A stretch of 62,795 nucleotides of DNA, filler included, from Collodictyon triciliatum (GCA_043381765.1; 5 parts of 5 records of this genome joined end to end with filler, not necessarily neighbours in it), one strand, 5' to 3'. Counted from the first letter of the whole stretch, positions 1 to 62,795 are shown. Numbers and translations: made by a program. The notes: generated by a model from the sequence alone, not told the origin.

Positions 1-25303: not shown

Positions 25304-25990
25304 CTATCTCCCACACATCACCACCTGCTTTGGAACTACTTGCCTGATGGTTGAATGAAAGATTGTTGAGACGGGCTCAACAGCTAAGACTTTTAGAATA
25401 AAAAAAAGACGCCTTGGACACTTTTTACTCATGACCGTAAACTTTGCAGGGAGCTGGTTCCTGTGACAAAGAAGCTTCACCACGGCTGTGTCTGTGAAAA
25501 AGCCTTTGTCCTTTTTGATCTCCACGTGGGTCGGTCTGAACGGCTTCAGCTCCTCACGAATAAGTTGCGGCCACAAGCCCAGCGGTAGTTGGTAGATCAT
25601 CACCGAGGACTCTGTTGGTTTACTTCTGCTGAAGCTGATCGTAGTATCGATCAAACTTATCTGCCTCAGTTCCAGAAGCTTTCGGGCGTTCTCTGCAGTG
25701 CGGAAGGCGATCAGGCAAAGGCCTTCGCTGTCCGGTAATCGCAGTTGAATGAACTCGTCCCAAAGTTTGTTCGCTTTCAAGAAGGAGGCGAGCGCATCTG
25801 TTAGTCTGCGGGCCTTGTTCTTGTTGTAAACGACTTGCTCGACATCGTGCAAAAATACTGTCCGCTCAGACAGACTTGCAGGCGGCTTCCTTGCGCGGGT
25901 CTTCCTAGACTTACGTGCGACTCGGGGTTTCTGCACCAGCGTTGGAACCAGAAGAACTGGCAGCAACTTGCAAAGCCTTCCATCTATCAC
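25304..25990 (-). mobile_element. Non-LTR retrotransposon (LINE) ORF1-like fragment
   Basis: Intronless, GC-richer ORF at a contig end. RRM-like tract (LIAFRTAENARKLL) plus VMIYQLPLGL...IREELKPF...GFFTDTAVVKL resembles L1/Tx1 ORF1. No clean start and no intact zinc knuckle. Confidence 0.55.
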
Positions 25991-27646
25991 AATTTACACT
26001 GATTATCCTAGGTCTCCGCCTGTGTTTTCCACGGACTGTTATGAGGAGCTTGACTTGATGTCAGGGATAATATACACAACTCTATTTTATTTTCATTATA
26101 TATCTCGCGCATCGATTTACCATCCTGAGAGGACAATAATTCACAAACTCTAAATCTTCATTAGTTAATTTTCCTGACCAAAATCCTCTCTATGAATCAA
26201 GAATATGCCATAAGCTCCCAATGAAAATAACAGTATACTTTTTTCTTTTTCTTTAAATAAATGAAGGGTCGGATACAAAAAAATATTCAATATTTGTACA
26301 TCATCAGCGATCAGGAAGTAAAAGTGACTATGACTTCGTGGATAACGCACGTATTTATTCACACTTATCACGAGACATTAATTGTTCAACTCACAATTTT
26401 CAAAAAGATAAAACCACGTATAATTCCTTTTTTTTTAATTCAAAACATATCTCGTTTCTATTGCACTTAAGCCCGTTTGAAATTGTTTGCGGATTTATAA
26501 TATACAAGATATTTGATACATTACAAAAAGGGTTAACGAAAAAGAAAGAAAAAGAGGTATTTTCTTAAAAATTCATTTTTCAATTTTAAGCAAAATATTA
26601 CCCTTAAATGATTCAAATTATTTCAATTTGATTCAATATCTCAAGTTTTGAAAAAAAAGAGGTATTTATCTAAAGGCAATTAATATATGATGAAAGAGTT
26701 ATTTTTTTTATGATAATGTGATGTAATCATCTTTATCAAAAGCAAGTTAGGGGTGGATAGATACTTATTGATCCATATTCACCTCGAGCCCATTTCAAGA
26801 ACATTGACCATCTGAAGAAAATATGTTAATACTTGATATTATACACAATCTTTAAGGAAATCCATAATTTTATTCGCATGAAACGAGGTATTTCCCCCCT
26901 GCACATATCAATCTTATGCTGAGTGATTTTTTCTGGACTTGATTTTTTCCCCTTTGTATTAAATTAAAGGGAGCCATTTATTAGTGATTACCTTAATAAG
27001 AAGAAAAAAATTGTGATATTCCACCTCTATAAGGCCCTGGTTCCATTACAAAAATTTTTCTCAAAATTTTAAATATGACTTTGATTTTTTTAAAATTATC
27101 TTTATATACCAATATTTCACCAATATTACTATTTAGTGAATAAAGCTTTCTATTCCATAGGTTTAGACACAAATCTACCTTTTTATTGAGCACTAATTTT
27201 TCAAACGAGCTATGTCTGATAATTTCGGTCGAAATCAGCTCTGTTTATAATGTCAATGTTCAGCGGATCTTGTTTATTTCCATCGAAATATATTCAGTGG
27301 AAATACTTTTTTTTTTTTTTGCAAATTTGAATCGATTATCTTACCTTTGTTCAATAATCACTCTTGAAATCTTTATAAACATTATTTTATTTTTTCCAAA
27401 GTATATTGTCCCAACGAATTAAAATTTTTTTAACTAAAAATACGGATCAGGACTAATGAAAAAGCATTCTTTTGTTGAAATATCCCATATCAATATTTTT
27501 AAAGATGATTCGATTCCTTGTCATGTCAATCATAAGATAATGTAAATGATTGGATTAATCAGTAGGGGTGATTAGTAAAATAATTGTGTATTGAAGTAAC
27601 GTAATGTCAATCTTAAGATTTTTCCAATAGGAGGAATATTCAAGAC

Positions 27647-30600
27647 ATGTCTGCAACCGAAACAAACACCGAGGCCAACATCAGCCTTGTCACCATCGAC
27701 GAAGTCTGCACAAATACACACATATTCATCAAGAAATATTTTATTTATTGAAGAGGATTGATAACTTAATCTGGCAACTGAGCACAGGCTGTCCTGGAAT
27801 GGGTGAACCACCACCTGGGAAAAATCGAGCTCAAGGCGAAAGACATCCGCGATAACTTTATGGACGGATTCTTATTGGCCATGCTGATTGAGACGGTCAC
27901 CGGAAAGTCCTTGGGAAGCTACCATTCCCGCTTGTTTGCGTATGCTTTATTCGTGATATTCACAATTTTATTTTTCCATTTTTTTTCCTAGGATTGGCAT
28001 TTCATCCATTTTATATATCAGTGACAAAGCCATTGAGGAGGAGATTCTTGTTGAAGAGAATCAAAAACTCATCGTTGATTGGTTTCTGAAATTGAATGTG
28101 CATGATGAGGCTGTTGCTTCCCAGGCCCATTACGCTGGTTTGCTTTCAATATTAAAGGGAACTGTTTTAGGATTTTTTCATACATCATCCATTTATTTTG
28201 TTTGAGTGACATATAAATATTCTTACAGATTTGCTCAATGCAATGCTCCAGTATCTTATTGGACAAAGCGTTGGTGATTTGGGAAGCCTTGGGGTAACAA
28301 TATTCTTTTTCATAATTTTTTTATTCTCACGATTTTTTGAACTATGAAGTTTAATTTCCAATCGTTAAAAATTGTAGAAAAAATGTCGTGAGAGGTACGA
28401 TATTGCCAAGAAGCTCTACGAAAGAGCGAAGGCTCCGTTTCCGTTCCATGGTTGAAACTCTATTTTTCTTTTTTTTTCTTTTTTCTTTTTCTTTTTTCTT
28501 TTTGTGATTTTTTGATTTATTTTTATCAAAGACCAACAAAATTAAATTTAAAAATCGATGTAGGTCTTGGTCTGGAAGATAAAGGCTCTGTCGTGCTCAT
28601 CCGCACTTGCATTCTTCTTGACAAGGTAATTAATAATTTATTAAAAATAATAAAATAAAAATTGACCAAATACATTCAGTTTTTGTGAAATATAATGTTG
28701 ATTTCAAACCAGATGAAGCTTGCTCGTGAAGACCTGAAGGAGAGACAATACAAGAAGTGGAATCCGGCTCCACAAAGATACGTGACACCGACACCATTGC
28801 CGCTCATTGTCTTTGACGAGCGTGTCATCCGTGTTTTCCTATCTCCACTTTCCGTGACATGCAGAAAGAAAGAGACGAGTTTTTCAAGAATGGAGCGCCT
28901 GAGTTAGTTTAATCCATCAAATTAAAAAATGAATCTAAAATAAGGAATGATAATTTGATACTTTTATTTTCCTTACAATATAAATTTAATGCCAGGTTGA
29001 AAAGACTTGCGAAATCGAAGGGAGTGGACCTTGTCTTTATCGATTTGCGCTGGGGACTGACTTCTGTGGATAGTAGCGAGGGATGGGTAATCACTTCATA
29101 ATAAAAAATACAATAATATTATTTTTCGAAAATTTTAAGATTATATTGCGTTTTATAAAAAAAACTAGAATTTTCTTTATATTACTTTTCAAAGGTTGTG
29201 ATTCGCTGTTTGGACTCCATCGGAAAGTGTCCATACTTTGTGTGCTCTCTTGGTGCGCGTTACGGCTGGATTCCTGACCAGAACAAAACGGAGCTGAGCA
29301 AACAAGCACGCCTTGAGGAGCTGCTGAATACCAAGCCTGATGCCACCATGAAGGATGTCTGGGTGGAATGGCGCAGTGAAACCAATAGCCGCTTCTCATT
29401 CATTGACGAAATGCCTGGGCTGAGTGTGACTGAATACGAGGTTAAGTCAATCTATACATTTCACCATGTATCATCCATCATGAAAAATTGAGAAATTAAA
29501 TAAACTATTCTCATAATCAAAATATATTTTCAGATTCAGTATGCCTGTCTGATTGACAAACCAGCATGCAGCCGCGCCTTCTTTTACCTCCGTGATGAGT
29601 ACTACGCTGTCCAACATGCCAAGAACGAAGAAGAAAGAAAGCTGTTCCAAGCTGAAAGTGAAGAGGCGGTAAAAATTGATAAAAAGTCTTATGTTTTCGT
29701 TTTCGAGTATATGTTATGATCATTTAATGATTCGATTTTTTGACACATATTTCAATTATATTGATTTTTTTAGCGCAAGAGGCAGGAGGAGCTCAAAGGG
29801 AAAATCAAAGCCAAGTTCGGGCATGTTGTCTACAAAGGAGCGAAGGAGTATTCGGACTTTGTGACTTACCATCTCACCTACGCCATCGAGCGCGACTTTG
29901 GGAATCAAACTGTATTTTATTTTTTAATTAGTGCAACAATATCAGTATTGATTGGTGACATATATTTCATTTATATTTTGTTCACATAAGTATACATAGG
30001 TGAGAGACCCTGAAGACCAAGCGCAGCACCAGTTCAAGATGCATCGACTGGCTGGGTTTGGTGGAAGAAAGGAGCTTCTCAAGACAATTACGGAGCAAGT
30101 AAGTTAAAGGTCAATTAATTAAAATGACAATAATATCCTTTGACTTTTCTTTTCTTATCTATAAATTATTTTTATCAGGCCATGAACCAGCTGAGCATGG
30201 ATAAGTCCAAAATCATCTTTCTTGCTGCAGAGTCTGGTATTGGAAAGTCGTCACTGATGGCTGCTACAGCGAGAGACCTTGAAGGGCTGAAGCATCCTGG
30301 GCTGCATGTCTTTTTCCATTTTGTTGGATGCACCAATCTCAGCAACTACGTGGAAAGGTTATTTCTATTTTTATTTTATTTTTTATAGATATAATAGAAA
30401 TTGTATTGGTTTTTCTAAAAATATTTGTTTTATTTTAGTGTTTCGATTCGCTTCTGGACTTTGGTCGCAAACTCTGCCAATTTCAGTGGGCAAAAGAAAA
30501 AAGAAGCTGGTACTGTATTTCTGTGCTTTATCCTTTTAATTCAAATATCGTGTAATTATTCATGTATTTATGTTATTTTGCCACCAGAATACGCAAAAGA

Positions 30601-33600
30601 GGGACTCCAGGGCTTGCTGAAAATGATTCAGGAGAAAAACAAGTAATGAGTCATTTTATGTATTTTTTTACATTCAATTTTTTTTTTATTATTCCTTTCA
30701 ATTTTGTGCAGGATGGTGGATTTTACATTCAATTATTAAACCAAAATCGATTTACTTTGAATCGAAAAATATTGATATTGATTTTATATTATAGGGACGA
30801 GAAGTTTATCTTCCTCGTCGATGCCATCAACCAAATCCACTCGTCGCAAGGTACACCAGCTCCGCATCTGCTGACCTGGTTGCCCAAAGAAACACCAGCT
30901 AATGTTGCCATGGTTGTGTCAACTATTCATACCCATGAATCTTGCACGGTATTCAGTATTTTTTTAATTTCTGGATATGTATATGTTGCTGTTTTAAGTG
31001 ATTTGAGTGGAACTTTGCTTAATTTATCTGTCATAAGTCTGCCAAGCAAAGTGGACTGGAGCCGATTCCTGTCGCAAAGTTGACCGAGGGCGAAGTTAAG
31101 GACGGTATCGAATCATTCCTCATTCGCTACGACAAGACCCTGAGCGAAAAGCAAGTTGGAATGATTCTGGATGACTTGGAAGATACCGGTGAAACATTTA
31201 AAAAAAAGAGTATATGGTTTGATTAATTTTTAATGGAATGATTTAATTACAAATATCTGAATTTTTATAGGCCATCCGCTTTATCTCCGCATCATTCTGG
31301 ATGAAGTCAGGGTCTTTGGCGTCTATGAGAAGCTTGATGATGAATTGTTTACTCTGCTTTCGACCAGCGGTGTTATTGAGCTTTACACTCTCATTATCAA
31401 GCGCTGGCAACTGAAGTTTGACAGGAAAAGTGAGTATTAGTTTCATATTTTACAGTTAAAAAATGAAAATTATAATTGTAACTTTTGTTGAATGAATTTT
31501 TTTTCAGTGGCCACAACTGATGGAAAAGAGACAATAAATATCGAGTATGTCTCCCTCTCGATGAAGGTTCTCTTTGTTTCCCGCATTGGCCTGACTGAAG
31601 GTGACTTGGACAAGTACATGAAAGATGCGATTGGCACAGGATTCGAGCTTGCTGAATGGTTTGTTTGATTGTTTTTAAAATTATCAACATCATATAATCC
31701 TTTTACCTTTTTTCCAGTTATTCATCTATCTATACCAACAGGAAATCTTTCTTCTTCACTCTCGTCGAGTCACTCTTTGTTCGCAATGGAAGGTTGGTCT
31801 TTTTTATTTTTTATTTAATATTTAAATACGCATGAATATAATTCAGTCATATTTTTATTTTGGATAGAACTTTACTTACTGTTTATTATAGATACATGTA
31901 TTTCCACCAGCTGCTGTTGGAGACCACCGAAAAGGCCTACTTCTTCGAAAAGAAAGAGATTGAAAAAACGCACGAAAAATACGGAGAATGGTTGTTTGGC
32001 CAGTATTCTGAGGCTGCTGACGTGGATGAGGAGCTCGCTGCTGAAATTTGCTACCAGCTTCTGAAGGGCAGTTCGTTTGACTTGCTTGTCGAATACATGA
32101 AGCAAAAACATGTAATCAATCAATCACTAAAGCTTTAATTTATAATTATTTTGAATTTTTGGACATAAGAATTTATTTTCACTGTTTAGTTTTATTGTTT
32201 CATTCATAGGTAATCAGCATCATGCTTGGTGGTCGCTATCGCTACGAGTTCTTTACATGCTGGAGAGCAATCAACGCAAGTGGAGCGGCGAACTATAAAG
32301 ATGTTTATGAAACTCTGGCTAAGGTATTTTATTTTTTCTCTTAATTTCTTTTAATTTTTGATGTGTTGGTGCTCATACAATATTATTATGAATCAGAGTT
32401 TAAATTTTAAACTTTTTAATTTTTTCAGTCTTTGGATAATGTAGGAGACCTGCTTGTTGAATTTTTCTTGGAGTCTTTTGAGAACTCGTTCCTGTTGTCT
32501 GTTCTTAATGCACGTCTTGGAAAGCATCAAACTGAAGGCATTTGATAATTTTTCTTCATAAATTTAGCATCACCAGTAAAGGAACATATATCTGAATGGA
32601 GTATTTAGCATACAATTCATAGTTTCAAGAGCTGATAACTACTTGAATCTTGGCCGTGCCTATAAGAACCTCCAAAAGTAAAAAAAATAAAATAAATTCA
32701 ATGAATGATGAATTATATTTTCCATAGGAATTAATTTCGATTTTTGAATGTTTCCTGTAAAATTGTAATTGTGTAGCTGGTCTGAGTCTATGGTCCAGTA
32801 CAAGAAATGCCTCGAATTAATCGAAAAAAATGAAGATGATTCCCTGCGCATCGCTGCAATTCGTCAAGAGATAGGGGTTATATACCAACAGCAGGATAAG
32901 TAAGGAAAAAATTATGCAAATAATCAATATTGATTAATAAGGCAATATTTTATATCTGTGATAATACAGAGTTGACGAGGCTATGGAAGAGTACAGGAAA
33001 TCTTTAAAATTCAGAATAAAACTACTGGAAGCGAATGACTTGCAAGTGGCTGAATCATATGACCACTTTGGTGATATCTATCTCAAGCAGTTAAAGTAAT
33101 TAGTTTTTTATATAATTTCTATTCAGCTTATGAAGGTAATTCGTAACATATAATGTGGACAATTTTATTTATCATAGGATTGAACAAGCTATGTTTGAAT
33201 ACAAAAAAGCCATGGAAATCCGCCAAAAGAAAGTTGGAACCGAGCACCCTCTTGTAGCCATATCATACCAAAATTACGGCCATGTGTGTCTGGCTGAGAG
33301 AGGGTAATATATCTCCGAATTATTCATTAATGTGTAAGTTTTTTTATTTTATTAATTTTTATTTTAAAGAAAGTGATAATACTTGGATTCTAAAGGTATG
33401 ATGAATCTGTTGAAAACTACAAAAAAGCAAGATTAATCTTTGAAAAATCGCTGGGAGCCCAGCACGCATATGTTGCTTCAACAATCCAATTTATTGCAAA
33501 TGTGTTTCTGGTTGTTGGAAAGTAAGAAAAGCTCACATTCACATTTGTATTTACACTGAAGCGTTCTGTGTAAAAAGTGGGTTCTAAATTCTAGGAAAAC

Positions 33601-36133
33601 TGAGGCATTGTCCTCATTAAAGACATCACTAGATATTTTCATATCTGCCCTTGGTGAAAATCATCCTAATGTTTTGACTAGCTATGAGCTCATGGCGAAC
33701 ATCAGCTATGATTTAAACGAGTATGATCATATCATAAAATTTCAATTATATTACTTAAATATGAGTATGAATTGACAAAAACATACTGAAGTAAATTCAG
33801 TTTTAAAGGGGCTTTGAAAGCTTTTGAAAAGACTCTCGATATATGCAAGAGGACACTGGGCGAAAAGCACACCAAATATGCGACTTTATTAGAAAATATT
33901 GGCAGAACAAACTTCGAACTTCGGAGGTGAATATCTTCAGTGAACAATTTTTTTATGCATAGAATTATATCAGAAATATTTATGTATTTGATAATGAATG
34001 ATATGTTGATTTCTCTTTCATTCATTCAGATTAGATCAAGTAATAGAGTACTTCCAGATGGCAGTCATGATCAGAATAGAATCAAATTCGGTTATGGCTT
34101 TAAAGTATGGACCAGAAATCCAAAACATAATTCGATTCATGAAGGAAAACAATGAATACAAAATAATTGTCTGTCTTTACAAAACACTGATTCACATATT
34201 ATGTGAAATTTACTCCCTGAATAACCTTGGCATATGGAGCAGCTGTGAAGAAGTTGATAGGATTTTCAAACAATTCACACATTACGACGAAGCAGTAAGT
34301 TTTTGGACAGAAATGAGAGACCAATTTTCTGATAAACTTGGATGGATTCACGCCAGAACATTAAATTCATGCGAGTACCTATCCTATCATTCAAAAAAAA
34401 CTGGAATCAACAGAGAGCCCGCCGAGTTTACAAGAGCTAAGGAATTTATCATGAAAAATCTTGATGATTCAAAACTGGATGAAGAATGGAATCGTGAGCA
34501 AATAATTGCATCATTATTCATGATTGTATACATGTCAAAGACTGATGAGAGCAAATCAAAGGCTGCGTCTGATGCAATCACCCTTTTGAATTTTATGAAT
34601 GTTTCATTCGAAGGCATGGATTTATCAAACATCAAAATTCCAAATGCACATCTCAGTAATTCAATCCTTGATGGTGCAAATTTTACTGGTGCCAACTTGG
34701 ATGGTGTTGACCTCACGAATTCGGTGCTTGGTGATAGTATTTTTGATAATGCGAATATGAATAGTGTGAAATTTGGAATTCCTCATGATAAATTGGAAGA
34801 ACATACAGATTCTATTCGAAGTCTTTGCAGTATTCAAGGAGTAAATGGTGAACATTGGTTGGCCTCCGGAAGCTGTGATAGTACGATATGTATTTGGGAT
34901 ATATTTACTGGAAAATTAATCAGAAAGTTTATAGGACACAGAAGTTCTGTAAACAGTGTTTGCAGTATTCAAGGACCAAATGGTGAAAATTGGCTGGCTT
35001 CTGGAGGAAATGATACAGTAATACGTGTTTGGGATGTAGCCACAGGAAACCTAATCCGAACCTTGGAAGGCCATAAAAGATATGTCGAAAGTATCTGCAG
35101 TATTAAAGGACCAAATGGTGAAAATTGGTTGGCTTCAGGAGGAAATGATACAGTAATACGTGTTTGGGATGTAGCCACAGGAAACCTTATCAAAACATTA
35201 GAAGGTCATGCAGAATCTGTTAACTGTGTTTGCAGTATTCAAGGACTGAATGGTGAAAATTGGCTGGCTTCTGGAAGCAAAGATAAAACAATACATATTT
35301 GGGATATAGCCACAGGAAACCAAATCAAAATATTGGAAGGTCATACTGATTGGGTTATCACTCTTTGTAGTACTCAAGGACCAAATGGTGAAAATTGGCT
35401 GGCCTCTGGAAGTAATGACAACACGATACGTATTTGGGATATAGGCACAGGAAACCGAATCAGAAAGTTGGAAGGCCATATTAGCTGGATTCGAAGTGTT
35501 TGCAGCATTCAAGGACCTAATGGTGAAAAGTGGTTGGCCTCTGGAAGTGGGGATAAAACCATATGTATTTGGGATGTAGCCACTGGCAACAAAATTAAAA
35601 TAATGAGGGTCCATACAAGCCGTATCTTTGGTGTTTGCAGTATTCAAGGACCCAATGGTGAAAATTGGTTGGCATCTGGGAGTCTCGATGAAAGGGCTCA
35701 CGTTTGGGATATAGATGAAAACCAAACACGCAACTCGCAAAAAACAGAAATGACCTACACCCAAGGAAAATACCTTGTCAAGAATGGGAAGCCAGATGAA
35801 GTCATCGCAATATTTTATATGACAAGTGATGCGATGAACATGATTGATACTAACAGAATCCAAGATGCAAAGACATTCCAGATTATCGGCCCAAGAAAGC
35901 TGCAAGGTGGAAACATCCTAATCAGAAATGTCGCAGGATTGAGTATATTCAACAAATCCCTCCTACTTTCAATCGGTGCTGCTTCCTTTGATGCGGACTT
36001 TGCTGCCTATTGTGAGCAGGGCAAGTTCACAAAGTTCCAGGCTGGAATGATGGCTGAGTGCTATGAAAACGGATGGGGTGTTGAAAAGGACACCGAGAAA
36101 GCAGCTGAGTGGAGACATAAAGCCACAGCTTAA
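27647..36133 (+). CDS. NLR-like STAND NTPase: CH-like, DUF4062, NACHT (NPHP3/TEP1 type), TPR, pentapeptide, 7xWD40, Sel1; one frameshift near 28843
   Basis: CH-like VLEWVNHHL...DGFLLAMLIETVTG. DUF4062 RVFLS[S]TFRDMQKER, DLRWG, LGARYGW, SVTEYE. Walker A AESGIGKS, Walker B FIFLVDAINQ, GHPLYL, SRIGLTE, YFHQ. TPR exons 32777-33926. Final exon from 34030 splices in frame into the 691-aa ORF. Confidence 0.85.
34795..35712 (+). repeat. Seven coding tandem WD40 repeats, 135-nt (45-aa) unit, high DNA identity
   Basis: Recurring tgcagtattcaaggaccaaatggtgaaaattggctggcttctgga unit. Protein consensus GHxxxVxxVCSIQGPNGENWLASGxxDxxIxIWD. Confidence 0.95.
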
Positions 36134-37648
36134 GGAAGTAAGTAATATCAATGAATATTTATTGATATATATTTTCCAACTATTATCATATGAAGTGGTA
36201 AAATTATCTAGGTTTCATCGGCGGGTAACATCATCTTTCCTCCCGAAGCATTGCATCAAAGACAAAATAAAGACATAAAAGAAATCTTCATGTTGGTTTC
36301 TTAGACTATTTTGTTTGTTACTTGGGAGCACTCTATGGAGCTTATTGATTATTGAAATTGTGTGCCACAGTTCAAAAAATGCGCACCAATAACTGTCATT
36401 GAGAGGGAGCAGGGTGTAATAGATGAGTTTGGTTTTATACACTTTTGAGCACGTGAATAAAAAATTACATTCGCCTAGAATCTTCATTATTAGCTTGGTT
36501 CGCAAACATGGATTACCATATCTCTAATTGGCATGAATTCAGTATGGTTGCTTTATTTCACCAGTATTGCTCTTGTTATTCCTCTTTTTCGTGGAGGCAC
36601 AATCAAACAAAAAATGATCAAAATGAAGACTTTGACCTCGAGAAAAGTCATCTTTGACCCTTTGTCACAATGAGTATGAAGAATGAAATAAAAACACAAT
36701 TGGCTTCAAATAACTGAATGAGCGCATTTTAAAATATTGATGTATATAAACTAAAGAAGAGGCGCTATAACACTACTTTTTTTTTTTAACTCTATATTAC
36801 CTTCATGAAGTAGTTATTAAAAAGCTTAATCATTGGACTGCCACAAAAATAAAAGCATATCGAATTGAAATAAACAATGACAAAAATTCTAATAAAAAAA
36901 AAGGTTTACAATAATAAAATTCCAAATTAGTGTCTCTAGGAGCGTCGATTATATCAAAAAGATTATGGTTCAAGCGAACTTGAATGAGAAATTATCACCT
37001 TAGTGGATGTGATATGTACCAGCAAAAGGAACGTGGCGAAACTTTGCTATTAAAAAAAAAAAGAATTAATTAATTATATCTGGCTATGAAAATCTCTTGT
37101 GGTCGACACAAATGCATTCACCAAGAGCAGGTCGGATGGCTATCTAGGATTTCACAACTTTTAAGACGCGATGCCCTTTGGTTTTGCACAAAAACCACAC
37201 GTATGGCAACCAAGCCTCAACTTTGACGACGAGAATGTGGTATACGAGCATACCAGACGCGACCGGTGGAGCGAGCAGCGGGGCTGCAGGAGAAGAGACT
37301 CTACCCGGCCGGCTGCGTGGTGCGCCTGGTGGGCGAGTACACTGAGACACTGACGCACGCCACACACCTGCGTCTGCTGGAGCAGCTGTACGAAGTCCAC
37401 CGCATCCGCGAGTGCGCCACGGAGGGCGTTGTGCTGCTGGCATCCGACCTGTCGAGCGGCCTGGGCCTTGCGTACCCCCGCAGGGCGACGGCCGAGCGCT
37501 TTGCCCCACAACAAAGGCGAAGCCACACCACAGCTCGTGCCGATTCCAGAGTCAGCGCACACACCAACCCAGGCAAAACTCCCGCCAACCCCAAAGACTC
37601 CACAAGAGGCTCCCCTTCCGCTGCGGACAAAGACCCAAACGTGGCCTC

Positions 37649-37748
37649 NNNNNNNNNNNNNNNNNNNNNNNNNNNNNNNNNNNNNNNNNNNNTTAATTAA
37701 TTAANNNNNNNNNNNNNNNNNNNNNNNNNNNNNNNNNNNNNNNNNNNN
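37649..37748. other. Artificial contig linker
   Basis: N44-TTAATTAATTAA-N44. Confidence 0.97.
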
Positions 37749-37750
37749 TT

Positions 37751-37809
<59 letters not shown>

Positions 37810-37841
37810 ATGTATGCACTGTCTTCTGTATTTATGACTAG

Positions 37842-38459
37842 ATGTCGATGGCTGTTGAGGGACTGTCGAATACAGAAAATGCAGAGAGTTCAGAGAAGCC
37901 GGCTGCAGTGGGAATGTCGTCCACAGGCACATCTGTAAATGTAAGATTCGCGCAAACACGCACCTACAGTTCATCGCATTCCCCGCACCACAATGACCCA
38001 ATTATATGTCTCTACATTTATTGATATTATTCGTCCATTGAATCGAATTAAGTGAATTTTTTTTTTATTTTTGGCCCAGGAACAATATGACCAGCTTTTC
38101 CAAGACCCAGCGTTCATCAATTCCCTCATTGGGTCTGTCCCAGGGTCTGAAGAAGGCAGCGCTTCGGTAGCACTCCTTTTTATTCTTGCTTTCACTCTTT
38201 TACTTAATTTTTACCCATATATTTATTTGTCATCGCTCGTCGTCTGTGTAATAGTTTCTTACTTCTCTGTCTGTTTTGAGATGAGAGTTGTGCACTAATG
38301 CTTTTCCTAACAAAATACGAATCAGAAACCAGGCGAGCCTGAAAAGAAAAAGGAAGAACAGGTAACCATGTGATTTCACAATACCAGCACATGCATGTGA
38401 CTGAAGCCTACGTTTCTTTTTTTTTTTCTTAGAAAAAAAGTAACCCGAGTGTGAAATGA
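37842..38459 (+). CDS. RPN10: 26S proteasome subunit RPN10/PSMD4, 3' end only
   Basis: Exon starting MSMAVE (UIM tail), then QLFQDPAFINSLIGSVPG (resembles the PSMD4 C-terminal QDPEFLQSVLENLPG) and a K/E-rich tail. Confidence 0.7.
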
Positions 38460-39003
38460 CTTTGGACTTTTAATTCATCACTCAAATAACATACTTTTTT
38501 TCCTTCACCTTCATATATTATTCTTTGCATTCCACATCTTGACAACACGATTGAGCAGGAGGAAGAAAAACCGGCAGACAAATAAAATGAACACATCACG
38601 AACCACCAAACAGAACTCTGCTAAACCACTAAACTAATGCAAAGTGATACAAAATGAAATATCTCGTTTAAGCAAAATCACACCACGCGATAGGTCTCTG
38701 CAGAGGGGCGCACAGCCCTGTCAAGAAATAAAATAATTAAATTCCACAATTGTTGATTGGTGGAGCCATGCGAAGATTCCAGAAGATTCCGCTTATTACA
38801 CCTGCCAAATGTGGCAAAGGTTGAAAAATATCAGATTGCCGATCAATTCTGCAGTTCTTTCCGCGCTGGGGCTCCAAAGTCTGGCGAGAGCAGCGGACTG
38901 TGTTGCATCTGCCTCCAAGGCTGCCGGGTTGTGGCACACGAAAGGGTGATCCTCTCAAACAGAAAGTACTCCACATATGAAGCCAACTAACAAAGGAATG
39001 TTC

Positions 39004-39226
39004 AAAACACAACAAAACAAAACAAAACAAAACAAAACAAAACAAAACACAACACAACAAAACACTATAAAACAAAACACAACAAAACACTATAAAACAA
39101 AACACAACAAAACACTATAAAACAAAACACTATAAAACAAAACACAACAAAACACAACAAAACAAAACACAACAAAACAAAACAAAACAAAACAAAACAA
39201 AACAAAACAAAACAAAACAAAACAAA
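39004..39226. repeat. (AAAAC)n compound repeat upstream of PDI
   Basis: Direct reading. Confidence 0.9.
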
Positions 39227-39593
39227 CCTTTATAATTCTTTCGGACCTTACATGAATCGTTCAAATTTTGTTTCTTTTTATAAGACTGCACACTACAAAA
39301 GCGACTCTTTCACTTTCCACCAAACCACACCAAGAAACTGACTTTTCCCTTTACTTTCTCGTGTCTCTGCAAACGAGCCATTCACACACCTTAAACCCAC
39401 GGAGTTTTATATATTATGGAGAGAAGTTTAATTTCGGTGAAAATATATATATATATAAACATATGTCGTTCTCAACGCTTTCTCAAACTTTTATTTTTTT
39501 TTCACATTTCTAGGGCGAAAGAATCGCTAGGAAACGACATAACCGCTCTTCCTCGAGATCCACTATAAGATCCACCCGAGAGAATCAAGCAGA

Positions 39594-44544
<4,951 letters not shown>

Positions 44545-45820
44545 ATCTTCTCTTACGTTTTCTTCTTCATTCGTTGCTCTGTCTTTTTGTCATTTACTTT
44601 ATTTTTTTTTTTTTTGGCATATACCCGGATTCGGGAATGGAAACCACAGACTCGTTGAAAGGTGGGCAATCGAGCAGCGAAGCCAGAAAGAAAAAAAGAA
44701 GTGATTCTGGGCGGTCGATTAGTGCGAGCATGACAAACTCCAACCAAGATTATGTTTATTGCATTGATTATTTAGTATGAATAATTTTGGCGTGGAGACT
44801 GTCTCAGAGAAAAACCAGCGACTCAAGCATATGATGGGCTTCTCCGTCAATGCAAACAATGTCGATAAGGAGCTTACGTAATCGGCCGAAGTCTAAAAGC
44901 ACCGATTCTCTATTTGATTGCGATGAAACTCTTGAGAGTAGCAGAATATCGCAGCGCCGGTGTTTGGTGTGAGGTGGTCGCACTGATCTTATGTAATAAC
45001 AACGCGATGAAACTAGGCTTTATCATATGGCTACCTACCTACAAAATGATAGACAAGATACAGGGTAGCCGCATTCTTCCTCCCATTTATCCAGTCTTTT
45101 CATAAGCAATTAAGTAGATATGCCCACCGCTTTTTTACTCTATCCCACCACGCAATAATCTACTGCACTCAGCCACAAGAAGCGCACCATTTTAATTTCC
45201 AGATTTGATCTACCGGACTACTCAAACACATAAATTCCAGATATATTTTTTCCTAGAAACCATCGGACCTTCCTATTCCGTCATCGTTGTTATTTACACA
45301 GAGCCTCCGGTTTATTTATTCCTGTCCTTCAATTGCGAATGACTTATTTTGGGTGGTGCATCGGGTGTGAAGGCGCGTGCCGGTTGCTATTCGGATCAAA
45401 TGACACTATCAAAAAGCCCAAATACTTTACGCGGCAAGCCGAAACTCAAGTAATTACTACAATGGCGATTTAATCAGGCCGGGCTGATGACCAAAGAATA
45501 ATCCATAAGTCATATGAATACTCAGCAGTCATTCCACAACCCAAATATCAACCAGAATCAAAGGAAGCCTTCTTTTTTCTTTTTAAAGACCAACCCTTTT
45601 CAATTCAGTGCGCCATCCCAATCTATTATACACTTTTACTTTATGTTGAGTCAGTACTTAGTGCCCCATTCCCTCCTGGATGCTTCTTTTGATCACATGT
45701 TTGGGTAATTAGACAAATGTTCTCTCAAACAGCAGACCGAACTCAACCATTAATGTTTTCTTTGGCTTAATTATTATGTTTTTTTTTTTTTACCACTAAA
45801 TATAGTTTAGAACCGACAAT

Positions 45821-48800
45821 ATGCGTTGTTTGTTTACAAATCGCTTTCTGAGTGCGACCTTTATTGTGATTGCACTCGCACTCTGTACCGCGTTTGCTTC
45901 CGCATTCACTGAGGACGACGTCTGGAGCGAAGTTCGCCGTAAGCTAGACAGCTATACACCGCTTCCAAACATCGCACTCATCATTGGGGACGACCGTGGC
46001 GAAATCTTCGTCCATGAGAAAGGTACTGACTTGATCGGCATAAGATTATTGTCTAATTTACAGGTTTAGATGATTCTCATTTTACAGAGACAAAGACTAA
46101 CAATGTTAAAAACAGGCTGGTACACCCGGGACACAGCGACACGCCTGTGGAGCGCAAGCAAATGGGTTTCTGGAATGGCCATCATGCGCCTTGTGGAGCG
46201 CGGGGTTATGAGTCTGGACGACAAGCCTAGCAAGTACATCGACTACTGGACTACGGACCCAAGTGACTGGCGTTCTGCAATTACCTTGAAACACTTGCTG
46301 ACATTTACGTCGGGCTATGGGCAACCAAATGCAGATTGCCTGATAGTATGTTTATTGCATCATTTCATTAAAGTTACATGCTTTCTTAGATACCGAACTA
46401 TGTAAAATTTCGCACACAAACGGCTGGCTAATATGTCGTCTGATTGGTGGTTTACTAGAGCACAGAGGTCAGTCTTGCTGATTGCGTCCGCGAGTTCTAC
46501 GAGGGTGGCTTTGTGCCTGTAGGTTATCCTGGAGCTAAGTTTGAGTACTCAGAGCACCACTTGCTGATAGCTGGACAGATGGCTGTCATTGCGTCGGGCA
46601 GGGATTCTTACCAACAACTCATCGAGCAAGAAATTGTAATTCCAAACAACGTAGGCCAGCCATTCAGGTACTGGAATGAAGCAGGAGGAAGACCAGGAGC
46701 TGGTCTCTTCACAACACCAACGTGGTATGCCCGAGTCCTTGGAGCGTATGTTTCCGGTCGAGTACTCAAACCCGAAACTATCTCCTTGATGGAAACTGAC
46801 TATACTCCATACCCTATGATTTATGATGTATGGGGTCCGGAATATAGACAATGGCATTATGGATTAGCACACTGGATTATATGCGAGTCAGTAAACTTGA
46901 CTATCCCATGCTCTTCAAAGGGCCTGCAGACTAGTCTTGGGGCTCAAGGCTATCTCCCTATAGTGGACAGAGAGCTCAACTTCTGGGCAATCTTTGCAAA
47001 CATGGGCGATTTCGATAACAACGATGCATACAACTTTTACATCGGGACTCGCACCGCTATTCGCAAAGCTGTTGAGATATCGAGAGAAGTAGATAGTCCT
47101 CCTGAACCAAGGGAAGAGAACAAAGTCAATAGCAGACTCCAAAGGTTGGGTGGTTCTGTCGTGGCCATCATGAAGAACGTATGTCTTTTGCTACCAGATA
47201 CCCACTCATTCTTCTCATATTAACAAATTTACACAAAGTAAAGAAATAATAAGACGGACATATACTTTTTTCTATTGAAAATGATATTCTTAAATTCCAA
47301 AAAATTTAATTAAATGAAATGAAATCAACTAAACTAAACAAAACTATAATAAATGCAGCTGGTTCGACAAGCGGGTGGGTCATATGTGCCAGGCTACCAA
47401 GGTAAATTCAGAGACTTGGGTATTTGCAACGACCAGCCCTATCGCGAGCAGGTATTTTATTCAACAAAAAAAAATAAAAATAAATTTAAAGTGAGCTCTC
47501 ATTTTCCCACTTCTGCAAGTATTAACCCAGTAAATTTGTCATAGCCAATCGCCTCTACTTGCTCTGGATTTCTTGTGTCACCAAGCCAGATTGCCACATC
47601 TAGTGGATGGTTTGTCTTCCGTATTTTTAGAGGCTTACTTCTTTCTTTCTTTCTTTTTTTTAATATATCGCTTGCAATATTGAACTCATCATATCATTTT
47701 TTAATAAAAGAAGCAATGTCTAACGAAGATGATATTCTTGCGCTTCAAAATGCAGCATTAAAGATATCAACGAGTGTCGTAGCTCATTCTTTGTCTTTGA
47801 TTATGCCTTGGACGAAAGAGGATTTACTCGTACAAACTTTAAATCTGACCAGGTTCGTGGGGCCATTACACGAAGCAGAATGGCACTGAGCAGAAAATAC
47901 TACATAATTCATCAAGCAGATATAGGGAACTAATAAAAAAGGGTAATTAAAAATAATCTAGGTATATACCTGCCTTGCTTACACTACCGACGCTAGAGGA
48001 AATGTGATTGTGACTCTGGACAAACAAGTTCTAAGCCGAAAGCCCTTGAAGATATCCGCCACTAAGGTAATGGGGTTGAAAGAATGTTCCACATAGACAA
48101 TTTTTGCTTTGCTGCACTCTCCTGATAAAATCTTAACTATTCCCTGTATGCTTCCGCGTTGATTTCTTACACAAGAATATATTTTACAGATTCAAACGGG
48201 TGAATCAGTTATTGTGATTGGTCATCCAAACGGTTTGCCAAGGAAGTATGTGGAGAGGGGAAGCGCCCGCGCAAGTGAACAAAAGGCTTTTGGGTCATTC
48301 TATATCACTGTAATTTCTCAGTCGTATGGTGTTATTTGTAATGTTTTCTCTTGTTCCTTTTTTTCCCCTCTTCAATCACACGTTTAAATAATTGTTGTGC
48401 AGTGTACAGACTGATGGTGTATTAAATCGAAACGGTTCCTCTCTTGCTCGCTTACTATGAATAGGATACCAACGCCTTCGGAGATTTCACGGGCTCACCA
48501 ATCATTCGAAAGAGCGATGACACTGTTGTAGGGATTTTCAAGACAAAGTCCACCGGCCTCGTTGTAGACTTGGACAAGAAGTGTCTGGTTCTCCAGAGAT
48601 GCAAGTCACACTTTGGTAATGATGACTGTGCAAGCAACACAGCTTCAGATGCCACATCGATTTCAGCCTACTTGAATATTCCTTGCAAGAGTAACTCCGA
48701 CTGCAGCTACAGTGGTTCATGCAGCGCGGGAAAATGCGTCTGCTCCGAAGGATTCTTTGTAAGGAATTAAAGAAAGACAACACATAATCAGTGGTGCTTT

Positions 48801-50213
48801 TCAGAATTTCACTTATCCTTTTAGAAAAGACAAGAGAAGTTATCATTCACCATTGTGATTGATATTTATGTAGGGACGTGATTGCTCTTATGCCAAAGGA
48901 TTTGAATTCTGCAACAACCGCGGTATCTTTGAGGCCTTTGACCGATGTGCTTGCAATAATGGCTATGGCGGAAAATATTGTGAAAAGGAGATGACACCGC
49001 CCCGTAAGTCAAACCACCCTGCTTCCGTTTCATTCTTTTCCATCGTTCTTATTTCATAGCACACCTCAATTTGTGTCATAAACGATATGATTTTGCACAC
49101 TTGCAACACATAACCCTTTCTATTTTTCTATTTATCAATCCTTCTCATCGCATATTCAAAAAATACACAAATAATTAATAAATAAAAATAACACGATTCA
49201 ACAACAGCGAGTGTTGCACCTGCACCGCAGAACACGTACTCCTTTGGTTTTGGGTACTCTATCTCTGCAGATGGGCCGGTTGTCGCTGTTGGGCAGCCAT
49301 TCTGCATACCAGGGTTGGCGTGTGACGGCGGCATTGTATCCATCTTGTTCGACATTGGAGGCACACTCATCCCGATAGGCCAGATATCAAACCCTGAGGA
49401 GACGGCGGATGCCCAGTGCGGACAGAAAGTTGTTGTCAGAGGTGACTATGCTTTCGTGTCATGTGCAGCAAGCACCATCGGAAGTACAAGCTCGGCAGCC
49501 ATCCACATCTACCAGTGGGTTGACAACTCCTTCCACTATACAAAGACTGTGCTTCCTCCGACTTGGGACACCATCGCGCCAGTTGACGGTCTCTTTGGCG
49601 CCTCCCTGGATGTGTTGATGTATTTTATGCTGGTTGGTGCACCGCATGCAAAGAATGATGACGGCCTCGAGACCGGTGCCGCCTACTTTTACCTGATGAA
49701 CCCAGGTTCTGATTCGGGATGGGAATTGTACCCTTTTAAAATCGCGCCAGCGGACGGCCAAGCAGGAGACAACTTTGGGGTGAGCGTGGCCATCAGCATG
49801 CATCCGTACTATGTGGAGCAGCTTGGCCAAGACAACCCTCCGCATGGTGATATCAGCTCTTCATACATCAGCTTGTCTGAGCAGCACGCTGCTGTGTCCA
49901 ACAAGCCCGAATCGCGAGCGTCAAGTGTCTACGTGTATGCGTTCGACCCGAGCGGATTCCGCCTCAAGGGCATCGTGACCGGGTCAGAGTTTGGGTCGGG
50001 CTTGTTTGCATCGTCCTTTTCCCTGACTCCGACGTCGCTCATTGTCGGGGACATGGGATACAGCTACGCAGGCATCCAGAGCGGAGCGGTCTTTGTCTTT
50101 GACATCCGAGGATACTCTGAAATCACGCTTGCACAAACACTCACGCCTACATCAGCGCATGACGGACAACTCTTTGGGTATCGCATGGCCGCCTACGAAG
50201 ATGTCCTTGTTGT
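45821..50213 (+). CDS. Secreted fusion: serine beta-lactamase/PBP-like, inactive trypsin-like, 2 EGF, FG-GAP repeats (3'-truncated)
   Basis: Signal peptide; SASK (SxxK), LKHLLTFTSG, FEYS. Trypsin-like CSGFLVSP, IGHPNGLP, FTGSP. EGF cysteine patterns at 48684-48985. FG-GAP repeats LFGASLD...LVGAP and DGQAGDNFGVSVAIS. All junctions are in-phase GT-AG. Confidence 0.8.
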
Positions 50214-50313
50214 NNNNNNNNNNNNNNNNNNNNNNNNNNNNNNNNNNNNNNNNNNNNTTAATTAATTAANNNNNNNNNNNNNNNNNNNNNNNNNNNNNNN
50301 NNNNNNNNNNNNN
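50214..50313. other. Artificial contig linker
   Basis: N44-TTAATTAATTAA-N44. Confidence 0.97.
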
Positions 50314-50411
50314 GCCATTCACTACCCGTCCATTGATAACCAAGAAAGATGATTTTGGACTATTTTAAAATCTCATCATACTGTGGTCTATTCCGCTCAT
50401 CGTATTGACAT

Positions 50412-50519
<108 letters not shown>

Positions 50520-50535
50520 CTTGTTGTGGGAACAG

Positions 50536-53160
50536 AATATGCATTTTCTGATGCTGACCAACACCTGCAAACTTGGTTTCCTATTTTGACTGGGCTTTCT
50601 AGAATTGTCAGTCAACAAAATATGAAAGTCCGGAAGCAGTAAGAAATCAATCTCAAGCTTTTTTTTTGTTCCAATATGTAAATAAATAATTAAGATAAAT
50701 AAACATAAAAATCTGTGGAATAATTTTTGTCTCACTCAGAAACATATCAGGGCCTAATTTTTTAATTGACATATCGCGTAGGGCTCTGATGGTTTTGATC
50801 GATATGTTATTGTCATACGGCTCTATGTTTTCTCCAAGGTTGTGGGAATTGATATTTAGAGGAGTATTATTCCCCATTTTCGATGATATACGCCATGTCG
50901 GGCGTCACGAGGTTAGTTTGTGTTAGTCTTACGTTGCCAAATATTGAAGTTTGGTGTTTAAATCAAATATATCCAGTCGCCGCTCTTTTTCCTAAAGTTG
51001 CAATTCTTTTTTTAGGACTTGGAGTGGATGGAAACTACTTGTGTGGACGCTTTGGCCGGGCTGACAGATTTATTCTCTGTTCACTTCAAAATATTGAACT
51101 TTATCTTGAGGGATGTCCTTGACCTTTTCCAAGCGTGTATCATTCAGCGTTAGTTTAAGATAATATACATTAATAATGACTTCTTTTGAAGTATCCGATT
51201 CCCTTTATCTTTTCATACAATCTTCGCCCCTCGAATAATCAAAAAAAAAAAAAACTAATATTGAGATGTAATTTCTTTTTATACATATAATTTTATTCTG
51301 TAGCCGAGTCAGAGCAGCTTACAAAAATGGGTGTTACATGTTTCCATAAGCTTATTTTGTATACGATGCAACATGTAATTCTCTTGTTTTTGGATGAGAC
51401 CACACGACTCCTTCCCTATTATGATATTGTATTTTTCTTTCAGATAAAATGTATTTTATTTTCTCACTATTTACTCAATAATTTGATCACAGTATGACGA
51501 AGAAATGTGGAGCACCATCACGGGATGTTTGCACCTCTTGTTTACAAACGCACTGCCCTTCGAATTGATGAGTAACATGGACGAAGGAGTCAGAAAGCAT
51601 GCACTATCAAATGAGCAATCCCCGACGCTTGACAACAGGAGAGCCTCTCGTGAAATAATCGATCTCATCCCCCACCTTGCAATCCCAAAGTCCCAAAGAA
51701 ACTCGTCAAATACAACGGCCAACAAACCTCCAAACTCTCCCTCATCTCTCTCGAAATTCGACCGATTTCCTTTGCTCTATTCCTCGCCTTCACCAGATTC
51801 CCCACAGATTAGCCCACTTTTCATCGTTCGATCCAAATGCGTCATTCAACTTTTGTTGATTCAAATGACCTCTGATATTTTGACCAATTTGTACTCTGAC
51901 TTACCAACAAGTGCTTTAATGGCCTTGGCGTCATCTGTCTACGAATCATACAAGGTACTTTATATCTTTCTAGAAAAATATTTCCTTTTCAATCGCATGC
52001 ATGCCTTACTTTATTCTTTCTATGCTCTAATTCACCCTCATCGCCACGTCAATTCACAATCGTGTAGTTTGCTGCCGGGTTCAATTCGAATTCTTTACTT
52101 CGTTTATCGTTACAAAAATCTCGTAGGTATTTTAAATACCAATCAATGTTTTCTTAAGTATTGAGAAATCGATAATTGTATATATTTCTCCCCTTTATTT
52201 ACATGTGTGGACAGAGTGTCTCTGAGTACACACCAAATAAATGACATACTAGATTGTTTTTTCTCTTACTTTTCATTCGTCCGTTGGGCTAATTGAGTTT
52301 TATTTTTTTTCTGTATTTTCTGGTTAAAAATGTATAAATTCATTCATAGAATTCATGGACCAGATTCCCAGTTTGTATCGACAGGAGCTCAGCGCAGTGA
52401 CATGCTGGCTCAAACTTTACTTCAAGCTGTACAATGACAAGGAACATGCCGACCGCAGTCGTGTAACCCAAACTGAAGTTCCGTTATTAAGGTGGGGTTG
52501 AGATGCAACTAGGTTTTTTTTTCCCTTTATTCGATTCAAAGTAATGCAGCTAGGTTTCATGTCTTTATCATAATACCCTGATTGAAATTCATAAAATACT
52601 ATTATTAATATAATCTTGCTGTTAAAAAAAACCATGAAACAGGAAGTGTCGCTTCATTATGAAATCATTCATCTGTAACCAGTATCCTAATCAAACGAGC
52701 ACAACCAACCCTGCATTATACGACTCCTCCGGATGGATACCCATTATTTGCACGATTTTGGACGAGATATGTCGCTTCTCAGCAGCGGATGTAAGATTCA
52801 TATACACACGAATCAATTATGTTGCCTTTTTCATCTCAAAAAAAAAAGAAGGAAAAGGAAAAGGAAAAGGACATGAGTCCGGATAGTGGAGTTCTTTTTC
52901 TGCTTTGATGTCTCCAGTCACAAATATCAACGCGCAAGAAATAGTAATTTACGATGCTCTTCTCTTGTACTTAGTTTGACAAGCACATCCCATACATGTA
53001 CCACACCATCGCCGACCTAGTCATCACAGACTCGATCGAAGTGCGGAAATCTCTGCGAGCTGTTTATCTCCGCTTGGGAGCGACCCATTTCGCACTCTCA
53101 GACACGCCCACCGCAGACTCAGATGCTGGTGCTGAACCCGATGCTGAACTCGATGCCTAG
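50536..53160 (+). CDS. BIG/Sec7 family large ARF-GEF, C-terminal HDS region (5'-truncated)
   Basis: WFPILTGLS, LWELIFRGVLFPIFD, EWMETTCVDAL, SEQLTKMGVTCF, KCVIQLLLIQ, EVRKSLRAVYLRLG. Confidence 0.85.
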
Positions 53161-53695
53161 GACATTTTTCCATCGACACCATCGTGAACAACAGCGTGCA
53201 AAAAAAAAATATAAAAAATCTAGATAAACAGCCCCAAAAATACCACAACAGCCCTTTCCTCTTGGTTGTAACCAGACGAAATAATATTTTCCGCGTTTGA
53301 ATTAATTCATTGAGTATTATGTGTGATGATATCGAGAAATCACACCCGCTTCATGATGCCTGTACTGGAATATTTGTAGTTTATTTTTCATTCGAGAATT
53401 CTGCGTCAACTACTTCGGATGATGCGCGCGATTTGTGTGTGACGCCGCAGGCTGATCTCCGTGGGAGTTTGTGTGCGTATGAGAGTCTTGTGAGGCAAAG
53501 AAGCCAGGACGACCCTTTTTTCAAATCTGTCAAGCCGATGGGATGGGAATTTGGCGAGTCAGGGCATATTTTTTATTTTTATTTTTATTTTTTTCTTTTT
53601 TTCTTTTTCTTTTTCTTTTTTTCTTTTTTTCTTTTTCTTTTTCTTTTTTTCTTGGGATAGCGAGTTCCTTCTCAACTCGACTCAACTTTGTAGAA

Positions 53696-55526
53696 ATGAT
53701 TTGTCCCGATTCCGAGGAGGATAGAATGATCTACACTCATATTTGGCTGGTGATCTTTCTGCTCCTGTTCTGCTGGTCTTCGCTTCTATTCTACCAAGCC
53801 AAAAAATCTGCCGGGACGAGCTCAGGCGGCAAACGAAAGTCTGTCACATGCTGGGACTTTATCGGCTCCTTTTCCACTCGCACCATTTCTTATACGATGA
53901 TTACTCTGCACACTGGAGGTATGGAAAACCGTGCTCGCTTCTGTAGCCTATTTACTTGTCAAAATCACAAAGCCCATATGTAAATTTTTATTGAATATGG
54001 TAGGTTTGACATCCCTTCTACCTTCTCCCTTCTTTTTTTTCTTTTTCTTTTCTTTTCTTTTCTTTTCTTTTCTTTTCTTTTCTTTTCTTTTCTTTTCTTT
54101 TCTTTTCTTTTCTTTTCTTTTCTTTTCTTTTCTTTTTTCTTTTTTCATTTTTCATTTTTCAAAAATATCAAAATTCAAATTACCTTGAATGCAAGATATT
54201 ATCTCAGTCCTATTTATCTTGTTCGCCAACTAACTACATCACAACAGTAAAATTTGTCGAGTTTATCTTTAGAGAGAGCGAATGGCCATACTCATTTGAC
54301 TCGGACAAGAAGGAGACAGACGATGGATTTGAACTGGCCCTGAAGCATTTGCTATTCCTTTTGCCGTTAGCCTTCTTGTTTACTACTTTCACTGCTCTCC
54401 TTACTTTTTGGTATGTTTGGGCAATTAAAGAAGGAATTAACGTAAAATAATTATGCCCTATTTACATTAAAAAAAAATCCAACTTTTATTTTAGGTTCCG
54501 AATTGCAAAAAATGTCACAGAAGGATTTTATACAACAGGCTCATTGCGCGTCTTTTTCCGCATCTTTGCGATTGCTAATATTACTGTCTATTTGGGTGTT
54601 ATAATCATGTCCATTATGGCCAACGACCTCGAATATATCAAATCTGTAAGGGATAGACTTAAGCTTCATCCAATGCACTTCTGTCCCACTGAACTGTTCA
54701 TCATAACCTCATCCCATTCAGATTCGGTCGGCCTCCAACTTCTTCATAGCCAGCTTCTACTTGATGATTATAATCGGATTTGTATTCTTCGCTGTAAAAC
54801 TATACTTCATTATCAAAACAATACCAAACCTGAGAACAAACTTCCATGTGCAGCTTGATGCATACAGAAAGACTTTAATCATGGTAAACTGTCATACTTT
54901 TTTTGAGTACTTTTCTTCTATTGTTATGTACAGAGGATGCATTAAAAACAATGATATTTTTCATATAGACTGATGAATTTCTTTACACAGTTCTCCTTCA
55001 TGGCTGCTGTGACGGCATTTCTCCTTCTGGTCTATTCTGCAATCTTGATTTATGATGCTACAAAGATGATGGAGAGCAGCTCAGACGAACGTGCAGATTA
55101 CCCTTTTGACCCCTGCATTTTGTAAGAGTGTAACACAATTTTTCACACAAATCAAATAGAAAATATAATAAGCCATAAAATTAAGACAACCATTGATTAA
55201 TGAATATTTTAATGAGTCATATATTTTCCTATTTGTACATTAGATTGTTTTTTTTTTTGTTTTTTTTGTTTTTTTTTTTTTTTTGTTTTTTTTGTTTTTG
55301 TTTTTTGTTTTTTGTTTTTTGTTTTTTTTTTTTGTTTTTTGTTTTTTGATTTTTGTTTTTGATTTTTGTTTTTGATTTTTGTTTTTGATTTTTGTTTTTG
55401 ATTTTTGTTTTGATTTTGTTTTTTTTTTGATTTTTGTTTTTTGTTTTTGATTTTTGATTTTTTTTTGATTTTTGATTTTTGATTTTTGTTTTTTGTTTTT
55501 TGTTTTTTTGATTTTTTTGTTCTTTT

Positions 55527-55575
<49 letters not shown>

Positions 55576-55910
55576 TTCTTTGTTCTTTGTTCTTTGTTCT
55601 TTGTTCTTTGTTCTTTGTTCTTTGTTCTTTGTTCTTTGTTTTTTTTTTTATTTTTGTTTTTTGGCGAACAAGCTGGCTGCTGACTCTATAACTTTTTATT
55701 GGGTGATATTGACGTCTTATTCTCACATTTTTTCTGTTTACGTCTTCATCAAGGTCGGCCTTTCGCATGGGTGAAACTCTCCCTCCACTTTTGCTGCTCT
55801 ATATATTGTACTCTTTTCCCATGACACAAGGCCAGACTCAGATGGTCCACAGACAAAGCGACCCCAGTAATTATGTTGCCCTTGGAGACAGTGGACGACC
55901 CAGTTTCTAA
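53696..55910 (+). CDS. Multipass membrane protein, TOM1/THH1/GPR137 (DUF1084)-like
   Basis: Five to six exons with about 7 hydrophobic segments; LPLAFLFTTFTALLTFW and GETLPPLLLLYIL motifs. Confidence 0.6.
55245..55662. repeat. Intronic T-rich compound repeat incl. (TTTGTTC)n and poly-T
   Basis: Direct reading. Confidence 0.9.
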
Positions 55911-56768
55911 CCAACTAATCCCCTCATCCTAAGATTTAATACTTCAACAAACACAGCCTACTTTGATATAGCCGAGAGGGAACACCAAGCAAACAATTCT
56001 TCATAAATTTACACTTTCAGAAATAGTACAAAAGAGATATTAGTTCAAAAATTCAATCATTAGTTTTTCGTTTTGCAACTTGCGCGTTCTGGGCATCGAT
56101 TAAAACTCATCTCGTATGTGCGAAGCCAACGTCAAACTCTGCAAATATGCTTTGCTTGCTTTCCAGCATACATGAATGCCTCTGAAATACCCAGGTCAAT
56201 AAAAATGCCCATGCCGACAAACTCAGCCACGCAACAATCTGTACACACACCTACCTCCTCATCCGCCTATGCAGACTCGAAGCCTATTCCACATTAATGC
56301 TTTGAAAGCTGCATGAACACTATTTGCACCCCATTCTCATTCTCGGCTGCTGCCCAACACGATGGAAATCTGGATGTGATGACTGATGACTCTTCGGAAT
56401 TGGTGTATTTGCGCTCTCACACACAGCTGACGGAAAAGACCAACAATGTTTATTTTGTTTATATTATTTTTATTTTATATTTTTGTCACACATAGTGTCA
56501 AGGGTACAATCACCATCAGCTCCAGCCTCAGAGCATCAGATGTGCTTCGCCATGTTGCCTTGCGTGCGGTCAGCTTCAGATAATTGGAGAAGAGAGTAGT
56601 GTGGGCATGTGTAATCACTCGCTCGATGGTTCGGACTCGAATATCATAATACAGGAGATGCATATTTAGCAGGCAAACACACGACCATTCTTGCATGCCC
56701 AGACTGCTAATAGATGACTGCGCCTGACTATCACTTTTTTCTTTTCTTTTTTCCATATGAGAAAGAGA

Positions 56769-57157
56769 NNNNNNNNNNNNNNNNNNNNNNNNNNNNNNNN
56801 NNNNNNNNNNNNNNNNNNNNNNNNNNNNNNNNNNNNNNNNNNNNNNNNNNNNNNNNNNNNNNNNNNNNNNNNNNNNNNNNNNNNNNNNNNNNNNNNNNNN
56901 NNNNNNNNNNNNNNNNNNNNNNNNNNNNNNNNNNNNNNNNNNNNNNNNNNNNNNNNNNNNNNNNNNNNNNNNNNNNNNNNNNNNNNNNNNNNNNNNNNNN
57001 NNNNNNNNNNNNNNNNNNNNNNNNNNNNNNNNNNNNNNNNNNNNNNNNNNNNNNNNNNNNNNNNNNNNNNNNNNNNNNNNNNNNNNNNNNNNNNNNNNNN
57101 NNNNNNNNNNNNNNNNNNNNNNNNNNNNNNNNNNNNNNNNNNNNNNNNNNNNNNNNN
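56769..57157. other. Scaffold gap
   Basis: N run without linker. Confidence 0.95.
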
Positions 57158-58082
57158 GAATGGAGCCAGTGGTGGCGCAAGTGGCTGGGATTTTTTTTTC
57201 GGGAACGAAGCCGCTGTACACTGTTTCAGACATCAGACAATAAAGAGTGATGTCATTAAAAGTTGTCTTCAAAACCAGGGGAAAAGCAATGTCTTGAAAT
57301 CACCAATCATCAGCACAAAACCATCGCTTCACCGTCGGATGCAAAGGCGGTTGGTTGGAGGGTTTGGAATATCGGCGGGTTGCGTGCTGGTGGGTATAAT
57401 AGCGGATGTGCACTCAAAAACATGCCAATAAAAAAAGAAGCAAAGTGGTCGAAGCAGATGCAAGTAGTAGATTGGGCTGGGCTCTTGCTGGCCAGCTCCT
57501 TTCTTTATCTTTACTTTTTCAACTGCAGAAGGGCTGATTTCCTCTGTGCCAGGGGATGCGATATATTTGTAAAACATTCCAGAGTTGGATCCCAAGAGAC
57601 CGATGGTATGTGACAGCCGAGGCCATCTTGACCGGACAATGTAGAATACGCATGGCAGTATCTTCTGCTCTGTCTCAACCATTACTCAGGGCCTGTTGCG
57701 TATTCACCACTCGCAATAAAAAAAAAATGCTTGTGGTTTGTCCTCTCTCGTCGGATGAATAATGCAACTACACGAGTGCGCTTGCTTAAAGAAAGTGTAA
57801 TGCCGGTCGTTCAACCATCCCTCTCTTGTAAGGATTCCTACAGATTTCGCCCAGCGCATAAACTTTACATGTGCAACATACGTGTATAAATCAACGTTTT
57901 ATTTCGTGGAATACTTCACTCTTTCTTTCTTAATAATGCAAAAGAATGAACAAAAGAAACGATATGAATATTTAAAAAAAAATTAGAATTGACAAAAGGA
58001 ATAATTATTTGGAAAAATCGAAGAAAAAGAAAATAAATGTGGCGAGGGAATACGTTCATAAAACTTGACAGTATAAATATTT

Positions 58083-58620
58083 NNNNNNNNNNNNNNNNNN
58101 NNNNNNNNNNNNNNNNNNNNNNNNNNNNNNNNNNNNNNNNNNNNNNNNNNNNNNNNNNNNNNNNNNNNNNNNNNNNNNNNNNNNNNNNNNNNNNNNNNNN
58201 NNNNNNNNNNNNNNNNNNNNNNNNNNNNNNNNNNNNNNNNNNNNNNNNNNNNNNNNNNNNNNNNNNNNNNNNNNNNNNNNNNNNNNNNNNNNNNNNNNNN
58301 NNNNNNNNNNNNNNNNNNNNNNNNNNNNNNNNNNNNNNNNNNNNNNNNNNNNNNNNNNNNNNNNNNNNNNNNNNNNNNNNNNNNNNNNNNNNNNNNNNNN
58401 NNNNNNNNNNNNNNNNNNNNNNNNNNNNNNNNNNNNNNNNNNNNNNNNNNNNNNNNNNNNNNNNNNNNNNNNNNNNNNNNNNNNNNNNNNNNNNNNNNNN
58501 NNNNNNNNNNNNNNNNNNNNNNNNNNNNNNNNNNNNNNNNNNNNNNNNNNNNNNNNNNNNNNNNNNNNNNNNNNNNNNNNNNNNNNNNNNNNNNNNNNNN
58601 NNNNNNNNNNNNNNNNNNNN
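58083..58620. other. Scaffold gap
   Basis: N run without linker. Confidence 0.95.
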
Positions 58621-61142
58621 CTCGTGCGCCTTGACTCTGCGAAGTCATCATGGTCTGCGAAGTCTTGGTGCTTGGTTGCATTCTCCGCCGAGTGGTCGCG
58701 TTTGCTCTCTCTGCTCTGGTGTCTGGCATATTCATGTAAATCGGTCCCAAAATCGCAGTCGAGCGCATTTCCAGTTCCTGGACTTGGCGATGATTTCGAG
58801 ACAAGCGGCACTTCTTCAGTGGATGCATAGAGAGAAAGCTCGTCGTTGGTAGTGTATGTTACAACTAGCGGCTCGCTCTTCACTCTCTTCATTTGCATCT
58901 GGTTAAATCCTGTATTCTGAATCTGTATGTCAGTTTTCTCTGCGCCATTTGGTGTGCAAAATGGTTCTTCTGGGCTGGTTTCTTTCAGTGCTGTTTCCTT
59001 AATGCCCCGATAAGCCCCAAGGTCATCAGCATCTGCAAAGGGAATATCATGCTCCACAGCTTCAATTTGTCCGTCTGTTGGTTCCTCTGTTATGAGGCTT
59101 TGATTTGTTGGCGGTTGCTTCTTCTTTTTGGCTGCCTCTCGTAATTGTTGCCACCTTTGTTTGTATTTTTGAAGAGCAGCTTCCTAATGAAGACAAGGAC
59201 TTCAGTTTGAATGTGTTGGACAAATATTTCAAAGAGGTTTAGTGTGAGTTTGTATCATGATTTTTTTTTTGTTGATATTTGTATAATTAATATTAAAAAG
59301 AAAAATTGTAGTTAGCTCTACACGATTCCTTATATTTGATGTGATAGATAGGTAATATTGAAACCTGCTCGTGCTTCTCCTCTAGGAGTTTTCTCACTTG
59401 AGTTTCCAAGTCGCTGACCCGTTTCCGGAGTCCTTCATTCTCTTCATTAAAGCTTTCTTTGGTCAAAACACTTTGTTCAAGGATTGTTGCCTATGTAAAT
59501 TTAATATCGCTGTAATTTGGAACTATAAGCATACACATTCCGTTTCATAATGCATACCTGGAGAATACTTTTTTATTTGTTAAAAATAATTCTTTTAAAG
59601 ATGTCTGGATAGTATGCTCACTTTTTTCTCAAATTCATTTCTAAAGGTAAAGATAGATTGCTTCAAGGCGTGATTTTCTTCTTTAGTCGCAGAAAGGTTG
59701 GAAAATACCTGTCATGTGCATTTTTTTCAAATGCAATTATTATATTAACAAAACGAACTTATTATGGTTAATTGTAGGAGACACATTAAATTGCAAAATT
59801 AGGGAACAAAAAAAAAAAAAAACCAAGTTCACAATATTTACAGTAGTATATGTATATATTCGATAGATGAGAAAAATAATAAAGAACAAATTAAGACTCA
59901 GCTACCACTCGATTTCGTTCGCTCATCTCTGACAACCGAATCACCTCTTGAGCCAATGTCAGTAAATTTTTTCTTGTAGTGCTGGGATTCTGTAATTCAC
60001 TAAAGGACCAAAATTGTGTTTACAAGAATATTCCACTAATCGAAAAACATTCATTACATAAGATGGATAAAACGTAGGTGGCGTGTATATGCCAAGAGTT
60101 GTTCGCACAGTTTCTCTTCCAGAATCTTTTTTGCAAGAAGCTGTATGTTTGGATTGGCCTTATCAGCGTAATCAACCTTTTGATCTTCGGTGGACGAATG
60201 TTTCTTCTACATTCAATATATACGTCAACCAAGTTATATCTTGACCAGGAAAATGGGCCACCTTTTAAAAATATTTAAAAATAACCTGATGGATTTGAGA
60301 GATGAAAATAGACTCAAGATAAAAGAGGAATGATACTATAACTGTTTTGTAAGTGTGAATTAAATGCGTCACCGATATTGGGCGATTCACAACAAAGAAT
60401 GAATCGGATGGGTCTTCGGGATCAATCGAAGTTCCGTTTGCTGAAACTGAAAAAAATAATAGAGAAACAAAGTAGTACATTAAATTTTTGGATGGTCTGG
60501 AAGGTTTAAAAAAAAATATGAAGCTAGAGGAAAGTAGGAAAACTATGCTTAATTAGGAATGGGTAAAAAAAAACTATTGAACATAATTTCCTTTCACTTT
60601 TATTTTAATATAATTTTTTTTTTTACTGAAAAGAAAAGAAAAGATTCAGATTACAGGTCACCTTTATCTTCCGAGCTCCCTTGAGACCAACTAAAAAAAC
60701 CAGTTGTTCTGCTAAATATGGACACAGTCTGTGACTTAAGTGGTTCGTAAGCATATTTTTTTAGAATATTATGAGTTCCGCTGGAATTGGTTGCGTGGCC
60801 ACTTGGAATATCTCCTTCAAGTCCCTCTTTGAGGGAAGAGTTCTGGTTGGTCGGTGTTGAGGTGGACCCTGACTTTGGCGTCGCTTGATAGCTGGTGTCT
60901 TGATAAGATTCATAAGAATCTGTCGCTCCAATTGGTTGTGAACTAGGGAAAGAAATCTTTGGGAGAAGATCAAGCAGTTGCATAAATGTCTGTCGGAAAG
61001 ATTGTTGATTCTCATCAGAATTTTTGACCTGGTTCGAAGCCTATGTAAAAAGCAATTGATGGGTTTCAGAATATGTTTTCCTTTAACGCTGAACATCGAC
61101 AAGCTAGAGTAAATGGTATTGATATTTTTCCGAATTTGATAC

Positions 61143-61237
<95 letters not shown>

Positions 61238-62419
61238 TTTTTTTTTTGGATTTTACGTCCCAGATAAAAAAAACTAATAAGTAAGGCAAAATGGGGAATA
61301 CTACTTTTGTACAATAAAATGTTATACGAAATTCTACAGATAATGCACATTGCAATTACCAAGCTTCGTTGATCACTTCTTCCTATTGATATCGTTGCAT
61401 ATGCAACCCTTGGGATATTTTGTTGAGGTGACTGGAGAGAAACTCCACGAGTATTTTGTGGTGTGCTTTGGTGGCGAGTATTTCCACCACCACCACCACC
61501 ACCACCAGCCATTTTCCTTATGGAACTCGGTCCAGTTTCCTGTGAACCACTCCGGTGACTTCGGTCCTGAGAGACGTTAGCCATATGAGAGGCTTCCATA
61601 AAGCTGGCAACAGAATTCCACTCTTCTTCGGGCGATGACGCGATGTTATCCTCTTGGGTCCTCTGCTTTTGATTTATGACATCCTCGCTGTCCGAAAGGT
61701 ATGAATCCACAATCGAGTCCTGTAAGAGCGCTGCAAGAGATGTCAACCGATGAACTCGTGGTGCTGGCCATTCTGATAGTTGCTCATCTGCTTGAATCAC
61801 TGCTGCACAAGAATCTGTGGCAGATGACGCGCCCTGGGAAAACGACGTAGACGGCGGCGAGTCCTGATCGAGCACCGTTTGGCTTTCGAAGACAGAGTCT
61901 TTTTTCGCGGATGGAGTGTTCGCATCTGTTTCATGATGGACTGTATCGAAGGAGAAAGCCCGTGAGTGAAGCATAGCCACAAGACGAGATGCGTGTTGCC
62001 TGCTCGTTTTCTCTAATAGTGCGAGAGATTCTCTGGCAGATGCATCAGCAGCCAACGACTTGGCTGCATGGTAGTGATTGGCCGATATGTCATAATGCCG
62101 AATGGCCTCAGAAAGGCGTCCGCGTTTGAGATGCGTCTCGGCCTTCAAGGCGTGGTCTTGGCCCTAGTGCATTTGGATTACTCGACCGTCTGCGAGTTTC
62201 TGTTGCTACTTGCTCGGATGGGTATGCAATTCATAAGAAAAATAAAAATATGAAAAATAAGAATGAAAAATAAGAATGAAAAATGAACTCAAAAAATAAA
62301 ATATTGAAAATAAACTAAAAATGAAAAACAAAAATAAAAATAAAATAAAATTGAAATGAAATTAAATGAAAAAGGATTACCAGGAGGAGAGGACTGCGTG
62401 ATGAAACCGACTCGTCCAT
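58621..62419 (-). CDS. NRBF2/Atg38-like MIT and coiled-coil protein (runs into N gap)
   Basis: MDESVSSRSPLLL|GQDHALKAETHLKRGRLSEAIRHYDISANHY...RESLALL (MIT), DSFFVVN, coiled coil ENEGLRKRVSDLETQV, and KYKQRWQQLREAAKKKK. Confidence 0.65.
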
Positions 62420-62795
62420 GGTTTAGGAAGCCTTCAGCAATACGGGGGTTTCTTCGTAAAAATTTTTTTATGTCACTCAACTCTCTTCTCGCTCCCCTTC
62501 CGCAGCTTTCGTTCTTTGTGGCAGCAAAACAGAGATGACTATACAGAGCTATTCGTGTAATTCTTTATAGATTTGCGAGAGAATCAGAGTTGGCATATCA
62601 GCAGCTGCAGACATGTATTATTCTCTCGGGAGTGCATTTCTTTTCTCCTTTTGTTTCTTTGTATTTTTGTTTCTTATTTTATTTATTTTTTTGCTTTTTC
62701 TTTTTGTTTTCTTGTTTTCTTGTTTTCTTGTTTTCTTGTTTTCTTGTTTTCTTGTTTTCTTGTTTTCTTGTTTTCTTGTTTTCTTTTTTTTTTTT

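Follow-up and report, generated by a model that had tools for sequence, protein, structure and literature searches.

Gene Structure and Domain Map

The window (the whole stretch of DNA analysed, 62,795 nt including filler, from Collodictyon triciliatum, GCA_043381765.1) consists of several contigs with N44-TTAATTAATTAA-N44 spacers between them, and the gene described here lies on the contig at 25171-37648. Its model has 31 exons and 1916 codons plus the stop, with one frame break (see later), and the encoded protein has the domain order CH-like region, TeTIR (DUF4062), NACHT NTPase, TPR solenoid, pentapeptide beta-helix, 7-bladed WD40 propeller and Sel1-like tail (Table 1). The 30 introns are short (70-152 nt, median 87.5), of which 29 are GT-AG and one is GC-AG, and they have a GC content of 22.1% vs 44.9% in the exons. 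The contig had been described in an earlier note, made from the sequence alone, as bounded by repeat-like sequence at both ends; this holds only in part, the left end having a short T-rich stretch and the right end (37100-37648) being 60.5% GC and not a repeat.

Table 1. Features of the gene, with positions counted from the first letter of the window.
Feature	Position	Strand	Basis or remark
Whole gene	27647-36133	+	Gene model; colinear blastp to P0014, P0040, P0015 and P0042; relatives' spliced contigs
Exon 1, start ATG (27647-27649), 19 codons	27647-27703	+	Sequence
CH-like region, exons 2-6	27788-28625	+	Pfam on exon 2; aligned part of P0014
DUF4062/TeTIR (TIR-like), exons 7 (part)-10	28821-29668	+	Pfam; alignment with 64 homologues
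Frame break, one base fewer than relatives	28842-28843	+	Exon 7, within DUF4062's first strand motif
Catalytic-position Glu codon GAG, last codon of exon 9	29438-29440	+	Last E of SVTEYE
NACHT-type NTPase with helical and winged-helix parts, exons 12-23	30000-32537	+	Exon 13 Pfam; homologue alignment
Walker A, GIGKS	30236-30250	+	Sequence; alignment
Walker B strand, FIFLVDAINQ	30805-30834	+	Sequence; alignment
GC-AG intron, the only one	32538-32622	+	Gene model; X4 contig
TPR array, about 7 units of 42 aa	32623-34156	+	Pfam; gene model
Helical linker, paired helices, solenoid-like	34157-34606	+	AlphaFold with 6-row alignment, pLDDT 69-93
Pentapeptide repeats, about 10 units	34607-34780	+	Pfam PF00805; AlphaFold
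WD40, seven units of exactly 45 aa (135 nt), 7-bladed propeller	34814-35710	+	Pfam; AlphaFold; Foldseek
Low-confidence spacer	35717-35896	+	pLDDT < 50 in both models
Conserved C-terminal tail, containing a single Sel1-like repeat (36047-36124)	35897-36130	+	Pfam; 6-sequence alignment
Stop TAA	36131-36133	+	Sequence; relatives' contigs match to 36133, then differ

The proposal of one spliced gene at these coordinates proved exact, and all of the domains listed in the earlier note (CH-like, DUF4062, NACHT, TPR, linker, pentapeptide, WD40 and Sel1) were found. Of the 30 introns, 12 are supported by contigs of spliced RNA from close relatives, which show them as joints or as loose ends, and the spliced model was aligned by blastp with P0014, a Diphylleia rotans transcript product of 2619 aa, in a single colinear alignment (query 18-1811, 1811 columns, 48.5% identity, 1750 bits). 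For these two reasons, a single gene with the reported architecture is nearly certain. The P0015 alignment spans query 746-1915. At the 5' end, an X4 contig (depth 48.4) covers position 27666, and exon 2 is covered by a contig of equal depth. An X4 contig supports the GC-AG intron by linking 32537 to 32640, with 17 divergent letters that are identical to the 17 bases with which exon 24 opens.

Integrity of the Locus

Two adjacent genes (CH-TeTIR-NACHT-TPR and pentapeptide-WD40-Sel1), or two paralogues fused by the assembly near 33927-34030, would account for the fact that contigs from the RNA-like runs leave 33420-34322 uncovered, and for a last exon that is single and unusually long. However, the end of exon 30 and the start of exon 31 share the phase of the five preceding TPR exons, exon 31 begins with another TPR unit, and the equivalent junction is crossed within one transcript ORF by five Diphylleia products (P0014, P0040, P0015, P0042 and P0013). 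A DNA contig from X5 (293 nt) is also identical to 33758-34050, a weak support for this joint since just 21 nt of it reach into exon 31. Taken together, the reading as two genes or a chimera is highly improbable and close to refuted, and the single gene is retained in what follows. As written, this gene's contig lacks a single open frame because of a break at 28842/3, located by a three-frame reading of exon 7. The tblastn alignments change frame at 28835-28847, where the homologues read FLSSTFRDM, and contigs of all three runs covering the place (X1, X3 and X5) carry one extra C behind 28842, these contigs being those of relatives and not of this locus. In the contig, the codon beside the break, at the S905 position, cannot be read. 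The earlier note made no mention of a break in the DUF4062 exon.

An assembly error is the probable cause, and a real lesion in a very young pseudogene the lesser but still serious possibility. If the missing base is real, translation would end soon after residue 219, and no TeTIR-NACHT protein would be made from this copy. The break is, after all, present in the contig, the extra base occurs in all three runs at the place (though in relatives' contigs), and pseudogenes are common in large receptor families. On the other hand, a single missing base is a frequent assembly error, and apart from 28842/3 neither the 5.75 kb of coding sequence nor the 60 splice sites showed a second lesion: the 1916 codons are otherwise open, 30 of 30 introns have GT/GC-AG ends and the exon/intron contrast in GC is intact.

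CH-Like Head, TeTIR Domain and NTPase

The assignments of the CH, NACHT and Sel1 regions rest on homologues; Pfam matches on the window's own exon pieces fall below the curated cutoffs. Exon 2 alone matches CH with 21.8 bits (E 2.2e-4, cutoff 26 bits), while the aligned regions of P0014 and P0040 score 47.2 bits (E 2.8e-12) and 20.6 bits, respectively. P0014 has an additional N-terminal CH-like stretch, and a tblastn search for an upstream exon resembling it found none. The CH-like head may serve as a cytoskeletal tether, as the earlier note had suggested.

Exon 9 alone passes the Pfam cutoff for DUF4062 (PF13271; 25.0 bits vs 24.7, E 2.2e-5), and the paralogue P0041 scores 43.6 bits. A 24-residue insert in the domain is common only to this gene and P0014. 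That DUF4062 could be a TIR-like, potentially enzymatic effector had been raised earlier, and this has now been demonstrated by two 2026 preprints (Hornebeck et al. 2026, bioRxiv 10.64898/2026.09.21.753143; Osinski et al. 2026, bioRxiv 10.64898/2026.05.01.722283). The human TEP1 TeTIR is reported to be a NADase dependent on E1008, with F902, R914, R942, C959 and R976 also needed. Purified human NWD1, NWD2 and NPHP3 had no NADase activity. Active TeTIR domains were reported for zebrafish, sponge and Dictyostelium TEP1 homologues, and three prokaryotic TeTIR homologues were reported inactive.

The retained Glu of SVTEYE, pointed out in the earlier note, is specifically the second E that occupies the catalytic position, and this is E in 58 of 65 aligned rows (the window plus 64 homologues). 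Other TeTIR residues kept in the window row are the F (60/65), the R of ERD (65/65), RWG (63, 63 and 64 of 65), the C (59/65) and the R of RYG (63/65). The positions of TEP1 F902, R914, R942, C959, R976 and E1008 are all kept, with TEP1 numbering placed, as the presumed mapping, by counting along the fish TEP1 rows; as judged from the alignment, every TeTIR residue reported as needed for NAD+ hydrolysis is retained in the predicted protein. Provided the frame is intact, the encoded TeTIR may well be an active NADase.

The Walker motifs GIGKS and FIFLVD lie about 140 residues downstream of the TeTIR Glu, and the NTPase motifs are intact. Exon 13 matches NPHP3_N, NACHT and AAA_16, all below cutoff on that single exon; the paralogue P0041 passes NPHP3_N (29.3 bits), and NACHT is listed by Pfam for many of the more distant matches. 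In an alignment of TEP1-like, NWD2-like (P0097) and TPR-type homologues, the DA.NQ form of Walker B is common to most of the non-TEP1 rows.

Repeat Arrays and Tail

Exons 25-30 are 123 or 126 nt long, all phase 2, and each encodes one TPR, with the 7th unit opening the last exon. Matches to TPR_12, TPR_10 or TPR_NPHP3 were obtained for all six of these exons (E 0.1 to 3.9e-7), one of which alone scores above the cutoff. The helical linker that follows matched no Pfam family. The pentapeptide stretch is clear (PF00805, 50.6 bits vs a cutoff of 20.2, E 1.3e-13), and AlphaFold places one-residue strands every 5 residues (pLDDT 86-90), which indicates a short quadrilateral beta-helix. Pfam recognises seven WD40 stretches (E 5e-54), and the AlphaFold model has 28 strands, corresponding to 7 blades; its best Foldseek matches are 7- and 8-bladed propellers, with target-length TM-scores of 0.85-0.90 to the 7-bladed ones. 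The WD40 units are on average 60% alike within the protein vs 33-48% to the units of any homologue, the best match of each of the seven is another unit in the same protein, and their variability is limited to a few loop columns. The Sel1 match in the tail scores 27.4 bits (cutoff 30.7, E 4.7e-6), and the consensus built from all six aligned sequences retains the motif; Atlas look-alikes of the tail are Sel1 clusters, with scores of only 0.80-0.83. The protein may carry two independent sensors, as the earlier note proposed.

Relatives and Known Systems

A TeTIR/DUF4062-NACHT family of STAND proteins, comprising TEP1, NWD1, NWD2, NPHP3 and TTC41, with C-terminal WD40 or TPR and a few protists included, is described in the same two preprints (Hornebeck et al. 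2026; Osinski et al. 2026). The present protein belongs to it, having DUF4062 directly upstream of an adjoining Walker A/B NTPase of NACHT type and C-terminal repeats of both the WD40 and TPR kinds, with the catalytic Glu, RWG, Cys and Arg positions kept and a direct resemblance in sequence to both TEP1-like and TPR-type members. It differs in that the published members have WD40 or TPR while here TPR, pentapeptide and WD40 occur in series, in having a CH-like head instead of TROVE/VWA and a Sel1-like tail, and in falling within a protist-specific expanded clade. The earlier note's view that the full architecture is undescribed therefore holds only in part. Since the family was described in these preprints, the core with WD40 or TPR was already known; what does look new is that a single protein combines arrays of TPR, pentapeptide and WD40 repeats, that it has a CH head, and that Diphylleia has a family of at least eight transcripts.

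In the tree, the TeTIR-NACHT module of the window falls in a TPR-type branch of 17 rows (SH-aLRT 99), the labels being taken from Pfam families among the matches listed. A TEP1 orthologue was rejected, as TEP1 lies in the other main branch and no exon piece matched TROVE or VWA. The protein does not fit the description of an NPHP3 orthologue either, for which a C-terminus of TPRs alone and loss of the catalytic Glu would be expected, in that the catalytic Glu is kept and pentapeptide and WD40 arrays are added, the tree being one without a named NPHP3 sequence. NPHP3 is reported to lack the catalytic Glu.

The closest relatives are unannotated Diphylleia products in EukProt, which are ORFs of assembled transcripts (P0014, P0040, P0015, P0042, P0013, P0041, P0022 and P0031), and a search for a paper on these D. 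rotans products found none. The match of P0014 to the spliced model is far above chance. P0014 (48% identity) and P0040 (39%) are colinear with the model over the whole length between the CH region and the propeller, both included, and the linker, pentapeptide cap and tail recur among the Diphylleia products. Their repeat content differs: P0014 has 13 anchor-matched WD40 units vs 7 here, and P0041 has TPRs but no WD40. Because identity does not exceed 48%, they are either paralogues or orthologues in another species. Full-length matches to the linker, among 1.84 billion representatives, occurred only in three D. rotans transcripts, and with at least eight related Diphylleia transcripts this disposes of the possibility, raised in the earlier note, of a widespread single-copy housekeeping orthologue. 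The gene belongs to a lineage-specific multigene family.

Partial likenesses are found elsewhere. Hexamita inflata P0026 ('pentapeptide repeats-containing protein') also has pentapeptide repeats just ahead of WD40 and downstream of NACHT, and shares the N-terminal cap motif, having matched the start of the query's pentapeptide stretch; however, similarity is restricted to about 50-60 residues, and neither DUF4062 nor TPR is among the best 25 of its 33 Pfam families. P0021, a caspase-NACHT-pentapeptide protein, is another combination of NACHT and pentapeptide repeats. Fungal HET-E/NWD-type NLRs have tandem WD40 units of fixed length that are very alike within each protein and vary at a few loop positions, as is the case here, but they carry another effector domain and their repeats are nearer to identity with each other. 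Plant TNLs and APAF-1 share the layout of an N-terminal effector, central STAND NTPase and C-terminal repeat sensor, a TIR NADase being the TNL effector, and are activated by ligand-driven oligomerisation. The present protein is likened to them by its presumed way of working and is not a member, as its NTPase is NACHT and not NB-ARC, its TIR-like domain is TeTIR in place of a canonical TIR, and it has no LRR.

Interpretation

The best explanation of the locus as a whole, to which we assign a probability of roughly 0.55, is that one protist gene encodes a molecular switch of STAND type, of the TeTIR(DUF4062)-NACHT family. Reasoning from APAF-1 and plant TNLs, and from what has been proposed for TEP1, we would expect the NACHT to be kept off by the long C-terminal repeat structure until a ligand is bound by the repeats, of which the loop positions of the propeller form the most variable surface. 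Binding would lead to nucleotide-dependent oligomerisation, by which the TeTIR domains would meet and hydrolyse NAD+, and the cell would be arrested, die or send a signal. The most likely setting would be defence or regulated cell death; that such a role applies is an evenly balanced judgement, and an immune role of the protein is plausible. The expansion of the family and the pattern of the WD40 units are indirect signs that may bear on the immune-receptor class.

Alternatively, the same protein could be a regulated scaffold or NAD-linked switch with a housekeeping or developmental task, e.g., at the cytoskeleton or flagellar apparatus, in keeping with other family members. No eukaryotic member of the TeTIR-NACHT family is a proven immune receptor, the known animal members are not immune receptors by the evidence, and TEP1 is a component of vaults. 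Nwd1 is reportedly connected with purinosome formation. The placement of the module in the TPR-type branch and a CH-type head suggestive of association with the cytoskeleton also point this way. Such a role is nevertheless rather unlikely, given that the catalytic Glu is kept (vs its reported absence in NPHP3), that Diphylleia has multiple family members differing in repeat content, and that the protein's WD40 units have been homogenised with one another and have variable loop columns, a pattern known in fungal NLR-type proteins rather than housekeeping propellers.

Returning to the switch with a role in defence, a broader and decidedly tentative reading is that Diphylleia and its kin, a protist lineage that branches deeply, built its own TNL-like family of immune receptors, combining all of the following features. 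A TeTIR NADase would act as executioner on a NACHT switch, and the sensor would be a composite TPR-pentapeptide-WD40 rod. Two routes may diversify this sensor, one using TPR units the size of an exon, with each symmetric phase-2 exon holding a single repeat, and the other using WD40 units that homogenise and vary at loop positions, while the CH head could be a cytoskeletal anchor or a guarded decoy. If true, STAND immunity that works by depleting NAD would have been invented independently in eukaryotes other than plants and animals.

Gene Model and Splicing

Table. Positions of the gene, its features and surrounding elements along the whole stretch
Feature	Position	Strand	Remarks
Open frame	2715-3245	+	includes a stretch that, judged by eye, resembles part of a kinesin motor
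Spacers between contigs	12486-12585, 25071-25170, 37649-37748, 50214-50313		N44-TTAATTAATTAA-N44
Contig of the gene	25171-37648
Open frame	25304-25993	-	229 codons, upstream of the gene; no Pfam family found
Gene model	27647-36133	+	31 exons, 1916 codons; ATG at 27647, TAA at 36131-36133
Exon 7	28713-28902	+
Frame change in tblastn alignments of homologues	28835-28847	+
Frame break	28842/3	+	within exon 7
TeTIR insert	29264-29335	+	exon 9; 24 residues, after an RYGW motif
End of exon 17	31188	+	set by homologue alignment
Start of exon 20	31742	+	set by homologue alignment
GC-AG intron	32538-32622	+
Freshwater contigs with zero differences	32669-32967, 32845-33038, 33758-34050		runs X1 (records 4-5) and X5 (records 28-29)
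No contig cover from any run	33420-33720
Next to no cover from X3/X4	33420-34322
WD40 unit skips in contigs of relatives	34955-35625	+
Divergence of relatives after the stop codon	36133-36143	+
GC-rich right end of contig	37100-37648		GC jumps from 31% to 60.5%; long open frames on both strands
Stretch scanned with Pfam	37227-37646		no match

The gene model was built from RNA joints, reading frames and homologues. Its 30 introns are 70-152 nt long (median 87.5 nt), all but one of them GT-AG, and exons average 44.9% GC, against 22.1% for the introns. Spliced contigs from two public sequencing runs, X3 and X4, match the locus at 90-96% identity, and since the identity is only this high they represent close relatives or paralogues rather than the locus itself; both runs behave like RNA, the label being a guess. 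At least 12 of the introns are exactly matched by joints or loose ends of these contigs (among the 15 listed of 58 joints), and the other 18 were placed by splice consensus, frame and homologue alignment. A tblastn search with the model found no paralogue on the other contigs of the window.

The contigs of the X3/X4 relatives match the gene through the stop codon and then diverge, and their post-stop letters have no match anywhere in the window. A GTAAGT motif lies 5 nt downstream of the stop; the 3' UTR may simply have diverged, or it may contain an intron. At the other end, the Diphylleia rotans transcript product P0014, the nearest homologue, has an additional N-terminal stretch (residues 1-186) bearing a second Pfam CH match. 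No counterpart of residues 1-186 was found in the contig upstream of 27788, so the head of the gene may be shorter than that of P0014, or an upstream exon may have been missed.

A Single Gene Across the Exon 30/31 Junction

Exons 25-30 are each 123 or 126 nt long, in phase 2 at both ends, and encode one 42-residue TPR unit apiece; exon 31 opens in phase 2 with another TPR unit. When the opening 210 residues of the last exon were compared with 1.84 billion representatives in an exhaustive HMMER search, three full-length matches emerged, all of them open reading frames of assembled D. rotans transcripts (EukProt). A word-based search that took in 255 residues from the same start returned bacterial pentapeptide proteins only, and a metagenome scan with the helical linker found no related locus.

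Table. Alignment of the spliced model with D. rotans transcript products
Homologue	Model residues	Homologue residues	Identity	Bits
P0014	18-1811	187-1977	48.5%	1750
P0040	20-1777	127-1917	38.8%	1275
P0015	746-1915	2-1215	42.6%	978
P0042	602-1778	1-1260	38.2%	889

P0014 aligns with the spliced model in a single piece, and transcripts of a relative therefore cross the exon 30/31 junction. The earlier note had proposed one spliced gene and had named this region as the place where it might fall into two, and the Diphylleia transcripts continue past it, as the proposal predicts. At the locus itself, the gap in X3/X4 contigs leaves the junction without direct RNA cover, which gives some room to two genes or a chimera, a reading that we regard as very improbable.

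Domains and Predicted Structure

Pfam scans were run exon by exon, and on these pieces all of the domains listed in the earlier note were matched, with CH (exon 2, 21.8 bits), NACHT and Sel1 (27.4 bits) below the cutoff. DUF4062, the TIR-like domain now called TeTIR, is slightly over it (exon 9, 25.0 bits), while on the Walker A exon the matches to NPHP3_N, NACHT and AAA_16 all fall under it. These weak assignments are supported by the scores of Diphylleia homologues: 47.2 bits for the CH region of P0014, and 43.6 and 29.3 bits for DUF4062 and NPHP3_N in P0041. TPR_12, TPR_10 and TPR_NPHP3 matches occur on all six TPR exons, the pentapeptide match scores 50.6 bits, and WD40 is matched in seven stretches.

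AlphaFold modelling of the last exon with a six-row alignment (mean pLDDT 80.4) predicted ten helices in pairs, followed by a ladder of pentapeptide type in which every fifth position is a strand residue; a propeller of 28 strands comes next, and beyond a disordered spacer the protein ends in a small helical tail. Prediction from the single sequence was poor except for the propeller. Foldseek matched the six-row model to seven-bladed propellers only, which is uninformative on the linker and tail. A search with the tail (residues 561-700, near lengths) gave no match, and a sequence search of the PDB with exon 9 gave none at E up to 10. Look-alikes of the tail in a protein atlas are a weak lead.

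The TeTIR Domain and Its Family

DUF4062/TeTIR was recognized as a TIR-like NADase domain only in 2026, and in the portions of the two preprints drawn on here (Osinski et al. 2026; Hornebeck et al. 2026) it lies directly upstream of NACHT in TEP1, NWD1, NWD2, NPHP3 and TTC41. The family described there carries WD40 or TPR repeats and includes few protists; TEP1, located in vaults (Osinski et al. 2026), requires E1008, F902, R914, R942, C959 and R976, and the Glu is absent from NPHP3. In a 65-row alignment, some rows of which are near-copies, the gene keeps all of the positions required in TEP1, with alignment columns converted to TEP1 numbers by counting along the fish TEP1 rows, so that the mapping is inferred. 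The retained Glu of the SVTEYE motif, to which the earlier note had drawn attention, is the second E (58 of 65 rows; the first is E in 44). The R908 position is conserved in 30 of 65 rows, which fits a remark on its lower conservation in the preprint text. Within the 45 of 65 rows listed, the 24-residue insert encoded by exon 9 is shared by the gene only with P0014 and with P0039, a member of the P0014 cluster, and on this comparison it is a subfamily marker.

With the TeTIR-NACHT portion of P0014 as query, 61 proteins were retrieved. The top four are Diphylleia transcripts, followed by DUF4062-NACHT-TPR proteins (Ptychodera, Tieghemostelium, Physarum and others) and then by DUF4062-NACHT-WD40 proteins of TEP1-like and NWD-like type. 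In a quick maximum-likelihood tree (54 rows, with 14 near-copies or short matches dropped), the gene pairs with P0014 (SH-aLRT 99), joined by P0040 (85) and then by P0041 (100), which has TPR only. This clade is nested in a 17-row set (SH-aLRT 99), the rest of which comprises 12 TPR-type proteins and two with neither repeat. With a midpoint root and repeat types taken from among the Pfam matches listed, the tree suggests that the ancestor was of TPR type and that the pentapeptide-WD40-Sel1 extension was gained later. Two further Diphylleia products, P0022 and P0031, have the pentapeptide cap in common with the gene, bringing the related Diphylleia transcripts to at least eight.

The Proposed Repeat Sensor

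All seven WD40 units have a length of exactly 45 residues, with a DNA match of 76% and a mean protein identity of 59-60%. Each unit has its best match in a sister unit of the same protein, and identity to units of homologues is 33-48%, which points to amplification or homogenization of units within the gene. Variability is confined to a few columns: those following the GH pair and those around D-x-T and I-x-I-W. In propellers, these positions lie in loops of the top face. In contigs of relatives, joints between WD40 units skip a net 270 nt, the length of two units (285 minus 15 intervening letters, or 279 minus 9), or run backward by similar amounts, reflecting either a differing number of units or ambiguous placement of repeats.

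In a pentapeptide repeats-containing protein of Hexamita inflata (P0026), as in the gene, NACHT precedes and WD40 follows a brief pentapeptide run that carries the same cap motif, and a caspase-NACHT-pentapeptide protein (P0021) also matched the pentapeptide region. Pentapeptide, TPR and propeller repeats are among the superstructure-forming modules of bacterial conflict systems in the part of the account of Kaur et al. (2020) used here.

Contig and Surroundings

The contigs that make up the window are separate, each about 12.5 kb long, and their adjacency in it does not imply genomic neighborhood. The GC-rich right end of the gene's contig may belong to a different gene or to a mobile element, or may stem from a mis-join. 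A sigma-70 promoter and terminator scan upstream of the gene has no meaning in a eukaryote. The difference-free DNA contigs come from freshwater metagenomes of two studies, indicating that the organism, or near-identical DNA, lives in fresh water.

Frame Break and Function

The best reading of the gene product is a ligand-gated STAND switch with TeTIR NADase output, probably serving defense or regulated death. What the analysis supplies is the parts list and the residues; by analogy with APAF-1, TNLs and TEP1, the switch would be autoinhibited, bind a ligand and oligomerize, and the TeTIR would then deplete NAD+. Against this stands the frame break in exon 7. All three covering runs (X1, X3 and X5; one contig per run, all from relatives) have one more C behind 28842, which would restore FLSSTFRDM, the opening strand motif of DUF4062, as in the homologues, and no further lesion occurs across the 1916 codons and 60 splice sites. 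The break is thus either an assembly error, which we consider fairly probable, or a very recent inactivation; that the locus is a young pseudogene, which is compatible with the other readings, has perhaps one chance in three.

Biochemistry also tells against the switch: in the sections of the preprints consulted, purified NWD1, NWD2 and NPHP3 were inactive (Osinski et al. 2026), as were three prokaryotic TeTIR homologues (Hornebeck et al. 2026), and the eukaryotic TeTIR-NACHT members have no proven immune role. A rival reading, that of a non-immune scaffold or switch, we hold to be unlikely.

The earlier note's suggestion that the architecture was undescribed no longer applies to the TeTIR-NACHT core, known since 2026, and still stands for the rest: nothing was found in print on TPR, pentapeptide and WD40 repeats chained in one TeTIR-NACHT protein (supplementary figures of the preprints may list protist architectures), on a CH head or Sel1 tail of such a protein, or on the Diphylleia family. 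Three kinds of superstructure-forming repeats can be chained in one STAND protein, the repeat sensor is apparently fast-evolving, and because each TPR occupies one symmetric exon its remodelling would be easy. With all catalytic residues kept, multiple copies and an elaborate repeat sensor, this protist family offers a natural test of whether the TeTIR STAND branch serves defense beyond animals.
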